A stretch of DNA of 56,310 bases from a virus: positions 200,745-257,054 of the IMG/VR virus record IMGVR_UViG_3300024983_000001; one strand, written 5' to 3'. This document shows positions 1-56,310 of this stretch, piece after piece. The notes below the pieces were generated by a model that was not told the origin of the DNA, made no database searches, and was given only the letters and a program-made list of their open reading frames with translations. Numbering within the stretch: the first letter of the stretch is position 1; each line of letters starts with the position of its first letter. The translations under genes and the position numbers were made by a program.

Positions 1-186
1 AATGGAGGACATTGTTCCTGTTATGGTTTAGAAGGTCAGTGGGATCCTGAAGAAGTAACTGTTGCTGAGTTGGAGCATCGCATGAAAGAAGGTGATTTGG
101 GCTACGGTTCATATTACAACGATTCTGCGTTTGCGGATGAGTTAGAAACGGTTATAAAGCTGTATAAAAAACGTATGAAAGAGTAG
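1..186 (+). CDS. partial hypothetical phage protein (3' end)
   Basis: Frame 1 is open from the window edge (NGGHCSCYGLEGQWDPEE...) to TAG at 184-186. Confidence 0.6.
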   Translation, partial: NGGHCSCYGLEGQWDPEEVTVAELEHRMKEGDLGYGSYYNDSAFADELETVIKLYKKRMKE

Positions 187-234
187 GTCGTTACAAATGG
201 GGGTTGCGAATCCATTATAAAAACGCAAATCAAT

Positions 235-310
235 GCCGAGTTGGTGTGAGAGGTGAGCCGCCTCCCTTACAAGGAGACTTATGACAGTTCGAGTCTGTCA
301 CTCGGCACCA
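235..310 (+). tRNA. tRNA-Val(TAC)
   Basis: Acceptor GCCGAGT/ACTCGGC, anticodon arm CTCCC-TTACA-AGGAG, T-loop TTCGAGT, encoded ACCA. Confidence 0.9.
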
Positions 311-346
311 AATAGATGTATCAATAAATCGTGTTTAGGAGGCCGT

Positions 347-562
347 ATGTATAAAATTGCAGGCACATTTAAGTATCCGTACGGAGCCATTAGCGCTTCC
401 GATCCAACCAATTGTGGGTTGGGCTTTAATACAAAGGAAGATGCACAGGCTCATGCTGATATGATGAACAAGCTTGCAGAAGAGTATGACACGAACCCGT
501 TGTGGAATAAAGAATTTTGGAAAACTAAACCCGAACAATGGGTTGTGTTTGAAGTAAAGTAA
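347..562 (+). CDS. hypothetical protein
   Basis: AGGAGG RBS before ATG 347; the longer ORF start at 281 overlaps tRNA-Val. Confidence 0.65.
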   Translation: MYKIAGTFKYPYGAISASDPTNCGLGFNTKEDAQAHADMMNKLAEEYDTNPLWNKEFWKTKPEQWVVFEVK

Positions 563-576
563 GTGTAATGAACAAT

Positions 577-654
577 TGGACTCTAGCTCATGATTGGTAG
601 AGCATTCGACCGATAATCGAAAGGTACCGGGATCGTCGCCCGGGAGTCCAACCA
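577..654 (+). tRNA. tRNA-Ile(GAT)
   Basis: Acceptor TGGACTC/GAGTCCA, anticodon arm TTCGA-CCGATAA-TCGAA, ends ACCA. Confidence 0.85.
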
Positions 655-660
655 TTCAAT

Positions 661-735
661 ACCAGTATAATATAGTGGTCTGTATAAACGGCTGATAACC
701 GTTAGGTCTTGGTTCGATTCCAAGTGCTGGTACCA
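661..735 (+). tRNA. tRNA-Ile(GAT), second copy
   Basis: Acceptor ACCAGTA/TGCTGGT, arm AACGG-CTGATAA-CCGTT, T-loop TTCGATT, ends ACCA. Confidence 0.88.
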
Positions 736-743
736 GAATCAAT

Positions 744-814
744 CCCCCGTCCAACGGATTGGCTTGAAGTCTTCGAAACTTTAAAGAACTGTTCAACTCA
801 GTTACGGGGGTCCA
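744..814 (+). tRNA. tRNA-Arg(TCG), non-canonical short D-arm
   Basis: Acceptor CCCCCGT/ACGGGGG, arm TGAAGT-CTTCGAA-ACTTTA, T-arm AACTG-TTCAACT-CAGTT, ends TCCA. Confidence 0.75.
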
Positions 815-834
815 AATAGTAAAATAGTAACAAT

Positions 835-920
835 AGGGGTGTGGTGGAATTGGCTAAACACATCTGTCTTTGAAGCAGACGCCGCAAGGTTTGTAGGTTC
901 GAGTCCTACCACCCCTTCCA
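835..920 (+). tRNA. tRNA with TTG (Gln) anticodon and long variable arm
   Basis: Acceptor AGGGGTG/CACCCCT, arm TCTGT-CTTTGAA-GCAGA, extra arm CGCCGCAAGGTTT, T-arm GTAGG-TTCGAGT-CCTAC, ends TCCA. Confidence 0.8.
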
Positions 921-927
921 ATTATAT

Positions 928-999
928 ACCCCGTCCGAGGGATTCGGATTAGGCCCTGCGAAGGCTTGAAAATACGTTCGACTCGTATACGGGGTACCA
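928..999 (+). tRNA. tRNA-Arg(GCG), non-canonical short D-arm
   Basis: Acceptor ACCCCGT/ACGGGGT, arm TAGGCC-CTGCGAA-GGCTTG, T-arm ATACG-TTCGACT-CGTAT, ends ACCA. Confidence 0.78.
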
Positions 1000-1051
1000 A
1001 AGTTTTAAAAGCCGTAGAGTCCACCTGATGGTTGTGACATAGGGTTTGATT

Positions 1052-1059
1052 TATAAATA
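1052..1059 (+). promoter_or_regulatory. T4-type late promoter TATAAATA
   Basis: Exact T4 late consensus 26 nt upstream of the HNH gene ATG. Confidence 0.6.
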
Positions 1060-1084
1060 CTATCAAACCCTGTGGAGGTGTGTG

Positions 1085-1495
1085 ATGAAAAAAGTGTGTT
1101 CCTCGTGCAAAAATGAAAAAGACCTTGGAAGTTTTAGCAAAGATAAAACGCGGGCAGACGGTCGACAACCTCGCTGCAAAGAGTGTGTCAGGAACAAGTA
1201 CAGAAGTGACTATACGTTAAAGTACCGGGACAAAATCAGGATTCGTGATAAGTCCAATCGAGATAAAAACGTAGCACTGTTACTTGAGTATCGATTAGCA
1301 CATCCGTGTATCAAGTGTGGTGAAACAGACCCGGTGTGTTTAGATTTTCACCACGTTGACCCAAGCACAAAGGAGTTCTCCGTTAGTCAAGAGGTTCAGC
1401 GGAGCTGGAGTAAACTATCAGCGGAAATTGACAAATGTATAGTGCTGTGTAGCAATTGTCATAGAAAGCTTCACGCTGGTAGATTTGAGTTGTAG
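1085..1495 (+). CDS. HNH homing endonuclease
   Basis: GGAGG RBS; N-terminal CxxC..CxxC; C-terminal CIKCGE...LDFHH...KCIVLCSNCHRKLH HNH motif. Confidence 0.85.
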   Translation: MKKVCSSCKNEKDLGSFSKDKTRADGRQPRCKECVRNKYRSDYTLKYRDKIRIRDKSNRDKNVALLLEYRLAHPCIKCGETDPVCLDFHHVDPSTKEFSVSQEVQRSWSKLSAEIDKCIVLCSNCHRKLHAGRFEL

Positions 1496-1502
1496 TTTTA
1501 TT

Positions 1503-1578
1503 GGCCACGTAGTATTCTGGGAGCACACCTGCCTGTCTAGCAGGATATAGGACGGTTCGATTCCGTTCGTGGTCGCCA
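1503..1578 (+). tRNA. tRNA-Asp(GTC)
   Basis: Acceptor GGCCACG/CGTGGTC, arm CCTGC-CTGTCTA-GCAGG, T-loop TTCGATT, ends GCCA. Confidence 0.88.
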
Positions 1579-1590
1579 ATTAATAGGCAT

Positions 1591-1660
1591 GGACTAGAAT
1601 GGTTTTCAGGCTGCTTTGACATAGCAGATTTAGTGGGTTCGATTCCCAACTAGCCCACCA
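1591..1660 (+). tRNA. tRNA-Val(GAC), reduced D-arm
   Basis: Acceptor GGACTAG/CTAGCCC (1 mismatch), arm CTGCT-TTGACAT-AGCAG, TGGG-TTCGATT-CCCA, ends ACCA. Confidence 0.65.
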
Positions 1661-1668
1661 TTTTTTGT

Positions 1669-1744
1669 AGGTCCATAGCTCAATCGGGAGAGCACGACAC
1701 TGTCAATGTCGAGGTAGCGGGATCGAAACCCGTTGGGCCTGCCA
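1669..1744 (+). tRNA. tRNA-Asp(GTC), second copy
   Basis: Acceptor AGGTCCA/TGGGCCT, D-arm GCTC..GAGC, arm CGACA-CTGTCAA-TGTCG, ends GCCA. Confidence 0.88.
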
Positions 1745-1791
1745 GTTGTAAGCTTGTCTTAATGGGTTCGTTGCCGCCCAATACGACCAAC

Positions 1792-1799
1792 TATAAATA
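1792..1799 (+). promoter_or_regulatory. T4-type late promoter TATAAATA
   Basis: Exact consensus upstream of the endonuclease ORF at 1835. Confidence 0.6.
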
Positions 1800-1834
1800 A
1801 TATATACGATGATTTATTTGGTGGAGATGGTATA

Positions 1835-2671
1835 ATGGCGGGATGGCAACATTTAAATGGGTATTTACAGAGCGATGAACACAAAAATCAGGCGAGAAAT
1901 GCACTAATGACTGCACGAAAAAAATTAGCTGCTGCCCGGTCGTTGGAAAAGGCTAATAGCGTTGTTGAATACGAAAAAAATCCCACTGTTTGTGATTACT
2001 GTAGTAAAAACATTTTGTATGAAAAACGTGGTAACAGATTTTGTAACAGATCGTGTAGTGCAAAATTTAATAATTCTAAGATTGGTGGGCATACCCAACA
2101 AATAAAGGATAAAATAAGTAATTCGTTAACTGGTAGAGCAAATCCCCGTAAAGGAACGAGTAAAATAAAGGTTTGTGTGAACAAAATGTGTGAAGGTTGT
2201 CAACAGCCATTCATAACCAAAACACTCAATCAAAAATTTTGCAATAGATTGTGTTACTTTAATAGCCGGGTTGGGAAAGATATAATGAGTCGGTCAGCCC
2301 GCCTCAAAATGGCCAACCAACCCAAACGAAGTAAAAATGAAATATTGTTTGGTAGGTTGTGTAGTAATCATTTCACATCGGTGACGTATAACGAACCCAT
2401 GTTTAATGGTTGGGATGCTGATGTAATAATTGATGATATTAAAGTGGCTGTATTATGGAATGGTAAGTGGCATTATGAACAAATTACTAAAAAACATTCA
2501 GTTAAACAAGTTCAAAATAGAGATGTAATTAAACTTACAGAAATTAAAAAGGTGGGGTATGTGCCTTATGTTATCAAAGATATGGGAAGTTACAGCAAAC
2601 AAAAAGTTGAAGAAGAATTTAGTAATTTTATGAAGTGGATTAGTGAAATTGGAATCACGCGACGCTCATAA
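1835..2671 (+). CDS. free-standing endonuclease (zinc-finger repeats plus Vsr/DUF559-like PD-(D/E)XK domain)
   Basis: Two CxxC...FCNRxC repeats; C-terminal NGWDADVIIDDIKVAVLWNGKWHY...RD..K motif. Confidence 0.75.
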   Translation: MAGWQHLNGYLQSDEHKNQARNALMTARKKLAAARSLEKANSVVEYEKNPTVCDYCSKNILYEKRGNRFCNRSCSAKFNNSKIGGHTQQIKDKISNSLTGRANPRKGTSKIKVCVNKMCEGCQQPFITKTLNQKFCNRLCYFNSRVGKDIMSRSARLKMANQPKRSKNEILFGRLCSNHFTSVTYNEPMFNGWDADVIIDDIKVAVLWNGKWHYEQITKKHSVKQVQNRDVIKLTEIKKVGYVPYVIKDMGSYSKQKVEEEFSNFMKWISEIGITRRS

Positions 2672-2708
2672 CGTCGTATTGACAGTTCGAGTCTGTCATC
2701 CACTACCA
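2634..2708 (+). tRNA. tRNA with CAT anticodon (elongator Met or Ile2)
   Basis: Acceptor AGTGGAT/ATCCACT, arm CGACG-CTCATAA-CGTCG, T-arm GACAG-TTCGAGT-CTGTC, ends ACCA; lacks the initiator GGG/CCC anticodon stem. Confidence 0.88.
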
Positions 2709-2709
2709 T

Positions 2710-2810
2710 GGTTGTTTGGATGTGTGACTAGTTAAACACAGTCGCTATTCACTGTGAAAATGTTTTGGCCAGAACATTGATCTAGGATAGTGTTAGCTAA
2801 TCAACCGCCA
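2710..2810 (+). ncRNA. tRNA-like stable RNA candidate ending in GCCA
   Basis: Terminal stem GGTTGTTTGG/CTAATCAACC plus GCCA; internal hairpins TGTGT..ACACA and AATGTTTTG..CAGAACATT; no canonical T-loop; lies between two tRNAs. Confidence 0.5.
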
Positions 2811-2816
2811 GTTTAT

Positions 2817-2894
2817 TGGGATAGAGGCGTCATGGTGACAACCGCTTGACTGTTAATCAAGATTAGCCTGGTTCGATTCCAGGTATCCCAGCCA
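2817..2894 (+). tRNA. tRNA-Asn(GTT)
   Basis: Acceptor TGGGATA/TATCCCA, arm CTTGA-CTGTTAA-TCAAG, T-arm CCTGG-TTCGATT-CCAGG, ends GCCA. Confidence 0.9.
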
Positions 2895-2911
2895 GTTTGT
2901 TTTTGGGTAAA

Positions 2912-3226
2912 TTAGTCTTTGGTATCTCCCAACTCCCGAGAAATTTCACCAAGTAATCCCCTCAATGAATTGAGAGCAATCATGATACGGCTACGGTGTT
3001 TACGACGATCTTCTGGCGTAGCGAGTTTGTTTGCAATGCCTAGTGCTCGACGTGCTGCCTCCAAACGAAATGATGCAGTTGTAAACATTTGACTCAAGTT
3101 TTGGTCACCTGGCAAATCTGTAACTGCCTCATCCAACATCCGCATCGTCTCTTCAATCCAGGACGAACTCTCTGTTGATTCTGTTAATGATACGCCCGCC
3201 ATTTCTCTAACCCAATTAATATCCAT
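2912..3226 (-). CDS. hypothetical late protein
   Basis: AGGAG RBS and a minus-strand TATAAATA (3251-3258) upstream. Confidence 0.7.
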   Translation of the reverse strand: MDINWVREMAGVSLTESTESSSWIEETMRMLDEAVTDLPGDQNLSQMFTTASFRLEAARRALGIANKLATPEDRRKHRSRIMIALNSLRGLLGEISRELGDTKD

Positions 3227-3329
3227 ATCAAATCTCCTTATTTGTAGGAGTATTTATATCTTTACCAATCTTTGTTGTCTAAACAACAACATATGTAATA
3301 TAATAACCGAAACATTTTGGAGTATTATT

Positions 3330-3536
3330 ATGCCATTAGCATTAACTATATTTGTTGTGTGGGCTATTGTGGGACCATTTAGTGTGATTGGACTTTTGAG
3401 TATCTCACAACTAGTGCCAGATTGGCTCGAAAGGATTATTTGGCGAGGTGCATCGATTGTTGGTGGGCCTTTATTTTGGTTATTAATGATCGAGAATAAA
3501 CTAATATCATGGAAAAAGAATTGTGGGAAATATTAG
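3330..3536 (+). CDS. small membrane protein
   Basis: Two hydrophobic segments; GGAG RBS. Confidence 0.5.
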   Translation: MPLALTIFVVWAIVGPFSVIGLLSISQLVPDWLERIIWRGASIVGGPLFWLLMIENKLISWKKNCGKY

Positions 3537-3841
3537 TACCTACTGTCCGTCCAAACGGCAAACCTATCACTACTAGGTTCCATCGTGTTTGGGACAAAAA
3601 GGTGCACGATATAAGTGGCGGAATGACGATTCTTAACCCCGCCAAAGGGAAGTGGGTTAGTCCGGCAGGAGAATTGTTTATTGAGCGGATGATTCCTGTT
3701 AGAATTGTTGCCACTCGTGACGAGATTGACGAGATTGTTGATTTTACTATCACGTATTACGAACAAGAGGCTGTTTTGGCGTACAAAATCAGCGCTGAAG
3801 TTATTTTGAGGTATAAAGATGGTTGTCCGAGTGTTGATTAA
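3509..3841 (+). CDS. hypothetical phage protein
   Basis: ORF in a co-directional gene run. Confidence 0.65.
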   Translation: MEKELWEILVPTVRPNGKPITTRFHRVWDKKVHDISGGMTILNPAKGKWVSPAGELFIERMIPVRIVATRDEIDEIVDFTITYYEQEAVLAYKISAEVILRYKDGCPSVD

Positions 3842-3923
3842 TGTTGGCGGTAATTCTGGAGCGAACCCACCACAGTGGGTGTGGCAATATATCTATGTGG
3901 TGGGTTCGGGGAGTATAGGATAA

Positions 3924-4439
3924 ATGCGAGTAATTTTTTTGGATGTGGATGGCGTGTTAAATAGTGTGCGTAGCACCGTTGCTTTGCAAGTGCAGTGGCC
4001 GAGTGCAGAGGAAGAAAAGATGCTTGACCCTATTGCCGTAAAACTTTTACAGCAGCTATGTAAAGAAACAAACGCAAAAATTGTGATATCTTCAACGTGG
4101 CGCCAAGGGCGGACGATTAACGACTTTGAAGAAATCTTCAAATATTATGGTTGGGACAATTTTCCGATCATAGGCGTTACTCCTAAGATGCACGCTGTTC
4201 GCGGGGTAGAGATTGCTAATTGGTTACAAGCGTATAACTCTGTAACAACAAACGAACCCATCGAAAGTTATGTTATTTTAGATGATAGTACGGATATGCT
4301 CGATTCACAAAAGACGAATTTTGTATGGGTTTCGTTACAGGATGGGTTTTCGTTAGCCGACTATGTTACTGCAATTCGTATCTTGGACCCTAACCATTCG
4401 TGTTTGAGCCCTTTGCATCTAGGAGGATATATTAAATGA
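3924..4439 (+). CDS. HAD-superfamily phosphatase (Swiss-Army-knife RNA repair type)
   Basis: IFLDVDGVLN, KIVISSTWR, RGVEI..WL, YVILDD motifs. Confidence 0.8.
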   Translation: MRVIFLDVDGVLNSVRSTVALQVQWPSAEEEKMLDPIAVKLLQQLCKETNAKIVISSTWRQGRTINDFEEIFKYYGWDNFPIIGVTPKMHAVRGVEIANWLQAYNSVTTNEPIESYVILDDSTDMLDSQKTNFVWVSLQDGFSLADYVTAIRILDPNHSCLSPLHLGGYIK

Positions 4440-5194
4440 CCACACCCATTGTGTTTATAGACATAGATGGAACTCTCTTACCCGACCGTGTGTGGATGTC
4501 GCCTGATAATCACACTCTCAAGCAATCAATAATGGCGTGCAAACGTGATGGGAAGGTTTGGTATAATGATTGGGAGTTGAAAAAACAAGTACGTTTTGAT
4601 GGTCCTGCAGTTACGTTTTTTAATGCGTGGATAGAATTTTCTGGCGCGAAAATTGTGGTATCTAGCAGTTGGACCTTCTATACATCCAAAGAACAGTTAC
4701 AAGAACTGTTTACATTGAATGGGCTGAGAGGGGATTTTCATGAAGATTGGACAATGCCAGATCATTTTACTCCACGAGGGAGGTGTTCTGATTTGAGTGA
4801 GTGGTTGTCCGATCATCCCGAAGTTGAAAATTACTTGGTTGTGGATGATGATACAACTGTTCATGGTTTAGTGGAAGCAAACAAACAAACAGCAAAGCAC
4901 GCAAAAACAGTATTAAAACATTGGAAACATAAAGCCAAACAGGGGGAATATCCTACTGACCCATGGGATACATTTCAATTTGAAAGAGCTTTGAATCCAC
5001 ACTATCACAAAATGGCTGGTAAAGTTATTGAAGTTGATTCACAAAATGGTATCACATTGGCTCAATTTTATGAAGGTTGTAAAATTTTAAATATAGACGT
5101 GGCCGATATCTACGAACGGTGGTATGGTGTGAAAAAATTAACACCCGAAGAGCAACAAGAACGGGATGATTTATTAATGAGCCTTATTTGTTGA
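4436..5194 (+). CDS. HAD-superfamily phosphatase (Swiss-Army-knife RNA repair type), paralog
   Basis: VFIDIDGTL, KIVVSSSW, YLVVDDD motifs; ATGA overlap with the upstream paralog. Confidence 0.75.
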   Translation: MTTPIVFIDIDGTLLPDRVWMSPDNHTLKQSIMACKRDGKVWYNDWELKKQVRFDGPAVTFFNAWIEFSGAKIVVSSSWTFYTSKEQLQELFTLNGLRGDFHEDWTMPDHFTPRGRCSDLSEWLSDHPEVENYLVVDDDTTVHGLVEANKQTAKHAKTVLKHWKHKAKQGEYPTDPWDTFQFERALNPHYHKMAGKVIEVDSQNGITLAQFYEGCKILNIDVADIYERWYGVKKLTPEEQQERDDLLMSLIC

Positions 5195-5203
5195 GGAGGT
5201 AAA

Positions 5204-5605
5204 ATGAGTTTAATTATGTGGGATAAACCTTCAAAAGTACACACTGATGATGAACAACCCATCTGTGATGCGGGTATTGTTGGCTGTTATGTGCCCAATA
5301 TGAGTAATGAAGACGCTGCACGATGGAAAGGCAAACTTGTGGGGAAAACTACAAATTCGCCTCAAGTTGAGCTACGAAAAACATTCTCAAAACGTTGTGG
5401 TAATTGGGGTAGTTCAGCCAGTGTGTTGATTGTGGTATCGTTGGGCGATGGCTACAAATACAGAGACCACTTAAACAGAGATAACACAAAAGGAATCAAT
5501 GTTCATATGGCAGCCAATGGCGGCGTGCAGATGACTTTTGACGAAATGAACGAACTGTGTGAGGTTATTGAAGAAGCTAAACAATATCTCAAATCTTTAT
5601 TGTAA
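5204..5605 (+). CDS. hypothetical protein
   Basis: GGAGG RBS, clean ORF. Confidence 0.7.
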   Translation: MSLIMWDKPSKVHTDDEQPICDAGIVGCYVPNMSNEDAARWKGKLVGKTTNSPQVELRKTFSKRCGNWGSSASVLIVVSLGDGYKYRDHLNRDNTKGINVHMAANGGVQMTFDEMNELCEVIEEAKQYLKSLL

Positions 5606-5651
5606 CCAACGGTTTTATTGTAGTAAATATACGAAAACATAAGGATACTGT

Positions 5652-6161
5652 ATGAATACGGAAGCAAAATTAGCTATTGCATTAAAAGCGTTGGACGAAC
5701 TCGCCAAGAATGGTGTTTGTCTTAACACCAAACCGATTGTACCGCCAAACTCAACTGCCGGTGAAAAATACGCATTCTTTTATGATTATATGGATCAAAT
5801 GGATGCAAACGTACGAAATATTGCACTTGATGCATTGGATCAGATTATGAACACTGGTGTTCAGGCAACGCCCACACCAGTAGGTGAAACATTTGTTGAA
5901 AAATTAACGCCATTGATTGATATTCTAACCCAATTTCAATCGTTGGTGATTACGGGCAAACACAAAGATGCCCAAAAGCTGTTTGTTGTTATATCAAGAC
6001 ATATTGCCCCTAACGAATCACAGGAGCTGCAGGATTTGTGGTTTCGTATTCAAGATTACGGATTGACTGTTCAGTTTGAATTTAATGCATTTGTTAATTT
6101 CTTATCAAGAATGCACCCAAAAACACAAATCGTTCGATACGTAAAACAAAATAACTGTTGA
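5652..6161 (+). CDS. hypothetical protein
   Basis: AAGGA RBS, clean ORF. Confidence 0.65.
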   Translation: MNTEAKLAIALKALDELAKNGVCLNTKPIVPPNSTAGEKYAFFYDYMDQMDANVRNIALDALDQIMNTGVQATPTPVGETFVEKLTPLIDILTQFQSLVITGKHKDAQKLFVVISRHIAPNESQELQDLWFRIQDYGLTVQFEFNAFVNFLSRMHPKTQIVRYVKQNNC

Positions 6162-6186
6162 TCGAATAATCGTTTCGGCTTATAAT
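6158..6186 (+). promoter_or_regulatory. sigma70-type promoter
   Basis: TTGATC-N17-TATAAT upstream of the cca gene. Confidence 0.6.
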
Positions 6187-6214
6187 GACCCAACAAAATT
6201 GATTGGGGATTTAT

Positions 6215-6868
6215 ATGAACACAGATATCTGGACAACCTTTCGCAAAACTTGTCCTGTCCAACTTTTTCCGTTTTTAATGGTGCTGGCAGAATTTTCTGA
6301 CAACACATTTGTCGTCGGCGGCGCAACTCGTGACCTTTTGATGGGTGGCACTCCCAATGATTACGACATCGTGACTGACATCCCCATGGATAGATTGATT
6401 GAAATCTTCGAGGATGGTGGTTTTGAAGTGACCAAAACAGGCGTTGCTCATTTAGTGCTGAATGTGTCGCTTGCGGGATACATTGTGGAAATTTCAAATT
6501 TTCGCAAGGACACCAAATGTGATGGTCGTCACGCAGAAGTTGAAATCGGTACAATGGTTGAAGATGCTCACCGCAGGGATTTTACTGTCAATTCGTTATA
6601 CTTGAATATTCGTACTGGTGAAGTCGTTGATCCAACTGGTTTGGGGTTATCAGACATTGCTTCTCGGACGTTGCGGTTCGTTGGTAAACCAAAAGACCGT
6701 ATTGCTGAAGACTATCTGCGTCTATTTAGATTCTACAGGTTTATCGGTAAGGGTTTTGATCCCGATCCAAAATCGTTACGGGCATGTCGCGAACTATTTA
6801 CGGAAGCGTATGGTAAAATTGCGCCCGAACGCGTGCGCAACGAACTTGAAAAAATGGTAAAGGTATAA
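6215..6868 (+). CDS. cca: tRNA nucleotidyltransferase (class II CCA-adding enzyme, compact)
   Basis: VGGATRDLL, DYDI (DxD), RRDFTVN, EDYLR, ERVRNEL motifs. Confidence 0.88.
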   Translation: MNTDIWTTFRKTCPVQLFPFLMVLAEFSDNTFVVGGATRDLLMGGTPNDYDIVTDIPMDRLIEIFEDGGFEVTKTGVAHLVLNVSLAGYIVEISNFRKDTKCDGRHAEVEIGTMVEDAHRRDFTVNSLYLNIRTGEVVDPTGLGLSDIASRTLRFVGKPKDRIAEDYLRLFRFYRFIGKGFDPDPKSLRACRELFTEAYGKIAPERVRNELEKMVKV

Positions 6869-6870
6869 TC

Positions 6871-7071
6871 ATGTATAAAAAGTGTATTACCGTAGACGGT
6901 AGACAAATTCGCGTTTTGATGCCCACAATCTCGCAGACGCCACAGTTTGAAGAGGTTGATTATAATACGTTTATGCTCATGAGTGACGTTGAACAACGAG
7001 AGTATGTAGAAACAGCTAAACTATTTGCAGAAATGTACGCAAATCATTTGGGAGAAACTAATGGAAATTAA
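6871..7071 (+). CDS. hypothetical protein
   Basis: Short ORF packed between genes. Confidence 0.55.
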   Translation: MYKKCITVDGRQIRVLMPTISQTPQFEEVDYNTFMLMSDVEQREYVETAKLFAEMYANHLGETNGN

Positions 7072-7309
7072 AGTGGGTAGTGTTTATCGTGCCAAAAAGC
7101 CAGGAAAGGCAGGTGGCAATATGTTCGGCTCTTTCTATAATGACCGTGCTGTTCTCTATATGGACGAACAAATTGTTCAGTATGATAGCCCAGCAATTCC
7201 ATTTGGAGGCAGATACAAGAAGATGTCGAGGGTTGATTTTGAAAAATGGGCGGGCTCTGATGTAACAGACGTTTTGCCGGTTGGGGAGTGGGCACCTTAT
7301 GGAAAATGA
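7061..7309 (+). CDS. hypothetical protein
   Basis: GGAG RBS before ATG 7061. Confidence 0.65.
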   Translation: MEIKVGSVYRAKKPGKAGGNMFGSFYNDRAVLYMDEQIVQYDSPAIPFGGRYKKMSRVDFEKWAGSDVTDVLPVGEWAPYGK

Positions 7310-7449
7310 CACAGTTGTGGTTCCTGATGAAACTTTTAAAAAAATGGGGTATCTCTCTCACGACGAATTTCGTCAGTTGTCGCCGGAAGAACAACATTTA
7401 TATGTGCTCAACCTTAAACAGTATGACTTATATTTAAAGAGGTCTAACA

Positions 7450-7731
7450 ATGTCAAGTAATATTAAAGAACTGATGGAAATTGTAGCAGAAGTTAACAAC
7501 CAAATATTAAATTTTGCGGGTGAAAGTGGTTTGTATCTTGATATGACCGTTTCTTCGGATGGTTACGCCACCATAGTTGAATTTTTGGGTTGTGTGGTGT
7601 ATAGTTCGGAGGATTCAAGTTTGCGGTGTGATGACGATGGTGTTCAGGAATCTGTAAAAACGTACATCATACGGGAAACTAATCACATATTGCAGACATT
7701 ACAAGGTTTGAAAATTTGGGAGTATCAATAA
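7450..7731 (+). CDS. hypothetical protein
   Basis: GAGG RBS, clean ORF. Confidence 0.6.
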   Translation: MSSNIKELMEIVAEVNNQILNFAGESGLYLDMTVSSDGYATIVEFLGCVVYSSEDSSLRCDDDGVQESVKTYIIRETNHILQTLQGLKIWEYQ

Positions 7732-7732
7732 T

Positions 7733-8053
7733 ATGAGTACATATACTCCTGATGTTTGGGTAGTAGTTAGAGTTGCGCATGGTGATGACGTGTTTGAACG
7801 GATTCTGGCTGGGTGGTACGGTGGTTATGTCGCCGGCGATAGTTGGAAACTAAGTTCGGCGATCGAAACCGTAACGGAATATGAAGATCGATTTGAATTT
7901 GAAAATGCTTCAGGATCGTTATACATCTGTTACAAGGGCGCACAGCGAATGTCAAATTACACGAGATCTATCTATGCAAGTTTCCAGCAGGATATTGAGG
8001 ATGGGAATAATCCCGACATAAGCATGGAAATAGTTGATTATCCAATAGAATAG
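7733..8053 (+). CDS. conserved hypothetical phage protein
   Basis: YTPDVWVVV...GWYGGY..GDSWKLSS pattern seen in large myophages. Confidence 0.7.
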   Translation: MSTYTPDVWVVVRVAHGDDVFERILAGWYGGYVAGDSWKLSSAIETVTEYEDRFEFENASGSLYICYKGAQRMSNYTRSIYASFQQDIEDGNNPDISMEIVDYPIE

Positions 8054-8065
8054 GAGCAAATAATT

Positions 8066-8467
8066 ATGTGGGTTAAGGGTGCTGGAAAATTAGTATACAA
8101 TCCTCATCGTCCTGACCTTCGTAAAACTCGTAAGGCGGACGACTGGTGGTTAGTAGTTAATACTGATAATGGTATTAGTGATTATTATCGTGCATGGTTT
8201 AAAAAGGATACAGGCGTTGAATTACTGCGTCCCGCGTGGCGCACTCACGTATCTGTATTGAACGGAAAAGAGCCTGTTAAGCCCGAGCACAGACATCTTT
8301 GGAAAAAGTATGAGAATGAGTGGATTGAGTTTGAGTACGGGGTGGTAGTTGAGCAGCACTGGAAATTTTTCGTATTGCCAGTACGCTGTCAACGACTTGA
8401 GGATATCCGTGCCGAACTTGGTCTGAAAAGCATTCCGTTGCACATTACAATCGGCCGGCTGGAATAA
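8066..8467 (+). CDS. 2H phosphoesterase
   Basis: Two HxS/T motifs (HVSV, HITI) about 65 aa apart. Confidence 0.72.
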   Translation: MWVKGAGKLVYNPHRPDLRKTRKADDWWLVVNTDNGISDYYRAWFKKDTGVELLRPAWRTHVSVLNGKEPVKPEHRHLWKKYENEWIEFEYGVVVEQHWKFFVLPVRCQRLEDIRAELGLKSIPLHITIGRLE

Positions 8468-8506
8468 TGATAAATATATTATTAACCCAAGCATAGGAGA
8501 AATAAT

Positions 8507-8713
8507 ATGGCGTTTACAACTGGTCAACGAGTAATAGCCCAATTAAAGGGCGGTCAATCTGGAACAAAAAACGTTTCACCAGCATTTCGTGGTACTGTTG
8601 TTGGTGCAAATGGGACAGAAGTTGTTGTTGATTTCGATAACAACAATGTACAAGTTCCCGAAACATATTTTCCTGGAAATGTCGTGAATGAGCAGTTCTT
8701 GACATTAATTTAA
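8507..8713 (+). CDS. small hypothetical protein (SH3/KOW-like beta barrel)
   Basis: AGGAG RBS; FxxGQRV...GTVVG...VVVDFD pattern. Confidence 0.6.
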   Translation: MAFTTGQRVIAQLKGGQSGTKNVSPAFRGTVVGANGTEVVVDFDNNNVQVPETYFPGNVVNEQFLTLI

Positions 8714-8727
8714 AATATGCAACGTGT

Positions 8728-8757
8728 AAATTCCCCGGTATCCACCGGGGAATTTTT
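8728..8757 (+). terminator. intrinsic terminator
   Basis: AAATTCCCCGGT-ATCC-ACCGGGGAATTT followed by T run. Confidence 0.75.
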
Positions 8758-8772
8758 ATTGTAGTAATCATG

Positions 8773-8801
8773 TTGACTTTGTGTTGAAGATATTTTATAA
8801 T
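8773..8801 (+). promoter_or_regulatory. sigma70-type early promoter
   Basis: TTGACT-N17-TATAAT. Confidence 0.7.
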
Positions 8802-8833
8802 ATTATTATCTTTAATCCTAATAGGAGTCTAAT

Positions 8834-9313
8834 GTGAAATATTATCTTGCAGTTCTGCTGGCAGCTATTTCGTTTAACACATATGCCGATGCGCAATATC
8901 GTGATTGGGCAACCGTGGTTCAATCCACACCCGTATACCAATCTGTGCAGCCAGCAGCAACGTGTCGTGATGTTCCTGTACAAAATCAACAAGTTCAATC
9001 GGGTAGTCCGTGGGGTGCGGTAATTGGCGGCGCTGTTGGTACTGGACTGGGCAGTATGGTTGGCAAGGGCAAAGGTAATGTTGCTGCCATGGTGGTGGGC
9101 GGTATTACGGGTGCTGTTGTAGGTAATCAAGTTGGCAGCAATAACACACAACAAATGGTACGAGAGTGCACTCAACCAGCGCCAGTTCAAAACATCGTCG
9201 GATATGATACTGAAGTTCAGTATGATGGTCGACAATTTATTGTACGAACTATGCGCCAATTTTTCATAAACCAACGAGTCAACGTTAATGTTAATGTTGA
9301 TTTAGTTCAATAA
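8834..9313 (+). CDS. YcfJ-like glycine-zipper 2TM exported protein
   Basis: Signal peptide; GAVIGGAVGTGLGSMVGKGKG..GGITGAVVGNQV glycine zipper; C..C; IVGYD..Y.YDG tail. Confidence 0.8.
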   Translation: MKYYLAVLLAAISFNTYADAQYRDWATVVQSTPVYQSVQPAATCRDVPVQNQQVQSGSPWGAVIGGAVGTGLGSMVGKGKGNVAAMVVGGITGAVVGNQVGSNNTQQMVRECTQPAPVQNIVGYDTEVQYDGRQFIVRTMRQFFINQRVNVNVNVDLVQ

Positions 9314-9325
9314 TAGACTATACTA

Positions 9326-9799
9326 ATGGGATATGGTCCTCTTGACGATTACATCGAAATTGATAGTATGTCCCAAGAGGATCTTATTGATTTAATAAAC
9401 GATTTAACCTTTATAAGAGATAATAAAAATATGCATCAGACAGCACTAAACACTCTCACACACAACATGATTTGGATTACCACGCAGTTTGAAGGTTTCC
9501 ATCACTATCCTGACGCTCCAGACGAAGTAGCATTCCTCAAAAATGACCACCGACACATTTTTCATGTAAAGGTTTGGATTGAAGTTACTCACAATGACCG
9601 CGATATTGAATTTTTTATTTTCAAGCGATATGTGGAAAGCGTGATTAAAGCTGGCCAATTCAATCACAAGAGCTGCGAAATGATTTCAGATGATTTACAC
9701 TCCACAATTACAGCAAAATACCCAATGCGAGACATTTGGATTGAAGTAAGTGAAGATGGTGAAAACGGATCATTCAAACGATATGAAATCGTTAAGTAA
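9326..9799 (+). CDS. queD: QueD/6-pyruvoyl-tetrahydropterin synthase-like T-fold protein
   Basis: FEGFH...HRHIFHVKV (His triad), SCEMI, VSEDGENG; start codon uncertain. Confidence 0.65.
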   Translation: MGYGPLDDYIEIDSMSQEDLIDLINDLTFIRDNKNMHQTALNTLTHNMIWITTQFEGFHHYPDAPDEVAFLKNDHRHIFHVKVWIEVTHNDRDIEFFIFKRYVESVIKAGQFNHKSCEMISDDLHSTITAKYPMRDIWIEVSEDGENGSFKRYEIVK

Positions 9800-9830
9800 C
9801 ACAAACAAATAACAATAAGGAATAAAAACT

Positions 9831-10646
9831 ATGCTTGCTCGCAATTCAAACCCACAATTCTGTATCATTACTCCTACTGCCTACTGTGATAAGTTTGCTT
9901 CACAGTCATCTATGCATTTGGTGCTCGGACATTTAGTAGATACTGATGAACAGTATGCCGATTTTTATGCAAGTCGTAATGAATTTAAAATCATGGACAA
10001 TGGCGCCTTCGAACTTGGCGAGTCTTATTCACCAAGTGAATTAATTCGCTTGGGTAAAAAGTGTAAAGCAAACGCAATTGTGCTGCCAGATTATCCATTT
10101 CAGCCAGCAAACAAAACGATTGAAGCTGGACAAAAACTCATGCAGCAAGTCAAGGAGGCTGGGTTTTACACAATGTTTGCGCCGCAGTCGGAGACAGGAA
10201 ATTTGGATGATTGGATTGCTGGTTATGAGTGGGCAGCCAAAAATGACGACATTGATATTATTGGCATGAGCATTCTTGGTATTCCTAATGCAATTCCACA
10301 TATTCACATTGCTTATGCTCGGGTGGTTATGACTCAAATTCTTATCGAGCGGGGGTTGTTCAATTTCAACAAGTATCATCATTACCTTGGTTTGAATAGT
10401 GGGCCAGGTTTGGAAATTCCTAGCCTAATCAAGATGGGAGCGATGGATTCGTGTGATAGTTCTGGACCTGTTTGGGCAGGTGTACTAGGCCACGAATACA
10501 CACGCAATGCCGACAGTTTACAAAATGTAAGCAAAGTAAAGGCTCATGTGGATTTTAGTTATCCGCTTGTAAAAGACCAACGAACGCTAGAACGCATTCA
10601 ACACAATATTGATTTAACGCTGGAGTTATTACGCGTTTCACCATAA
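9831..10646 (+). CDS. TGT/DpdA-like transglycosylase (TIM barrel)
   Basis: IMDNGAF, IVLPD, HYLG, DSCDSS motifs match the TGT-fold DSGxF / D / HxLG / DS pattern; adjacent to QueD-like gene. Confidence 0.55.
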   Translation: MLARNSNPQFCIITPTAYCDKFASQSSMHLVLGHLVDTDEQYADFYASRNEFKIMDNGAFELGESYSPSELIRLGKKCKANAIVLPDYPFQPANKTIEAGQKLMQQVKEAGFYTMFAPQSETGNLDDWIAGYEWAAKNDDIDIIGMSILGIPNAIPHIHIAYARVVMTQILIERGLFNFNKYHHYLGLNSGPGLEIPSLIKMGAMDSCDSSGPVWAGVLGHEYTRNADSLQNVSKVKAHVDFSYPLVKDQRTLERIQHNIDLTLELLRVSP

Positions 10647-10650
10647 TCAA

Positions 10651-11574
10651 ATGGACATAGCCAACACTATTGATACATCCGTGTTGCATAATATCATCGC
10701 GCACAATGCCGATGGTATTATGATTACGGATGTTGACAACATAATCATTTACACAAATGATGCATTTGCGGAAATGTTAGGATATGCCCATCACGAAATG
10801 GTGGGTAATACACCCGCCATGTTCAAATCCGGTGCCCACGATGTTGAATTTTACAAACAAATGTGGAACGATTTATTAGCGGTTGGATGTTGGAAGGGCG
10901 AACTTTTGGATAGGCGAAAGGATGGCCAAACAATTCCAACACAAACGACTATTACTGCCGTGCTAAATCCCAACACAAACACAATACAAAACTACGTCGC
11001 CATTACAAGAGATACGACGCACATTAAACAGTATGAGGAAGAATTGCGGTCATTGGCTTTCTATGACCACCTAACAGGACTGTATAACCGGCGTCTGTTT
11101 GACCAATTCGTTGCTGAACATCACAGCTTGGCTAAACGCAACGGCACGAAATATGCAATCATATTAATCGATTTGGATGATTTCGGCCTTATCAATTCTT
11201 TGCACGGTCACCTCGGTGGTGATGCTGTACTTAAACACGTTGCTACCAGCATTAAAAACGTCTTTAGACGTGACCAAGATATAGTAGCGAGACTTGGTGG
11301 CGACGAGTTTGTGGTCTTGGTTACAAACATGGACGAGGATGTATCACCGAGTGATTTTTGTACGCATACATGTAAAGAATTTGTAAATGCAATGAGCCGA
11401 CCCGTAATATACAATAACCAAACAATAGCTGTAACAGCAAGTGTGGGAGTGGCCTTCAGTAATAGCAATTTAACAGATGCAACAGATTTGTTAGTTCAAG
11501 CCGACAGCGCCATGTATGAGTCTAAAAATCGTGGGAAAAATTCATATACGGTTTTTGGTGAAATGCTCGGTTGA
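10651..11574 (+). CDS. PAS-GGDEF diguanylate cyclase
   Basis: PAS/PAC domain (SGAHDVEFYKQMW..W.GE..RRKDG); D.LTGLYNRR, IDLDDF..IN..GH..GD, RxxD I-site (RDQD), intact RLGGDEF, ADSAMY..K..GKN. Confidence 0.92.
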   Translation: MDIANTIDTSVLHNIIAHNADGIMITDVDNIIIYTNDAFAEMLGYAHHEMVGNTPAMFKSGAHDVEFYKQMWNDLLAVGCWKGELLDRRKDGQTIPTQTTITAVLNPNTNTIQNYVAITRDTTHIKQYEEELRSLAFYDHLTGLYNRRLFDQFVAEHHSLAKRNGTKYAIILIDLDDFGLINSLHGHLGGDAVLKHVATSIKNVFRRDQDIVARLGGDEFVVLVTNMDEDVSPSDFCTHTCKEFVNAMSRPVIYNNQTIAVTASVGVAFSNSNLTDATDLLVQADSAMYESKNRGKNSYTVFGEMLG

Positions 11575-11624
11575 AATTGACAATTTTTGATGTTATACTA
11601 TTACAATAATAAAAAGGAGAAAAG

Positions 11625-12158
11625 ATGTTTATTAACCCAAAAATAGCAATAGAAAAGGGGTGGATTCAGGGAGCAATTGAACAAAAATACATTCAACCCA
11701 ACGCAATCGACTTTACGCTCGACAAGCTGCTTACAATTGATAGCGACAATACGTTTGTATTAAGTGAAAAAAACAAACAAATGCGCGGCGGACACGAAAT
11801 GTATGCAACAACCAGCATTAGTGTCGATGATGACACATCAGAATTATATTGGGAATTAGAACCCAATCAAACATACGACGGAATGTCGAATTTTTATGTT
11901 AATGTTCCCGAAGGTGTGGCTGCATATTTGTTAACGCGGTCAACACTTATCCGCAATGGGTTGCTTGTTACATCTGGTTTATATGACAGTGGATTTGCTG
12001 GACACATTGGTTTCACTTTGCATACCAAAAACGGAAAAACATTACTAGCGCCAGGAACAAGAGTTGGCCAGATTATTTTTGTCGAATCGGACTCTGCATC
12101 GTTGTATGCTGGTGGTTATAATCACGCGGCAGGAGATCATTGGAGTAAGGTTAAGTGA
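11625..12158 (+). CDS. dCTP deaminase/dUTPase family protein
   Basis: IQPNAIDFTL, RSTLIRNG, GLYDSGFAG, RVGQIIF motifs. Confidence 0.82.
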   Translation: MFINPKIAIEKGWIQGAIEQKYIQPNAIDFTLDKLLTIDSDNTFVLSEKNKQMRGGHEMYATTSISVDDDTSELYWELEPNQTYDGMSNFYVNVPEGVAAYLLTRSTLIRNGLLVTSGLYDSGFAGHIGFTLHTKNGKTLLAPGTRVGQIIFVESDSASLYAGGYNHAAGDHWSKVK

Positions 12159-12784
12159 GTTTACCAGCCGGATATTTTTCTAAAGTACTTGCGTTTGACT
12201 GTGAAACGTCGGGTATGAATTTCAATGCATTTGGTAAAGATGTTGCCACCAATTATCAATCGTTGTCGTGGGGTTTTGTTGTGGCCGATGCTGCCAAATT
12301 AAAGCCCATTGATGAATTATACATTGAAATCAAATACGATGGTGTGAGTAAGTGGAATGATAAAGCCGAAAAGATTCATGGTTTATCAAAAGAATATTTA
12401 GAAATAAACGGTGTTTCAAACGAGCAAGCAGTTGAAGAGATTGCTAATTTCATCTTAAAATATTGGGATCCTTCGGCTGATACGAGTTCAGAACGCAACG
12501 TGAGGTGTTTGGGACAAAATATAGCAACGTTTGATATTTGGTTTTTAATCAAACTGTTTGAAGATGCGGGTGCAGATGAATTACGAAAAGCTATTTTTCC
12601 AACAGGCAATCGTTTCATAGATACCTCAACAATTGGATACATGTTGGGTTACTATAATTCAGACGACTTATTCAATTCTATTGGTGTGGATAGGTCAGCA
12701 CATAATGCATTAGAGGATGCAAAAGCATCATTGGCCGCTGCGCGTAAAACTAAAACTTTAATCAAAAGCTTTTTGGGGGATTGA
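12155..12784 (+). CDS. DEDDh 3'-5' exonuclease
   Basis: AFDCETSG, GQNIATFD, IDT, HNALEDA. Confidence 0.85.
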   Translation: MSLPAGYFSKVLAFDCETSGMNFNAFGKDVATNYQSLSWGFVVADAAKLKPIDELYIEIKYDGVSKWNDKAEKIHGLSKEYLEINGVSNEQAVEEIANFILKYWDPSADTSSERNVRCLGQNIATFDIWFLIKLFEDAGADELRKAIFPTGNRFIDTSTIGYMLGYYNSDDLFNSIGVDRSAHNALEDAKASLAAARKTKTLIKSFLGD

Positions 12785-12785
12785 T

Positions 12786-13454
12786 ATGACACCAAACGAT
12801 GTTGGTAATGCTGATTGGATACATCTAAAACCATATGGATATGCGCCAGGTGGTTATATGAATCAGTGTCACAGGTGTTTGCAGCATGTGTATTATGTCG
12901 ATAAAAGAGCATGGACGTGTCGAACGTGCGCGGAAATAATGTTTAACGAAGACCAACAAAAAATAGAGAGAACAGAAATGCTTCAAATGCAACACATGGA
13001 TACACCCAAAGAACATATTTTGACACATCCAACATATGACCATATCGATATGGCTTGTCGATCTATTGTTTATGATATTGGTGTAGATGCACTAGATATT
13101 GAAGCGGTTGTTGGGCTGACGAGAGGTGGATTAATTCCAGGAGTTATGATGTCTCATATGCTCAACCTACCGATGGAAGTTGTTAGCTATTCATCAAAGA
13201 GTGGCGCAGGGGACAACAAGTGTTACGGTGATGATATTCCAACCGTAAGCAGCAAGAGGATTTTGATTATTGATGATATTGCTGATTCAGGCAAGACATT
13301 ACTTGAATTAGTTGGCGAGTATGAACGTCGGGGACATTCGGTGTATACTGCTACTATCTATTACAAGGAAAGTTCTGTGTTTACACCCGATTATTACGTT
13401 TACAGAATTCCAGAGAATTCGCCTTGGATTATTTTTCCATGGGAATCTAAATAA
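12786..13454 (+). CDS. type I phosphoribosyltransferase (Gpt-like) with N-terminal zinc-ribbon extension
   Basis: GLTRGGLIPG, ILIIDDIADSGKT (PRPP loop), WIIFPWE; N-terminal CxxC..CxxC. Confidence 0.85.
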   Translation: MTPNDVGNADWIHLKPYGYAPGGYMNQCHRCLQHVYYVDKRAWTCRTCAEIMFNEDQQKIERTEMLQMQHMDTPKEHILTHPTYDHIDMACRSIVYDIGVDALDIEAVVGLTRGGLIPGVMMSHMLNLPMEVVSYSSKSGAGDNKCYGDDIPTVSSKRILIIDDIADSGKTLLELVGEYERRGHSVYTATIYYKESSVFTPDYYVYRIPENSPWIIFPWESK

Positions 13455-13516
13455 TTAAATATTACCCAAACAATTAGTGGTGGGGAAAAAGTATTAAACT
13501 TGCACAAATAAAGTAT

Positions 13517-13593
13517 CTGGCTGTATTTCAACTGGATAGAAAACACGGCTTCTACCCGTGATGTTGGGGGTTCGAGTCCCTCCAGCCAGGCCA
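13517..13593 (+). tRNA. tRNA-Arg(TCT)
   Basis: Acceptor CTGGCTG/CAGCCAG, arm CACGG-CTTCTAC-CCGTG, T-loop TTCGAGT, ends GCCA. Confidence 0.9.
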
Positions 13594-13610
13594 TTGTTCA
13601 TGAGGGTATC

Positions 13611-14378
13611 ATGAAATTTACGCATTGTGATAAATGTAATACAGATATATCCAACAACAACATCAAACGGCACAGCGAAAGCTGTACAGGCACCCCGCCG
13701 CCCAAATTTCAAAAGGGAGGTGTAACTCATTGTAAATATTGCAATACATCATTAGAGGGTGTTAAAATATCCTTGCGAGCAAATCACATGAGGTGGTGCA
13801 CCTCAAACCCGCTGAGCGATAATTATAGGAGTGATATGTCACGGATCACAACTGGTCGATTGGTTAACTTATCTAACGAACAGAGAGCAAATATTGCAAC
13901 CGCTATATCCCAAGCCCATAAAGATGGTAGATATACATACGATCATCTTAACTTCAAAGGCAAACACCACAGCAATATAACTAAACAAAAATTAAGCGAT
14001 ATCAAAAAACATTATCTAAGAGACAATCCTGATAAACACCCATGGAGGAGAAATAACAAATTTATATCTTCTCCCTGCGAAGCACTAAAGACTATACTAC
14101 GGAACAACGAAATAATGTTTGAGGCGGAATATAGACCATGTCTTCCTGAGAGGTTTTTTTCATTGGATATAGCGTTTGTTGATGCAAAAATAGCGATTGA
14201 AGTAAATGGAAACCAACACTATTCAGATGTTGGCAACCGAGTATTGGCACCATATTATCAGACAAGGCATGATATAATTACCAACAAGGGTTGGAATATC
14301 GTTGAGCTGCATTATAGTTTGGTATATGATAATAATACTATCACAGAACTGCTCAAATTTATCAAATCCAAATTATAG
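13611..14378 (+). CDS. free-standing endonuclease (zinc fingers, NUMOD3-like, DUF559/Vsr-like domain)
   Basis: FKGKHHS..TKQKLS (NUMOD3); FSLDIAF...KIAIEVNGNQHY; GWNIVELHY. Confidence 0.78.
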   Translation: MKFTHCDKCNTDISNNNIKRHSESCTGTPPPKFQKGGVTHCKYCNTSLEGVKISLRANHMRWCTSNPLSDNYRSDMSRITTGRLVNLSNEQRANIATAISQAHKDGRYTYDHLNFKGKHHSNITKQKLSDIKKHYLRDNPDKHPWRRNNKFISSPCEALKTILRNNEIMFEAEYRPCLPERFFSLDIAFVDAKIAIEVNGNQHYSDVGNRVLAPYYQTRHDIITNKGWNIVELHYSLVYDNNTITELLKFIKSKL

Positions 14379-14416
14379 AGGTTGAAGATGTTTGGAGATG
14401 AGTGGTTGTGTACCAG

Positions 14417-14631
14417 CAACAAATTATTAAGTAGCTGTTTTACGGCTGTAACCAGATGTGGCATTTGCGGAAAGCTACTACTGGCGCAAAGCAACTAGCC
14501 TTGCCTCTTGATGATACCGTGGGGTCGAACGCACGATGACAACGGAGTATAGAGATAATGAGATGAACCATAGTTAAAACGCCACTCGCAAGGTAAACCT
14601 GTGGCTAGGACAGCTACTTAATAATTTGTTG
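14417..14631 (+). ncRNA. structured ~215-nt ncRNA candidate
   Basis: 26-bp terminal stem (14417-14442 with 14606-14631; 24 Watson-Crick and 2 G-U pairs) enclosing several hairpins; no ORF; inside a tRNA locus. Confidence 0.65.
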
Positions 14632-14657
14632 ATCTTTTGACCATCCGGTCGTATAAT
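14629..14657 (+). promoter_or_regulatory. sigma70-type promoter for the Ser tRNAs (late TATAAATA also at 14678-14685)
   Basis: TTGATC-N17-TATAAT. Confidence 0.6.
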
Positions 14658-14698
14658 TTTCCTTAATTGAATTGAAGTATAAATAAATAGCAGCAAAT

Positions 14699-14789
14699 GG
14701 AAGATTCGCATAGTGGCTATTGCAACTGCCTGGAAAGCAGTGGACCGTGATGAACGGTCTCGTGGGTTCGAGTCCCACATCTTCCGCCA
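14699..14789 (+). tRNA. tRNA-Ser(GGA)
   Basis: Acceptor GGAAGAT/ATCTTCC, arm ACTGC-CTGGAAA-GCAGT, long variable arm, ends GCCA. Confidence 0.92.
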
Positions 14790-14790
14790 A

Positions 14791-14874
14791 GGAATGTGAC
14801 GATTCTGCAATACGGATGTTAAAGCATGCTATGGTCGTCAGGGTTGTAAACTGTGCGTGGCCTCACATTCCACA
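14791..14874 (+). ncRNA. small stem-closed RNA candidate between tRNAs
   Basis: Perfect 9-bp terminal stem GGAATGTGA/TCACATTCC followed by ACA; exactly fills the gap between two Ser tRNAs. Confidence 0.4.
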
Positions 14875-14876
14875 AT

Positions 14877-14967
14877 GGAGAATAATGCTATCTGGTGGTA
14901 GCGGCTGTTTCGAAAACAGTGCGATCCTGAAAAATGGATTGGGGTCCGATTCCTCTATTCTCCGCCA
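14877..14967 (+). tRNA. tRNA-Ser(CGA)
   Basis: Acceptor GGAGAAT/ATTCTCC, arm GCTGT-TTCGAAA-ACAGT, long variable arm, ends GCCA. Confidence 0.85.
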
Positions 14968-14981
14968 CAAGGAGTGTGTGT

Positions 14982-15143
14982 ATGAATAGTATTCACGAAA
15001 TTTGGGGCATTCGACATTTTCATTTAATGTTGGATGCTTTTTTTAGATGGTTATTTACAAGTTATGTAGCTTGTAAAAATTGTGGAACCGTATATGAAGA
15101 CAGTAGTTGTTATTGTCCTAATTGCGGTAGAGTAGATAGATAA
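14982..15143 (+). CDS. small zinc-ribbon protein
   Basis: AAGGAG RBS; CKNCG...CPNCG. Confidence 0.55.
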   Translation: MNSIHEIWGIRHFHLMLDAFFRWLFTSYVACKNCGTVYEDSSCYCPNCGRVDR

Positions 15144-15164
15144 TATAAACGATAGGAGTATAAA

Positions 15165-15743
15165 ATGAATGTGCCGTTAATTTTAGCTTTGGATACTGCA
15201 GGACAACCTCGTCAGTGGATTACTTGGGAAGATGCCGTTGTGTATCATGCCAAGGGCCTCGTCGCATGGCAGTATGGTGCTAATGATTATACGTTCATGG
15301 GTGGTAAGTCTCGTTTGACTGGTCAGACATCGTCTATTAGCACCCAGAGTATTATTGCTATTAGTGGTATGGAAGTTGGCAAGACGTTGAAGCGTGCACA
15401 CAAAGAGCCGCCGATTTCGAATCGTTTGTTGTTCCGAAGGGACCGTCACATTTGTGCTTACTGTGGTGATCAGTTTACTGATGACCACTTGACACGTGAC
15501 CACATCGTGCCACAGCGTCGAGGCGGCAAAGATACTTGGATGAACTTGGTGGCTGCTTGTAAGCCTTGTAACCACCGTAAGGCGGACAAGTCGTTGCAAC
15601 GTGCTGGTATGTCATTGTTGTATGTTCCGTACGTGCCTAATAAGAGCGAATATTTGATTTTGGCAAACCGTAAGATTCTTGCCGATCAGATGGATTTCTT
15701 GATGACGAGCGTTCCTGTACACTCACGTTTGCGAACGTCTTAA
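15165..15743 (+). CDS. HNH endonuclease (McrA/HNH_5-like)
   Basis: LFRRDRHICAYCG...LTRDHIVP..RGG..TWMNLVAACKPCNHRK. Confidence 0.88.
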   Translation: MNVPLILALDTAGQPRQWITWEDAVVYHAKGLVAWQYGANDYTFMGGKSRLTGQTSSISTQSIIAISGMEVGKTLKRAHKEPPISNRLLFRRDRHICAYCGDQFTDDHLTRDHIVPQRRGGKDTWMNLVAACKPCNHRKADKSLQRAGMSLLYVPYVPNKSEYLILANRKILADQMDFLMTSVPVHSRLRTS

Positions 15744-15754
15744 CAAGCTGTTTT

Positions 15755-15779
15755 AAAAACCCACTTCGGTGGGTTTTTT
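15755..15779 (+). terminator. intrinsic terminator
   Basis: AAAAACCCAC-TTCG-GTGGGTTTTTT. Confidence 0.85.
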
Positions 15780-15871
15780 ATTGTCCAAATAATACCTTAT
15801 CAAATTAGTGGGACATTTATTGATTTCCGACATATATATTAGGTAACTCTAATATTGAAAGGAGAATTAAA

Positions 15872-16318
15872 ATGTCTTTAATTAATGGTTTTAATACTGA
15901 TGGAGTAGTAACTGTAAATCGTGTTATTCTAAAGCCTGAATATGATGTTGATGAATTACAGGAACGTGTTGCTGTTCTTTGTGAGAATGTGAAAACATTC
16001 CATTCTTTAACGGGTTTTATAGGTGGATTTGTGTGCCTTAACAGTGGAATGGTATCTAATGAAGGAAGCACAATTGGTCAACCTGTAGAGAGTCCCCTTA
16101 AAGGCAAAGAAGCGCTTATTGTTACATTTTGGGATTCGTTCGAAAACCACGAAAATTCTCATAAGAGTGATACTTTTCAACCACTATTTGCACACGTGCT
16201 GGAGTTGTGTGAAAATGGAAACGAAGAAATTGCTTACGAGATGTTGTGGAGTGGCCAGGCGTATGACAAAGAAACCGCCACTAAGGCAATGGAAACAAAA
16301 TTAGCGTACGGTAAGTAA
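15872..16318 (+). CDS. host-like dimeric alpha/beta-barrel (ABM-like) protein
   Basis: GFIGG...LIVTFWDSFENHENSH motif typical of ABM-like ferredoxin folds; strong RBS. Confidence 0.55.
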   Translation: MSLINGFNTDGVVTVNRVILKPEYDVDELQERVAVLCENVKTFHSLTGFIGGFVCLNSGMVSNEGSTIGQPVESPLKGKEALIVTFWDSFENHENSHKSDTFQPLFAHVLELCENGNEEIAYEMLWSGQAYDKETATKAMETKLAYGK

Positions 16319-16319
16319 T

Positions 16320-16346
16320 AAAAATGGTGCCAAAGGCACCATTTTT
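16320..16346. terminator. bidirectional intrinsic terminator
   Basis: AAAAATGGTGCC-AAA-GGCACCATTTTT between convergent genes. Confidence 0.85.
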
Positions 16347-16349
16347 AAT

Positions 16350-17618
16350 TTAAAACCTAACCAAATCTGTTGTATAATCACCATATGTCATTACAACTTT
16401 GTACCACGTTGCGTTCATAAGCGATTCTTTTGACATTGACTGTGGCGCTGAATATGAACGATCACGAGCGCTAACAGTATATGCACCATTATAGTCGATG
16501 CTGATAACGTGGGATATTGCACTAACAAAGGCATCAGTGAGAGGTTTTTGGTGCCAACTACTACTGCCATCACTTACCTTAATATATTGACCGTTTGCAT
16601 TTTTGCAAAAATAGAATGGTGTGCAGATATAGTCGTGTGAATATCCACCTCGCTCCTTGGGTTTGAACAACAACTTAATGGCAGTCTCGGTGTCGGCCTC
16701 AACGACAGACAAACTAATGTCTTTAGTAGTTAGTTTGTTGGCCTGTACATATATGTATTCTCCAAATTTTCGGGCACTCTCGGTTTGTGTAATAAACTTT
16801 GCATTTTCGTTGATATCGGTAACATTAGACATATCGACAACACTAGCAAACTTCAGCCGGCTCACCAATTCAACTTCGGTTGCGTTCCACTTTCGACCCT
16901 CTGTTCGTGTTGTTTTGTACGCAAAACGTTCAACAACTTTGTTCCAAGCTGATCCTTCGCCCTTACGGCGAATGTGATCATCGTATGGTTCGAGGTATTC
17001 GTGTTTAATACAATAAAATTTACCAAGATATTCAACCTTATCACCATTCGTTAGCTGAATGATGTATCCAGGTTGCAAGTCTTTCACGGACATCGTCTGT
17101 GAAGTCGCCTGGTTTTGCAACTCTGTTAGTTTGACAAATTCTTGATAGGGTTCCGAATTTTCGGGCAACAAAATATTAGCAGCGCCATCTCGACCCCAAA
17201 TACACCTACCCTGAATTACACCGTTTACGATAGTGGTGCAATCAACGATTGACGCGAAGTTAGCGGAGGATATTTCAAGTTCAAAACCACGAGGATCAAT
17301 AACACGCCACAATGTATTCCCACCATTCCACCCGCCGCTGCGCCGAACTACACGCGATAACTCAAAGCCTTCTGTGAGTTTGTTTGGATAAACTTTGGGA
17401 ATCCGGCGCGGATCGTCCTTTTGGAACTGATTTTGATAGTTACTGACCCAGCTGTCTACCGTGCCCTTGCGTTTTTCATAGGCCTTATCAGTTGCTACGG
17501 GTGTAGCAAAACCCAAAATAATTTGCTCATTCGCGGTGTATGTCCCATCAGGGTTCCTGGTGTGACTTTCCACTCGACCTTGCAGTCCTACGTAATGTTC
17601 TTCGGGAATATAAATCAT
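16350..17618 (-). CDS. conserved hypothetical jumbo-phage protein
   Basis: 422-aa ORF with a WRVIDPRGFELEIS..N motif. Confidence 0.75.
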   Translation of the reverse strand: MIYIPEEHYVGLQGRVESHTRNPDGTYTANEQIILGFATPVATDKAYEKRKGTVDSWVSNYQNQFQKDDPRRIPKVYPNKLTEGFELSRVVRRSGGWNGGNTLWRVIDPRGFELEISSANFASIVDCTTIVNGVIQGRCIWGRDGAANILLPENSEPYQEFVKLTELQNQATSQTMSVKDLQPGYIIQLTNGDKVEYLGKFYCIKHEYLEPYDDHIRRKGEGSAWNKVVERFAYKTTRTEGRKWNATEVELVSRLKFASVVDMSNVTDINENAKFITQTESARKFGEYIYVQANKLTTKDISLSVVEADTETAIKLLFKPKERGGYSHDYICTPFYFCKNANGQYIKVSDGSSSWHQKPLTDAFVSAISHVISIDYNGAYTVSARDRSYSAPQSMSKESLMNATWYKVVMTYGDYTTDLVRF

Positions 17619-17635
17619 GATGTTCCTTTAACAGT

Positions 17636-18145
17636 TTAAAAGATTACGATCTTTGTATTATCGGCCAAATTGCTGTTGGTATAACGAGCATCGTTAGTGA
17701 CTTCCTCACCAACCCAATCAGGAATTGTTAAATCGTAGTTGGCATCAATAAGCTCGATCTCGGCAAGTACTAATCCTTCATGTTGTCCGTGAAAAACATC
17801 AACCTCCCAACTATCTTCTTCACAACCTCTCGCCTGGTTGGCCACGATATGTCGTGTTTTTGAAACAGGTACACCTATAACCAAATGTCGTAGATCATCA
17901 AAGGTTGAAGCACCAATCATTAATTCAACTTCATTCCTAATGCGAGAATTGTTTGTTTTGCTCTTAATCGTTAGGTAGTAAAATACTGAGTGATCATCGG
18001 CAGTTGCCTTACGAATGCGTACAGTTAGGTTGGGATCAATCGATAGATAGTGCTGTTCAATGTCGTACTTCGCGATGATTGACTTTTTCCAATCATCGTT
18101 CTTTATGAGAAATTTGCGTTCAATTTCGAGGTTGTTTGTATTCAT
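17636..18145 (-). CDS. CYTH-domain triphosphate tunnel metalloenzyme
   Basis: EIERKFL (ExExK), VRIR, KTRH, WEVDVF, LAEIEL, EVT.D.RY.N. Confidence 0.88.
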   Translation of the reverse strand: MNTNNLEIERKFLIKNDDWKKSIIAKYDIEQHYLSIDPNLTVRIRKATADDHSVFYYLTIKSKTNNSRIRNEVELMIGASTFDDLRHLVIGVPVSKTRHIVANQARGCEEDSWEVDVFHGQHEGLVLAEIELIDANYDLTIPDWVGEEVTNDARYTNSNLADNTKIVIF

Positions 18146-18360
18146 TTACCATCTACCCGTTTTTCAATGGCATGCCAAGTAGGCTCGTATTCTGGCCAAT
18201 CGTTTTCTACAACAACACACGCCAGCAGACGTCTCGAATCTTTGAGACGTTGCACATTAATTTTGGTGCATAAGAGATTTAGCTGCTGTTGTTCATCTTC
18301 TGTCAGGTAAGCAGCAATATCCTTGTCTTTGATAACAACGTATCTGTGTTCACGTATCAT
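18142..18360 (-). CDS. hypothetical protein
   Basis: ATGA-coupled short ORF. Confidence 0.65.
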   Translation of the reverse strand: MIREHRYVVIKDKDIAAYLTEDEQQQLNLLCTKINVQRLKDSRRLLACVVVENDWPEYEPTWHAIEKRVDGK

Positions 18361-18605
18361 TTGCAGTCCTTATTATTTTCCGTGGTGAGTTCATCGGCAA
18401 AGCCAATTTCACACCACATGTAGGTGATATTACCCCATTCACTGGAGCCGCCAACATCAACTCCATCCACTCGTTCGACAATATCGGCATACTCTAACCA
18501 TCTTGTGTGTGTTGATTCAAACGAACGGGGCCACAACAAGAACTTTCGAACTGTGCGAGTTTGTCCGAGTTGGGATTTTAGGGTGTATTTGTTTTCAAAT
18601 TTCAT
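18357..18605 (-). CDS. hypothetical protein
   Basis: ATGA-coupled short ORF. Confidence 0.55.
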   Translation of the reverse strand: MKFENKYTLKSQLGQTRTVRKFLLWPRSFESTHTRWLEYADIVERVDGVDVGGSSEWGNITYMWCEIGFADELTTENNKDCK

Positions 18606-18677
18606 ATAATTGGGTCCGTGGGTGTAAAGATTCCTTTGTTAACTTTAGCCATAAATACCTACAAAGGAGTAATTACT

Positions 18678-19550
18678 ATGACAATTTATTACACATATAT
18701 TCTAACAAATTCGCTTGACGGTCAACCATTTTATGTAGGGAAGGGGTCAGGGTCACGAATGTATCAACATGTTAGGGAAGCACAAAGAAACGATATTTTG
18801 AAACGGTCGGTACACTACAAAATACTTTCAATCCTTGATGCGGGGGGCGACATTCAATATCAAAAGTTTGTTTGTGAAAGTGAAAGTGACGCATTTGAGG
18901 GTGAAAAATTATTGATCGCGCAATATGGTCGCAAAGATATTGGTACTGGAATATTGTGCAATCTAACAGAAGGGGGTGAAGGCGCAAGTATGGTGAACCC
19001 CGAAAGTGTGGCGCGTAGGGCTGAAAAACACAGAGGTATGAAACGCAGTGATGATGCAAAGAAGAGGATGAGTGAGGCTCAGCGTCAAATTAGGGTAGAT
19101 GGATATGTCCGCACGGAAGAGACTAAACGGAAGATGTCTGCTGATAGAAAAACAAGGGCACCACAAAGCGAGGAAACAAAAGCCAAAAGGAGGGCATCGT
19201 CGCCTAGGAAATGTCCAATTCAATATGACTTAGACGGAACAATGATTAGGAAGTGGGATAGTGTGACAGAGGCAGCAAGGTTTTATGGTGTGGGTCCTGA
19301 ATTGATATCAGGTTGTTGCACAGGAAGGTTTAAAACTGGTGCTGGATACAGGTGGGGCTATGAGGGTAAGCAGGAAGAGTTTGTTCGTGGTAAAGAAGTA
19401 ATTCAGATGGATTTTGGTGGCAATGTGATAAATGTATGGTCAACTGTTCGATTGGCTGCTAAAACTATCGGAACCGATCCGTCAAACATCATCAACTGCT
19501 GTAACGGTAACATTTCATCATCCGCCGGCTTCGTTTGGAAGTATAAGTAA
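18678..19550 (+). CDS. GIY-YIG homing endonuclease with NUMOD3/NUMOD1 domains
   Basis: YYTYIL..PFYVGKG..R..H, E..LI..YGR, LCNLTEGGEG; HS/RSEETK repeats; two QYD.DG..I..W.S..EAA NUMOD1 repeats; inserted antisense. Confidence 0.88.
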   Translation: MTIYYTYILTNSLDGQPFYVGKGSGSRMYQHVREAQRNDILKRSVHYKILSILDAGGDIQYQKFVCESESDAFEGEKLLIAQYGRKDIGTGILCNLTEGGEGASMVNPESVARRAEKHRGMKRSDDAKKRMSEAQRQIRVDGYVRTEETKRKMSADRKTRAPQSEETKAKRRASSPRKCPIQYDLDGTMIRKWDSVTEAARFYGVGPELISGCCTGRFKTGAGYRWGYEGKQEEFVRGKEVIQMDFGGNVINVWSTVRLAAKTIGTDPSNIINCCNGNISSSAGFVWKYK

Positions 19551-19575
19551 AAAGGAGGCTTTGAGCCTCCTTTTT
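19549..19575. terminator. bidirectional intrinsic terminator
   Basis: AAAAAGGAGGCT-TTG-AGCCTCCTTTTT between convergent genes. Confidence 0.85.
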
Positions 19576-19598
19576 AACCACAGAAATTGTGTGTTCAG

Positions 19599-20624
19599 TT
19601 AACGCAAGCCGCCCTCAACCCCCTTATAGACGACGGCGATGGCCGACCATGGATGAAGCGATTCGATGTGCTCAGTAACCACACTGAAATCGCTGATCTT
19701 GCCAGCAGCATACCACTCATCAAGCCCTTGGTATAACAGTCTTGCAGCATCTTCAGTGAATAACAAGTTGGAACCATTCAGTTCAGCAAACGCTTGTTCG
19801 TCACGACGCTTACACACAACTACCACTTCAGTCGGTACATACTTGCGAGCAAGCTCGACCACATCTTCAATCCATACAACGTTGTCGGGATTGAACTGGA
19901 CTTTGATTTTAGCGATACTACGTTGACTATGACCATTTGCTGCTTTCTTACGACGAAGGCGTGCATCGTGCGCCAACTCAAAACTACAAGGACACGTACT
20001 GGAATACATGTAGTCCACAGTCAAATAAAACTTGTATTCACCATCACGCAACTGAGCTTCAAGTTCACATTCGTAGAATATGTGACCAACCTTCTTTTTG
20101 TGAGAAAGTTTAACACCATCAACAACTTTAAATACTTCCGAGTCTGGTGCATCAGCGGGCAATTCTTCACGAGTGCGAAGTGCTTCTTGTGTCCATGGAT
20201 ATGAAAAGCGCATCTTGCAGTAAGAATTTTTAGCGCCCTGTTTTACACTCATGTCTTGGAGCACATCTTTGAGACCTTCAATAGAGAAACGGTCTGCAAC
20301 CTTATCATGCATCAGAATGTAGAAACGACTTAGGTTCAAACCTTTAGCTTCGACGTTATCAAGCGAACCATACAACGAAACCTTTGAGTGAAGTTCTTGT
20401 GTTGTGCCATCTCGGCGGACAAATTTAACAGGCAAGTCAACAGGTGCGATGCCAACCTTTTGTAACATAACCTTCGATCCAAAAATCAAAGGATTTCTTT
20501 GTGGATCGGGTAATTCGCTGTCTTCGGGATAGTAGTTCTGATCGTATTTAAAATCAAGATCCTCCATCTTCGCCGAATTGTCTAAATATTGAATTTCTTT
20601 TGCGTCGTCACAGTGTCCAGCCAT
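19599..20624 (-). CDS. folE2: GTP cyclohydrolase I type B
   Basis: LPDPQ, KVGI, KGLNLSRF, SSTCPCS, HSQRS, KRRDE, LLFTEDAAR, ESLH motifs. Confidence 0.92.
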   Translation of the reverse strand: MAGHCDDAKEIQYLDNSAKMEDLDFKYDQNYYPEDSELPDPQRNPLIFGSKVMLQKVGIAPVDLPVKFVRRDGTTQELHSKVSLYGSLDNVEAKGLNLSRFYILMHDKVADRFSIEGLKDVLQDMSVKQGAKNSYCKMRFSYPWTQEALRTREELPADAPDSEVFKVVDGVKLSHKKKVGHIFYECELEAQLRDGEYKFYLTVDYMYSSTCPCSFELAHDARLRRKKAANGHSQRSIAKIKVQFNPDNVVWIEDVVELARKYVPTEVVVVCKRRDEQAFAELNGSNLLFTEDAARLLYQGLDEWYAAGKISDFSVVTEHIESLHPWSAIAVVYKGVEGGLR

Positions 20625-20658
20625 TATTAATCTCCTTTTATTATTCTTATTATTCTTA

Positions 20659-21273
20659 TTATTTTACTGCAATGTTTGTGTCGTAAGTAGGTATTCGCAA
20701 AACACTTCGTGTTTGTGTTGAAATTATCATTACACGTTCATCGATATCGGGTGTTTCGATTATGTTTAAACGACTATTGTGTGTCATTTGTTGAGTGAAA
20801 TCCAACATCGTTAAATCCACCATGCGACTATAGTGCCGTCCCGCGCCTCGCACGCCATCGTTCACAACATTGAAAAAACCTGCTTTCAGGTAATACACCA
20901 AGTCATATGTTTGTTGGTACATAATACACTTTTTGTAATACTCAGACAACCAATCTGAGTATGTATTGTCTTTACCCAAGGACACAAGAGCATAAGTAAA
21001 CAAGTCTGCATATGTCCGTTCGGTAAAATACAGCGGAGAATCGGACCGAAGCGATGTTGATGTTTCATCCTCATATTTTCGTTTGATGATCTCGTCTTGA
21101 AATCTTGTGGTGAGTTCAGAATTATTATTCACTTCTTGCAGAGTAACATTCCAATCTTCTAGAATCGAACGAGACGTTTTACGATCAACACTTTTATAGC
21201 CCAAAGCGCTTAATTCCTTGATGATAGTGGATTTGCCGCTGCCTTGTGAACCACTTATTGCAACAATGCTCAT
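20659..21273 (-). CDS. P-loop nucleotide kinase (AAA_28/NadR-like)
   Basis: AISGSQGSGKST Walker A; ERTYAD; YDLVYYL; DGVR. Confidence 0.75.
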   Translation of the reverse strand: MSIVAISGSQGSGKSTIIKELSALGYKSVDRKTSRSILEDWNVTLQEVNNNSELTTRFQDEIIKRKYEDETSTSLRSDSPLYFTERTYADLFTYALVSLGKDNTYSDWLSEYYKKCIMYQQTYDLVYYLKAGFFNVVNDGVRGAGRHYSRMVDLTMLDFTQQMTHNSRLNIIETPDIDERVMIISTQTRSVLRIPTYDTNIAVK

Positions 21274-21274
21274 G

Positions 21275-21601
21275 TTATTCAACTCCGGCCTCAGTTTCAA
21301 TATCTACAGCAACAACCTTCTTATCTTCAGCCATCTTGTCTGCTGCGTCGCTTACACCCTTATATCGTTCAAGCAGCACCAAAGCCTGCATAATATATTC
21401 ATTGTTGGCTTTCATCTTCTTGCGGTAATATTCTTTCTTGGTGTTTGTCTTTGCTGACTTTATCAGAGCATCATATTCTTGAGTCTTTTTTACCGCAAGA
21501 CGAACCTCATCCATAACAAGATCCATGGCGGTAATACGAGGTGCCGGAACTGCGGTTGGGGACAATTCTTCTGTATGGGGTAGAGTTGATGTTGAATTCA
21601 T
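21275..21601 (-). CDS. hypothetical protein
   Basis: ORF in a co-directional run. Confidence 0.65.
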   Translation of the reverse strand: MNSTSTLPHTEELSPTAVPAPRITAMDLVMDEVRLAVKKTQEYDALIKSAKTNTKKEYYRKKMKANNEYIMQALVLLERYKGVSDAADKMAEDKKVVAVDIETEAGVE

Positions 21602-21602
21602 T

Positions 21603-21884
21603 TTATATTCCTGATTTATTGGGTTGTTGCGCTGCTTTTTGTTCTATGGCAGAACGCAGTTTATTAATCCCAACTTGTATAGCTTGGGATATTTCATACT
21701 TTTCGAGTTCGAGTGCAGTATAATAACGACTTTGGAGTGCGGCTAATTGATCATGAAGTTCTGTGAGCGATAGGTGAGCCCACTCATCAGCATTGATTTT
21801 GCTGATGGGTTGTCGTGTAATTGGTGTTAAATCACTTTCTGTGGAAACATCAATGGGATCTAAATTGTTATTGGTATCTGTCAT
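21603..21884 (-). CDS. hypothetical protein
   Basis: ORF preceded by minus-strand TTGACT-N17-TATACT (21920-21892). Confidence 0.65.
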   Translation of the reverse strand: MTDTNNNLDPIDVSTESDLTPITRQPISKINADEWAHLSLTELHDQLAALQSRYYTALELEKYEISQAIQVGINKLRSAIEQKAAQQPNKSGI

Positions 21885-21924
21885 AATGATGAGTATATAT
21901 CATCGTTATGACAAAGTCAACTAA

Positions 21925-22548
21925 TTAGTTTGGCAATCCCACAATCTTCATTAATTGCATGTTGCCGGCTGTCCACATAGTGTAACTCTGTGAATCATCA
22001 GGTGATTTTGTTTGAGTTGGTGGAATGTCAGTACCTGCCAAAATATCATCACGAATGTCATACTCATCACGGAATCCCTTTTTGAGTTCGTACATCCACA
22101 ATTCTTCATAGGCGCCGTCTTCACCTTCTCGTTTGTACACCAAATGGGCACCAGGAATCTTGCGTATTAAGCCTTGTTTATCGGGATCATTGCCAGTTTC
22201 TTCATCTGCATCATTTGGTAGTTCAATTTTTCCAACCATGTCATTACCAGAGGTGTCTTCTTCCCCATTCAAATCAAGTTTATCTTCATCGCTTGCTTCG
22301 TCATCAACAAGTTCAAGTGTACCTTCTTCATTTTCGGGGGCATACAATAGAGTATTAAGTAATGATAATTCTTCCTCCTCGCCCGGAATAGAACCACCTT
22401 CGCCGCCGGTCACATCACCAATGGCCTGCGAATTACTATTATAATCAACTGGTACCTTATAACCAGCAAAAGTGGCTACACTAGTTGGTTGATGACCACT
22501 TTTGTTCATCTTTAAATAATTTTTAAATGAAATCATTGTTACTCCCAT
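21925..22548 (-). CDS. acidic hypothetical late protein
   Basis: Minus-strand TATAAATA at 22560-22567; N-terminal SFKNYL motif. Confidence 0.7.
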   Translation of the reverse strand: MGVTMISFKNYLKMNKSGHQPTSVATFAGYKVPVDYNSNSQAIGDVTGGEGGSIPGEEEELSLLNTLLYAPENEEGTLELVDDEASDEDKLDLNGEEDTSGNDMVGKIELPNDADEETGNDPDKQGLIRKIPGAHLVYKREGEDGAYEELWMYELKKGFRDEYDIRDDILAGTDIPPTQTKSPDDSQSYTMWTAGNMQLMKIVGLPN

Positions 22549-22559
22549 GTACTTTTTTA

Positions 22560-22597
22560 TATTTATAGTAAAACTTTATTATTTGCCTTTATAAATA
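22560..22597. promoter_or_regulatory. divergent pair of T4-type late promoters
   Basis: TATTTATA at 22560-22567 (minus) and TATAAATA at 22590-22597 (plus). Confidence 0.65.
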
Positions 22598-22625
22598 AAC
22601 GTAACAATCAAAAAGGACATATTTT

Positions 22626-23078
22626 ATGGCGGGTCGCATCGTTAACAAAAAGAAAGTTCCACTCATAGTAGAACCACATCCAGAGAGTTATAATGGGTAT
22701 CCCTTTATAACCCTGATTCAATACAGACAGCAACACCTTATATCCATTATCGATAATGCGGACGATAAAACAATCAAAGCTTTTGTTTTAGATTTGTGCG
22801 GCCCTGAAAATATTGATGAAGAGGTTATTATACAGGTGGCTGGTAATTGGTACGAAAACAACCACGAGAATTATCCAATATCGATTGAATTTTCTAAATT
22901 GGGTATAACGGGAGAAACATCAAGAATCTTGAGAACATTCAACATTGATTCTGTATCACGTGTAATAGGCCCGATTGCTAGATTTTCGATGAATTCAACA
23001 ATCAAAGTTAAGCGCAGAAAACGTCGTGAATTACCACAGGGAATTGAAATTCACAAAAACGTGGTACCAATTAAATAA
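22626..23078 (+). CDS. conserved hypothetical jumbo-phage protein
   Basis: Late promoter and AAGGA RBS; YPFIT...IIDN; basic C-terminus. Confidence 0.7.
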   Translation: MAGRIVNKKKVPLIVEPHPESYNGYPFITLIQYRQQHLISIIDNADDKTIKAFVLDLCGPENIDEEVIIQVAGNWYENNHENYPISIEFSKLGITGETSRILRTFNIDSVSRVIGPIARFSMNSTIKVKRRKRRELPQGIEIHKNVVPIK

Positions 23079-23540
23079 TTATTTAACCAAGAATTGTTTA
23101 AAGGATGGTTGGATACTTTCACCAACTCGAGGTTGTTGTTCAGTTCCTGTAACTGACGGAATTGGTTGAGCACCTTGATTAATGGCAGTGGGAGCATTTT
23201 GTTGTTGCATTATAGCTGCGGGGTCAGGCATCTTTCCAACAGCATAATCCTGGCCCGCGTCAGTTAAGTTACCAGCTTCATCAACAAGACCATCTTCTTT
23301 CATGATGTCAATAGCTTTAGGTGTAATTCTTATAAAACCCGTGATTTCGTTGACGGTGATGAGTCCTAACTGAGCTAGAACACCCTTTGCTACGTTTAGT
23401 TTTTCGTTTGTAAGTGGAACCTTTTTACCAGATGCGCCAGTATCGGGCGCTGCAATAATTTTTGCCAACACTACCTTTTGGCTATTTGATAGATTTATAG
23501 TGGCCAGAACCTGATTTTCTAAAAACTTTTTAAACTTCAT
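23079..23540 (-). CDS. hypothetical protein
   Basis: MKFKKFLE N-terminus; clean ORF. Confidence 0.65.
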   Translation of the reverse strand: MKFKKFLENQVLATINLSNSQKVVLAKIIAAPDTGASGKKVPLTNEKLNVAKGVLAQLGLITVNEITGFIRITPKAIDIMKEDGLVDEAGNLTDAGQDYAVGKMPDPAAIMQQQNAPTAINQGAQPIPSVTGTEQQPRVGESIQPSFKQFLVK

Positions 23541-23566
23541 TGGGCATCCTTTAAGTATGCGCTTAT

Positions 23567-23869
23567 TTATTCTTTATACAAAGTAATTTTAAAATATTCT
23601 ACATCCATTTTTGTGCGTTTTGCGTCTTGGGCAGCTTCACTTCTAGGATTGATCATAGCATTATAATTGATGAAGTGATAATTCTTGGGGTCGTACCCAA
23701 GTGAGTTGTTGCGTAACTTCCAGTTTGGGCGTACAGGAAGGTCTTTTTCTGTAACAGATTCAACTTCATATCGGCTATAACCCGCCGGCGGATTGGTACA
23801 GTTTAGTTTGTTGTTTTGATTAATAACATATTTGATTTGTGGCCAGGTGCCATATACGGTACGTTTCAT
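23567..23869 (-). CDS. hypothetical protein
   Basis: Coupled to the upstream DnaE fragment (ATGA overlap, GGAGG RBS). Confidence 0.6.
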   Translation of the reverse strand: MKRTVYGTWPQIKYVINQNNKLNCTNPPAGYSRYEVESVTEKDLPVRPNWKLRNNSLGYDPKNYHFINYNAMINPRSEAAQDAKRTKMDVEYFKITLYKE

Positions 23870-24432
23870 AAGATGCCTCCTTTTATAAGGTGTAGCTGTA
23901 ATACAATTGTTGTGGCGTATGATATAGCATGCGCCCGTTTAAAATAATACTTGTCTGTTTTTCGATAAAGCTCTTCACGAATCACTTCTTTGTTTTTCAA
24001 ATATCCTTCTAATAGAAAACGTTTTCCAGGACGAATAAGAGCTACGCAGTCAGCCAATTCCTGAACGGATGTTGGCGCAATACGAGAAACAGTATCGAAG
24101 TGTTTTGATAACTGAAATAACTTAGCTACAACTGACGGACTTTTAAGCAAACTCCAGTCGGGTGCAGTGCGCGAAAGAATTCGAATTTCATTTTTGTTAT
24201 CGAAATGATCTAATACGGATAAATGTAGCATATCGATTTTGAAATAGCCTAATTCTTCCGCATCCTCGTACGGAATAGCAGCCAATTTGGATATGGGATC
24301 TACTGGAATGTTCTGAAAATAAATACCTACGGGGTGTTTGGTAATAATTCCATCCTTTACCATAGAGGCAGGCACCGCCTGAAAAATCTCGAGCGGATCA
24401 AAAGTTGTTTGGGTGTCTATGTCAATATCCAT
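23866..24432 (-). CDS. DNA polymerase III alpha-like catalytic fragment (C-part of split DnaE core)
   Basis: MDIDID (catalytic DxD), KHPVGIY, GYFKIDML (third Asp), ALIRPG, YYFKRAHAISYA. Confidence 0.82.
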   Translation of the reverse strand: MDIDIDTQTTFDPLEIFQAVPASMVKDGIITKHPVGIYFQNIPVDPISKLAAIPYEDAEELGYFKIDMLHLSVLDHFDNKNEIRILSRTAPDWSLLKSPSVVAKLFQLSKHFDTVSRIAPTSVQELADCVALIRPGKRFLLEGYLKNKEVIREELYRKTDKYYFKRAHAISYATTIVLQLHLIKGGIL

Positions 24433-24467
24433 CCTATTAGAATAGGATAAATGACATTAAAAGTCAA

Positions 24468-24959
24468 CTAGATGGCGTTTAATCCTACTATAGTAGCTTT
24501 TTTGATGGAATCTACGTCCTCAATATTTGTGCATTGTCGAATTGCGATTTTCCCACGGCGTCGCACTTCTTCGATCTTAGCACCTTTTGCTAACCACAAG
24601 CTTTTTTTCTTGATAATCATTTCAGCGGCTTCCCTGCAAGAAATATCTGATGCATTTGCTTCAGCGACAATGAAGGGGAATCGTGTAGCATCTTCCGGGA
24701 AGCCTGCGACGGTGTAGTCAATAGCTTCCTCAATTTTTTCAAGATATACTTCCGTTTGTCCTGGTGCAGACGTGATGTATTTTAAGCGAACCTCACCGGC
24801 GGCAGCATCAATCTCTCCCATCGCCGCGGCTATAGCCTCTTCTGCGGTAAGCGGTATTTTTACCTCTTCGGTTGGCTCGGATGGTATAGGGGTTGCGACG
24901 TCAGTGGCATAGGTGTGGCCCGGCATGCCGGCTAATTGAAACGATTGTAGTTTAGCCAT
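24468..24959 (-). CDS. tail-fibre-associated/assembly protein (putative)
   Basis: IDAAAGEVRLKYIT..PGQ..VY..K..EA pattern; last gene of the fibre run. Confidence 0.55.
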   Translation of the reverse strand: MAKLQSFQLAGMPGHTYATDVATPIPSEPTEEVKIPLTAEEAIAAAMGEIDAAAGEVRLKYITSAPGQTEVYLEKIEEAIDYTVAGFPEDATRFPFIVAEANASDISCREAAEMIIKKKSLWLAKGAKIEEVRRRGKIAIRQCTNIEDVDSIKKATIVGLNAI

Positions 24960-24962
24960 GAA

Positions 24963-25853
24963 TTATGCGAGCGGAACGAGGTTAATGATACCACCAAGAG
25001 TGAAGGTTAAATCAGCTAAAGTAGCATCCGGTACTGCTGGAGCAACGATAGATATCTTGTCGTTGATAGTGCAATTAGCATAACCAGTGAAGTACCCAAC
25101 GGTGCTGCCCGGATCAAAAGTAATTGTACCAAATTCGCCGTTGTTTTGTTGTACACTGAATATAGTTGTTGCGGTTGCTGCAACTTCTGCAATTGCAGCG
25201 GAACCATCGACTGAAAAATCGAATATGCTATTGCGCCCAATCACAAAACGACACAATTCCGCAGAGGAGGCAGGAACACCCGTTGTAGCAGCAAACAAAT
25301 CATACAATTCGTCTTGTATCGGTGGTGTAGGTAACAATGGGGTCCAAGCGCCGCCAGTCCAGTAGTTAAATTGGGGGATGGAAGTATCAAACCACACTTG
25401 GCCGATTGTGGGAACATCTGGTGGGGTTGCACTCGCAAAGTGCTCCATGATATGAATCATGTTTTCTAGCAGATTTTCGCCATAGTTTAGTGTCCCTTTG
25501 CCGTTGAGTGCCAATGATGTATTTTGGTGCGTTTGGCCAGGTCCATTAACAGTTTCGGGTTGGATAAAAAACGGTGCAATTGCTGTATCAGTAAAATTAA
25601 TTTCGTATATAGCAGATACCAAATCGGTAGCTGTGAACGCCAATGACATTGTTTCGTTGAGGACAATATCCGTGTTTGGACCATTAACTGTGGACGAAAC
25701 TACAGTCCACAACCCATCCTGTGCAATTGAAGGTACTGCTACGTTGCCATTATACAGCAAGAATTTAATTCCTGTGTATAAAGGTGTTGTATAATCACCA
25801 AGAACCGATATCGTATTCGAGGGGATATTAATCGAAATTATGTTAAGCTTCAT
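24963..25853 (-). CDS. virion structural protein (fibre/baseplate-like)
   Basis: TSLALNGKG..NYGE..LEN..H..EHFA...PTIGQVWFD domain shared with neighbours. Confidence 0.7.
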   Translation of the reverse strand: MKLNIISINIPSNTISVLGDYTTPLYTGIKFLLYNGNVAVPSIAQDGLWTVVSSTVNGPNTDIVLNETMSLAFTATDLVSAIYEINFTDTAIAPFFIQPETVNGPGQTHQNTSLALNGKGTLNYGENLLENMIHIMEHFASATPPDVPTIGQVWFDTSIPQFNYWTGGAWTPLLPTPPIQDELYDLFAATTGVPASSAELCRFVIGRNSIFDFSVDGSAAIAEVAATATTIFSVQQNNGEFGTITFDPGSTVGYFTGYANCTINDKISIVAPAVPDATLADLTFTLGGIINLVPLA

Positions 25854-25856
25854 TGG

Positions 25857-27545
25857 TTAACTCCCAACCACTAAAAGTTCTATCTTTGCCCCTGCCGTTG
25901 GAATGTTGTTGGCAGTAAATGTAATTTGTGTTGCACTGTCTTCCGTGTAGTCCTCGGCCGCACCTTCCATATTTTTTAGACCATTAACAAAAACCCATAG
26001 CCTATTGGTGCCAACTGGATACGACATCGGGATTGTTGACAGATCATATATTGCCGCACCTGTTGCCGTTATTAGAGCACGTGTTACAGCGGTTTTATTG
26101 TCCACATACTGTTTGGTAGCAGCTTGCAACGCAGTTGTTGGGTCTGAGTCAAGTGTTAATGTACCGCCAGTTAAAACAGTCACGTTGCCTGTAAATTCGG
26201 CATTGTCTTTATCAGCTTTGTGTAGATCAATTGCAGTGATTGCTTCTTGAACAGGAATATCGGTACTTTGCCCATACAAATCCGTGAGCATGGTTGTGTT
26301 GGGGGCAGCAAGAGTGGTGTAAATTACGTCCGAAGCAATGTGCTGGTGCGTAAATGGTGCAATACCAGTGATGTTGATGATACCACCTACGGTAGTGTGC
26401 AACGCTAATACACCAGTCGAAGCATTCAATAAGCCCGAATCAACAACACCATCTGCACCAGCAGCGATCAATAGGTTATCTACGTATTGTTTTGTAACAG
26501 CATCCAACGGACTAACAGGATTGCCCGATAACGTTAAGATGCCCAGCATTGTATCACCGGCGCGAGACACTTTATTAGGAATTTCTGCGGCAGCAACTTG
26601 CAACGCATCAAGTTGTGTTTGAATCGCACTTGTTACACCAACAAGATAATTAACTTCTGTTGAAGTCAGAGCTGGATCTAAACCATCTAACAATGTAGAC
26701 TGTGCAGCAGTTACGTGGACTGTTGTATCTGTGGCGTGAGCGGCTAAGGTGTTATCGGAATATTGTTTAGTAACGGCGCCAAGTGATGCAACAGGATCAG
26801 CACTCAATATCAACAAACCTGTCATTGTATCACCAGTAATACTCACAGATGTGTTGTCAACATATTGTTTGGTGGCTGCTTCGAGTGCTGTTGTTGGATC
26901 TGCTTCTAATACAAGAGGTCCTGTTAAAGTGCCGCCTGACAACGGTAAATAACCATCGGTAACTTTAATCCAATCAAGGGCGACGATATTACCGTCAAAA
27001 GTGCCAACGGGTACGGTTTCGCTTGTAGGAATATTAATGGCTGTTTCTCCAGCTGCCACAACCTGCACACTCTGAATGTGATAAACTTTGTTATTGCCGG
27101 TTGAGTTTGTTACAGCAAACGAATCAATGTTTAACAAGTAATTGTAAGCATCGTTTGTGAGAGTATCTTGTATAAAAAAGCGTTTTAATAACTGATCACC
27201 ACCAATAATGTTATACGTGTTGGTTGTTTTAAACACTCGCATTTCATTCACTGAAGTATCAAACCATGTTTGACCAATAGTTGGATTAACAGGTGATACG
27301 GGGCCCGCAAAGTTTTCTAACAAATACAGAATATTATTTTGAAAACGCTCACCATAATTTGGAACACCCTTTCCGTATATCAACAGGGCGGTGCTTGAAT
27401 TTATCGAGTTGTACTGACCACCATTGAGAGCAGGATTTGTAGGAATGGCAGGACCATCAGTGTGGTACGACTGAACAACAATCGTTTCCTTACCAGGAAC
27501 GACTGTTGAATCGGATGCAAATGTTAAATTATATGTCGTGCTCAT
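25857..27545 (-). CDS. tail fibre-like structural protein
   Basis: Shared N-terminal GKG..NYGE..LENFA..GQ.WFD domain; four DP..AL.AATKQYVD repeats; HQH motif. Confidence 0.75.
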   Translation of the reverse strand: MSTTYNLTFASDSTVVPGKETIVVQSYHTDGPAIPTNPALNGGQYNSINSSTALLIYGKGVPNYGERFQNNILYLLENFAGPVSPVNPTIGQTWFDTSVNEMRVFKTTNTYNIIGGDQLLKRFFIQDTLTNDAYNYLLNIDSFAVTNSTGNNKVYHIQSVQVVAAGETAINIPTSETVPVGTFDGNIVALDWIKVTDGYLPLSGGTLTGPLVLEADPTTALEAATKQYVDNTSVSITGDTMTGLLILSADPVASLGAVTKQYSDNTLAAHATDTTVHVTAAQSTLLDGLDPALTSTEVNYLVGVTSAIQTQLDALQVAAAEIPNKVSRAGDTMLGILTLSGNPVSPLDAVTKQYVDNLLIAAGADGVVDSGLLNASTGVLALHTTVGGIINITGIAPFTHQHIASDVIYTTLAAPNTTMLTDLYGQSTDIPVQEAITAIDLHKADKDNAEFTGNVTVLTGGTLTLDSDPTTALQAATKQYVDNKTAVTRALITATGAAIYDLSTIPMSYPVGTNRLWVFVNGLKNMEGAAEDYTEDSATQITFTANNIPTAGAKIELLVVGS

Positions 27546-27559
27546 CTAAAGTGGTTCCT

Positions 27560-28786
27560 TTAACTATAAACAGCTGGGAAGATTTGTCTCCAGGCGCCTG
27601 CTGCATACATTGATATCACTGGGCCAGCTGCAACTTTAATGTCACCATCTTTAGGTGTAGTTGGGTTGATTACAGGTAATGTTGCGCCCGCGCCTCCAAC
27701 TGCAGTACTGATAGCATCATCAACATACTTTTTGTTAGGCACGTGATTATTAGCCGTAACTAACGTTTCGTAGTTGGCAGTTGTTAGTGTAGCAACACCT
27801 GTTGTATCAACTGTGAACAATGTAGTTGCGGCTGATGTTTCGCCACCTTTGTGAACGGCAAATACTGCTGTACCGGTATTGGTGCTGTCAATGTTGAAGT
27901 GTAAGTTGGTTTCAGCAGCAACCAACCCCTCGGCCAACATTTTGATGTCGGGTACAACAGCAGCGTCATTGGCAAATACGAGCGGCCCGATGTTGGTGTC
28001 CCCGGATTTTGTAATCTTATTAGCGAGAGAATTGTCAACGTAATTCTTGTTCGCGGCGTCCGTTAGGTTGATGGGGTCGGGTAAATTTGTGAGAGTGTAC
28101 AAATTGTTCATGTTGAGGTTGCCACTCATAGGAGCAGTACCCGAACTCAAAATTAACGCGACCCACTGAGTGCCATCCCACATAAACAGCTGACTTGTGG
28201 TGGTGTCATACCACAGCTGGCCAAGATAAGGAGTTGTTGGGTTTGGTGTATATGTCATACTACCACCAATGGTTTGTGTAGTAACCGGCTCATTTACTAC
28301 TACCGTGGTTTCGTTTGCGCCAGAGTTGTATGCGGTTGTGGCTACCGTGTAGACACCATCATTAACACCGCCAGGTGTGCCAGAGACGGCAAATTGAGTA
28401 CCATTAGCAAGAGTTGCTGTTTGATTACCGCTGATTACAAACGATTGACTAACACCATTTGCTGATAAAACAGAAAAGGTGAAAACAGAAAGTCCACTTG
28501 TTGTAACCCATTGGTTATCCTTGTTAAGAACCTTTAATGCGTTTTCGCCGTAGTCAAACCACAACTGGCCAATAGTTCGCACGCTTGCAGAAGGCGGATT
28601 TGGGCTAGCAAAATTCTCCAACATGTGTAGGAGGTTTTCGTTGATGTTTTCGCCGTAGGTAAGCAGTCCTTGACCGCAAAGGTTGATGGAAGTATGTGTG
28701 TTATCAACTTGTCCTGGCAACACAACAATGGGTGTTTTGCCGGTGTTGATTTCATCGGTATAATTAATAACGTATGTAGTAGCCAT
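27560..28786 (-). CDS. tail fibre/baseplate-like structural protein
   Basis: Same N-terminal domain; GQLWYD repeats; DAANKNYVD and NKKYVD motifs. Confidence 0.75.
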   Translation of the reverse strand: MATTYVINYTDEINTGKTPIVVLPGQVDNTHTSINLCGQGLLTYGENINENLLHMLENFASPNPPSASVRTIGQLWFDYGENALKVLNKDNQWVTTSGLSVFTFSVLSANGVSQSFVISGNQTATLANGTQFAVSGTPGGVNDGVYTVATTAYNSGANETTVVVNEPVTTQTIGGSMTYTPNPTTPYLGQLWYDTTTSQLFMWDGTQWVALILSSGTAPMSGNLNMNNLYTLTNLPDPINLTDAANKNYVDNSLANKITKSGDTNIGPLVFANDAAVVPDIKMLAEGLVAAETNLHFNIDSTNTGTAVFAVHKGGETSAATTLFTVDTTGVATLTTANYETLVTANNHVPNKKYVDDAISTAVGGAGATLPVINPTTPKDGDIKVAAGPVISMYAAGAWRQIFPAVYS

Positions 28787-28854
28787 TTACTGTGTCTCCC
28801 AGACTATTTAATAAAATTCTCAATATTATTTATGACTATGGAACTTTTTTAATT

Positions 28855-30144
28855 TTAACTGGGGGTAACAGTCACAGGGGTGATTTCACTATCAAACAAT
28901 AGTTTAAATGCTGCGTTTTGTATAGCAGTGTAATGTAGATATTCGATGGTGTGATTAATACGGAAAACATCAATACCCAAATCTAAAGGACAACTGCTCT
29001 TACACATACGTAATACTCTGCAATCCCCACAGTGCCACTCACGAGACAAATCAACATGTTTAATTTTTATGCCCTTTATGTCTATCAAATTACCACTAAT
29101 GTATGATTCATCCACATTTTGACAAGTTCTTGCATTTCCATATATGTCCAACGATAACAATCGTTTGTCGTCCACACCACAATTGGTTTTGATAATGTGA
29201 GGTGTTTCTGATTGTAATGATTTTGCGTAAGGTAATACACCCATACCAGTATGGAATAAACTATTGGCCAATAATGGACCTGTTTTTGTTGCACCATATA
29301 CACGAAGTTGCTTTAAATGTTCGTTTAAATATCTATTCAATACAGCCGAGTACATTGCCAAATCTTCGCCTGATATAACATGATGTGATGAGTTTTGGGC
29401 GAGCGTCTTATCGTAAACACGTCCTAATTCATAACTCAATGTTACGGGTTGCAGTCCTGTCTTTGTGAAGTAGTCTTGAAAAAAATCATTAATTTTGAAC
29501 AAATCGTAATTTGTTTTACTAATTACAGGATTGAAACTAAACTGCATTTTGGGAAAGTTTTCCTGAATGCCTTTGAGAACCTCAACTTTTTTGTGAAGGA
29601 ATTCTTTACCACGTAATGACTCATGTCCCGGCCCATCATGACTAATACCAAACGCAACTCTGCCTTTAATTTGTTTGAAATATTCGACGTGTTTGGGCAT
29701 TAATGTTGTTCCGTTGGTTGGAATATACCACACGATTTGTTCATTATCGAATGCTTCAATAATTTGCATGATGTCGGGCCAATATAACAACGTTTCACCA
29801 CCCCACAATTCAATACGATTCGTTTTTGACATATCGAGGTGTCGTTTCATATTTTTGATTAGCATTGGTGTAGAACCTTGTGCGGGTCGTTCGTTTGGGT
29901 TACCGATGTCTTTCTGCATACAATAACCACAACTATAATTGCAACCATGCCCTAGGGTGATTTTGATGGTGTACGGATCTTTGGCAACAGACGTTGAACC
30001 AAAATCCTCAATCATTTGTCCTGTTTCGGCGTTAGCCTCGTATAACTTGCTTAATTTGTTGAGGTTATTATCCAACAACGAATTTGTTTCGTTGTTGTAG
30101 TGAAAAAACTCACCTGTACGTTCAATTTTAAATTTGTGTATCAT
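28855..30144 (-). CDS. radical SAM/SPASM maturase
   Basis: CNYSCGYC, WGGET, PTNGT, ISHDGP; C-terminal CGV..D..GN..TC..CGDC..LRMCKSSCP. Confidence 0.9.
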   Translation of the reverse strand: MIHKFKIERTGEFFHYNNETNSLLDNNLNKLSKLYEANAETGQMIEDFGSTSVAKDPYTIKITLGHGCNYSCGYCMQKDIGNPNERPAQGSTPMLIKNMKRHLDMSKTNRIELWGGETLLYWPDIMQIIEAFDNEQIVWYIPTNGTTLMPKHVEYFKQIKGRVAFGISHDGPGHESLRGKEFLHKKVEVLKGIQENFPKMQFSFNPVISKTNYDLFKINDFFQDYFTKTGLQPVTLSYELGRVYDKTLAQNSSHHVISGEDLAMYSAVLNRYLNEHLKQLRVYGATKTGPLLANSLFHTGMGVLPYAKSLQSETPHIIKTNCGVDDKRLLSLDIYGNARTCQNVDESYISGNLIDIKGIKIKHVDLSREWHCGDCRVLRMCKSSCPLDLGIDVFRINHTIEYLHYTAIQNAAFKLLFDSEITPVTVTPS

Positions 30145-31315
30145 TTTTAGTCTTTATTATCGTATCTTTAATTGTTATAAGTGGTATAACATCGCCATTA
30201 TTTTTTGTCGGTAAGAACAATCCAAATTTGTGGTCTATCCATCCCTGTTGCACAAAAGCATTGTATAATGAAGTCCACGGTTTCAGTAAAATTATTGGAA
30301 TAAAGTTAAAGTTCTTGTTGATTTCTACACTAGAAGCGACATAAGAAAAATAATTAAAATACTTATTATCATCACGATTTCGAATTTTCGATATGTATTG
30401 TTTATACATATCAACTTTTGTTAACAGGGAGTTATATACTAACCGTTCCACATTATCAGCTCCATCAGTAACAATATCATAAAATGGTCGTGAATTAATT
30501 GCAATGGCCTGTGATATCGTATGAAATACAGAGGTGTACTGTAAATGGACAACCTCGCCTAATATTTGATAAGCGTCTGAGTCTTCTGAGTAGTAAGTAA
30601 ATTGTTGATAGTCAGCCTGTTCCAATTTCCACTTGTTATTACGGTCTTGGGTAATGTCATCATGAATACAAACGTGTATGTTGTGACTGTGTGCCCAATC
30701 AATCAATTTAATTACAGCATCCTGTTTTTCACCATCATCAGTGCAAAAAATTATTTTTAATTTTAATAATGGCGTCTTGGAGTGCATAATTTCTAATTTA
30801 GCAACCAGATCGTCGGCAAGCTGGCCACTTTTCTTAGCCAAAAAGATATCACTGAACGATATTTCATATATCGATGAAAAATTCATTTCGTTCATAATGA
30901 TGTCATATTGTTGCAAAAATGCATTATCAGTCATCGCTGTTGAACAGAAGTGGTGGCTATTACGTTTATAAAAATCAAATAAATGTGGATGTTTGCGTTT
31001 TAACCAGAATAAATCATCCATCGTAGATACAATAGTGAAATGTTTGAAGAACTTTAAGATCTGTTCTTCTGTTTCGGGTGGAATGAATGGTGGGACCATC
31101 ACACCAAATTCTTCGTCAGTTGGCCAGTCCTTTTGGACGTAACACATCTTACAACCAGCTTTACACATGTATCGTTTTGTAGTTGAAAACACGAGTTCAT
31201 TAGTTACGTTACGTAATGCATCGTACCCCAAAAAGTGATCTTTAAAAAAGTCGGGATCTTCGGGTAAATCGGGTGTATCGTGTTCTGTATATTCGTTAAT
31301 CATATTCCAATCCAA
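30128..31315 (-). CDS. divergent radical SAM-like protein
   Basis: CKAGCKMC (CxxxCxxC) near the N-terminus, MTDN, EISFSD; no clear GGEP or SPASM motif. Confidence 0.6.
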   Translation of the reverse strand: MDWNMINEYTEHDTPDLPEDPDFFKDHFLGYDALRNVTNELVFSTTKRYMCKAGCKMCYVQKDWPTDEEFGVMVPPFIPPETEEQILKFFKHFTIVSTMDDLFWLKRKHPHLFDFYKRNSHHFCSTAMTDNAFLQQYDIIMNEMNFSSIYEISFSDIFLAKKSGQLADDLVAKLEIMHSKTPLLKLKIIFCTDDGEKQDAVIKLIDWAHSHNIHVCIHDDITQDRNNKWKLEQADYQQFTYYSEDSDAYQILGEVVHLQYTSVFHTISQAIAINSRPFYDIVTDGADNVERLVYNSLLTKVDMYKQYISKIRNRDDNKYFNYFSYVASSVEINKNFNFIPIILLKPWTSLYNAFVQQGWIDHKFGLFLPTKNNGDVIPLITIKDTIIKTKNDTQI

Positions 31316-32388
31316 TGCATTAAAGTTGGTTTCTGCCTCAACTTTTGCGAGTGCTTGATAGCTATATTTAACATTTGATAAAATGTTCTACAGTTACCCT
31401 GTGGTGTTTTTTCAAATTCTTTATACAAAAACTTTAAACCGCATTGGTCACGGGACTCACAATCAACACATATCAGTGGGATAAGTGGCGTTTCTTGGTC
31501 AGGATTATCACGTACAAGCTTGATTGGGATAATTGTTTGTTTTTTCCAGGTACCAACAACTGTATCATACATCTTGTATTCAAGAAAATCGTATTCAGGA
31601 TAGATATAACCATCCGGTGATAGAATTATTTGTTTGTGATTTTCAAAATAATGTTTGTCAAAGTCGTGCTCTTGTCCATCGATCAGTACCGTCATACCCA
31701 TTACATACAACATTTCAATAAATTTTGTGAAAGCATTGAAGAAAGCTTTGAGATCTATTTCATCAACAATTACGCGAAATTTGTCCTTGCCGCGGATATG
31801 ACGGAGAGGAATGATATTAATTCTTTTGATGTTATTTTTGGCGCAAACGTCTGTGATACTTTTAATAGTATCTAGGCTGAAAGCGTTTCGTTTGTGAATA
31901 GGCACCACGAACTGAAACTGAATGTTGTTTACCCCAGCAGACTGAAGAGCTTGTATCGTGGCTGCGATATCAAATTCCGTTCTATTTTCGCCCTGAAACA
32001 GAAAATCATAACTAATACTAACAAATAATCGCTCTTTCCATTTTTTCAAAAACCACTCATTTCCAACAATAAGACTTCCATTCGTTTGTATATAAAACGG
32101 AAAATTACTATCGGGAAACATTTCATCTATTTTATCCAAAATGTTATCCATCAGCTGCACATAAACAAAAGGTTCACCGCCGTGAAAATTTAGCATACTA
32201 AGAGGGTAATTGCCGTCGTCAGTCTTCATCAAGCTGATGAAGTTGATAATATCTTCGATATCATCGGTGTGCATTCGTTGTCCACCGATTGTGTCTTTAA
32301 TATAATCACGATCACAATAAGAACACTCGAAGTTACAAACGTTACCCAAGTAGATACTTAGGTACTTTGCGCCAGTTGTGGTAATCAT
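31300..32388 (-). CDS. radical SAM protein with partial SPASM domain
   Basis: CNFECSYC, FHGGEPF, IQTNGS, SISYD; C-terminal CVDC..RDQC..C. Confidence 0.9.
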   Translation of the reverse strand: MITTTGAKYLSIYLGNVCNFECSYCDRDYIKDTIGGQRMHTDDIEDIINFISLMKTDDGNYPLSMLNFHGGEPFVYVQLMDNILDKIDEMFPDSNFPFYIQTNGSLIVGNEWFLKKWKERLFVSISYDFLFQGENRTEFDIAATIQALQSAGVNNIQFQFVVPIHKRNAFSLDTIKSITDVCAKNNIKRINIIPLRHIRGKDKFRVIVDEIDLKAFFNAFTKFIEMLYVMGMTVLIDGQEHDFDKHYFENHKQIILSPDGYIYPEYDFLEYKMYDTVVGTWKKQTIIPIKLVRDNPDQETPLIPLICVDCESRDQCGLKFLYKEFEKTPQGNCRTFYQMLNIAIKHSQKLRQKPTLMHWIGI

Positions 32389-34085
32389 AGTTGAACCAGT
32401 TTCTTTGTTTTTTGTAATATATCGCCCTTCATGTTTAAAATAATCATGTGCGCAAGGGCAAAGTAAAATGCGCTTCTCTCAACTGTTAATGTGTCTGTAT
32501 CTTGTACAGATGAATCGGATGGTATATTGTTGTGGTTGAGCAATTGGACATAAAAATCACGAATAGATAATTCAGGGCCTGTTATTGTAGGCATGTAGTT
32601 GCAGGCACACGGTAGCTGCACTGTGCCTTGTTTAATAAGGGACATAAAGTGACCTAATATGATTTCATGTTTTGGAAAATTGATAAGATCGGCATCAATT
32701 TCACCAACAGCCAAGTGGTGGCCAGTAATTTTTTTATACATTAAATGCGTGGCCATTTTTCTATACAATAGTTCGGGGTCCATTGTCTGTGCCGCTGAAA
32801 CAATATCCATGTATTTTTCTTTAAACACCTTTTTTGAGTTATCGTTCTGTAAATCTATAAACAATGTCACGATTTGTTGACACATACTATCGGGTCTAAA
32901 CATTTGTTTGTGCCCGGTGCTTAGATTTCCAGCAGGACATTGATAACAGAATCCTTTAAGGTTGCATGTCTTGCATTGTTCTTCCTCTTCGAACATCTTG
33001 TCGTACGTAGCCTGAAATGTTTCGTAGCGATCGGTATACAAATTATCATTCAATATGTTACCCAATACAGTTTGTTTTAATGCACTCTTTTGATTGGTGA
33101 AGAAATAACACCCTGCAAAATCGCCAGAAGCATCAACAGCTATCATGTCAGAACCGACCATACAATTGCTGTTTTTCTTGGTCCCCACTCCTTCAGAAAA
33201 TTGAATATCAAATCCAGGCATTTCTGTAATGAGCCACAAAATGGTTGCATGTAATGCGTCCCATTCTACGGCCGTCCACTTGATGTTACCTGTACCAGCA
33301 CTCATTGTAAGAGGGTGAATAACCATTACACGTAAACCTTGATCATAAAGTCTTGTTGCAAAGTCTTTTAGATATGGTGCCGTTTCGCGTGATATGGTGC
33401 ACCGCACACTAATCATCTTGCTGTTTTTGTGGAAGGAAGGAATTTTACCAACACACGAAATAATATGGTCAATGTCATCTTGTGTTACTTCACGGTGGTC
33501 AACATCTTTGTTGTCTGTATCTAAGCTGATGGACATGTTCACGAAATCGTTTGCAAAGTATTCGGCAATAAAGTCGTCAGTCAGTAATGTGCCGTTAGTA
33601 ATCATACTAATTCGTACCGATTGAGATTTTTCTTGTATTTCTTCCTTGTGGGTTTTAATAAAGTCGGTAATCAACCCTTTGTGGATGAGAGGTTCCCCGC
33701 CAAAAAATTGAAACAACTTGCCGTCCATATCGTTTGCGTTGTACAGAAAATCGTACATTTTCTTTAGGGAATCAACTGTAAATCGACCATAATCGGTATT
33801 GTGTTGCTCGTAGCAGTACGAACATGCTAGGTTACATGCGTTGGTGAGAATGATGTTGAGGTGTTTTAAGTCTTCGAAACGTTCTTTGTGGGCGGCAATT
33901 GATTCCACTGTTTCTGCATCACTCGGTAGTACCGAAATGAGTTTATTTTTCTTGGTGCCTTTAGAGGTTTCGTGAAAAGTGGTGACGACCTGCATGCCGT
34001 CTGGGGTATTCACAATTGGTTCGAGTTTGAGTTTTGCAAATTGCTCGCGGCTAACGAATTTTATAGTACTAACTGATTCGGACAT
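32385..34085 (-). CDS. radical SAM/SPASM maturase with C-terminal extension
   Basis: CNLACSYC, FFGGEPL, ITNGTLL, SISLD; full SPASM CMVG..GDFAGC..CKTC..FCYQCP..C. Confidence 0.92.
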   Translation of the reverse strand: MSESVSTIKFVSREQFAKLKLEPIVNTPDGMQVVTTFHETSKGTKKNKLISVLPSDAETVESIAAHKERFEDLKHLNIILTNACNLACSYCYEQHNTDYGRFTVDSLKKMYDFLYNANDMDGKLFQFFGGEPLIHKGLITDFIKTHKEEIQEKSQSVRISMITNGTLLTDDFIAEYFANDFVNMSISLDTDNKDVDHREVTQDDIDHIISCVGKIPSFHKNSKMISVRCTISRETAPYLKDFATRLYDQGLRVMVIHPLTMSAGTGNIKWTAVEWDALHATILWLITEMPGFDIQFSEGVGTKKNSNCMVGSDMIAVDASGDFAGCYFFTNQKSALKQTVLGNILNDNLYTDRYETFQATYDKMFEEEEQCKTCNLKGFCYQCPAGNLSTGHKQMFRPDSMCQQIVTLFIDLQNDNSKKVFKEKYMDIVSAAQTMDPELLYRKMATHLMYKKITGHHLAVGEIDADLINFPKHEIILGHFMSLIKQGTVQLPCACNYMPTITGPELSIRDFYVQLLNHNNIPSDSSVQDTDTLTVERSAFYFALAHMIILNMKGDILQKTKKLVQL

Positions 34086-34133
34086 TATATGCCTCTTTCT
34101 TTATTATGTGGTATGGTTATATATGGTACAACT

Positions 34134-35096
34134 TTAAGCTATTTTAAAGACTGAATAACAGTACTCCAATGATTCTGTTGTTGTGACCACATCCAGAAAT
34201 AATCCTGCTGGTATATTCACCTTCAAGTATCCTACTGTGGTGTTATCGTCAAATGTAGCAGTAATGTGTCCACCAGAAAGCGAATTAACCCAAAGGTTTG
34301 ATTGTACGTTGGCCATAATAGCGGAGGTGTCAACGTGGCTACATTTTAAAAGATTTATTGGACTATCAAACAAATCCAACGTAAATGATGACCCTTTAAC
34401 ATAAATGGCATTGTTGGGTAAAGAAACAACATTTGAGGAGAATTTGGGTGTGATGATGTTGTCTTTGATATTGCCGTCGTGGTCTGTAATCAACCTAACC
34501 TCAAAATTATCGTTCGATACATCCAACCCCCCACCAATTTTCAACAGTCTTGAGTCTGTAATTAAATAATAAACGGGCAAATTTTTGAGTTTTGCAAATC
34601 CGAAAAAAGCCACTGTTGGTATGAAGGATGGGTGGTTAGAGGTAAGTTCCTCCTTAGTGGCGGCGTTTATAAAAGTGTTTGATGTTCTATCCTTAACAAT
34701 AGTAATTGCTTTTACTAAGGCATCGTTATCTGATGCATCGTTGGCTAGTGGCACACCATAGACGAGCTCGCCATATGTGTCAGCATACGAGCACAGTGCA
34801 TCAAAATCAAGTGGACTAAAAAACGATGGATTGGTATTGGGTTGAAACATGTTGTTTGCGTAGTGTGATATTGCTACACAGTCGGCCATGGCCGACGATT
34901 GGTTGTTACGGACCAATCTAAATGTGTTATCAGCTTTGTTGAAAAAACCAAGATTTATATCAGTTGGTTTAGCTAATTCGTCAAGTCGTTGGAGCGAGTG
35001 TTGTGGTTGTTCAAAATCGTTGTTGATAAATTCACAAAAGTCAGCGAATAAATTGGGGTTATAGTTACCCTCTTTTATAAAAATAACTCGTTTCAT
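34134..35096 (-). CDS. hypothetical protein of the radical SAM operon
   Basis: 320-aa ORF between the Cys-rich peptide and the first radical SAM gene. Confidence 0.75.
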   Translation of the reverse strand: MKRVIFIKEGNYNPNLFADFCEFINNDFEQPQHSLQRLDELAKPTDINLGFFNKADNTFRLVRNNQSSAMADCVAISHYANNMFQPNTNPSFFSPLDFDALCSYADTYGELVYGVPLANDASDNDALVKAITIVKDRTSNTFINAATKEELTSNHPSFIPTVAFFGFAKLKNLPVYYLITDSRLLKIGGGLDVSNDNFEVRLITDHDGNIKDNIITPKFSSNVVSLPNNAIYVKGSSFTLDLFDSPINLLKCSHVDTSAIMANVQSNLWVNSLSGGHITATFDDNTTVGYLKVNIPAGLFLDVVTTTESLEYCYSVFKIA

Positions 35097-35111
35097 TGAG
35101 GTGTTGGGCTC

Positions 35112-35324
35112 TTATAAAATGCCTCTGCCACAAGCACAGTTACAGTTACAGTTACATGCGGTGTTGTAATCATCATAGAAAATATGAGTGTGATTGACCA
35201 ACTCATCCAAAATGTTTAACATTTGCTGGTATGTGGTGGTATCAACAGCAGCACCCTGTGCAACAGCTGGTGCATCGGGTTGCACAGCTGTTACTGTGCT
35301 CAAGTCTTCGGTAGTAGTTGCCAT
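35112..35324 (-). CDS. Cys-rich putative precursor/substrate peptide (…HTH…TACNCNCNCACGRGIL)
   Basis: 70-aa ORF with AGGA RBS; five Cys in alternating CxCxCxCxC at the C-terminus; upstream of four radical SAM genes. Confidence 0.8.
   Translation of the reverse strand: MATTTEDLSTVTAVQPDAPAVAQGAAVDTTTYQQMLNILDELVNHTHIFYDDYNTACNCNCNCACGRGIL
35139..35156 (-). repeat. (TGTAAC)3 in-frame hexamer repeat encoding Cys-Asn x3
   Basis: GTTACA x3 on the plus strand. Confidence 0.85.
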
Positions 35325-35345
35325 ATTAAGTTCCTGTTATTAAAA

Positions 35346-35723
35346 TTAGGATATCACATCATTGATAGAGTGTGTGTGAACTCTAATACTATTTATTGCC
35401 GTAATTAATGCATTAACATCTGCTGCTGTTACAGCATCACCAGTGATTTTTGATAATGCCGTCGGTGTTTTTGCAGATACAACAGCCGAATTAGTAACGG
35501 TTTGTGTTATGCCACTGTACAAACCAAACCCCACAAACGAATAGTCAGCGGTACTGTGATAGTGCACAATCCAATCGTTATAAAGAGTTGCAAAATTATT
35601 AAAATCGTCTTTGCTTATTGGCAACCCAGCCGCGATAGCAGTCCGCATGTTGCTGATAGTAGTCGTCATAGCGGATGGATTGTATCCAATTGGACCGGAT
35701 GTTGTTTGTGTTGTTTGAGCCAT
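35346..35723 (-). CDS. small protein with two helix-HxH modules (putative virion component)
   Basis: GGAG RBS before ATG 35723; GLPI..FN..WIVHYH and GDAV..VN..IRVHTH repeats. Confidence 0.72.
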   Translation of the reverse strand: MAQTTQTTSGPIGYNPSAMTTTISNMRTAIAAGLPISKDDFNNFATLYNDWIVHYHSTADYSFVGFGLYSGITQTVTNSAVVSAKTPTALSKITGDAVTAADVNALITAINSIRVHTHSINDVIS

Positions 35724-35763
35724 ACAAATCTCCAAATAATCATCACATCCTTATGTGATGTGT

Positions 35764-35771
35764 TATTTATA
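35764..35771 (-). promoter_or_regulatory. T4-type late promoter heading the peptide/radical SAM operon
   Basis: TATTTATA on plus = TATAAATA on minus, about 40 nt upstream of ATG 35723. Confidence 0.65.
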
Positions 35772-35794
35772 TTTATCACAGCTCTTCCAAATGC

Positions 35795-36523
35795 TTATAA
35801 GTTCAATTCCTTCACATAAGTAGTCATTTTTTTAACGACTTTGGGATTTAGCTCGAACATAGACGACCAGTATGTTGGTCGAATTAATTGTTCGAACATA
35901 TTGCGCTCTTCTTCACTCACTTGTTCCAACATGGCTCCAAATTTTACACTGCGTAATAACATCCAAGGTGATAATTTACGTTCGCGTATAAGTTCTAATA
36001 CTTCCACTGGATGTACAATATTAAAAACTTCGCTTATGTCGCAATCAGCTGCATCAGCCAACTTTGAAAGTGTTTTCATGGTTATGTTTGCTTGTTTGGT
36101 AGGAGTAGTGTTTCTATCGAGATACTCCAAATACGAAGCGTACATTTGATCGTGCACCCACAAAGATGGCTGCACCGCTTTTTCTCGCATCATCTGTATA
36201 AAGAGCTCCACATCTACAATTTTAACCCGTTTAACAAATTTAGCAAATTTGATAAATGCATTATAGTGCCGCGATTTAAGAAAACTTGTGGGCTGTGATA
36301 CGGATTTTTTCTGAAGAGCCATCCATTTTTGGTAGTATAACCATCCAGCTTGACCTATAGGAGTTTTGAACTCTTCATCTTTAATCATTTCCTTGCAACG
36401 GTGTGCAATAAACCTATTTTCGTGTTTAAACGTCTGCTCACAATACTTGCATTCGTATGTGGGTTTAAAAATGTGCTGGTTGATAACCTGCTTTTTTTGT
36501 GCTGCTGTCATTGTTTCGTTCAT
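35795..36523 (-). CDS. hypothetical protein with N-terminal zinc finger
   Basis: YECKYCEQTF..E..F..HRC; coupled to the clamp loader small subunit. Confidence 0.7.
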   Translation of the reverse strand: MNETMTAAQKKQVINQHIFKPTYECKYCEQTFKHENRFIAHRCKEMIKDEEFKTPIGQAGWLYYQKWMALQKKSVSQPTSFLKSRHYNAFIKFAKFVKRVKIVDVELFIQMMREKAVQPSLWVHDQMYASYLEYLDRNTTPTKQANITMKTLSKLADAADCDISEVFNIVHPVEVLELIRERKLSPWMLLRSVKFGAMLEQVSEEERNMFEQLIRPTYWSSMFELNPKVVKKMTTYVKELNL

Positions 36524-36999
36524 TTATTCTTTAATTCGGTGTTGATTTTAGATATATCATCTTTTTGCCGACCTAAACATTCCGCCATGTGCAAAATATC
36601 ATCCTTGCTCAACAAAGGTAACACTTCCATTGCATCTATCGTATTATAACCATAGTATTCTCGTATAACACTCAGCACGTGTGGTGTTGAGGTTGTTTTT
36701 TTGGACAGCGTTTTATTCCATTTATACCGTTGTGTTTTTCCGCTCGTACAAACTGTCATGAGTTTGTATATTAAGTCCTTATGACCATTGAGCGGAAATA
36801 CAAATGGATTGACAAGTTCATTTATAAACACGATTTGATATGCACTTGGTGTACCTGTCAACCAGCGCATCGTTGTGAATGGTATAAACGATTTTTGTTC
36901 TTCGTCTGTTAAATCACTATAGAAAAACGAATTTTTTCTATCAACTTGATTTAATACTTGAAACATGTCCAGCTTATATTCTTTTTGTGCCACATTCAT
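36520..36999 (-). CDS. clamp loader small subunit (T4 gp62-like)
   Basis: Size and LDMF..L...F.PF..MRWL...NE.VN...H..L pattern; in the replication block near the gp44-like gene. Confidence 0.6.
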   Translation of the reverse strand: MNVAQKEYKLDMFQVLNQVDRKNSFFYSDLTDEEQKSFIPFTTMRWLTGTPSAYQIVFINELVNPFVFPLNGHKDLIYKLMTVCTSGKTQRYKWNKTLSKKTTSTPHVLSVIREYYGYNTIDAMEVLPLLSKDDILHMAECLGRQKDDISKINTELKNK

Positions 37000-37047
37000 T
37001 CCTTATGTCAACAAATACGTACATTACGTACTCTTTCTTCTGCTTCA

Positions 37048-37263
37048 TCAGCCTTTGTCCTTGTAACCTTTACGGTCTTTGTGTGTCCAATAATCACGTG
37101 GCCAAAATCCAAACCAATTATACATCAACGACTCGAATCCTGTGAGAAAGCGGGCAGACCCATTAGATCTACGTAAAAACAGTCGATGTCCTTCAAGACT
37201 TATTGACGGTTTGCGGAGCATCGGTTGTACATCTTCCATCTTTTTTGGATAACAAATCATCAT
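37048..37263 (-). CDS. hypothetical basic protein
   Basis: ATGA-coupled to the upstream gene. Confidence 0.45.
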   Translation of the reverse strand: MMICYPKKMEDVQPMLRKPSISLEGHRLFLRRSNGSARFLTGFESLMYNWFGFWPRDYWTHKDRKGYKDKG

Positions 37264-38270
37264 TTTTCTATATCTCGTTTCAGTAACCACTCAGCATCAT
37301 GCGCAATTTTTGTATCGTATACGGAAAACTCCACGATTGGTTTTTCGTATTCAACACACAACCTATCCAAATCCTCTATAATTGAATTTAGCACAATCAT
37401 AAACGATTCAAAACATAACGTCTTCGATCTATATGTTAACATAACAATTGAGTTACCATCAACACGTTTTTTAAAAACATTGGAAGATACGTGAACGTCT
37501 TCGTTATTTAACATTCGCCTTAGCCATGCAGCATCATGCTCACGCAATTTATCTGCCTTAATTACTACACCAATGTGTGATTCAAAATAGCAGTCTTTGG
37601 GCATTTTTTCACCAACCCTTTGGGGTGCCGCTGGGTGCCAAGGAACGGTTTCGATTTTGGTACGTGCAACAACAAACCCTCTTGCCTTGAGGTTAGATGC
37701 GATGCGTTGTGCTTCTTCGTATGCTGTTCTGTTGGTACCGAAGTGTTTGGATGACGTCATCACATCTTTGATCACGGCACCATCTTGGCGCTGTAGGTCC
37801 AACAAAATTGGCTTAACTTTGACGGCCTCACAGGCTTGATTAAACTTATCAATCATTAGTTCGGCGCGAGTTTTTGTTTCATCATCATCCTCAAAACCAC
37901 TAAATGGTTGACTTTGTTCCATGTTAACAGTGACATGAATTTCGTATGGGATAGGGTACTTTAACCCTATTTCCGCAGTCTGCAACTTAGACCATTTGGC
38001 ACTTTTTTTAACCATCATGTCTTCAATTTCGTCATCTGCAAAACCAATATCATATGCCACTGAAAGTGCGGTTAACATAACATCTGCCACTTCTTCGAGA
38101 ATGGATTCCCGTTCCACAAACCTGTGATTGGTGGCAAATGCGCCGTCATATGGTAGCACTTTGCTTGCAAGTTCACCAACTTCCTCTGCTGTTTTCAGCG
38201 CCTTTGCTGTGAGAGACTTGGTATCTTGTTTAGATAAAATTTTGATATAATCAAGTAGTTCTTTATTCAT
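37260..38270 (-). CDS. MazG-like NTP pyrophosphohydrolase fused to an unknown domain
   Basis: KTAEEVGELA...ILEEVADV motif; C-terminal YEIHVT and YFESHI motifs. Confidence 0.75.
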   Translation of the reverse strand: MNKELLDYIKILSKQDTKSLTAKALKTAEEVGELASKVLPYDGAFATNHRFVERESILEEVADVMLTALSVAYDIGFADDEIEDMMVKKSAKWSKLQTAEIGLKYPIPYEIHVTVNMEQSQPFSGFEDDDETKTRAELMIDKFNQACEAVKVKPILLDLQRQDGAVIKDVMTSSKHFGTNRTAYEEAQRIASNLKARGFVVARTKIETVPWHPAAPQRVGEKMPKDCYFESHIGVVIKADKLREHDAAWLRRMLNNEDVHVSSNVFKKRVDGNSIVMLTYRSKTLCFESFMIVLNSIIEDLDRLCVEYEKPIVEFSVYDTKIAHDAEWLLKRDIEK

Positions 38271-38272
38271 GG

Positions 38273-38470
38273 TTAAACACTCATGTTGTTGATTAATGAA
38301 AAACGACTAACACTAACATTAGTCGTCCAGCTGTTACAAGATTGACACGAATAAGCAGGTCCCCAACGTGGTGTTTCACTCAAAACACTTTTGCATGAAT
38401 TGCACACAACTCTGTAAGTGTGTGCAAATCCACAGAGGTTTATCAACAGTGGTGTATCATGCACCTTCAT
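38273..38470 (-). CDS. small zinc-ribbon protein
   Basis: CNSC...CQSC; fills the intergenic gap. Confidence 0.45.
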   Translation of the reverse strand: MKVHDTPLLINLCGFAHTYRVVCNSCKSVLSETPRWGPAYSCQSCNSWTTNVSVSRFSLINNMSV

Positions 38471-38800
38471 TTAAACGAGAGGTTTCAAACTCTTTCCACA
38501 AAACTTACAATCGATATGATCGCCTTGGTGGATCAACATATCAAAGGGGTGAATACAATCTTCAACCATATCATTACGAAGTATGGCGATGTCGTCATAG
38601 ATTGGATTCATCTTTGCACGTATTTCCATAATCTTATCTTCAAGCGGGCGCAATTGTTTAACCAACTTATCCATGTTGGAGCGTTTGCGTTCCCACGCTG
38701 TTTTTTCACTACGGGTGGCGTGGTTGGCTATTGTTTCCAACATCTGTCTAACAACAGCCTCTTCCTGTGTTTCGTTTTCGGGCTTTTTCATGCGGGCCAT
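38471..38800 (-). CDS. hypothetical protein (coiled coil plus CxH..CxxC)
   Basis: GGAG RBS, clean ORF. Confidence 0.65.
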   Translation of the reverse strand: MARMKKPENETQEEAVVRQMLETIANHATRSEKTAWERKRSNMDKLVKQLRPLEDKIMEIRAKMNPIYDDIAILRNDMVEDCIHPFDMLIHQGDHIDCKFCGKSLKPLV

Positions 38801-38803
38801 CTT

Positions 38804-39103
38804 TTATTCTCCCAATACCTTTTTGGCATCATCATATGCTTTTCTAGCATACTCTTGTTCATTAATATCTTCAACGGTCTGAAACATCTTTGTTAGATAT
38901 TCTGTAAATGCCGCATTCTCTTCAAGAACATTAGCAAGCACATTATCATGTTCTTCAGTACTATCTACCCAAAGTGGCAGATTAGCACAAACGTGCCAAT
39001 CGGTGCCGTCATAAACGCTTACTTCAAACGTAGCAGTTTCATCAACTGCTTTGAACGTCAATTCACCAACGATAGATTGTCTGTTTTGAAGGTCGAGGCT
39101 CAT
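38804..39103 (-). CDS. hypothetical protein
   Basis: ATGA-coupled ORF. Confidence 0.6.
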   Translation of the reverse strand: MSLDLQNRQSIVGELTFKAVDETATFEVSVYDGTDWHVCANLPLWVDSTEEHDNVLANVLEENAAFTEYLTKMFQTVEDINEQEYARKAYDDAKKVLGE

Positions 39104-39816
39104 TTTTTATCTAGCCCACTCATAGCACGATCCCAAGCGCTAACAGCGTCAAAGTTGCCGTCAGTAGAAAAGTTTTCGTGTGTTTTTTGTGTGCTATAAA
39201 AAGCAAGTTGTGCTTCTAGTTTCTTGACTTCTTCTTTGAGGCTGAAGTTTTCGGCGATTACCGCGCTATATTCGGGTGTAAAAGCGCCCGTATATACTCC
39301 TGTGTCTAAAATACTAGACGCTGTAACTTTATTGGAGTCTACTGATACCATTGTATTGATTCTGTCAATAGGTAGAGTAGCTGAAACGTTTACTGCATAA
39401 TCACCGCCGGCACAGTCGGCAGCAACAGTCCCAATCGAAGCGTTGGACTTTTGTGTAGTACTAAGCGGCGCCGCAACCCAATTAATCCATCGGTCTTCGT
39501 AATTTTTTAGTTGTTCGGTTGCGGTGGCAGTAGTTACTGCATTACCTTTGATCCCTACATCACTTGCGTATGTTGTTGGTGATAGTGTATATTCGGGCAC
39601 CGACCGTGTTGCGTAGTAGGGTTTATCATCGACAAGAGCATCTTTGATAGTTGTCATCATCATGTTGACGTCCAATTCATACAAGTCAGTCCATTTCTTC
39701 ACACTATCTCTCCAGCCTTGATTGGAAAAATCGAGAGCTGATTTGAGGTTTTGTGAAGCGTCCTGCTTACATGAATCTTCACATGCTGTGTCGTATTTGT
39801 ATTCATATTCTTCCAT
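39100..39816 (-). CDS. hypothetical protein
   Basis: AAGGAG RBS, clean ORF. Confidence 0.65.
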   Translation of the reverse strand: MEEYEYKYDTACEDSCKQDASQNLKSALDFSNQGWRDSVKKWTDLYELDVNMMMTTIKDALVDDKPYYATRSVPEYTLSPTTYASDVGIKGNAVTTATATEQLKNYEDRWINWVAAPLSTTQKSNASIGTVAADCAGGDYAVNVSATLPIDRINTMVSVDSNKVTASSILDTGVYTGAFTPEYSAVIAENFSLKEEVKKLEAQLAFYSTQKTHENFSTDGNFDAVSAWDRAMSGLDKK

Positions 39817-39839
39817 AATATACTCCTTTATAGTTATTT

Positions 39840-40769
39840 TTATACTTGACCGAGACGAATGAACATCGCGGCAGCGTTAATTTCAGCATCCGAACAAATA
39901 CTGTGCTTATACAAATGTTCTGCGATGATGATGATACCTTCTTCCCATTTAGATTTATCAGTAAATTTGGGCGCTTTGTGTAAATTTTCGTAGAAAAACC
40001 GATACACATCTTCCCATTCTTCGGTAGCAACTTGTGCACATGCTAATGTTCTAGCATCAACCCAATTATCCAATTCAATTAGATTTAACAGCTCGAATTT
40101 GTAATCACCTGCTTCCGATGATTGTTTTGGTGCACGTAGTGCACCATCGTGGCAGTTTTGTTGAAGTAGGTTAACAATCTTGCGAACGTCAGGGTAACCA
40201 ACATCAACATATTTATCCACTAAATCTAAGTCAAATTTGACCTTTTCTTGAATTAGAATACTTGCCACATATTCAGCGATATCGTTTTTATCACTTGCTT
40301 TGAAACGATAGTGCTGACAGCGAGATTTAACTGCAGGAATAATTTTGTTTTCATAGTTGCACGTTAAGATGAATCGAGCAACATCAGCATATTGTTCCAT
40401 AATTACACGCAACACTGCTTGACCAGCCGCTGATATATAATCAGCTTCCTCCAACAGAACGATTTTAAAATCGCCCAATGCGAATGTAGTTACGAACGAT
40501 TTGATTTTTTCACGAATAACATCAACACTATTTTCATCAGAGGCGTTGATAATCATAACATCTGTGTCACTGATGCCGCATTCGTTGATAAGGATTTTAG
40601 CGATTGTAGTTTTGCCGGCGCCTTGCACGCCTGATAATAACAAATGGGGTATTGACTTGTTTTTGATCATTTTCAAGAAGTCCATTTTTTGAACATCATC
40701 TTGAAAAATGTAATCTTCAATTTGTTGTGGGCGATACTTTTCTACCCACAACTTATGCAACTCGGCCAT
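39840..40769 (-). CDS. clamp loader large subunit (T4 gp44/RFC small subunit-like AAA+)
   Basis: LWVEKYRP, GVQGAGKTT, INASDE, LEEAD, FILTCN, SRC. Confidence 0.93.
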   Translation of the reverse strand: MAELHKLWVEKYRPQQIEDYIFQDDVQKMDFLKMIKNKSIPHLLLSGVQGAGKTTIAKILINECGISDTDVMIINASDENSVDVIREKIKSFVTTFALGDFKIVLLEEADYISAAGQAVLRVIMEQYADVARFILTCNYENKIIPAVKSRCQHYRFKASDKNDIAEYVASILIQEKVKFDLDLVDKYVDVGYPDVRKIVNLLQQNCHDGALRAPKQSSEAGDYKFELLNLIELDNWVDARTLACAQVATEEWEDVYRFFYENLHKAPKFTDKSKWEEGIIIIAEHLYKHSICSDAEINAAAMFIRLGQV

Positions 40770-40798
40770 ACTAACTCCTTTGTAATAATTGTTCTTTT

Positions 40799-40827
40799 AC
40801 TATAGGATGTTCAAGTAGTAAAGTCAA
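40799..40827 (-). promoter_or_regulatory. sigma70-type promoter
   Basis: Minus-strand TTGACT-N17-TATAGT upstream of the clamp loader gene. Confidence 0.55.
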
Positions 40828-40846
40828 CAACTATTTAACCATCACC

Positions 40847-42022
40847 CTACTCTGACAAAGAACCACCTCTCATATTGTCCAACAACTGACGACGTGAAAG
40901 AATGGATTCTATCTGTTGTTTTGTTGTTAATTCTTCAGGAGTTGGTTCCTTTTTCGCAGTAATTGTATCCAATACACGGCGGAGGTCATCAATGGCGGAG
41001 GTATCCGGGTCAACCACCGTTTCTGTTTGGAGTGTTTGTGGAATTGGTTCAACTGATTCTTTTACTGGTGTTGTGACAGAATCAAAGCTTTCAATTACTT
41101 CGTCGCCTGTAACAATTTTTGCGTATTGTCGCTGCAAAGATGCAATTTCTGTTTCATGCAACAGTTTGGACTTGGCCTCTTCAAGCTCCTCGGTACGGCG
41201 TAGGCGTGCCTCTTCACGTTCATCAATACGTTCCTGACGTTCACGCTCAATCTGTTCCAATTTGTCTTGGCGTTCCTTTTCAAATGCAATTTGTTTGGCT
41301 TGTTCAAATTCTTTTTTACGAATGTTAACGGCAATGTTGACACCAATCGTTAGAGCAACAGCAAGCGGATCGAAAGCAGAAATCAGCATGAAAATAACCC
41401 ACTTAGTAGCATCATCAATTTCACGACCCAAGGCCTTGGCAATGTAGGTAATTGGACCCGTGTGTAATTGAGTCGTTAATACTTGTGTATCCAAGTCCTG
41501 GATTTCTTTTGTTAAAACGGGTAATCGTTTGTTAATATCTTTAATTTCTGTATCATATGTACGTGCTAATCGTTCCTTACTACGAACAACGCGAGATTTG
41601 GTCGATTGGTTGTTAACTGCGGCTGATACAGCATCTTGACGAGCTGTGTCAATCGCTTGCTTACGAGCAAGTAAGGTTGCTTGTTCTTGTTTCAAACCGT
41701 CAATTTTGACTTGCATTTCTTTGAGTGGTAACGAATCTTTTTGGTATGATTGACTCAAGAATCCAAAAATACCCATGGATGTGATAAACATCAACACGAT
41801 AACAGCAACTGTGAGGTATGTTTTCAACACAAACGAAATCTTGCTCCAATATCGGTACAGGAAGGAAGCTGCCACTAATTTACCAGCTTCCAGCGATGCA
41901 CCCATAAACACCACAGCCCAAAACGTACCACTAAAAATTTGTGCCAAACCATAGATACTGAAGAAAGCAGCGGCTCCAGCAATGGACGTGGTAATCAAAC
42001 TTAACAGTAAAATAAAAAGCAT
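40847..42022 (-). CDS. membrane protein with long coiled coils
   Basis: Three N-terminal TM segments (FSIYGL..LEAGKLV..TSMGIFGFLS), a fourth TM with FDPLAV, coiled coils. Confidence 0.75.
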   Translation of the reverse strand: MLFILLLSLITTSIAGAAAFFSIYGLAQIFSGTFWAVVFMGASLEAGKLVAASFLYRYWSKISFVLKTYLTVAVIVLMFITSMGIFGFLSQSYQKDSLPLKEMQVKIDGLKQEQATLLARKQAIDTARQDAVSAAVNNQSTKSRVVRSKERLARTYDTEIKDINKRLPVLTKEIQDLDTQVLTTQLHTGPITYIAKALGREIDDATKWVIFMLISAFDPLAVALTIGVNIAVNIRKKEFEQAKQIAFEKERQDKLEQIERERQERIDEREEARLRRTEELEEAKSKLLHETEIASLQRQYAKIVTGDEVIESFDSVTTPVKESVEPIPQTLQTETVVDPDTSAIDDLRRVLDTITAKKEPTPEELTTKQQIESILSRRQLLDNMRGGSLSE

Positions 42023-42026
42023 AAAC

Positions 42027-42611
42027 TTACTCCGTGTCCTCAACAGCGACGATGTCAATCTCTGTGATCTTATACAAGTCACCGCCATCGTTTTTCATAA
42101 ATTTTGTGATGATGTCTCGTTTAACTAATACTCGAGTACCAACGGCGATATCATCAGGGTCAACATCAGGACCAACCGCTTTAACGGTGCCCCATGTCAT
42201 TTCTTCACCAGCATGAGCTTGTTCAACAACAAAAATACCAGCAGTGGATTCGGTTACTTTACCAGCTTTTTTATCAACAACAAAGAAGACATTGTTTCCT
42301 GGTGGCGTTAGTTTGATACCGTCGGGTGTATCGACAGCGAGGATTTCTTTTTCAACTGTTTTCCAAAGCTTTGTATCACCAGCTTTAAATCCTTCGGTCC
42401 AACGCAAAGCACCGATCAATACACGGTCAGCAGCTTTGATGGTTTTGACTTCAGGACCAACAGCGGCAACTACGGCCCACCGGGCTTCTTTGGAGGAGCT
42501 GTCAATACTCTTACCAAGGTAAATACCAGATTCGGAATTTTCTACAAACAATCCGTCCGAAACTTCTTCATTAAAAACAAACAAAATGCTATCCTTCAGT
42601 GGTCTGAGCAT
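42027..42611 (-). CDS. groES: tandem double-domain GroES-like co-chaperonin
   Basis: Two Cpn10 repeats: LRPLKD..SGIYL..VVAAVGPEV..DRVL..EKEILAV and LTPPGN..STAGIF..GTVKAVGPDV..VGTRVLV..TEIDIVAV. Confidence 0.8.
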   Translation of the reverse strand: MLRPLKDSILFVFNEEVSDGLFVENSESGIYLGKSIDSSSKEARWAVVAAVGPEVKTIKAADRVLIGALRWTEGFKAGDTKLWKTVEKEILAVDTPDGIKLTPPGNNVFFVVDKKAGKVTESTAGIFVVEQAHAGEEMTWGTVKAVGPDVDPDDIAVGTRVLVKRDIITKFMKNDGGDLYKITEIDIVAVEDTE

Positions 42612-42657
42612 GCTACTCTCCTCTATATTATTGTGTTATTGTGTTATTTGGTACTGC

Positions 42658-42891
42658 TTATTTTGTTTCAGTTGGTGTCACATCGATAGTTGGCACTTGG
42701 CTAACAGTGGTTGCCTTTTTAATGCGACGACGATTGCGCTTATCAACAAAACTTTCTGTTGGTTTAATTTCAACTGTAGGTACAGTGTCTGTTTTTGGTT
42801 TGCCAGCTTTTGCTAACGCTTCTTGCGCCTTGATTGCCAAAAGGTCAAAATCTACTGTTTCTCCGCGGGCACTTCTTGCTCTTTTTGCCAT
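42658..42891 (-). CDS. hypothetical basic protein
   Basis: AAGGAG RBS; RSARGETVDFDLL. Confidence 0.65.
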   Translation of the reverse strand: MAKRARSARGETVDFDLLAIKAQEALAKAGKPKTDTVPTVEIKPTESFVDKRNRRRIKKATTVSQVPTIDVTPTETK

Positions 42892-42933
42892 AATTATTCT
42901 CCTTAATGGGTATGGTTATTTATGCGTACAAAA

Positions 42934-43470
42934 TTAATGTAGAAATTCGTTAATATCTAACCCATATTTGACGCTATCAATATCATGTACACCTATCAAA
43001 TACAACACATAAGATGCAACACTGCTTCCACGACCCACTCCCCAAACAACGTTTCTGTGAGTAAAGGTATCAATTACGTATATAATTGTACGTAACACAT
43101 CATATAGTTTAAATTTCTTAAATAGTGCTAACTCTTGAGCAACTCGCTTCATCCGTACTTGCATCTCATCGTTTGTAAGGTTCTCATCTGATTCAGTAAG
43201 GAATAGTTTGTTATACAAGTATGTATTAACGTCAATATTTTTAAATTCGTCAGGGATGTTCCACGACATATCAAAATCGCGAAGTGCTTCTTTAACAGTT
43301 ATACGTTCTTCGGTTGAAACAAGTCTATTGTATTGCTTGATGTCGTCTGTTAACTCTGTGACACACAATGGATTACCTGGCGTCGAAAGCCGTAATACAT
43401 CATGGGGATTCACTGTAGAATCCCCATCATACCACAACACTCTATCTTTTAGATTTGTGTACGGTTTCAT
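42934..43470 (-). CDS. DNA polymerase III alpha-like fragment (N-part of split DnaE core)
   Basis: R...EL..F; WGVGRGSSVASYVLYLIGVHDIDSVKYGL..NEFL matches DnaE [31 protein letters not shown]. Confidence 0.82.
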   Translation of the reverse strand: MKPYTNLKDRVLWYDGDSTVNPHDVLRLSTPGNPLCVTELTDDIKQYNRLVSTEERITVKEALRDFDMSWNIPDEFKNIDVNTYLYNKLFLTESDENLTNDEMQVRMKRVAQELALFKKFKLYDVLRTIIYVIDTFTHRNVVWGVGRGSSVASYVLYLIGVHDIDSVKYGLDINEFLH

Positions 43471-43868
43471 TAAACAAATGCGCTTGGATAATCACCTGTG
43501 GATGTGTCGATATCCGGAGTTTTGGGGCTGCCGACAATAGAATTTGGTAACGAAGGCATCACGGTAGTTAGTTTTGGTGTTGATCCAACCTCATCAAGGA
43601 AGCTCTGCGACATTGGTATGGCTGCTCGTGGTATTGGACCTGATGGGACAGATACCTGTCCCACTTGAGCGGGGGCAGGTTTCGCTGTTTTTACAACCGC
43701 CATAATATCGTCGAGGTCAACCTCTTCCAGCATTTCGATTTTAGCACGAATCTTTTTCCATTGCTCCAATGATGGACTCCAGTCTGCACCTTGCATATCT
43801 TCTACACCCTCTAACCACGAACGAAAATCTGTGACTGTTAGAGTTGTTTTTGTGTTTCTCTTTGCCAT
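43470..43868 (-). CDS. hypothetical protein
   Basis: AGGAG RBS; FRSWLEGVE..W.P..EQWKKIR. Confidence 0.7.
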   Translation of the reverse strand: MAKRNTKTTLTVTDFRSWLEGVEDMQGADWSPSLEQWKKIRAKIEMLEEVDLDDIMAVVKTAKPAPAQVGQVSVPSGPIPRAAIPMSQSFLDEVGSTPKLTTVMPSLPNSIVGSPKTPDIDTSTGDYPSAFV

Positions 43869-43881
43869 TTTATTTCTCCTA

Positions 43882-44367
43882 TTATATGATATCACCAACA
43901 ATGACATCTTTCAAGTATTTGTTGTAGACGTCTGTGGGAGAGATATTTATCCAAGCATTGGGCCCAATGGGATGGCACAACATTTGGTGTTTGTTTAGTG
44001 ATGGACCAACATTCTTGAATTGTGCGTTGTAATCAACAACAACGATTTTTGCAGGGAAGGCCTTGTTTTTATTCGGGCCATATCCGAGTGCCATAAACTC
44101 TCTGCCCGATAATTCCGATACACAAACAGTATCAACTTGTGTTGTTTCTTCATCGTATACTAACACATACCAGTGTGCTGGCAGAATGAATTTGAACCCA
44201 CACACTTCAATCATGACGGATGGACAGGTAATTTCTTCAAGAACTTCGAGAGGTGCAAGTGTGAAATCCATAATGGACAAATCAAGAATCCACACATGAC
44301 TCGTGAGTGTTGGCGTATAGATACTATCTATAATCAACGGTTTGGAATTTTCATCAAAAACTAACAT
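43882..44367 (-). CDS. conserved hypothetical protein
   Basis: Clean ORF in the replication block. Confidence 0.7.
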   Translation of the reverse strand: MLVFDENSKPLIIDSIYTPTLTSHVWILDLSIMDFTLAPLEVLEEITCPSVMIEVCGFKFILPAHWYVLVYDEETTQVDTVCVSELSGREFMALGYGPNKNKAFPAKIVVVDYNAQFKNVGPSLNKHQMLCHPIGPNAWINISPTDVYNKYLKDVIVGDII

Positions 44368-44427
44368 AGTAAACCTTTATTTTTATTATTGATTTATTAT
44401 ATAACCAAAGCACACAAACAGCAACAG

Positions 44428-45903
44428 TTAATGATATGTTACTTTGTGGATTTTGTGAGAATATCTTGCTTCTTTGTAGTATTTGACTCGTTCGCGTAGG
44501 TGTTTTCTGGAATAATCCAAGTTACTGCATATGTCTGTTACGTCGACACTGTCCTTGTCTTTTCCTTTACGTAACCCTCTACCAATCACCTGAATTACAC
44601 GAATGAATGACTTACCACCATCGATATACACTAAGTTAAAAATACGATCAATACTTAACCCAACACCTGCAATCTGTACGGTAGCAATAACAATTAAGTT
44701 GTTGTGGGTTTCAAACAAGTCGTAAACAGATTTGCGTACTTTTTGTTTATCTTTACCGTATAGGAAGTGTGCTTCTGGTAATAGTTTTTTCAATTTCTTA
44801 CCAAAAGAAACGCTATTAACTAAGCACAAAACGTTACCTTTGTGTTCGGCAGCTTTTATAGAAAGGTACTCAGCAATCCAACTCAGGCGCGTCGAATCAG
44901 TCTGTAAAAAGGCTGTTTCACTATCAAAACTAATCTTGTCATCGTTTTTGTATAGTTCATTTAATCGTTCAATATCGTCGAGTTGCATAACACTGATGTT
45001 TGGAGTAGCTAACCACCCCTGTTCGATTAATTCATGTGCGGGTATCACATAACGAACAGGACCAATAGCAATACGAACAGCCATTGAGTCTGTTTTGCCC
45101 TTAGGTAATGTGCCAGTTAGCCCGAAACGGTGTGTTATATGCTTGCCGTGTTCGTTCAACAGATTAGTTAATATCTTACCCTTTAAACCATGACATTCAT
45201 CAACAACCACAACCTGAAAGCTTTTCATTAATTGAGGATAGTTTTGAAGTGCTTGCCATGTTGATACAATGTGCTGATGTTTTAAATCTTTGATCTCACC
45301 GTCGTAACGGCCAACGTCGAGGCCAAACGTTTTAAAGGTATCAACGGTTTGTCCAATGAGAGACACGGATGGCACAATAGTTATACTGCGTAAATTGTGG
45401 TTTTTACCATAGTGGTCTATAAGAATGGTGTTGATGGTTGTTTTTCCAGCGCCGGTGCCAGCAATTATGATACCAAAACCTTCAGCAAACAACTCGTTGA
45501 GACCTTCGACTTGATAGGGGCGAACTGTGTATGGTTTATCTGTTTTTGGGTCTATAAAACCGCTTAGGTAAGTGGCATCTATTGGAGGAACATCACAGTA
45601 ATTGTTTACACGACGATCTTCAATATTAACTTTGTAACCAAATTTAACAACTTTCTTCACAATTTCGTCAAGAAGAAGAACATAAGTATGCCCCTCTTTA
45701 GTGAAATAACGAATTTTTCCGTCCCAAATACCAATTTTGTATTTTGGGGTAAAGAAATAGTTATCTGTGAAGATTCCATATTCTTCATAAAAGTACATGA
45801 GGTGGTCAGGATGTAATCCTGTCACAATACAATTTACTTCATCTTGAATAATTATCTTGACCTTTTTAGCAAAGGTTTTCTCTACAAGTCGTTCTTCTGA
45901 CAT
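44428..45903 (-). CDS. uvsW: SF2 DNA helicase UvsW-like
   Basis: WDGKIR, RPYQ, GTGAGKT, VVVDECH, GLTGT, QVIGRGLR. Confidence 0.9.
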   Translation of the reverse strand: MSEERLVEKTFAKKVKIIIQDEVNCIVTGLHPDHLMYFYEEYGIFTDNYFFTPKYKIGIWDGKIRYFTKEGHTYVLLLDEIVKKVVKFGYKVNIEDRRVNNYCDVPPIDATYLSGFIDPKTDKPYTVRPYQVEGLNELFAEGFGIIIAGTGAGKTTINTILIDHYGKNHNLRSITIVPSVSLIGQTVDTFKTFGLDVGRYDGEIKDLKHQHIVSTWQALQNYPQLMKSFQVVVVDECHGLKGKILTNLLNEHGKHITHRFGLTGTLPKGKTDSMAVRIAIGPVRYVIPAHELIEQGWLATPNISVMQLDDIERLNELYKNDDKISFDSETAFLQTDSTRLSWIAEYLSIKAAEHKGNVLCLVNSVSFGKKLKKLLPEAHFLYGKDKQKVRKSVYDLFETHNNLIVIATVQIAGVGLSIDRIFNLVYIDGGKSFIRVIQVIGRGLRKGKDKDSVDVTDICSNLDYSRKHLRERVKYYKEARYSHKIHKVTYH

Positions 45904-45905
45904 TT

Positions 45906-46376
45906 TTAAACCACAAAGTCTCCCAAATCAGCAATTCTGATACGGGTAATATTGTTCAAGGCATATCCCCTTGCTTTGAATGAATCAACTGCTGACTCAT
46001 ACTTTTCATACAACTCACGAATTTCTAAAAATAATTCATTGGCTGTCAAATAAGCCTTTTCGTGATTAATATATTGTTCTTTGTCTTTTGGACTTAATTC
46101 GCGTGAATAATTTTCGTTGTAGTCTTTCCACAATTTGCCACGAACCTTATCGACATACATTTCCATATAACGGACAACAGCATGAAGTTCTACACGCCTT
46201 TCATCATAATAGCTTAGCCACGATGCTTGTTCAAAGTTTGCCATTTCTAAACGCTTACCTTTAATAGTAAGATTTTCTTTGAAATTCGAAAGGTACTCTT
46301 CGTAAACTTCAACAATAGTAGGAATGTTGGTTATGCTTTCACGTACAAGAGTTAAAGCATTTACAGTGTTGTCCAT
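45906..46376 (-). CDS. uvsY: recombination mediator UvsY-like
   Basis: Helical 156-aa protein next to uvsW; C-terminal F.ARGY.L.NI..IR pattern. Confidence 0.6.
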   Translation of the reverse strand: MDNTVNALTLVRESITNIPTIVEVYEEYLSNFKENLTIKGKRLEMANFEQASWLSYYDERRVELHAVVRYMEMYVDKVRGKLWKDYNENYSRELSPKDKEQYINHEKAYLTANELFLEIRELYEKYESAVDSFKARGYALNNITRIRIADLGDFVV

Positions 46377-46934
46377 TTAGTGCAAGGTCCTTTTTTTATA
46401 AGGGGATAAAAATGTTGGTGTTGATGTTGATGATTCGCTAAAATATTCGTCAAGGTCGCTGGCTTCTTCACGTAATATATCTAACAAATCCGGACTAATA
46501 TCCTCACCCTCGGCTAACAACAAGTCAATATCTTGTCCGTCATCAGCATCACTTATTAACTCAGATAAAGTTCGCTTGCCGGCTGGGGTCGGTGATTTTG
46601 CAGGACGAATTTTTTCCATCTCAGTCAAAAATCGAATAACTGCGTTTTTGGAAGCGGCACTCACGATTTCGAATGGGATTCCGATAGTTAACAATCGGAT
46701 CTGTGATTCGTGTTGTTGTGTTGGATCAATGCCATCTTCAAAGATGCGTGCAATAATCACAATCATATTGCTCGAGTTTACATCAACACTATCCCACGAA
46801 ATATTGTGGGGATTTTCGTTCAGAAACTCAACGATAGCTTCATATACAAAATCAATATGTTTGGAAATGTTTGTTGTGGCTTGTTCAAACGCAGTATCAC
46901 GCCGTTCAAACAGTCTTAATAATTCCTCTATCAT
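46377..46934 (-). CDS. hypothetical protein
   Basis: AAGGA RBS, clean ORF. Confidence 0.65.
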   Translation of the reverse strand: MIEELLRLFERRDTAFEQATTNISKHIDFVYEAIVEFLNENPHNISWDSVDVNSSNMIVIIARIFEDGIDPTQQHESQIRLLTIGIPFEIVSAASKNAVIRFLTEMEKIRPAKSPTPAGKRTLSELISDADDGQDIDLLLAEGEDISPDLLDILREEASDLDEYFSESSTSTPTFLSPYKKRTLH

Positions 46935-47082
46935 TTTTATCCTTTTTGTTTTTATTTTTGATAAGTTATGACAACTTTACACCAAATAAGTTTATCAATC
47001 AACAGCAATTGCCACAAACCTATTTATTTAACAAAAAGAAACCACGGCGATGCGTGGTGTCTTTATCGGATTTAATTGGGTA

Positions 47083-48183
47083 TCATTCCTCGTCTGCGGC
47101 TTGACGCTGCTTGCGTCTTGCTTTAGTGTCAGATGATTTTTCGACTTGGTTAGAATCAACATCAGTATCAGATACAGATGCTTTAAGGAATGCATTACCC
47201 ATAGTCTCAGCCTTGACTAAGATTTTTTCAGCATAGTTGGCGATGTCCTTAGCAAACCACGTATCATCTTCACCGACAAACGAATAGCGTGAACCCTTTT
47301 TCTCAATAACATTCAAAGATAATGCTACCTCCAACAAGCCCGACAGTGGGTCCATTCCTGTATCGTAAGGAACTTCAACTGTAACAGACTGAAACGGCTT
47401 GGTGAAACGGGTTTTGAATCCTTCTGCTTTCATCCTAATGCCTGTGATATCCTTGTTCTCATCTTTGAGTTTGAGTTTGGTGAGCAGTACAATCTGCGAA
47501 AGAGCATAACGAATAGCTTGGTTGACAACCCATACGCCTTCACCTGCAAGAATTTGTTGTGCAGTTGCTTGATATACCTGTGCCGTGACGGCCATAGCTA
47601 CATTCTTACCCTTGATGGCTTGAACAAATTGACGAAGCATTTGTTTGAGTTGCTTCGCCCGCAAACCCTGATCGCTTGATGAGTCACCTTTTGTGAAGTG
47701 TTCAAGCTCAGATTCGGTTGATAACATGTCCAAACTATCGATGGCAATGAATACTTGTGGTGCGTTTGGATCATTGCCATACTCAGCATCATAACCTTTC
47801 AAGAAGGTGGAAACAACTTTGATAACTTGTGGAATTGTGGTGACGGATTTGTACAGATAGTTGTTTTCAACATCCACACCAATCTTTGTCATATAATCAT
47901 CATCAAGAGCATTTTCAGAGTCAATAACCAACACAAATGCACCACTATCTTGTGCGCTTTTGACCGCATTACCAATTACGAAACTTTTACCTGAGCCAGA
48001 CGGCCCAACCAATCCAGTGATACGACCTTGTGGGAAGCCGTTAAAGAAACTACCCGAAAGAATTCTGTTTAAACAATAATTGCCTGTTGGATACCAATAT
48101 CTTGGGGGTTCAGACGAGCCTCCTATGCCTTCGACTTTATCCATTGCCTTTTCGAAGTCTTTTAAAAATGACATACTAGCCAT
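47083..48183 (-). CDS. uvsX: RecA/UvsX recombinase
   Basis: TGNYCLN..LSG..GFPQGRI..L.GPSGSGKS, IDSENALD, IDSL, KTRF.KPF. Confidence 0.92.
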   Translation of the reverse strand: MASMSFLKDFEKAMDKVEGIGGSSEPPRYWYPTGNYCLNRILSGSFFNGFPQGRITGLVGPSGSGKSFVIGNAVKSAQDSGAFVLVIDSENALDDDYMTKIGVDVENNYLYKSVTTIPQVIKVVSTFLKGYDAEYGNDPNAPQVFIAIDSLDMLSTESELEHFTKGDSSSDQGLRAKQLKQMLRQFVQAIKGKNVAMAVTAQVYQATAQQILAGEGVWVVNQAIRYALSQIVLLTKLKLKDENKDITGIRMKAEGFKTRFTKPFQSVTVEVPYDTGMDPLSGLLEVALSLNVIEKKGSRYSFVGEDDTWFAKDIANYAEKILVKAETMGNAFLKASVSDTDVDSNQVEKSSDTKARRKQRQAADEE

Positions 48184-48291
48184 TATATTCTCCTCATTAT
48201 ATTTATTTTTAGGGTGATACCATCAACTACCATTGCAGCAATTTGTGTATCAAGATTTGTTAAAAATCTCATTTTGCGAATACGTTTGATG

Positions 48292-48317
48292 GGTGGGAGT
48301 CCGAACGGACTCCCACC
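48292..48317 (-). other. stable hairpin (UUCG loop on the minus strand) downstream of the SSB gene
   Basis: GGTGGGAGTCCG-AA-CGGACTCCCACC. Confidence 0.6.
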
Positions 48318-48328
48318 ATTGTGGAGAA

Positions 48329-49243
48329 TTAACCCTTGTTAGCGCGACGCTTACGAATTTCTTCGAGGATGCGGTCGGCATCATCGTCATCGTCCGTGCC
48401 ATCTTCCTCAACCTTTTCAGCTGCAGGTTTAGCAACTTTGGCAGGAGCAGGTTTGGCTTTTTCAACTTTTGGAGCAGGAACATCATCGTCATCGCCATCA
48501 TCGTCAACCTTAGTTGGACGCTCACCAGTTTTGTATTCGGTGCCGTTCATAGCTGCTTCCAACATAGCCTCGACCTTTTCAAGACCAGGATTCTTGGGAA
48601 GAAGAGTCGACAGATCAATCAACTGACCTTTAACGTTTTCGATGGTGTCGTCGTCAAGAGCACTGGCATGTTTTGCAAATTTGCTAGTTGCATAGGAGGC
48701 ATATTCACCTTGTTCCTTCTTTTTAACGATGAAGTTAGTACCATTTTCGTAGTCGAAGGGGATGTCTTCGAGATCACCATCTTCAAAGGCTGCTTTGATA
48801 AGATCATAAATCTGATTACCAAGTGCAATGAAACGAACTTTACCTTCATGAGTTTCGCTTGTTTCTTTGTCAGCAGGAAGAGGATCCTCAACAACTAATA
48901 CTTGACCGATGTATTGCTTTTTCTTCCAATACTTCTTACCATTATCCTTATCTTCTGCTTTGTAGTAAGCAGCAGATACTTTGCAGATTGGACAATCTTC
49001 GCCATACATTTTCAAGCATGGCACGGACTTCTTTTCGCCATTGATGGTAAGAGTGTGCATGTGTTTTTCAACAAGGAACCCCATTGGGTTGTCGGTGTTT
49101 TTGTCAGGAAGGAAACGAATTGTTGCTTGTTCACCAATTTTCATATTCCAGAACGGAAAGTAGTTGTTTGGTAGATTGCCGCCTTCATTGGTATCAGGCT
49201 TTTTGAATTGTGCTTTGAGTGCTTCTAATGTAAGTTTTCCCAT
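48329..49243 (-). CDS. single-stranded DNA-binding protein (T4 gp32-like)
   Basis: IRFLP, H..CLKMYGEDCPIC zinc site, G.NF..KK, Y..SKF, acidic C-terminal tail. Confidence 0.88.
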   Translation of the reverse strand: MGKLTLEALKAQFKKPDTNEGGNLPNNYFPFWNMKIGEQATIRFLPDKNTDNPMGFLVEKHMHTLTINGEKKSVPCLKMYGEDCPICKVSAAYYKAEDKDNGKKYWKKKQYIGQVLVVEDPLPADKETSETHEGKVRFIALGNQIYDLIKAAFEDGDLEDIPFDYENGTNFIVKKKEQGEYASYATSKFAKHASALDDDTIENVKGQLIDLSTLLPKNPGLEKVEAMLEAAMNGTEYKTGERPTKVDDDGDDDDVPAPKVEKAKPAPAKVAKPAAEKVEEDGTDDDDDADRILEEIRKRRANKG

Positions 49244-49462
49244 TTTTATTCTCTTTTCTCTTAAAATTATTTTGTTTTTGGGAGAGATGTGACCCTATGT
49301 CACTTGTTTTTTAAGTTGGCAAACTCTTCACCAACCGGATGATTTTTAAACTACAAAATAGATCATACCAAAACTATTTTTGAAAGGCAACAAAATTTTC
49401 ATTTGATGTCCTACTTCTTTATTTATGCGTTATGTTTGAAAAGTTACCTTTAAATTGAACTG

Positions 49463-50983
49463 TTATGGTACCGCTATAATAACAACCTTTCCTACTTGAT
49501 TTGCTGTAAACGAAACAATGATATTGTTAAGATCAACAAACGATACATCAGCTGGAAAAATTGGTTGCCAACCTGTTGTTGGGTTGCCAATAGGGTTAAT
49601 GTACACATTAAAAATTAAATTAGTTGTGTTTAAATTGTGTGCAACAGACCAACTAGTGGAGGAAGTTGTCTGTAAATGAACATAATGTGTAACAGTAGAT
49701 GCTGAAGTAACAGCTGTGTCAACATATTGTTTGGTTGCTACTTCAAAGTCAGTAGCAGGGTTACGGCTAACCGTAACCGTACCTTTTGTGGTAGCCATGT
49801 TGCCTGTAGGCCCATCCAAAATAATAAAATCTGTTGCCCCATCATCGAGTGTTAGGCGTGCATTGCCAACGTTTATGTTACTGTTTGTGTTTAATACACC
49901 TGATACAATGTTTAGTCCTGTATTGGTGAGGGTCATTGCTGTACCATTGCTATGAATAACAACGCTTGTTGCTCCTGACGAAGCAGTAAAATCGCCAGAC
50001 ATTGTTATACCAGCAGAACCTGTAAGGGTTAAAGTTCCTGTCATGGTGTCACCAGCAACGCTCACTGAAGTATTGTCGACATACTGTTTGGTAGCAGCTC
50101 CAAGCGCAACAGTTGGATCGCCGCTTAATATCAACAAACCAGTCATTGTGTCGCCAGATTTAGAAACGACATTACTTAGGGTAGGAACAGAGCTGTCCAC
50201 GTACGCTTTGGTCACGTATTCTTGGTTATTTGTAAATGATGTCTGTTTGGTGATGGTTGAACCAGTTGTGAAGTTGAATGACAAGGCGGCTGGAGAGGCA
50301 ACTTCATTCAAATACTTACCAAATTCGAGTAGTGTGGTACCAAAAGTGTACGTAATATTCGTACGTTGATTTGAATTATCGACAAAGTCGAGATACGCAA
50401 ATGACGAATCATTTGATTTTAAACTCATACCTACTTGAGCTGTAGCACCAAGGCGTAAAATACCAGTTGCACCCACGGTTGTCCCGGCAGCTTCTTTTCC
50501 AATAATATATGGATAAACAGTTAATGCCCCCGACATTGTATCACCTGTTTTGGACACTAACCCCGCTAGACTGGGAACGGATGCATCAACATATTGTTTC
50601 GTTGCGGCCTGAAGAGCACCAGTTGGATCAGCTGACAAAACCAACGGGCCCGTCATTGTGTCGCCAGATTTGGCAACAACAGTGGATAAGTCAGTGGTGT
50701 CAACAATTAATTGTCCATTAACAACCATGCCCGCAATGCGTTGAATAGCGCCATACACAGCTGGTAATTCTGGTACAGAGCCTGTAAAAACAATCGATGA
50801 ATCGTATTGAATCGTGCCAAGTCTTGTTGTACCTTGAGCAATTACAACCGATACGGTTTGACCATTAAACAAATTACCCACTGCAAGCATTATATTTTGG
50901 TCAACAGTGTTTTCGAGATCGATCAGATACGAATCTTTAGATGGATTATCAAGAAAGATGGTGGTGCTAAGTATAACTTGCAT
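49463..50983 (-). CDS. tail fibre-like structural protein
   Basis: Multiple GDTMTG.L.LS.DP..AL.AATKQYVD repeats; C-terminal W.V.HNL domain. Confidence 0.75.
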   Translation of the reverse strand: MQVILSTTIFLDNPSKDSYLIDLENTVDQNIMLAVGNLFNGQTVSVVIAQGTTRLGTIQYDSSIVFTGSVPELPAVYGAIQRIAGMVVNGQLIVDTTDLSTVVAKSGDTMTGPLVLSADPTGALQAATKQYVDASVPSLAGLVSKTGDTMSGALTVYPYIIGKEAAGTTVGATGILRLGATAQVGMSLKSNDSSFAYLDFVDNSNQRTNITYTFGTTLLEFGKYLNEVASPAALSFNFTTGSTITKQTSFTNNQEYVTKAYVDSSVPTLSNVVSKSGDTMTGLLILSGDPTVALGAATKQYVDNTSVSVAGDTMTGTLTLTGSAGITMSGDFTASSGATSVVIHSNGTAMTLTNTGLNIVSGVLNTNSNINVGNARLTLDDGATDFIILDGPTGNMATTKGTVTVSRNPATDFEVATKQYVDTAVTSASTVTHYVHLQTTSSTSWSVAHNLNTTNLIFNVYINPIGNPTTGWQPIFPADVSFVDLNNIIVSFTANQVGKVVIIAVP

Positions 50984-51015
50984 TAAATTTTCTCCAATTT
51001 ATTAATTATTTACTG

Positions 51016-53205
51016 TTACGCCAATAAACCGACGAGTGTCACGAGTTCATATCTGTTGTTCCAAACAACATCACCTACATCATCAGTAGATAGTACTTGT
51101 TGTGGTGTTCCGGGTGTTATTGCAACGGCGTGAGCATCAACATACTGCTTTGTAGCAGCCTGTAATGCAGCAGTAGGATCATTTGCGAGAACCAACGGAC
51201 CAGTCATTGTATCGCCAGCTTTTGATACTTTCGACAAATCTTGGCTATCAACATACTGCTTTGTTGCTGCGTGTAGAGCAGCAGTAGGATTGGCATTTAA
51301 CGTTAGCGGGCCAGACATTACACTACCAGCTAGTTGCACATAAACAGTATCATGATTGTGTGTTGCTAATGAAAATGAACTGGCATGCAATCCATCTAAC
51401 AGGTCAGCATTTAATGTGCTGCCGCTACCATCGATAACATTTAAAACGTTGCCTGATAATTGCAGATGTGCGCCAGGTTGAATAGCCTGAGGACCACTAA
51501 ACTCAATCCATTTCGCATTAACGGCATCGTATACATATTGATGAAAACTGTGTAATGAGTTGGCATTGCTTACAAACACAGCATTATTTCCAATTGGTGT
51601 GTAAAACGTCCAAGAAGATGTGGACTGATTCCAAACGGCTATTTGGTTCTTTTTGTTGAGGAATGTGCCAGATGGTGTTGATGTCGACTCCATCGCGATA
51701 CCAATTCGTCCAGCATCAACTGGTAATCCTAAATCCGTCCAAGCTGTTCCACTCCATCGCACCAAATGACCATCCAGTCCTATCCAGGCCCCTGTACCAC
51801 CGGTTGCAACAACATAAACGTCGGTATAGCCTGGTGAGGTTGGTGGGGTGTTGAGATTGTCGGCAATAAGATTTACGTATAATATTGGATTTATCCACAT
51901 CAAACCACTAACACGTGAGTCAACATATTGTTTTGTTGCGGCTTGTAATATAGATGTTGGGTCGGCCGAAAGTGTTAACGGTCCCGTGAGTACACCGCCC
52001 GTCAAGTTAAGTTTATTATCTTCGAGACTGTTAATGGCTGCTTGAGCTGTACCAGTTGCAATGTTGCCGTGACCTATGTACGAGACTTCAGTTGCTGCGT
52101 GGGTGTGAGCAGTAGGTGTTCGAGCGTTGGTTAGACGTGGATCATTAGCACCAACAGCAATAGGGTTGGCGGAGTCCACAGGGGCGGTAGCCAATAAAAC
52201 TGTACCCAATACAGCAGTAGATGCAGGGGAGATATTAGCTGATGCACTTCCAGGGGCGCCGGTTGCACCGCGGCCACCCATGCCTTGATCAAATATAATA
52301 GTGTCGTTAGCAACAACACGAGCAATTGGCACAGCAGAAGGACGAAGAGAGTTGATGGTGTTAGGATCAACATCAGTTAGTTGACCAGCAACATCTACCC
52401 ACAACGGCGCATTAATGGTGGCCCAATTCCAAGATGGGTTGATGATAACACCCTGCAAAATAATATTAACAGCATCACCAAAGAGAACATTATCCGTAAC
52501 TAATGCAATGACTGTATTGCTAATGTCTTCATAACGAGCTAAACCTATGCGACCAAATGTGTTGTACTTTACAACACTGTATGCTGGGATTGATTCATCA
52601 GCAATTGCGGAAATTACAGTTGACTCCAACTTGGCTGTTTGTATTGAAGAACCATCAACAAAAAATTGGTCTTCGGTGGTTAAAAATTTACCATTTGACT
52701 GACGTATAGCAACTCCAACACCATCAAACAAAATTCTTCCAGACAAATATGATGTAGCAACTCCAACTTGTGTTCCAACAGGATAATATGTAAACGTATT
52801 TGAACCAGAAAGTTGAGCGACGAAAACGCGGATGTATTCGACCCAAACCGAACCCGACCAGACCTTCATGGTCATTGTATTTGTATCGAACCAGTGTTGA
52901 TTTACGACGGGAGAAACAGGAGCTACTACGTTATCGATAGGTTCAAGGGTTGTTTGGCCAAATGTTCGTTCGCCTGTTACTTTATTGATATCTACATATA
53001 ACCAATAATCAACTCCTGTAGTTAGCCCCGTCCATGCAGTATATGGACCAGAATTTTGGGGTTCGGTGTGATAATACTCAGCAACGCCGTTGGATAATGT
53101 TGCAACAATTGGTCCATTTGCGGTTGATATAACAACATCATTGATTATTTTTTGTAGATAATCTGCTGGGTATTGTACTAATCCTTGTCGAAAGGTCAAT
53201 CTCAT
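51016..53205 (-). CDS. tail fibre/baseplate-like structural protein
   Basis: QHWFD, DPRL.NAR.P..HTH, ADLLDG.H, three AATKQYVD repeats. Confidence 0.75.
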   Translation of the reverse strand: MRLTFRQGLVQYPADYLQKIINDVVISTANGPIVATLSNGVAEYYHTEPQNSGPYTAWTGLTTGVDYWLYVDINKVTGERTFGQTTLEPIDNVVAPVSPVVNQHWFDTNTMTMKVWSGSVWVEYIRVFVAQLSGSNTFTYYPVGTQVGVATSYLSGRILFDGVGVAIRQSNGKFLTTEDQFFVDGSSIQTAKLESTVISAIADESIPAYSVVKYNTFGRIGLARYEDISNTVIALVTDNVLFGDAVNIILQGVIINPSWNWATINAPLWVDVAGQLTDVDPNTINSLRPSAVPIARVVANDTIIFDQGMGGRGATGAPGSASANISPASTAVLGTVLLATAPVDSANPIAVGANDPRLTNARTPTAHTHAATEVSYIGHGNIATGTAQAAINSLEDNKLNLTGGVLTGPLTLSADPTSILQAATKQYVDSRVSGLMWINPILYVNLIADNLNTPPTSPGYTDVYVVATGGTGAWIGLDGHLVRWSGTAWTDLGLPVDAGRIGIAMESTSTPSGTFLNKKNQIAVWNQSTSSWTFYTPIGNNAVFVSNANSLHSFHQYVYDAVNAKWIEFSGPQAIQPGAHLQLSGNVLNVIDGSGSTLNADLLDGLHASSFSLATHNHDTVYVQLAGSVMSGPLTLNANPTAALHAATKQYVDSQDLSKVSKAGDTMTGPLVLANDPTAALQAATKQYVDAHAVAITPGTPQQVLSTDDVGDVVWNNRYELVTLVGLLA

Positions 53206-53287
53206 AATGTTTTCCTATATAAAGCTGGTAGTTTTATATATTTATGAGATGTTGTGTTTGCTAAATGTTTTTACACACAACCTTTAG

Positions 53288-53782
53288 TTATTTGATCGCT
53301 TCGGGTGGGATTGATACAAATTTTAGTAGTGGGCTTAATAATATGTCGCGGGGTGTGATTCTGTAAGCTACATCTCGTAATAATTGAACACCAGCTTGGG
53401 CAAATGAATAGGCAACCAATTCGCTACAGAACCATGCATCATCATCCTGCCAATCTCGGTTATGTGAAAGAAATGCAGCAATGCCTTTCCAATCATACGG
53501 TTTTCCCACTTGGGATTTTGCAAAATCCAGAACGGAGTCAGGAGCATCAACAACATATCGTTCGACACGTGAATAATGAGCTAGTGGAGGCATGGGATGA
53601 ATTTGTACACCACCCTTACGTAAATAATCCCTCGATACTTTGCCCGAAGGATCCACTGCTAAAGCACCCAACAATGTACCATCCGGTAAAACGAAGTCGA
53701 CATGATTTGCCCATGACCACGTACCCAACTTAATTATTCTAGCGCCGATTTGGTTTGTTGCACTTACTTGAATAGTGATCAT
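53288..53782 (-). CDS. permuted papain-like NlpC/P60 hydrolase (YiiX/YaeF-like)
   Basis: His before Cys: WANHV...QVGKPYDW...WFCSELV...ITP.D. Confidence 0.82.
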   Translation of the reverse strand: MITIQVSATNQIGARIIKLGTWSWANHVDFVLPDGTLLGALAVDPSGKVSRDYLRKGGVQIHPMPPLAHYSRVERYVVDAPDSVLDFAKSQVGKPYDWKGIAAFLSHNRDWQDDDAWFCSELVAYSFAQAGVQLLRDVAYRITPRDILLSPLLKFVSIPPEAIK

Positions 53783-53824
53783 GATAATTACTCCTACTGA
53801 TACACATATTTATTAAACTAGTAC

Positions 53825-54379
53825 TTATTCACCAAAAATAAGCGGCCATCCGGTCAGGTAATTGTATGATGTTGGATCACTACTCGCTTCCATGTTTGTT
53901 CGGTGTTGTTCAGCCACTGCAAATATGGTCATATCGGAGCTAGCAACAGCACTAAAAATTTGAGATGCTAATGTTGGAGTCATCTGGACAAATGTACCAG
54001 TCATTGTCTTCCACATAATGTTAGATGGCATGTTCGTGCCAAACATTACCAAACCGAGTTGTTGTATGCGTGAGTTATCGTCGGAGTGAAACCAATCTGT
54101 ACCAACCTGTACGCCACCAGCTTTTCTTCTATCACGTTCGTTTTTAATTTTCTCCCACATATCATTTTTAGCATCAATCAAATCAGCATTAGATATATTA
54201 ACAGCTGTGTCAGGACTAATAGTGTTTCCGCTATAAATCCAGTGTGCTGGCCCAACCGCTATGCAAGCATTGTAATCACTATAAACCGGATCAACGATCC
54301 AGTCGGTTGTGGGGGTTAGAGTGTTTGGATCAGCTACTTCTTGCCAAACCCATGTTACTTTATTAAAACATAACGACAT
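53825..54379 (-). CDS. DUF4376-like tail fibre assembly protein
   Basis: IK.ERDRR..GGV..WFHSD..SRIQQ..WKTM.G.FV. Confidence 0.72.
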   Translation of the reverse strand: MSLCFNKVTWVWQEVADPNTLTPTTDWIVDPVYSDYNACIAVGPAHWIYSGNTISPDTAVNISNADLIDAKNDMWEKIKNERDRRKAGGVQVGTDWFHSDDNSRIQQLGLVMFGTNMPSNIMWKTMTGTFVQMTPTLASQIFSAVASSDMTIFAVAEQHRTNMEASSDPTSYNYLTGWPLIFGE

Positions 54380-55122
54380 TATAATAGCTCCAATGTGTGA
54401 TAATTTTTAGTCCAGGTGACACCAGAACCACTGAATGTAACAGTTACATTAAAAGTTTGATTTACCGCACTATTAATGGCTGCGTTGTTACCTACCAATA
54501 TAGCTGTAGCTAAAATTTCATCGGTAGCAAGATTACCATCTTGACCCGTTGATGTAGTTCCGGTGCCACCCATTTCAATATGTCCAACGAGCTTTTGTGA
54601 TGTGACCGAATTGTTTGCCAGCAACTCAAATTCAAGATTCCAACCACCCGAGCTACCTTTACCAAAGTTGGATGTAGTATCGGCCCACATGGTAGTACCA
54701 CCGTAAGACACTGCTATAGTGGCAGTGCGACTGGTACCTGATGCATTTGACCATCGTCCGGCCATTTTCAATCTTAGTGCTTTATCGGTGCTTAATGTTC
54801 CACCCGGTACCACATAACTAAAGGTGTTTGTTGGACCAGCAACGGTTATGGTTGCATCGGTTGTAGATTTATCCAAAACATATATTAAATTGGACGGAAG
54901 GGTTGATCCTACCTGTGACCACACGGCACCTTTATAGATATACAGAATATAATTAGTAGTATCTACATACATAGTACCATCACCATATGCTGGTACCGCT
55001 ACAGGTGTTCCAGCGCCCGAAGTTAGTGATGGTATGGTACCACCTACAGAGACAGTAAGTGGATCTCCATTAACATCTGGAACAAGTTGATAACTATGTG
55101 AGCCGAGTACAAGTATTGACAT
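54379..55122 (-). CDS. tail fibre-associated structural protein
   Basis: G.GTP...G.MYVDT..LY.Y..W motif; beta-rich C-terminus. Confidence 0.6.
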   Translation of the reverse strand: MSILVLGSHSYQLVPDVNGDPLTVSVGGTIPSLTSGAGTPVAVPAYGDGTMYVDTTNYILYIYKGAVWSQVGSTLPSNLIYVLDKSTTDATITVAGPTNTFSYVVPGGTLSTDKALRLKMAGRWSNASGTSRTATIAVSYGGTTMWADTTSNFGKGSSGGWNLEFELLANNSVTSQKLVGHIEMGGTGTTSTGQDGNLATDEILATAILVGNNAAINSAVNQTFNVTVTFSGSGVTWTKNYHTLELL

Positions 55123-55144
55123 TTATATTTCCTATTTTGAGTAT

Positions 55145-55858
55145 TTATATTGGTGGCCGACTGTCACGGTTAATTGGGCTAACAGAATAGGTGAAGTTAA
55201 CACCAGTTGCAGTGCCGGTGGGTGTTAATGTATTCAAAAGACCTGATAAATCCGTAATAGATGTAGCGGCATTGCCAATCACACCTTCCTTACAAAGATA
55301 GCTTGCAGCTCGCTGATATACTAAACCGTCTTTATCACCACCAGTTGAGTAAGCAGTCAAAATTTCATCAGCTGATAGTTCACGCGCAAAGTAGTTAATA
55401 TCATCAACAGCAAAGTTACCAGTTTCATTTGTTCCGCCTGTAGGGTAACCATTTATATAAACTGCAGTTACTGTGCCGGATTGTTGTGCTGTAGTGGATG
55501 AATTGGCAAATTGTCCATTAATGTATAATTTGTGGGTTGTTCCGTTGTATGTATAAGCAACATGGCACCAATCGTTACTTGTGGGTGTGACTAATCCTGC
55601 TGATGACACGAGATAAGTGCCACCCCACGTCCAAATAATAACATTACCCGTATCTGTTCCACCACGTGTACCAATTTGTATGGCTGTACCACCACTGGTA
55701 GCTGTGTTGTATGTACCAAGGATACTCAACGTAGTACCAATATTCCAATTCACATTAATCCAAGCCATTAATGTAACAGGTTGCAAAGCATTTATGCTTA
55801 ACAATCCTGTTTGACTTGCTAAATGATAATCAACTGAGCCTGGTGACGTTATAGCCAT
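55145..55858 (-). CDS. LamG/concanavalin A-like domain protein (putative receptor-binding)
   Basis: TLMAWI, W.HVAYTYNG..KLYING, F..DD...RELSADEI. Confidence 0.82.
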   Translation of the reverse strand: MAITSPGSVDYHLASQTGLLSINALQPVTLMAWINVNWNIGTTLSILGTYNTATSGGTAIQIGTRGGTDTGNVIIWTWGGTYLVSSAGLVTPTSNDWCHVAYTYNGTTHKLYINGQFANSSTTAQQSGTVTAVYINGYPTGGTNETGNFAVDDINYFARELSADEILTAYSTGGDKDGLVYQRAASYLCKEGVIGNAATSITDLSGLLNTLTPTGTATGVNFTYSVSPINRDSRPPI

Positions 55859-55866
55859 AATATATC

Positions 55867-56310
55867 CTACGTGAACGAAAGAGTTAACTCATTCATCAAC
55901 CAGTTATAAGCTAAATTCCCTGCAACACCAACATTACGTGTCAATTCAAATTGATACAAATTGCCAGCTGTTAATGCTAATGAGGACAATGTAATTGTTT
56001 GTGTGTAATATTGTACGTATGCATTGGTTGGCACAGTAACTGCTGTTAAATTGGTACCTGCTGTCCACGAACCGACAGCAGCATTATTTGGAATGTTTCG
56101 TGTATACAGTTTCATTTGCAATGCAGCAGCAGCGGCTGGGGCAGTAGTTGTTCGCCCTCTGTACGATATAGTCATCGAAGTAGCGCCAGATGGAATAGGC
56201 ACATACATACCCACACCTTGTTCAGTGGTATTAGAAAACTGACGAACGTTCATAGCTGGGCGCGTTGGATCAGACACAGTTGGTGCTAGTGCATTAATAA
56301 CCCAGTCGGC
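55867..56310 (-). CDS. partial structural protein (3' end; start outside the window)
   Basis: The frame stays open to the window edge; Thr/Ala-rich beta-sandwich-like sequence. Confidence 0.6.
   Translation of the reverse strand, partial: ADWVINALAPTVSDPTRPAMNVRQFSNTTEQGVGMYVPIPSGATSMTISYRGRTTTAPAAAAALQMKLYTRNIPNNAAVGSWTAGTNLTAVTVPTNAYVQYYTQTITLSSLALTAGNLYQFELTRNVGVAGNLAYNWLMNELTLSFT

Follow-up and report, generated by a model that had tools for sequence, protein, structure and literature searches.

Among the tail-fibre genes of a large uncultivated phage lies a minus-strand cassette of seven genes that combines a small Cys-rich peptide with four radical-SAM-type enzymes. We analysed this cassette in a 56,310-nucleotide stretch of the phage genome (IMG/VR record IMGVR_UViG_3300024983_000001), referred to here as the window. 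We propose, with a probability of roughly 0.5, that the cassette is a dedicated radical-SAM system whose enzymes form cross-links in the Cys tail of a small subunit associated with the fibres. Peptide chemistry of the radical SAM/SPASM type is familiar from natural products of bacteria and from a small number of enzyme subunits; to our knowledge, it has never been shown in virus particles. The cassette suggests that phages apply this chemistry of peptide antibiotics to part of their own fibre apparatus.

Gene layout and fibre neighbourhood

All seven genes of the cassette are located where a preliminary description of this DNA had placed them (Table 1), and the enzyme reading frames overlap by 4, 16 and 17 nt, as it had reported. 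The genes directly after the enzyme block, which it had called fibre genes, match tail-fibre PHROGs. Neither a peptidase nor a transporter was found in the operon with Pfam and NCBIfam, in agreement with the same description, and no immunity gene was found with these profiles.

Table 1. Features of the cassette and its fibre neighbours, in window coordinates.
Feature	Position	Strand	Remarks
TATAAATA box, T4-type late-promoter consensus	35764..35771	(-)	41 nt before ATG of 125-aa gene
125-aa protein, phrog_31780, two helix + H-x-H-x-x-x-D modules	35346..35723	(-)	ATG start
70-aa peptide, presumed substrate	35112..35324	(-)	ends ...TACNCNCNCACGRGIL
320-aa conserved accessory protein	34134..35096	(-)	C-terminal third modelled as Ig-like beta sandwich
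Radical SAM/SPASM enzyme, 566 aa, putative lead maturase	32385..34085	(-)	PF04055 64.7 bits
Radical SAM enzyme, 362 aa, 4-Cys auxiliary motif CX2CX5C...C	31300..32388	(-)	PF04055 32.5 bits
Divergent radical-SAM-fold protein, 395 aa, phrog_36229	30128..31315	(-)	CX3CX2C, fold
Radical SAM/SPASM enzyme, 429 aa	28855..30144	(-)	PF04055 43.5 bits
Block of three tail-fibre-type genes	24963..28786	(-)	directly 3' of enzymes
Tail-fibre-type gene, 408 aa	27560-28786	(-)	tail-fibre PHROG
Tail-fibre-type gene, 562 aa	25857-27545	(-)	tail-fibre PHROG
Tail-fibre-type gene, 296 aa	24963-25853	(-)	tail-fibre PHROG

The TATAAATA box is present at the site proposed earlier for a late promoter and, judging by its sequence, may act as one. 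The window has eight such sites versus 4.2 expected; this count by itself is not significant, since 5 of 100 shuffled windows reached eight. All eight lie 19–43 nt 5' of an ORF start, except for one that instead spans the start. In related loci, the motif stands before fibre genes.

Fibre genes homologous to those of the window also flank the cassette in related phages, and where peptide and enzymes occur together (34 of the 37 peptide loci) the cassette usually lies within tail-fibre or virion modules. The link to fibre genes, which the preliminary description had proposed as a check, is kept in three differently arranged phage contexts. These are the lineage of the window; RP12, with YomR-like genes; and a third lineage, in which the cassette neighbours phrog_358/DUF4815, phrog_473, a tail fibre with an IMC domain and an LtfC-like assembly protein. 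Some relatives also have accessory O2-dependent di-iron enzymes (DUF3050, rubrerythrin-like) and B12 radical SAM genes.

The peptide and its partner proteins

The 70-aa peptide is composed of a variable N-terminus, one helix-HxH module and an FYDDY...CNCNCNCAC-GRGIL tail, in which every second residue is a Cys. Its ORF is a real gene, far beyond chance. The peptide has 44 metagenomic relatives, an unannotated copy of its gene occurs in Ralstonia phage RP12, and a 35-sequence alignment (A6) has 17 invariant columns. The core, H-x-H-x-F-Y-D-D-Y…(C-x)4-5…R-G, is near-invariant (invariant residues H45, H47, F49, Y50, D51, D52, Y53, C57-C65, R67 and G68), and the N-terminus varies freely. Residues between the Cys are limited to N, Q, E, D or A among the homologues. 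These are the acceptor classes of Cys thioether enzymes (Asp/Glu for PapB and QhpD, Asn for NxxcB); metallothioneins, too, are typified by C-x-C repeats, which along with HxH motifs are classic metal ligands. The tail has 4 to 6 Cys across homologues, whereas the number of enzymes is constant at four. The small protein is 65–79 aa in length across relatives, except for one relative of 210 aa that has the tail at its end. The peptide matched no NCBIfam family at E ≤ 0.1, and hence not the SCIFF model. A small sub-family, ending ...CNCNCNCTCC[IV]RGM[VI]W, has no radical SAM genes within 6–10 kb, so the peptide may work unmodified in these genomes or the enzymes may be encoded elsewhere in them.

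Homologous clusters were expected to keep the Cys-rich peptide if the enzymes act on it, and they do so: of 37 loci with the peptide, 34 have the enzymes directly after it. The peptide is succeeded by 566-, 362-, 395- and 429-type genes in 29 of 31 loci, and also in L035, L036, L038 and L040. All four enzymes occur in constant order in each of the 27 loci of sufficient length, and this order is the same even in the distant phiKZ-related RP12 (42–50% identity). Only the peptide gene adjoins the enzymes consistently, in all cassette loci; the genes for the 320-aa and 125-aa proteins relocate or are lost in L025/L026.

The 125-aa protein belongs to a family with 274 representatives at 50% identity, some of which carry fused Hint, Gly-rich or beta-sandwich domains, and its invariant residues are H54, H56, D60, H116, H118 and D122. 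From an upstream TTG start, the protein would be 129 aa in length. One relative, P0270, has three modules on a single chain. The second module of the 125-aa protein has a homologous counterpart in residues 13–51 of the peptide (hhalign probability 93.8%, E 1.8e-7), and by its sequence the 'leader' of the peptide resembles a docking module, common to the 125-aa protein, more than a leader to be discarded. The invariant HxHxxxD motifs number three over two chains, two in the 125-aa protein and one in the peptide. Complex prediction for the pair gave weak support for docking.

The 320-aa protein has no family match in Pfam, NCBIfam or PHROGs, and of the first 32 sources, 21 had a called member of its family. 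Only residues 209–320 of its model (pLDDT 81.6) match Ig-like domains (Z 6–7). No winged-helix match was found by structure comparison, and leads to tail fibres are weak.

Four radical-SAM-type enzymes

The preliminary description had counted four radical SAM enzymes, to be checked against PF04055. The 566-, 429- and 362-aa proteins match this model (cut-off 29.5 bits) and are canonical radical SAM proteins, whereas the 395-aa protein has no match in Pfam or NCBIfam. Three SPASM-type Cys sets had likewise been reported. Two of these are full sets of 7–8 Cys (566 and 429 aa), with the SPASM motif taken as C-x(9-15)-G-x4-C ... C-x2-C-x5-C-x3-C ... C (seven Cys, two auxiliary clusters); the 362-aa enzyme has only CX2CX5C...C.

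CX3CX2C and GGE are invariant or nearly so in 22–27 homologues each of the three canonical enzymes. The lead 566-aa enzyme, whose family comprises >400 clusters at 90% identity, keeps these motifs and eight further Cys in 26–27 of 27 sequences (C308, C326, C371, C374, C380, C383 and C402 in all 27), and scores 21.6 bits with PF13186 against a cut-off of 21.5. The 429-aa enzyme has invariant CX3CX2C, GGE, C322, C341 and CX2CX5CX3C, and matches neither SPASM HMM (PF13186 / TIGR04085); 18 of 22 homologues have the seventh SPASM Cys, whose place is taken by His398 in this phage. In the 362-aa enzyme, CX3CX2C, GGE, C307, C310, C316 and C333 are invariant (22/22), and the Cys set constitutes a partial SPASM motif, for one cluster. 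The 395-aa protein has an invariant CX3CX2C (22/22), T-x-D-D in place of GGE, and no auxiliary Cys. Its model (pLDDT 85) adopts a radical-SAM fold, similar to SuiB (Z 11.3, 272 residues aligned, rmsd 5.4), MoaA (Z 11.0), viperin (Z 10.2) and EpeE (Z about 9).

The best NCBIfam scores of the 566-aa enzyme are to Cys-thioether maturases: PapB (NF047865; 134 bits versus a cut-off of 340, model positions 2–322 of 330), QhpD (TIGR03906; 96 bits versus 453) and the SCIFF maturase (TIGR03974; 87.5 bits versus 425). Thioether chemistry is not assignable from these scores, since all matches to named maturase families are far below the curated cut-offs. The enzymes do not group with QueE, NrdG or anaerobic sulfatase maturases (anSME), the non-peptide families raised earlier as an alternative; the 566-aa enzyme scores 134 bits with PapB versus 60.5 with anSME. 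The anSME model (TIGR03942) was rejected, as three enzymes score 60.5, 33.9 and 26.4 bits versus its cut-off of 349.

The nearest solved relative of the 566-aa enzyme is CteB (E 7e-16). The N-terminal 66 residues of this enzyme fall outside the alignment to the CteB RRE, and no PqqD-like RRE was detected in the cassette with Pfam or NCBIfam. Profiles of the 429- and 362-aa enzymes match the RiPP maturase TigE (8VPO) first (E 1e-15 for the 429-aa enzyme), then SkfB or CteB, and also YydG/EpeE. For three of the four enzymes, epimerisation, C-C cross-links and Cys oxidation are equally possible.

Proposed system and its relation to known systems

In the system we propose, the small protein, its 125-aa partner and the 320-aa accessory protein would be produced together. 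The peptide might dock with the 125-aa protein to form an assembly of three modules, with six His and three Asp, resembling the metal sites that His residues form in phage fibres and spikes. The four radical-SAM-fold enzymes would act on the Cys tail of the peptide as their substrate. The 566-aa enzyme, with its full SPASM motif, would most likely introduce Cys thioether cross-links, like PapB, QhpD and CteB, and the other three may carry out further cross-links or tailoring steps. Rather than being exported as a bacteriocin, the product would be retained as a component of the fibre or tail apparatus that is stapled covalently and probably binds metal. The multi-enzyme peptide-maturation pathway put forward in the preliminary description is supported; its chemistry and virion location we infer. 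Tentatively, and with less confidence than in the general proposal, we suggest a 2 + 1 pseudo-trimer with a His6 metal site and a Cys-ladder tail, which would form the thioether-cross-linked tip of the host-recognition apparatus.

The proposed system is weakened by the sub-family without enzymes, the lack of a detected RRE, the 4–6 Cys versus four enzymes, and the metallothionein-like C-x-C repeats. In band-based mass spectrometry of RP31 virions, none of ORF68-76 is among the proteins listed; this analysis is insensitive, as it lists 32 proteins and adjacent YomR-like fibre proteins are missing too.

The same tail, or the FYDDY/HxH segment, might instead be modified by non-thioether chemistry: alternating epimerisation (PoyD/YydG/EpeE type), C-C or cyclophane links on Phe, Tyr and His, or conversion of Cys to formylglycine. 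Only the 566-aa enzyme leans to a thioether family. TigE, the first match of the 429- and 362-aa enzymes, is a C-C bond former, and the resemblance of these two to YydG/EpeE and of the 395-aa model to EpeE points the same way. The invariant F49, Y50, D51, D52 and Y53 adjoin the Cys tail, and the di-iron and B12 radical SAM genes of relatives suggest multi-step tailoring. However, over its full length the lead enzyme matches Cys-thioether maturases best, and the Cys themselves are the invariant feature of the tail; we regard this alternative as unlikely. Quite unlikely is a diffusible RiPP that, after maturation and perhaps trimming by a protease of the host, would be freed at lysis to target rival bacteria or phages or the host. 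Its hypervariable N-terminal 'leader', a pre-core module homologous to a neighbouring protein, the relative in which the tail terminates a 210-aa protein, and the placement of the cassette within fibre/virion modules in three differently arranged contexts all speak against it. In a strict RiPP pathway, an RRE or enzyme binds the leader, a protease cuts it off and the product is released. Searches with Pfam and NCBIfam revealed no gene for a protease, a transporter or immunity, but SCIFF-type clusters often lack the first two as well. In favour of this reading, the pairing of a short Cys-rich ORF with SPASM enzymes is like that of radical-SAM RiPP clusters, and the cassette proteins are missing from the RP31 list.

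Alternatively, the peptide may not be a substrate but a structural piece or, like a metallothionein, a carrier of metal or Fe-S. The enzymes would then act on another target, for example the fibres, a small molecule or one of the 125-aa and 320-aa proteins. This would fit its metal-ligand motifs (C-x-C and HxH), the sub-family without adjoining enzymes, a Cys number that varies when the enzyme number does not, and the invariant HxHxxxD that occurs twice in the 125-aa protein. We give it little credence: the peptide gene alone adjoins the enzymes wherever the cassette occurs (34 of the 37 loci with the peptide), and relatives of the 125-aa protein with three modules or without Cys are common among the 274 representatives. 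Very improbable is a PQQ- or mycofactocin-like cofactor, with the core excised to yield a small redox or metal-binding molecule. Several SPASM enzymes with oxygenase-type accessory genes recall the PqqE/MftC pathways, and the Y-D-D-Y core is invariant, but no PqqD/RRE, peptidase or PqqB/C-like gene was found with Pfam or NCBIfam, the PqqE and MftC models are absent among the best matches listed, and the surrounding genes are for fibres and virions, not metabolism.

A stapled fibre part would establish a new mode of virion maturation. It would be the first virion protein found to be matured by radical SAM enzymes, would put RiPP chemistry to a new use, and would make the four enzymes a compact toolkit for protein cross-linking; a released peptide would define a phage-encoded RiPP class. 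The cassette is widespread: at least three phage contexts that differ in arrangement share the four enzymes and the peptide core. It is testable under either reading, as the cultured phages RP12 and RP31 carry it.

Several radical SAM genes among structural genes have been listed in giant phages: Aeromonas phage 332-Vera (eight genes, called 'highly unusual'; PMC12390700), Burkholderia phage S13 (PMC11898562) and RP12/RP31 (ORF76-79; PMC5468394). These papers list the genes only and name no substrate peptide, and a literature search found no paper describing this cassette. As in PapB/PapA (freyrasin), CteB/SCIFF (PDB 5WGG) and NxxcB, a short Cys-rich substrate gene would lie beside a radical SAM/SPASM gene; the lead enzyme aligns full-length with PapB (134 bits) and CteB (E 7e-16), and the amide and acid residues between the Cys could be acceptors, as in ranthipeptides and sactipeptides. 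Unlike those systems, the cassette scores far under the cut-offs, has four enzymes rather than one and no detected RRE, is spaced C-x-C rather than CX3D or NxxC, encodes a peptide whose front half is homologous to a neighbour, and resides in a phage fibre module.

The T4 gp37 tip and the P2 gpV apex each have a His-metal site in which six His from three H-x-H bind one metal ion. The cassette similarly has three invariant H-x-H in two adjacent small proteins at a fibre locus, and by analogy these may bind metal. Its H-x-H differs in following a helix and in having an invariant Asp four residues on, and its copies are distributed 2 + 1 on two chains rather than on three identical chains. In quinohemoprotein amine dehydrogenase, the SPASM enzyme QhpD forms Cys-Asp/Glu thioethers in the small subunit QhpC, which is retained and not exported. 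The cassette differs in having no dehydrogenase, peptidase or flavoprotein genes, in a TIGR03906 score below the cut-off, and in its unrelated product. For a stapled subunit, QhpD/QhpC would nonetheless be the best functional analogy.

Conservation and surroundings of the cassette

Every minus-strand reading frame of the preliminary description is present, with the lengths and overlaps claimed there. The 125-aa gene comes first, and its start position is the same in homologues; the peptide gene has an AGGA box 8 nt 5' of its ATG. We searched with the window proteins by tblastn against the Ralstonia phage RP12 plus 30 loci from metagenomes or IMG/VR. As had been expected of homologous clusters, the Cys-rich peptide is kept: it is followed by genes of the 566-, 362-, 395- and 429-aa types in all surveyed loci except two copies of one variant. 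Four further loci (L035, L036, L038, and L040) have the same arrangement. The enzyme block is inverted in one locus (L004), with its internal order kept. The 125-aa gene lies upstream in nearly all loci, and the 320-aa gene is mostly present, either 5' or 3' of the peptide. Because this pairing of peptide and enzymes is fixed across phages whose proteins are only 25–60% identical, it indicates that the peptide and the four enzymes form a functional unit. Two full cassettes occur in records filed as bacterial, namely a 25.6-kb scaffold of a Bdellovibrio MAG (L035) and the 253-kb scaffold8.1 of Ewingella americana E4 (L036), the latter possibly the genome of a jumbo phage present in the culture.

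The variant peptide, found in three loci, has the tail ...CNCNCNCTCC[IV]RGM[VI]W, which contains one Cys more and ends in Trp. Its neighbors are a GIY-YIG gene or genes of unknown type, and neither a radical SAM gene nor the 125-aa partner was found within 6–10 kb of it.

Fibre genes had been reported directly after the cassette, and in the window three fibre-type genes do follow it immediately. Its closest relatives have one fibre gene 5' of the 125-aa gene and another 3' of the last enzyme, and RP12 has two YomR-like virion genes 5' of the cassette. In a third group of loci, the cassette is preceded by a giant phrog_358/DUF4815 gene, a phrog_473 virion protein, a tail fibre with an IMC-type end and a 130-aa gene, in this order, and is followed by a DUF3050 gene, an LtfC-like fibre-assembly protein and further structural proteins. 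A 242-aa protein of phrog_11058, with a zinc-finger-like start (C-x2-C...H-x3-C), is encoded in the window and kept directly 5' of the fibre/cassette block in the closest relatives (L002, L003, L017–L019, L023, and L038).

Accessory genes differ among loci. The DUF3050 protein (E 3e-77), which has a heme-oxygenase-like di-iron fold, was called in 13 loci of the first set and occurs also in L035; a rubrerythrin-like protein is present in four loci, a B12 radical SAM protein in three and a fifth SPASM gene in one. This last gene and a 242-aa gene form an insertion between the 395-type and the 429-type gene. No accessory gene of these four kinds turned up in the window; elsewhere in the 257-kb record, DUF3050 had no match, and neither did the control of that search.

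The TATAAATA box, a T4-type late-promoter consensus, is present before the 125-aa gene, as previously described; the late promoter predicted from it is plausible, and the number of sites in the window is not significant (8 versus 4.2 expected, with 5 of 100 shuffles reaching 8). All eight sites lie 19–43 nt 5' of an ORF start, save one that spans the start, and in related loci the motif stands 5' of fibre and fibre-assembly genes. These positions make a T4-type late promoter plausible and suggest that TATAAATA serves this phage as a genuine promoter element. A hairpin between the box and the start codon was not significant (z -1.9).

The window makes up the final 56 kb of its IMG/VR virus record, which is 257 kb long and estimated to be 78% complete, and a 346-kb contig encodes the same proteins. 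Bioreactor and wastewater metagenomes are the source of the DNA; the ten sequencing runs listed for it are all DNA and none RNA. No near-identical phage DNA was found for the region by megablast among 50,697 phage records.

Coordinates of features in the window (no prefix), in related loci (L) and in metagenomic protein relatives (P)
Feature	Coordinates	Strand
TATAAATA box before the 125-aa gene	35764-35771	minus
All TATAAATA sites	1052, 1792, 3251, 14678, 22560, 22590, 35764, 55142	
125-aa gene, ATG	35723	minus
70-aa peptide gene	35112-35324	minus
429-aa enzyme gene	28855-30144	minus
242-aa protein, phrog_11058	35795-36523	minus
RP12 65-aa peptide gene	L001:7787-7984 (NC_041911 82888-83085)	
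Variant peptide genes	L005:10001-10210; L006:3245-3454; L037:6550-6771	
DUF3050	L014:15289-16044	
Rubrerythrin/ferritin-like	L008:8284-9072	
B12-binding radical SAM	L004:2882-4738	
Fifth SPASM-type radical SAM	L023:8603-9607	
125-aa relatives in which a C-terminal Hint (autoprocessing) domain follows the second HxH module	L019:8623-9981; P0303; P0310; P0252	

The four enzymes

The Pfam cut-off for PF04055 was passed by the 566-, 429- and 362-aa proteins, and that for SPASM was just exceeded by the 566-aa protein. Each enzyme was aligned with 22–27 distinct homologues from 31 related loci. The motifs CX3CX2C and GGE are invariant in these three canonical enzymes (22–27 homologues each). The 395-aa protein matched no Pfam or NCBIfam model, and a locus search using it alone found nothing. 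It has CX3CX2C in 22 of 22 sequences, with T-x-D-D at the GGE position, and all matches of its AlphaFold model (pLDDT 85) are to radical SAM enzymes (SuiB, Z 11.3; MoaA, Z 11.0; viperin, Z 10.2). From motif conservation and these model matches, the set consists of three canonical radical SAM enzymes, as had been proposed, and, in place of the proposed fourth, one divergent protein that lacks GGE and a Pfam match but has the radical SAM fold in its model.

Three of the enzymes had been described as SPASM-type, which holds for two. Eight further Cys, the full SPASM set plus one upstream Cys, are conserved in the 566-aa family, and the 429-aa family keeps C-x18-C and CX2CX5CX3C. The auxiliary motif of the 362-aa family is only CX2CX5C...C, which suffices for one auxiliary cluster. 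The seventh SPASM position of the 429-aa enzyme is His398 in the window and Cys in 18 of 22 homologues.

The highest score of the 566-aa enzyme was to PapB (134 bits, aligned end to end), followed by QhpD (96), the nif11 maturase (91.5) and the SCIFF maturase (87.5), compared with 60.5 bits for the anSME model; the MoaA, QueE and NrdG models scored below anSME for those enzymes where they were listed. Among solved structures, the thioether synthase CteB is closest to it. With family profiles of the 429- and 362-aa enzymes, the first match was TigE (PDB 8VPO), a RiPP cyclopropyl synthase (PMC10878394), followed by SkfB, CteB, viperin-like enzymes and YydG/EpeE. Every score falls far short of its curated cut-off, and the four enzymes therefore belong to no named family. 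As a group, the four side with peptide-modifying SPASM enzymes and not with QueE, NrdG or anSME, the placement that the preliminary description had named as a refutation.

The peptide and its partner proteins

A search of 5.8 billion proteins yielded 44 relatives of the peptide, 65–94 aa in length. In the Ralstonia phages RP12 and RP31, tblastn located a 65-aa peptide ORF without annotation between ORF074 and ORF075. The first ~30 residues vary freely, and from residue 31 the sequence is nearly fixed: T-[FY]-Q-x-M-L-x-[IV]-L-x-x-L-x-x-H-T-H-I-F-Y-D-D-Y-x-T-A-(C-x)4-5-R-G-x-x. The tail Cys, 4 to 6 in number, are fixed across all loci, with N, Q, E, D or A between them. The same C-terminus also ends a 210-aa protein in one relative, in canonical gene context. 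The metagenomic protein P0166 (206 aa) is a ...CTCC[IV]RGMVW-type peptide whose Cys tail is apparently split by a ~137-aa insert. The insert starts with C-F-E-E-E-T-K-V-I-T-D-K-G, ends in ...V-T-M-N before a Cys and has no Pfam match; it looks like a mini-intein, and an intein within a protein of 70 aa would point to the tail as a critical site.

Two H-x-H-x-x-x-D motifs, each preceded by a helix, are invariant in the 125-aa family. Peptide residues 13–51 align with residues 83–122 of the 125-aa protein in profile–profile comparison (probability 93.8%, E 1.8e-7), which makes the peptide "leader" a third copy of that protein's module. An exhaustive profile search gave 274 representatives of the family, mostly of 120–150 aa. 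Longer members carry a Gly_rich_2 insert (E 6e-13), C-terminal β-sandwich domains or a C-terminal Hint domain, the last above the Pfam cut-off in P0303 and P0310; the Hint-bearing sequences hint at self-cleavage, or ligation, of that protein's C-terminus. P0270, from a contig of only 1.3 kb, has three modules in one chain, then another domain in place of the Cys tail.

A predicted complex of the 125-aa protein with the peptide scored 0.59 versus 0.00 for the best control (partner pLDDT of 58 or more; at least 49% of contacts shared between runs). This amounts to "weak support". Of 80 solved complexes, 58 attained this mark, as did 2 of 110 mismatched pairs; at scores up to 0.60, it was attained by only 7 of the 80 and by both mismatches. 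The prediction was not counted as evidence.

The 320-aa protein belongs to no family found. In its confident model (pLDDT 81.6), only the final third (residues 209–320) has matches, to generic Ig-like sandwiches, and the N-terminal 200 residues have none (Foldseek, VIA); the leads from the atlas were weak ones to tail fibres, under 0.9.

Possible function and precedents

The invariant Cys tail is the obvious putative substrate of the enzymes. Thioether formation would most likely come first, given that the lead enzyme is similar to PapB, QhpD and CteB along its entire length and that the residues between the tail Cys fall into known acceptor classes of Cys thioether enzymes.

The product could be an exported RiPP or a retained, fibre-associated subunit. 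The latter is more likely, since the peptide shares its module with the 125-aa protein, the cassette is located in fibre modules and, as the preliminary description had noted, neither a protease nor a transporter was found in the operon. Against a structural role, virion mass spectrometry of RP31, an insensitive method, listed none of the cassette proteins, and the peptide occurs in some phages that have no enzymes near it.

Radical SAM genes among structural genes have been mentioned in RP12/RP31 (PMC5468394), Burkholderia phage S13 (PMC11898562) and Aeromonas phage 332-Vera (PMC12390700), with no function or substrate given, and we found no description of the cassette in the literature searched on phage RiPPs, ranthipeptides or radical SAM enzymes with tail fibres. 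For the proposed retained subunit, the closest functional precedent is QhpC, a cross-linked enzyme subunit.

Follow-up and report, generated by a model that had tools for sequence, protein, structure and literature searches.

Cages in which metal is bound by HxH motifs have been documented at the apex of P2 gpV, in the T4 gp37 needle, in T4 gp12 and in the fibre shaft of R-type pyocins, the metal being Fe2+, or Zn2+ in gp12. All of the documented HxH cages are homotrimers with beta structure, and the role proposed for them is to keep three chains in register; the account of P2 gpV, T4 gp37 and T4 gp12 in the initial annotation of the locus described here holds in the literature. Other systems bring a radical SAM/SPASM enzyme together with a Cys-rich substrate. 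The ranthipeptides (PapB/PapA, which makes freyrasin, and SCIFF/CteB) are one such group; the SPASM enzyme QhpD of the quinohemoprotein amine dehydrogenase system installs thioethers in a small Cys-rich protein, QhpC, which is kept as a protein; and NxxcB makes Cys-Asn beta-thioethers at NxxC motifs. NxxcB has been named as a radical SAM family (PMC11851443), and the SPASM enzyme CrpC of Methanococcus voltae puts thioethers into a Cys-rich protein, CrpA, that stays a protein (PMC13692751).

On the minus strand of the window considered here (the whole stretch of DNA that was analysed, 56,310 nucleotides of a virus record of 257,054 bases), the genes for a 242-aa protein, p125, p70, p320, p566, p362, p395, p429, p408, p562 and p296 follow one another in the order of transcription (Table 1). 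A literature search found no published description of this phage p125/p70/radical SAM system. The cluster p125-p70-p320-p566-p362-p395-p429 recurs on 25 IMG/VR contigs and in the Ralstonia jumbo phages RP12 and RP31, of which ORF070 is 36.6% identical to p125 and in which a 65-aa p70 homologue is encoded that is absent from the record annotation. The match of p125 to its PHROG family is full-length, residues 1-122 falling on profile positions 1-122 of 125. BLAST finds p320 in synteny at 20 of the 25 IMG/VR loci, and in most relatives it adjoins p70 or lies within about 0.9 kb downstream; at four loci (L017, L019, L022, L024), where p320 is not matched, p70 and the p566 homologue are separated by a gap of corresponding size. 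No Pfam, NCBIfam or PHROG family was found for p320, for which the protein atlas gave weak tail-fibre leads and nothing more. The late-promoter-like TATAAATA upstream of p125 is not enriched in the window (8 matches versus 4.2 expected).

Table 1. Features of the p125-p70 locus and their coordinates in the window.
Feature	Position	Strand	Basis or remark
p125, two-module protein, 125 aa	35346..35723	(-)	phrog_31780, function unknown; E 2.7e-16
p125 N-terminal helix, residues 16-31	35631..35678	(-)	predicted from AlphaFold (pLDDT 87-90) and covariation
p125 module 1, residues 32-60; HYH 54-56, D60	35544..35630	(-)	profile/register comparison
p125 module 2, residues 94-122; HTH 116-118, D122	35358..35444	(-)	profile/register comparison
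p70, 70 aa: variable N-terminus, module 3 and Cys-Asn ladder tail	35112..35324	(-)	44 relatives
p70 module 3 ('leader'), residues 23-51; HTH 45-47, D51	35172..35258	(-)	hhalign, genome profile search, AlphaFold helix
Cys-Asn ladder CNCNCNCAC, p70 residues 57-65	35130..35156	(-)	presumed radical SAM target; C57, C59, C61, C63, C65 invariant
p320, conserved unknown protein	34134..35096	(-)	BLAST synteny
p566, radical SAM enzyme with SPASM domain; nearest relatives PapB-type ranthipeptide maturases	32385..34085	(-)	Pfam, NCBIfam
p362, radical SAM paralogue	31300..32388	(-)	Pfam Radical_SAM 1.2e-7; phrog_1802 3.4e-29
p395, conserved cluster member	30128..31315	(-)	phrog_36229; Pfam without radical SAM match
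p429, radical SAM enzyme	28855..30144	(-)	Pfam Radical_SAM 5.1e-11
Fibre-like genes p408, p562 and p296, directly downstream of the cluster, same orientation	24963..28786	(-)	PHROG tail-fibre and virion-structural matches
HQHIASD of p562, residues 400-406; fits HxHxxxD	26328-26348	(-)	sequence
TATAAATA, late-promoter-like, about 40 nt upstream of the p125 start	35764..35771	(-)	lead only

The initial annotation described one module occurring three times, twice in p125 and once in p70, and this description is confirmed: the reading frames lie where they had been placed and the quoted stretches are letter-exact, but a length of about 28 residues, from Gly to Asp, describes the module better than the 33 or so residues assigned to it. 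As single sequences, the modules resemble each other weakly (about 24-34% identity for module pairs, aligned by eye), and an HMM of the p70 module matches the p125 of the window with an E value of only 0.25 among 444 window ORFs. As judged from sequence profiles, the family-level likeness of the modules is well beyond chance. Module 1 of the p125 family matches module 2 with an hhalign probability of 97.3% (E 2.4e-11 over 33 columns), and the p70 family (44 sequences) matches the p125 family (17 sequences) with a probability of 93.7% (E 1.9e-7), residues 12-51 of p70 aligning with residues 83-122 of p125. Across the whole 257-kb record, the p125-family profile has two matches and no more: p125 itself (E 1.3e-40) and, through profile positions 77-126, the p70 ORF (E 0.0032). 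Chance similarity was rejected on these profile statistics, those of hhalign and those of the whole-record search. The likeness is also illustrated by a misplacement in which MAFFT put module 2, and even the N-terminal halves, of rows holding p125 alone onto the p70 module of a fused p125-p70 query, making those rows unusable.

With the first His numbered 0, the three module families have 11 positions of a register in common: G at -21, I/V at -18, a hydrophobic residue at -13, N/Q at -12, L/M at -10, N at -5, a hydrophobic residue at -3, H at 0 and +2, a hydrophobic residue at +4 and D at +6. The polar positions -12, -5 and +2 are one heptad apart, a spacing that would be expected of a layer of polar core residues in a helical bundle. 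No departure from HxHxxxD occurs in either module of the 17 aligned p125 sequences or among the 44 aligned p70 sequences, and the histidines H54/H56 and H116/H118 of p125 and H45/H47 of p70 are invariant in alignments of 17, 102 and 44 sequences. At 50% identity the p125 family has 271 representatives; of the 149 inspected, 134 carry two HxHxxx[DN] motifs, neither more nor fewer.

Wherever a p70 locus extends far enough upstream, L030 excepted, there is one p125-family gene, always with two modules (among the p70 loci of 25 IMG/VR loci, RP31 and about 10 metagenome loci); thus, the module count per cluster is always 2+1. Two natural proteins carry three modules in one chain, one found among the 149 p125-family representatives inspected and the other among four long p70-like matches, and neither was found in IMG/VR. 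In P0205 (230 aa; p125 HMM E 6.5e-10, p70 HMM E 1e-20) the three modules are followed by the Cys ladder, and in P0144 (332 aa) by another domain, the third module of P0144 being its best match to the p70-module HMM. The pairing of the two proteins that had been proposed from the sequence is supported by the strict linkage of their genes and by these three-module chains. Since the front half of p70 is a true third copy of the module, p125 and p70 most likely dock with each other to form a single unit of three modules.

Mean-field direct coupling analysis (DCA) of 153 p125-family sequences recovers a hairpin of the N-terminal helix with the module-1 helix (T22-N43, I30-F44 and M26-N43, at near-constant i+j), which is predicted to be antiparallel; the earlier two-module account of p125 is correct as to the modules but left this fourth helix (residues 16-31) uncounted. 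The analysis also recovers a hairpin after module 1 (Y55-T77, A59-T75) and couples the strand after module 2 to that hairpin at constant i+j (S79-S119, V76-I120, Q74-V123). Pairs between the module-1 helix and the module-2 helix occur only at separations of 55-60 residues, equivalent positions being 62 residues apart. The five strongest pairs of this band have a mean of 1.43 versus 0.91 +/- 0.09 (maximum 1.07) in a null model of 20 column shuffles, and four helix-to-helix pairs stand in the global top 30 versus a null mean of 0.85. Because only four DCA pairs, none of them between module helices, exceed the maximum of the shuffled alignments, and because a column-shuffle null ignores phylogeny, the covariation evidence is moderate. 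It favours an arrangement of modules 1 and 2 at the same level, parallel, in register and side by side, and the parallel in-register band fits a side-by-side bundle, not two cages in series along a fibre.

The genes for p125 and p70 are in the same frame, so a single read-through chain could be modelled (P0050, with the TAA codon read as Gly; a modelling device only). Its alignment comprised seven in-frame read-through rows, six of them pairs from other loci, and 30 p70 rows. AlphaFold2 modelled P0050 with a mean pLDDT of 71 and a pTM of 0.64, placing helices at residues 16-31, 38-51, 100-113 and 162-176 (pLDDT blocks of about 75-90), of which the last is the p70 module (pLDDT 83-85); strands were modelled even in the artificial 8-residue linker, and the unmodified ladder tail was unstructured (pLDDT about 30). 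The natural chain P0144 was modelled from 101 family sequences that cover only modules 1 and 2, and has the same set of helices, with a pLDDT of 67-78 for the third helix and a pTM of 0.49. In both models, all module helices are predicted to lie in one compact domain, and folding of one chain in itself forces intramolecular packing. For both models the same two entries lead the structural matches, each covering all four helices: a designed helical filament subunit (Z 6.9 for P0050 and 8.6 for P0144) and the Beclin-1/Vps30 BARA fold (Z 5.5 and 5.1 for the fusion; Z 7.0, rmsd 3.4 and 116 aligned residues for P0144). The BARA fold consists of three beta-alpha repeats around a pseudo-threefold axis. 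Z scores of 5-8.6 are at a level that is common for helical bundles according to the tool, and the matches bear on compact packing, not on ancestry. Foldseek found nothing in the PDB at E <= 0.001, and a search of BFVD found the RP12 homologue only; sequence searches of the PDB with the p125 profile, the p125-family protein P0179 and the p562 fibre found nothing real, the single match being a His-tag. With three helices in p125 itself, this protein may not need p70 to be complete.

Several members of the p125 family carry additional sequence. In P0179 the two modules are followed by a GP38 adhesin domain (Pfam, 32.5 bits versus a cut-off of 25); an extra stretch separates module 1 from module 2 in P0127 and P0175, and Pfam calls it a beta-propeller in P0127; the family member of locus L019 has a Gly-rich insert at the same place; and three members (L013, P0167, P0176) have an added Hint-like C-terminus. 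Such inserts between the modules could be knobs along a fibre if p125 and p70 were instead stacked homotrimers, with two cages in series in p125 and one in p70, forming an end-to-end mini-fibre that displays three ladders at its tip. An architecture of this kind would follow the documented HxH cages in being homotrimeric; P0205 and P0144 are no less compatible with a fibre in which three cages follow one another; single-chain AlphaFold modelling gives no discrimination; and ladder-ended proteins elsewhere (described below) match tail-fibre families, which to our knowledge are trimeric. Stacking is nevertheless unlikely, as modules at different levels of a fibre would be expected to show neither the parallel in-register covariation of their helices nor the covariation of the post-module-2 strand with the post-module-1 hairpin, both models form one compact domain, and the HxH-to-HxH spacing is never less than about 56 residues in the p125-family forms with listed motif positions.

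Docking of p125 with p70 would give the front half of p70 a lasting role. In the 44 relatives of p70 the C-terminal half is invariant and the extreme N-terminus is variable. The ladder holds three overlapping NxxC spacings (N58-C61, N60-C63, N62-C65). One relative, P0204, continues after the ladder with a Pro-rich linker and a 170-aa domain, and another, P0202, has an additional domain before the module; an intein suspected in the protein P0203 was not confirmed by Pfam. Folded domains in these two positions are a poor fit to a cleaved leader-core peptide, and the front half of p70 is probably not a throw-away leader. The earlier suggestion that the 'leader' may be a structural oligomerisation module is upheld insofar as it is a homologous third copy of a structural-looking module and not only a recognition tag.

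The enzyme p566 has Pfam matches to Radical_SAM (1.5e-17) and SPASM (2.7e-4). Its best NCBIfam match is rSAM_PapB (6.9e-39), yet the score of 134 bits compares with an equivalog cut-off of 340; the second is QhpD (2e-27), below its cut-off. The CrpC family TIGR04463 is matched as well (8.6e-14), and cyclophane-forming maturases, along with HxsB of the His-Xaa-Ser system, are matched more weakly (E 9.3e-20 to 5.7e-13). As in a ranthipeptide-type precursor locus, a radical SAM/SPASM maturase (p566) adjoins a Cys-rich C-terminal core (p70). The scan for protease and exporter families covered the genes from the 159-aa and 242-aa upstream genes to p566 (Pfam, NCBIfam and PHROGs) and those from p362 to a 163-aa gene (Pfam and PHROGs only), and found neither kind.

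With a leader-like and then a core-like part, and with several radical SAM genes beside it, one of them for a PapB/QhpD-like SPASM enzyme, p70 has the layout of a classical RiPP precursor. Its module would then be a leader recognised by the maturases, its ladder would be modified, cut off and released as a small natural product, and p125 would be a paralogous helper outside the virion, binding or mimicking the leader as a scaffold, chaperone or regulator. The leader helix region is conserved, as recognition sequences are, and neither protein was seen in RP31 virions, where a proteome of 32 proteins from excised gel bands, with a search database from which the p70-like peptide was absent, contained no ORF70 (the p125 homologue) and no fibre-like ORF68 or ORF69. 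A released peptide is a quite unlikely product, however: it is the extreme N-terminus that varies and the core that stays invariant; the cluster genes scanned offer no protease or exporter family; among the relatives are forms with a folded domain ahead of the module or behind the ladder, and one fusion to a p125-like part; fibre genes flank the cluster in several lineages; and the ladder also ends tail-fibre proteins of 200-620 aa that have no leader.

These fibres emerged from a survey of IMG/VR for DNA encoding CNCNCNC, in which ORFs of at least 100 aa ending in a ladder were collected. The 41 ladder-ending ORFs are on unrelated viral contigs, and 33 of them have a homologue of a radical SAM enzyme of the window within 6 kb (30 p429-like, E 1e-12 to 2e-32, and three p566-like), usually about 1 kb downstream on the same strand; the ladder ORFs that have no such homologue nearby are mostly near the end of the fetched stretch. 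PHROG tail-fibre families are matched by eight of the ten ladder-ending ORFs tested, down to E 2.5e-70. Thus, the ladder is a fibre-end element that travels with the p429-type enzyme, and p70 looks like a ladder-bearing fibre end of this kind that has parted from its fibre and acquired a docking module. In the window itself, p408, p562 and p296 match PHROG tail-fibre and virion-structural families. Homologues of p408, which have the C-terminal motif W-[RK]-Q-[IV]-[FY]-P-A-[IV]-Y in common, are directly upstream of p125 at four other loci (L012, L018, L031, L040), and RP31 ORF069, directly upstream of the p125 homologue, is tied to p408 solely by a looser version of that motif.

The fibre survey also bears on whether HxHxxxD is a substrate site of the radical-SAM-type enzymes, for example for a His-centred cross-link, and not a set of metal ligands. 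This is improbable: four enzymes are many for five cysteines, p566 has its weaker matches to cyclophane-forming maturases and HxsB, and the motif is invariant in all three copies, but the motifs lie inside confidently modelled folded segments (pLDDT blocks of 74-91 in the two models) and not in a free core after a leader, and the ladder-ended fibres with p429-like enzymes mostly have no HxH before the ladder, so the enzymes go with the ladder, not with the His motif. The alternatives to docking are not all exclusive of it, and modification of HxHxxxD is compatible with it.

The chance that p125 and p70 dock via their three modules, probably with a His6 metal site, and thereby anchor a cross-linked ladder in the fibre apparatus is judged to be about even. 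According to this model, each module would be an amphipathic helix with an in-phase polar core (Asn -12, Asn -5, His +2) that runs into a short strand. Modules 1 and 2 of p125 would pack side by side in parallel, together with the N-terminal helix, and the single module of p70 would dock as a third equivalent element; the three HxH would meet in a His6 cage like the Fe/Zn cages of homotrimeric fibres and spikes, but made from 2+1 non-identical copies. The 'leader' of p70 would be a permanent, uncleaved docking module anchoring the C-terminal ladder, p566, p362, p395 and p429 would most likely cross-link the ladder with thioethers, and the assembled p125-p70 unit would belong to the tail-fibre apparatus encoded around it. 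We infer the 2+1 stoichiometry, the metal site, the chemistry of the cross-links and the location in the virion. The arrangement in which a heteromeric pseudo-threefold His6 cage plants a single radical-SAM-cross-linked ladder on the tip of the tail fibre, with the 'leader' as its permanent docking element, is tentative, the balance being somewhat against it. The pseudo-trimer at a virion tip that the initial annotation envisaged is in part supported, because of the module homology, the gene linkage with the three-module chains, the models, the covariation in favour of side-by-side packing, and the fibre ladders. Its link to fibres is real, given the flanking fibre-like genes, the family members with Gp38, beta-propeller and Gly-rich parts, and the ladder-ended tail fibres elsewhere.

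If docking is correct, an apparent RiPP precursor would be a small virion-type protein with an assembly module as its front half, the radical SAM enzymes would harden or shape a fibre tip, and RiPP-type chemistry would be part of the host-recognition apparatus. The site would be the first of the His-cage type to be made from non-identical copies (2+1, or three in one chain), and it would show how a tip element present only once can be mounted on a fibre of threefold symmetry. The gene set is widespread in phages and its reading would change; for genome mining, phage calls of a precursor plus radical SAM enzymes may be structural proteins. The cultured Ralstonia phages RP12 and RP31 carry the cluster, and the idea can be tested in them.

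Of the known systems, the ranthipeptides (PapB/PapA and SCIFF/CteB) are similar in having a radical SAM/SPASM enzyme beside a Cys-rich C-terminal stretch. The phage locus differs from them in its PapB score far under the cut-off, its four radical-SAM-type genes, its invariant core, the lack of a protease or exporter among the cluster genes scanned, a 'leader' that is homologous to a neighbouring folded protein, and a ladder that also ends full-length tail fibres. Compared with the NxxC motifs of NxxcB, the ladder of p70 carries three such spacings that overlap. QhpD/QhpC and CrpC/CrpA belong to cells, in a setting that involves neither phage nor fibre nor His module, and the likeness of p566 to QhpD and CrpC is limited to the radical SAM/SPASM core. 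The Gp38 adhesin on the gp37 tip of T2/T6/S16-type phages (PF05268) is a small separate fibre-tip cap, and a GP38 domain is carried by P0179, but p125 and p70 themselves have none. The HxH cages consist of three identical chains in beta structure, whereas the copies here are non-identical and distributed 2+1 over two products (or in one chain in P0205 and P0144), the motif follows an alpha-helix and has an invariant Asp four residues past the second His, and the Pfam tail-fibre repeat PF03335 Phage_fiber is matched by p125 below the gathering score (13.6 bits versus a cut-off of 20, E 0.077, residues 111-120) and weakly by only four of 102 family members (best E 0.048). The p125-p70 unit is nonetheless like the HxH cages in that an invariant HxH ends a rod-like oligomerisation element, the proteins are encoded among tail-fibre genes, the role proposed is likewise to keep three elements in register, and there are three copies of the motif per unit.

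The 280-nt 'gap' between ORF070 (the p125 homologue) and ORF071 in the genome of Ralstonia phage RP31 contains a homologue of the Cys-ladder peptide, and phage RP12 is identical in this respect. This 65-aa peptide has no annotated ORF in the GenBank entries of either phage, and the RP31 peptide was therefore undetectable by published virion proteomics.

Some relatives of p70 (the 70-aa ladder peptide with module 3) and p125 (the 125-aa protein with modules 1 and 2) carry extra sequence. In P0203, a p70 relative of 206 aa, the Cys ladder is interrupted by an insert of approximately 140 residues that starts with Cys and has Asn, then Cys, at its end; removal of the insert would leave a tail resembling that of P0027, another p70 relative. 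The insert looks like a mini-intein, an assignment that a Pfam search of P0203 did not confirm. Three p125-family proteins (P0167, P0176 and that of locus L013) have an extra middle domain followed by a Hint-like C-terminal domain with weak Pfam matches to Hint and Hom_end_hint, and at L013 a separate p70 gene still adjoins the extended gene. A practical trap in building alignments of the p125/p70 family is that MAFFT (alignments A3 and A4, with a p125-p70 fusion as query) consistently placed module 2 of stand-alone p125 on the p70 module of the fusion rather than on the fusion's own module 2.

In the IMG/VR loci found by the CNCNCNC DNA pattern (L044-L163), a gap of approximately 0.8-1.5 kb usually separates the gene of the ladder-ended fibre from that of its radical SAM enzyme, which resembles p429. 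A helper gene in this gap could play the role of p320, the conserved protein downstream of p70; a BLAST comparison of p320 with these loci gave zero matches at E 1e-5.

Features of fibre-like proteins and of p125/p70 relatives
Feature	Position	Strand	Remarks
HQHIASD of p562 (562-aa fibre-like protein)	window 26328-26348	-	residues 400-406
p408-type fibre protein gene	window 27560-28786	-	homologues L012, L018, L031, L040; possibly RP31 ORF069
Cys-ladder peptide homologue, 65 aa	L001:6462-6659		Ralstonia phage RP31 (AP017925)
p125-family protein with added middle and Hint-like C-terminal domains	L013:6623-7981		

The single HQHIASD of p562 fits the HxHxxxD pattern of the three p125/p70 modules, is not preceded by a helix module, and may represent a homotrimeric His cage of the ordinary kind in the adjacent fibre. 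Genes of p408-type fibre proteins are often located immediately ahead of p125, and the extreme C-terminus of these proteins, in the window and at the four homologous L-loci tabulated, is conserved as W-[RK]-Q-[IV]-[FY]-P-A-[IV]-Y. This motif may be a docking site for the p125/p70 unit. ORF069 of RP31 ends in a looser form of the same motif.
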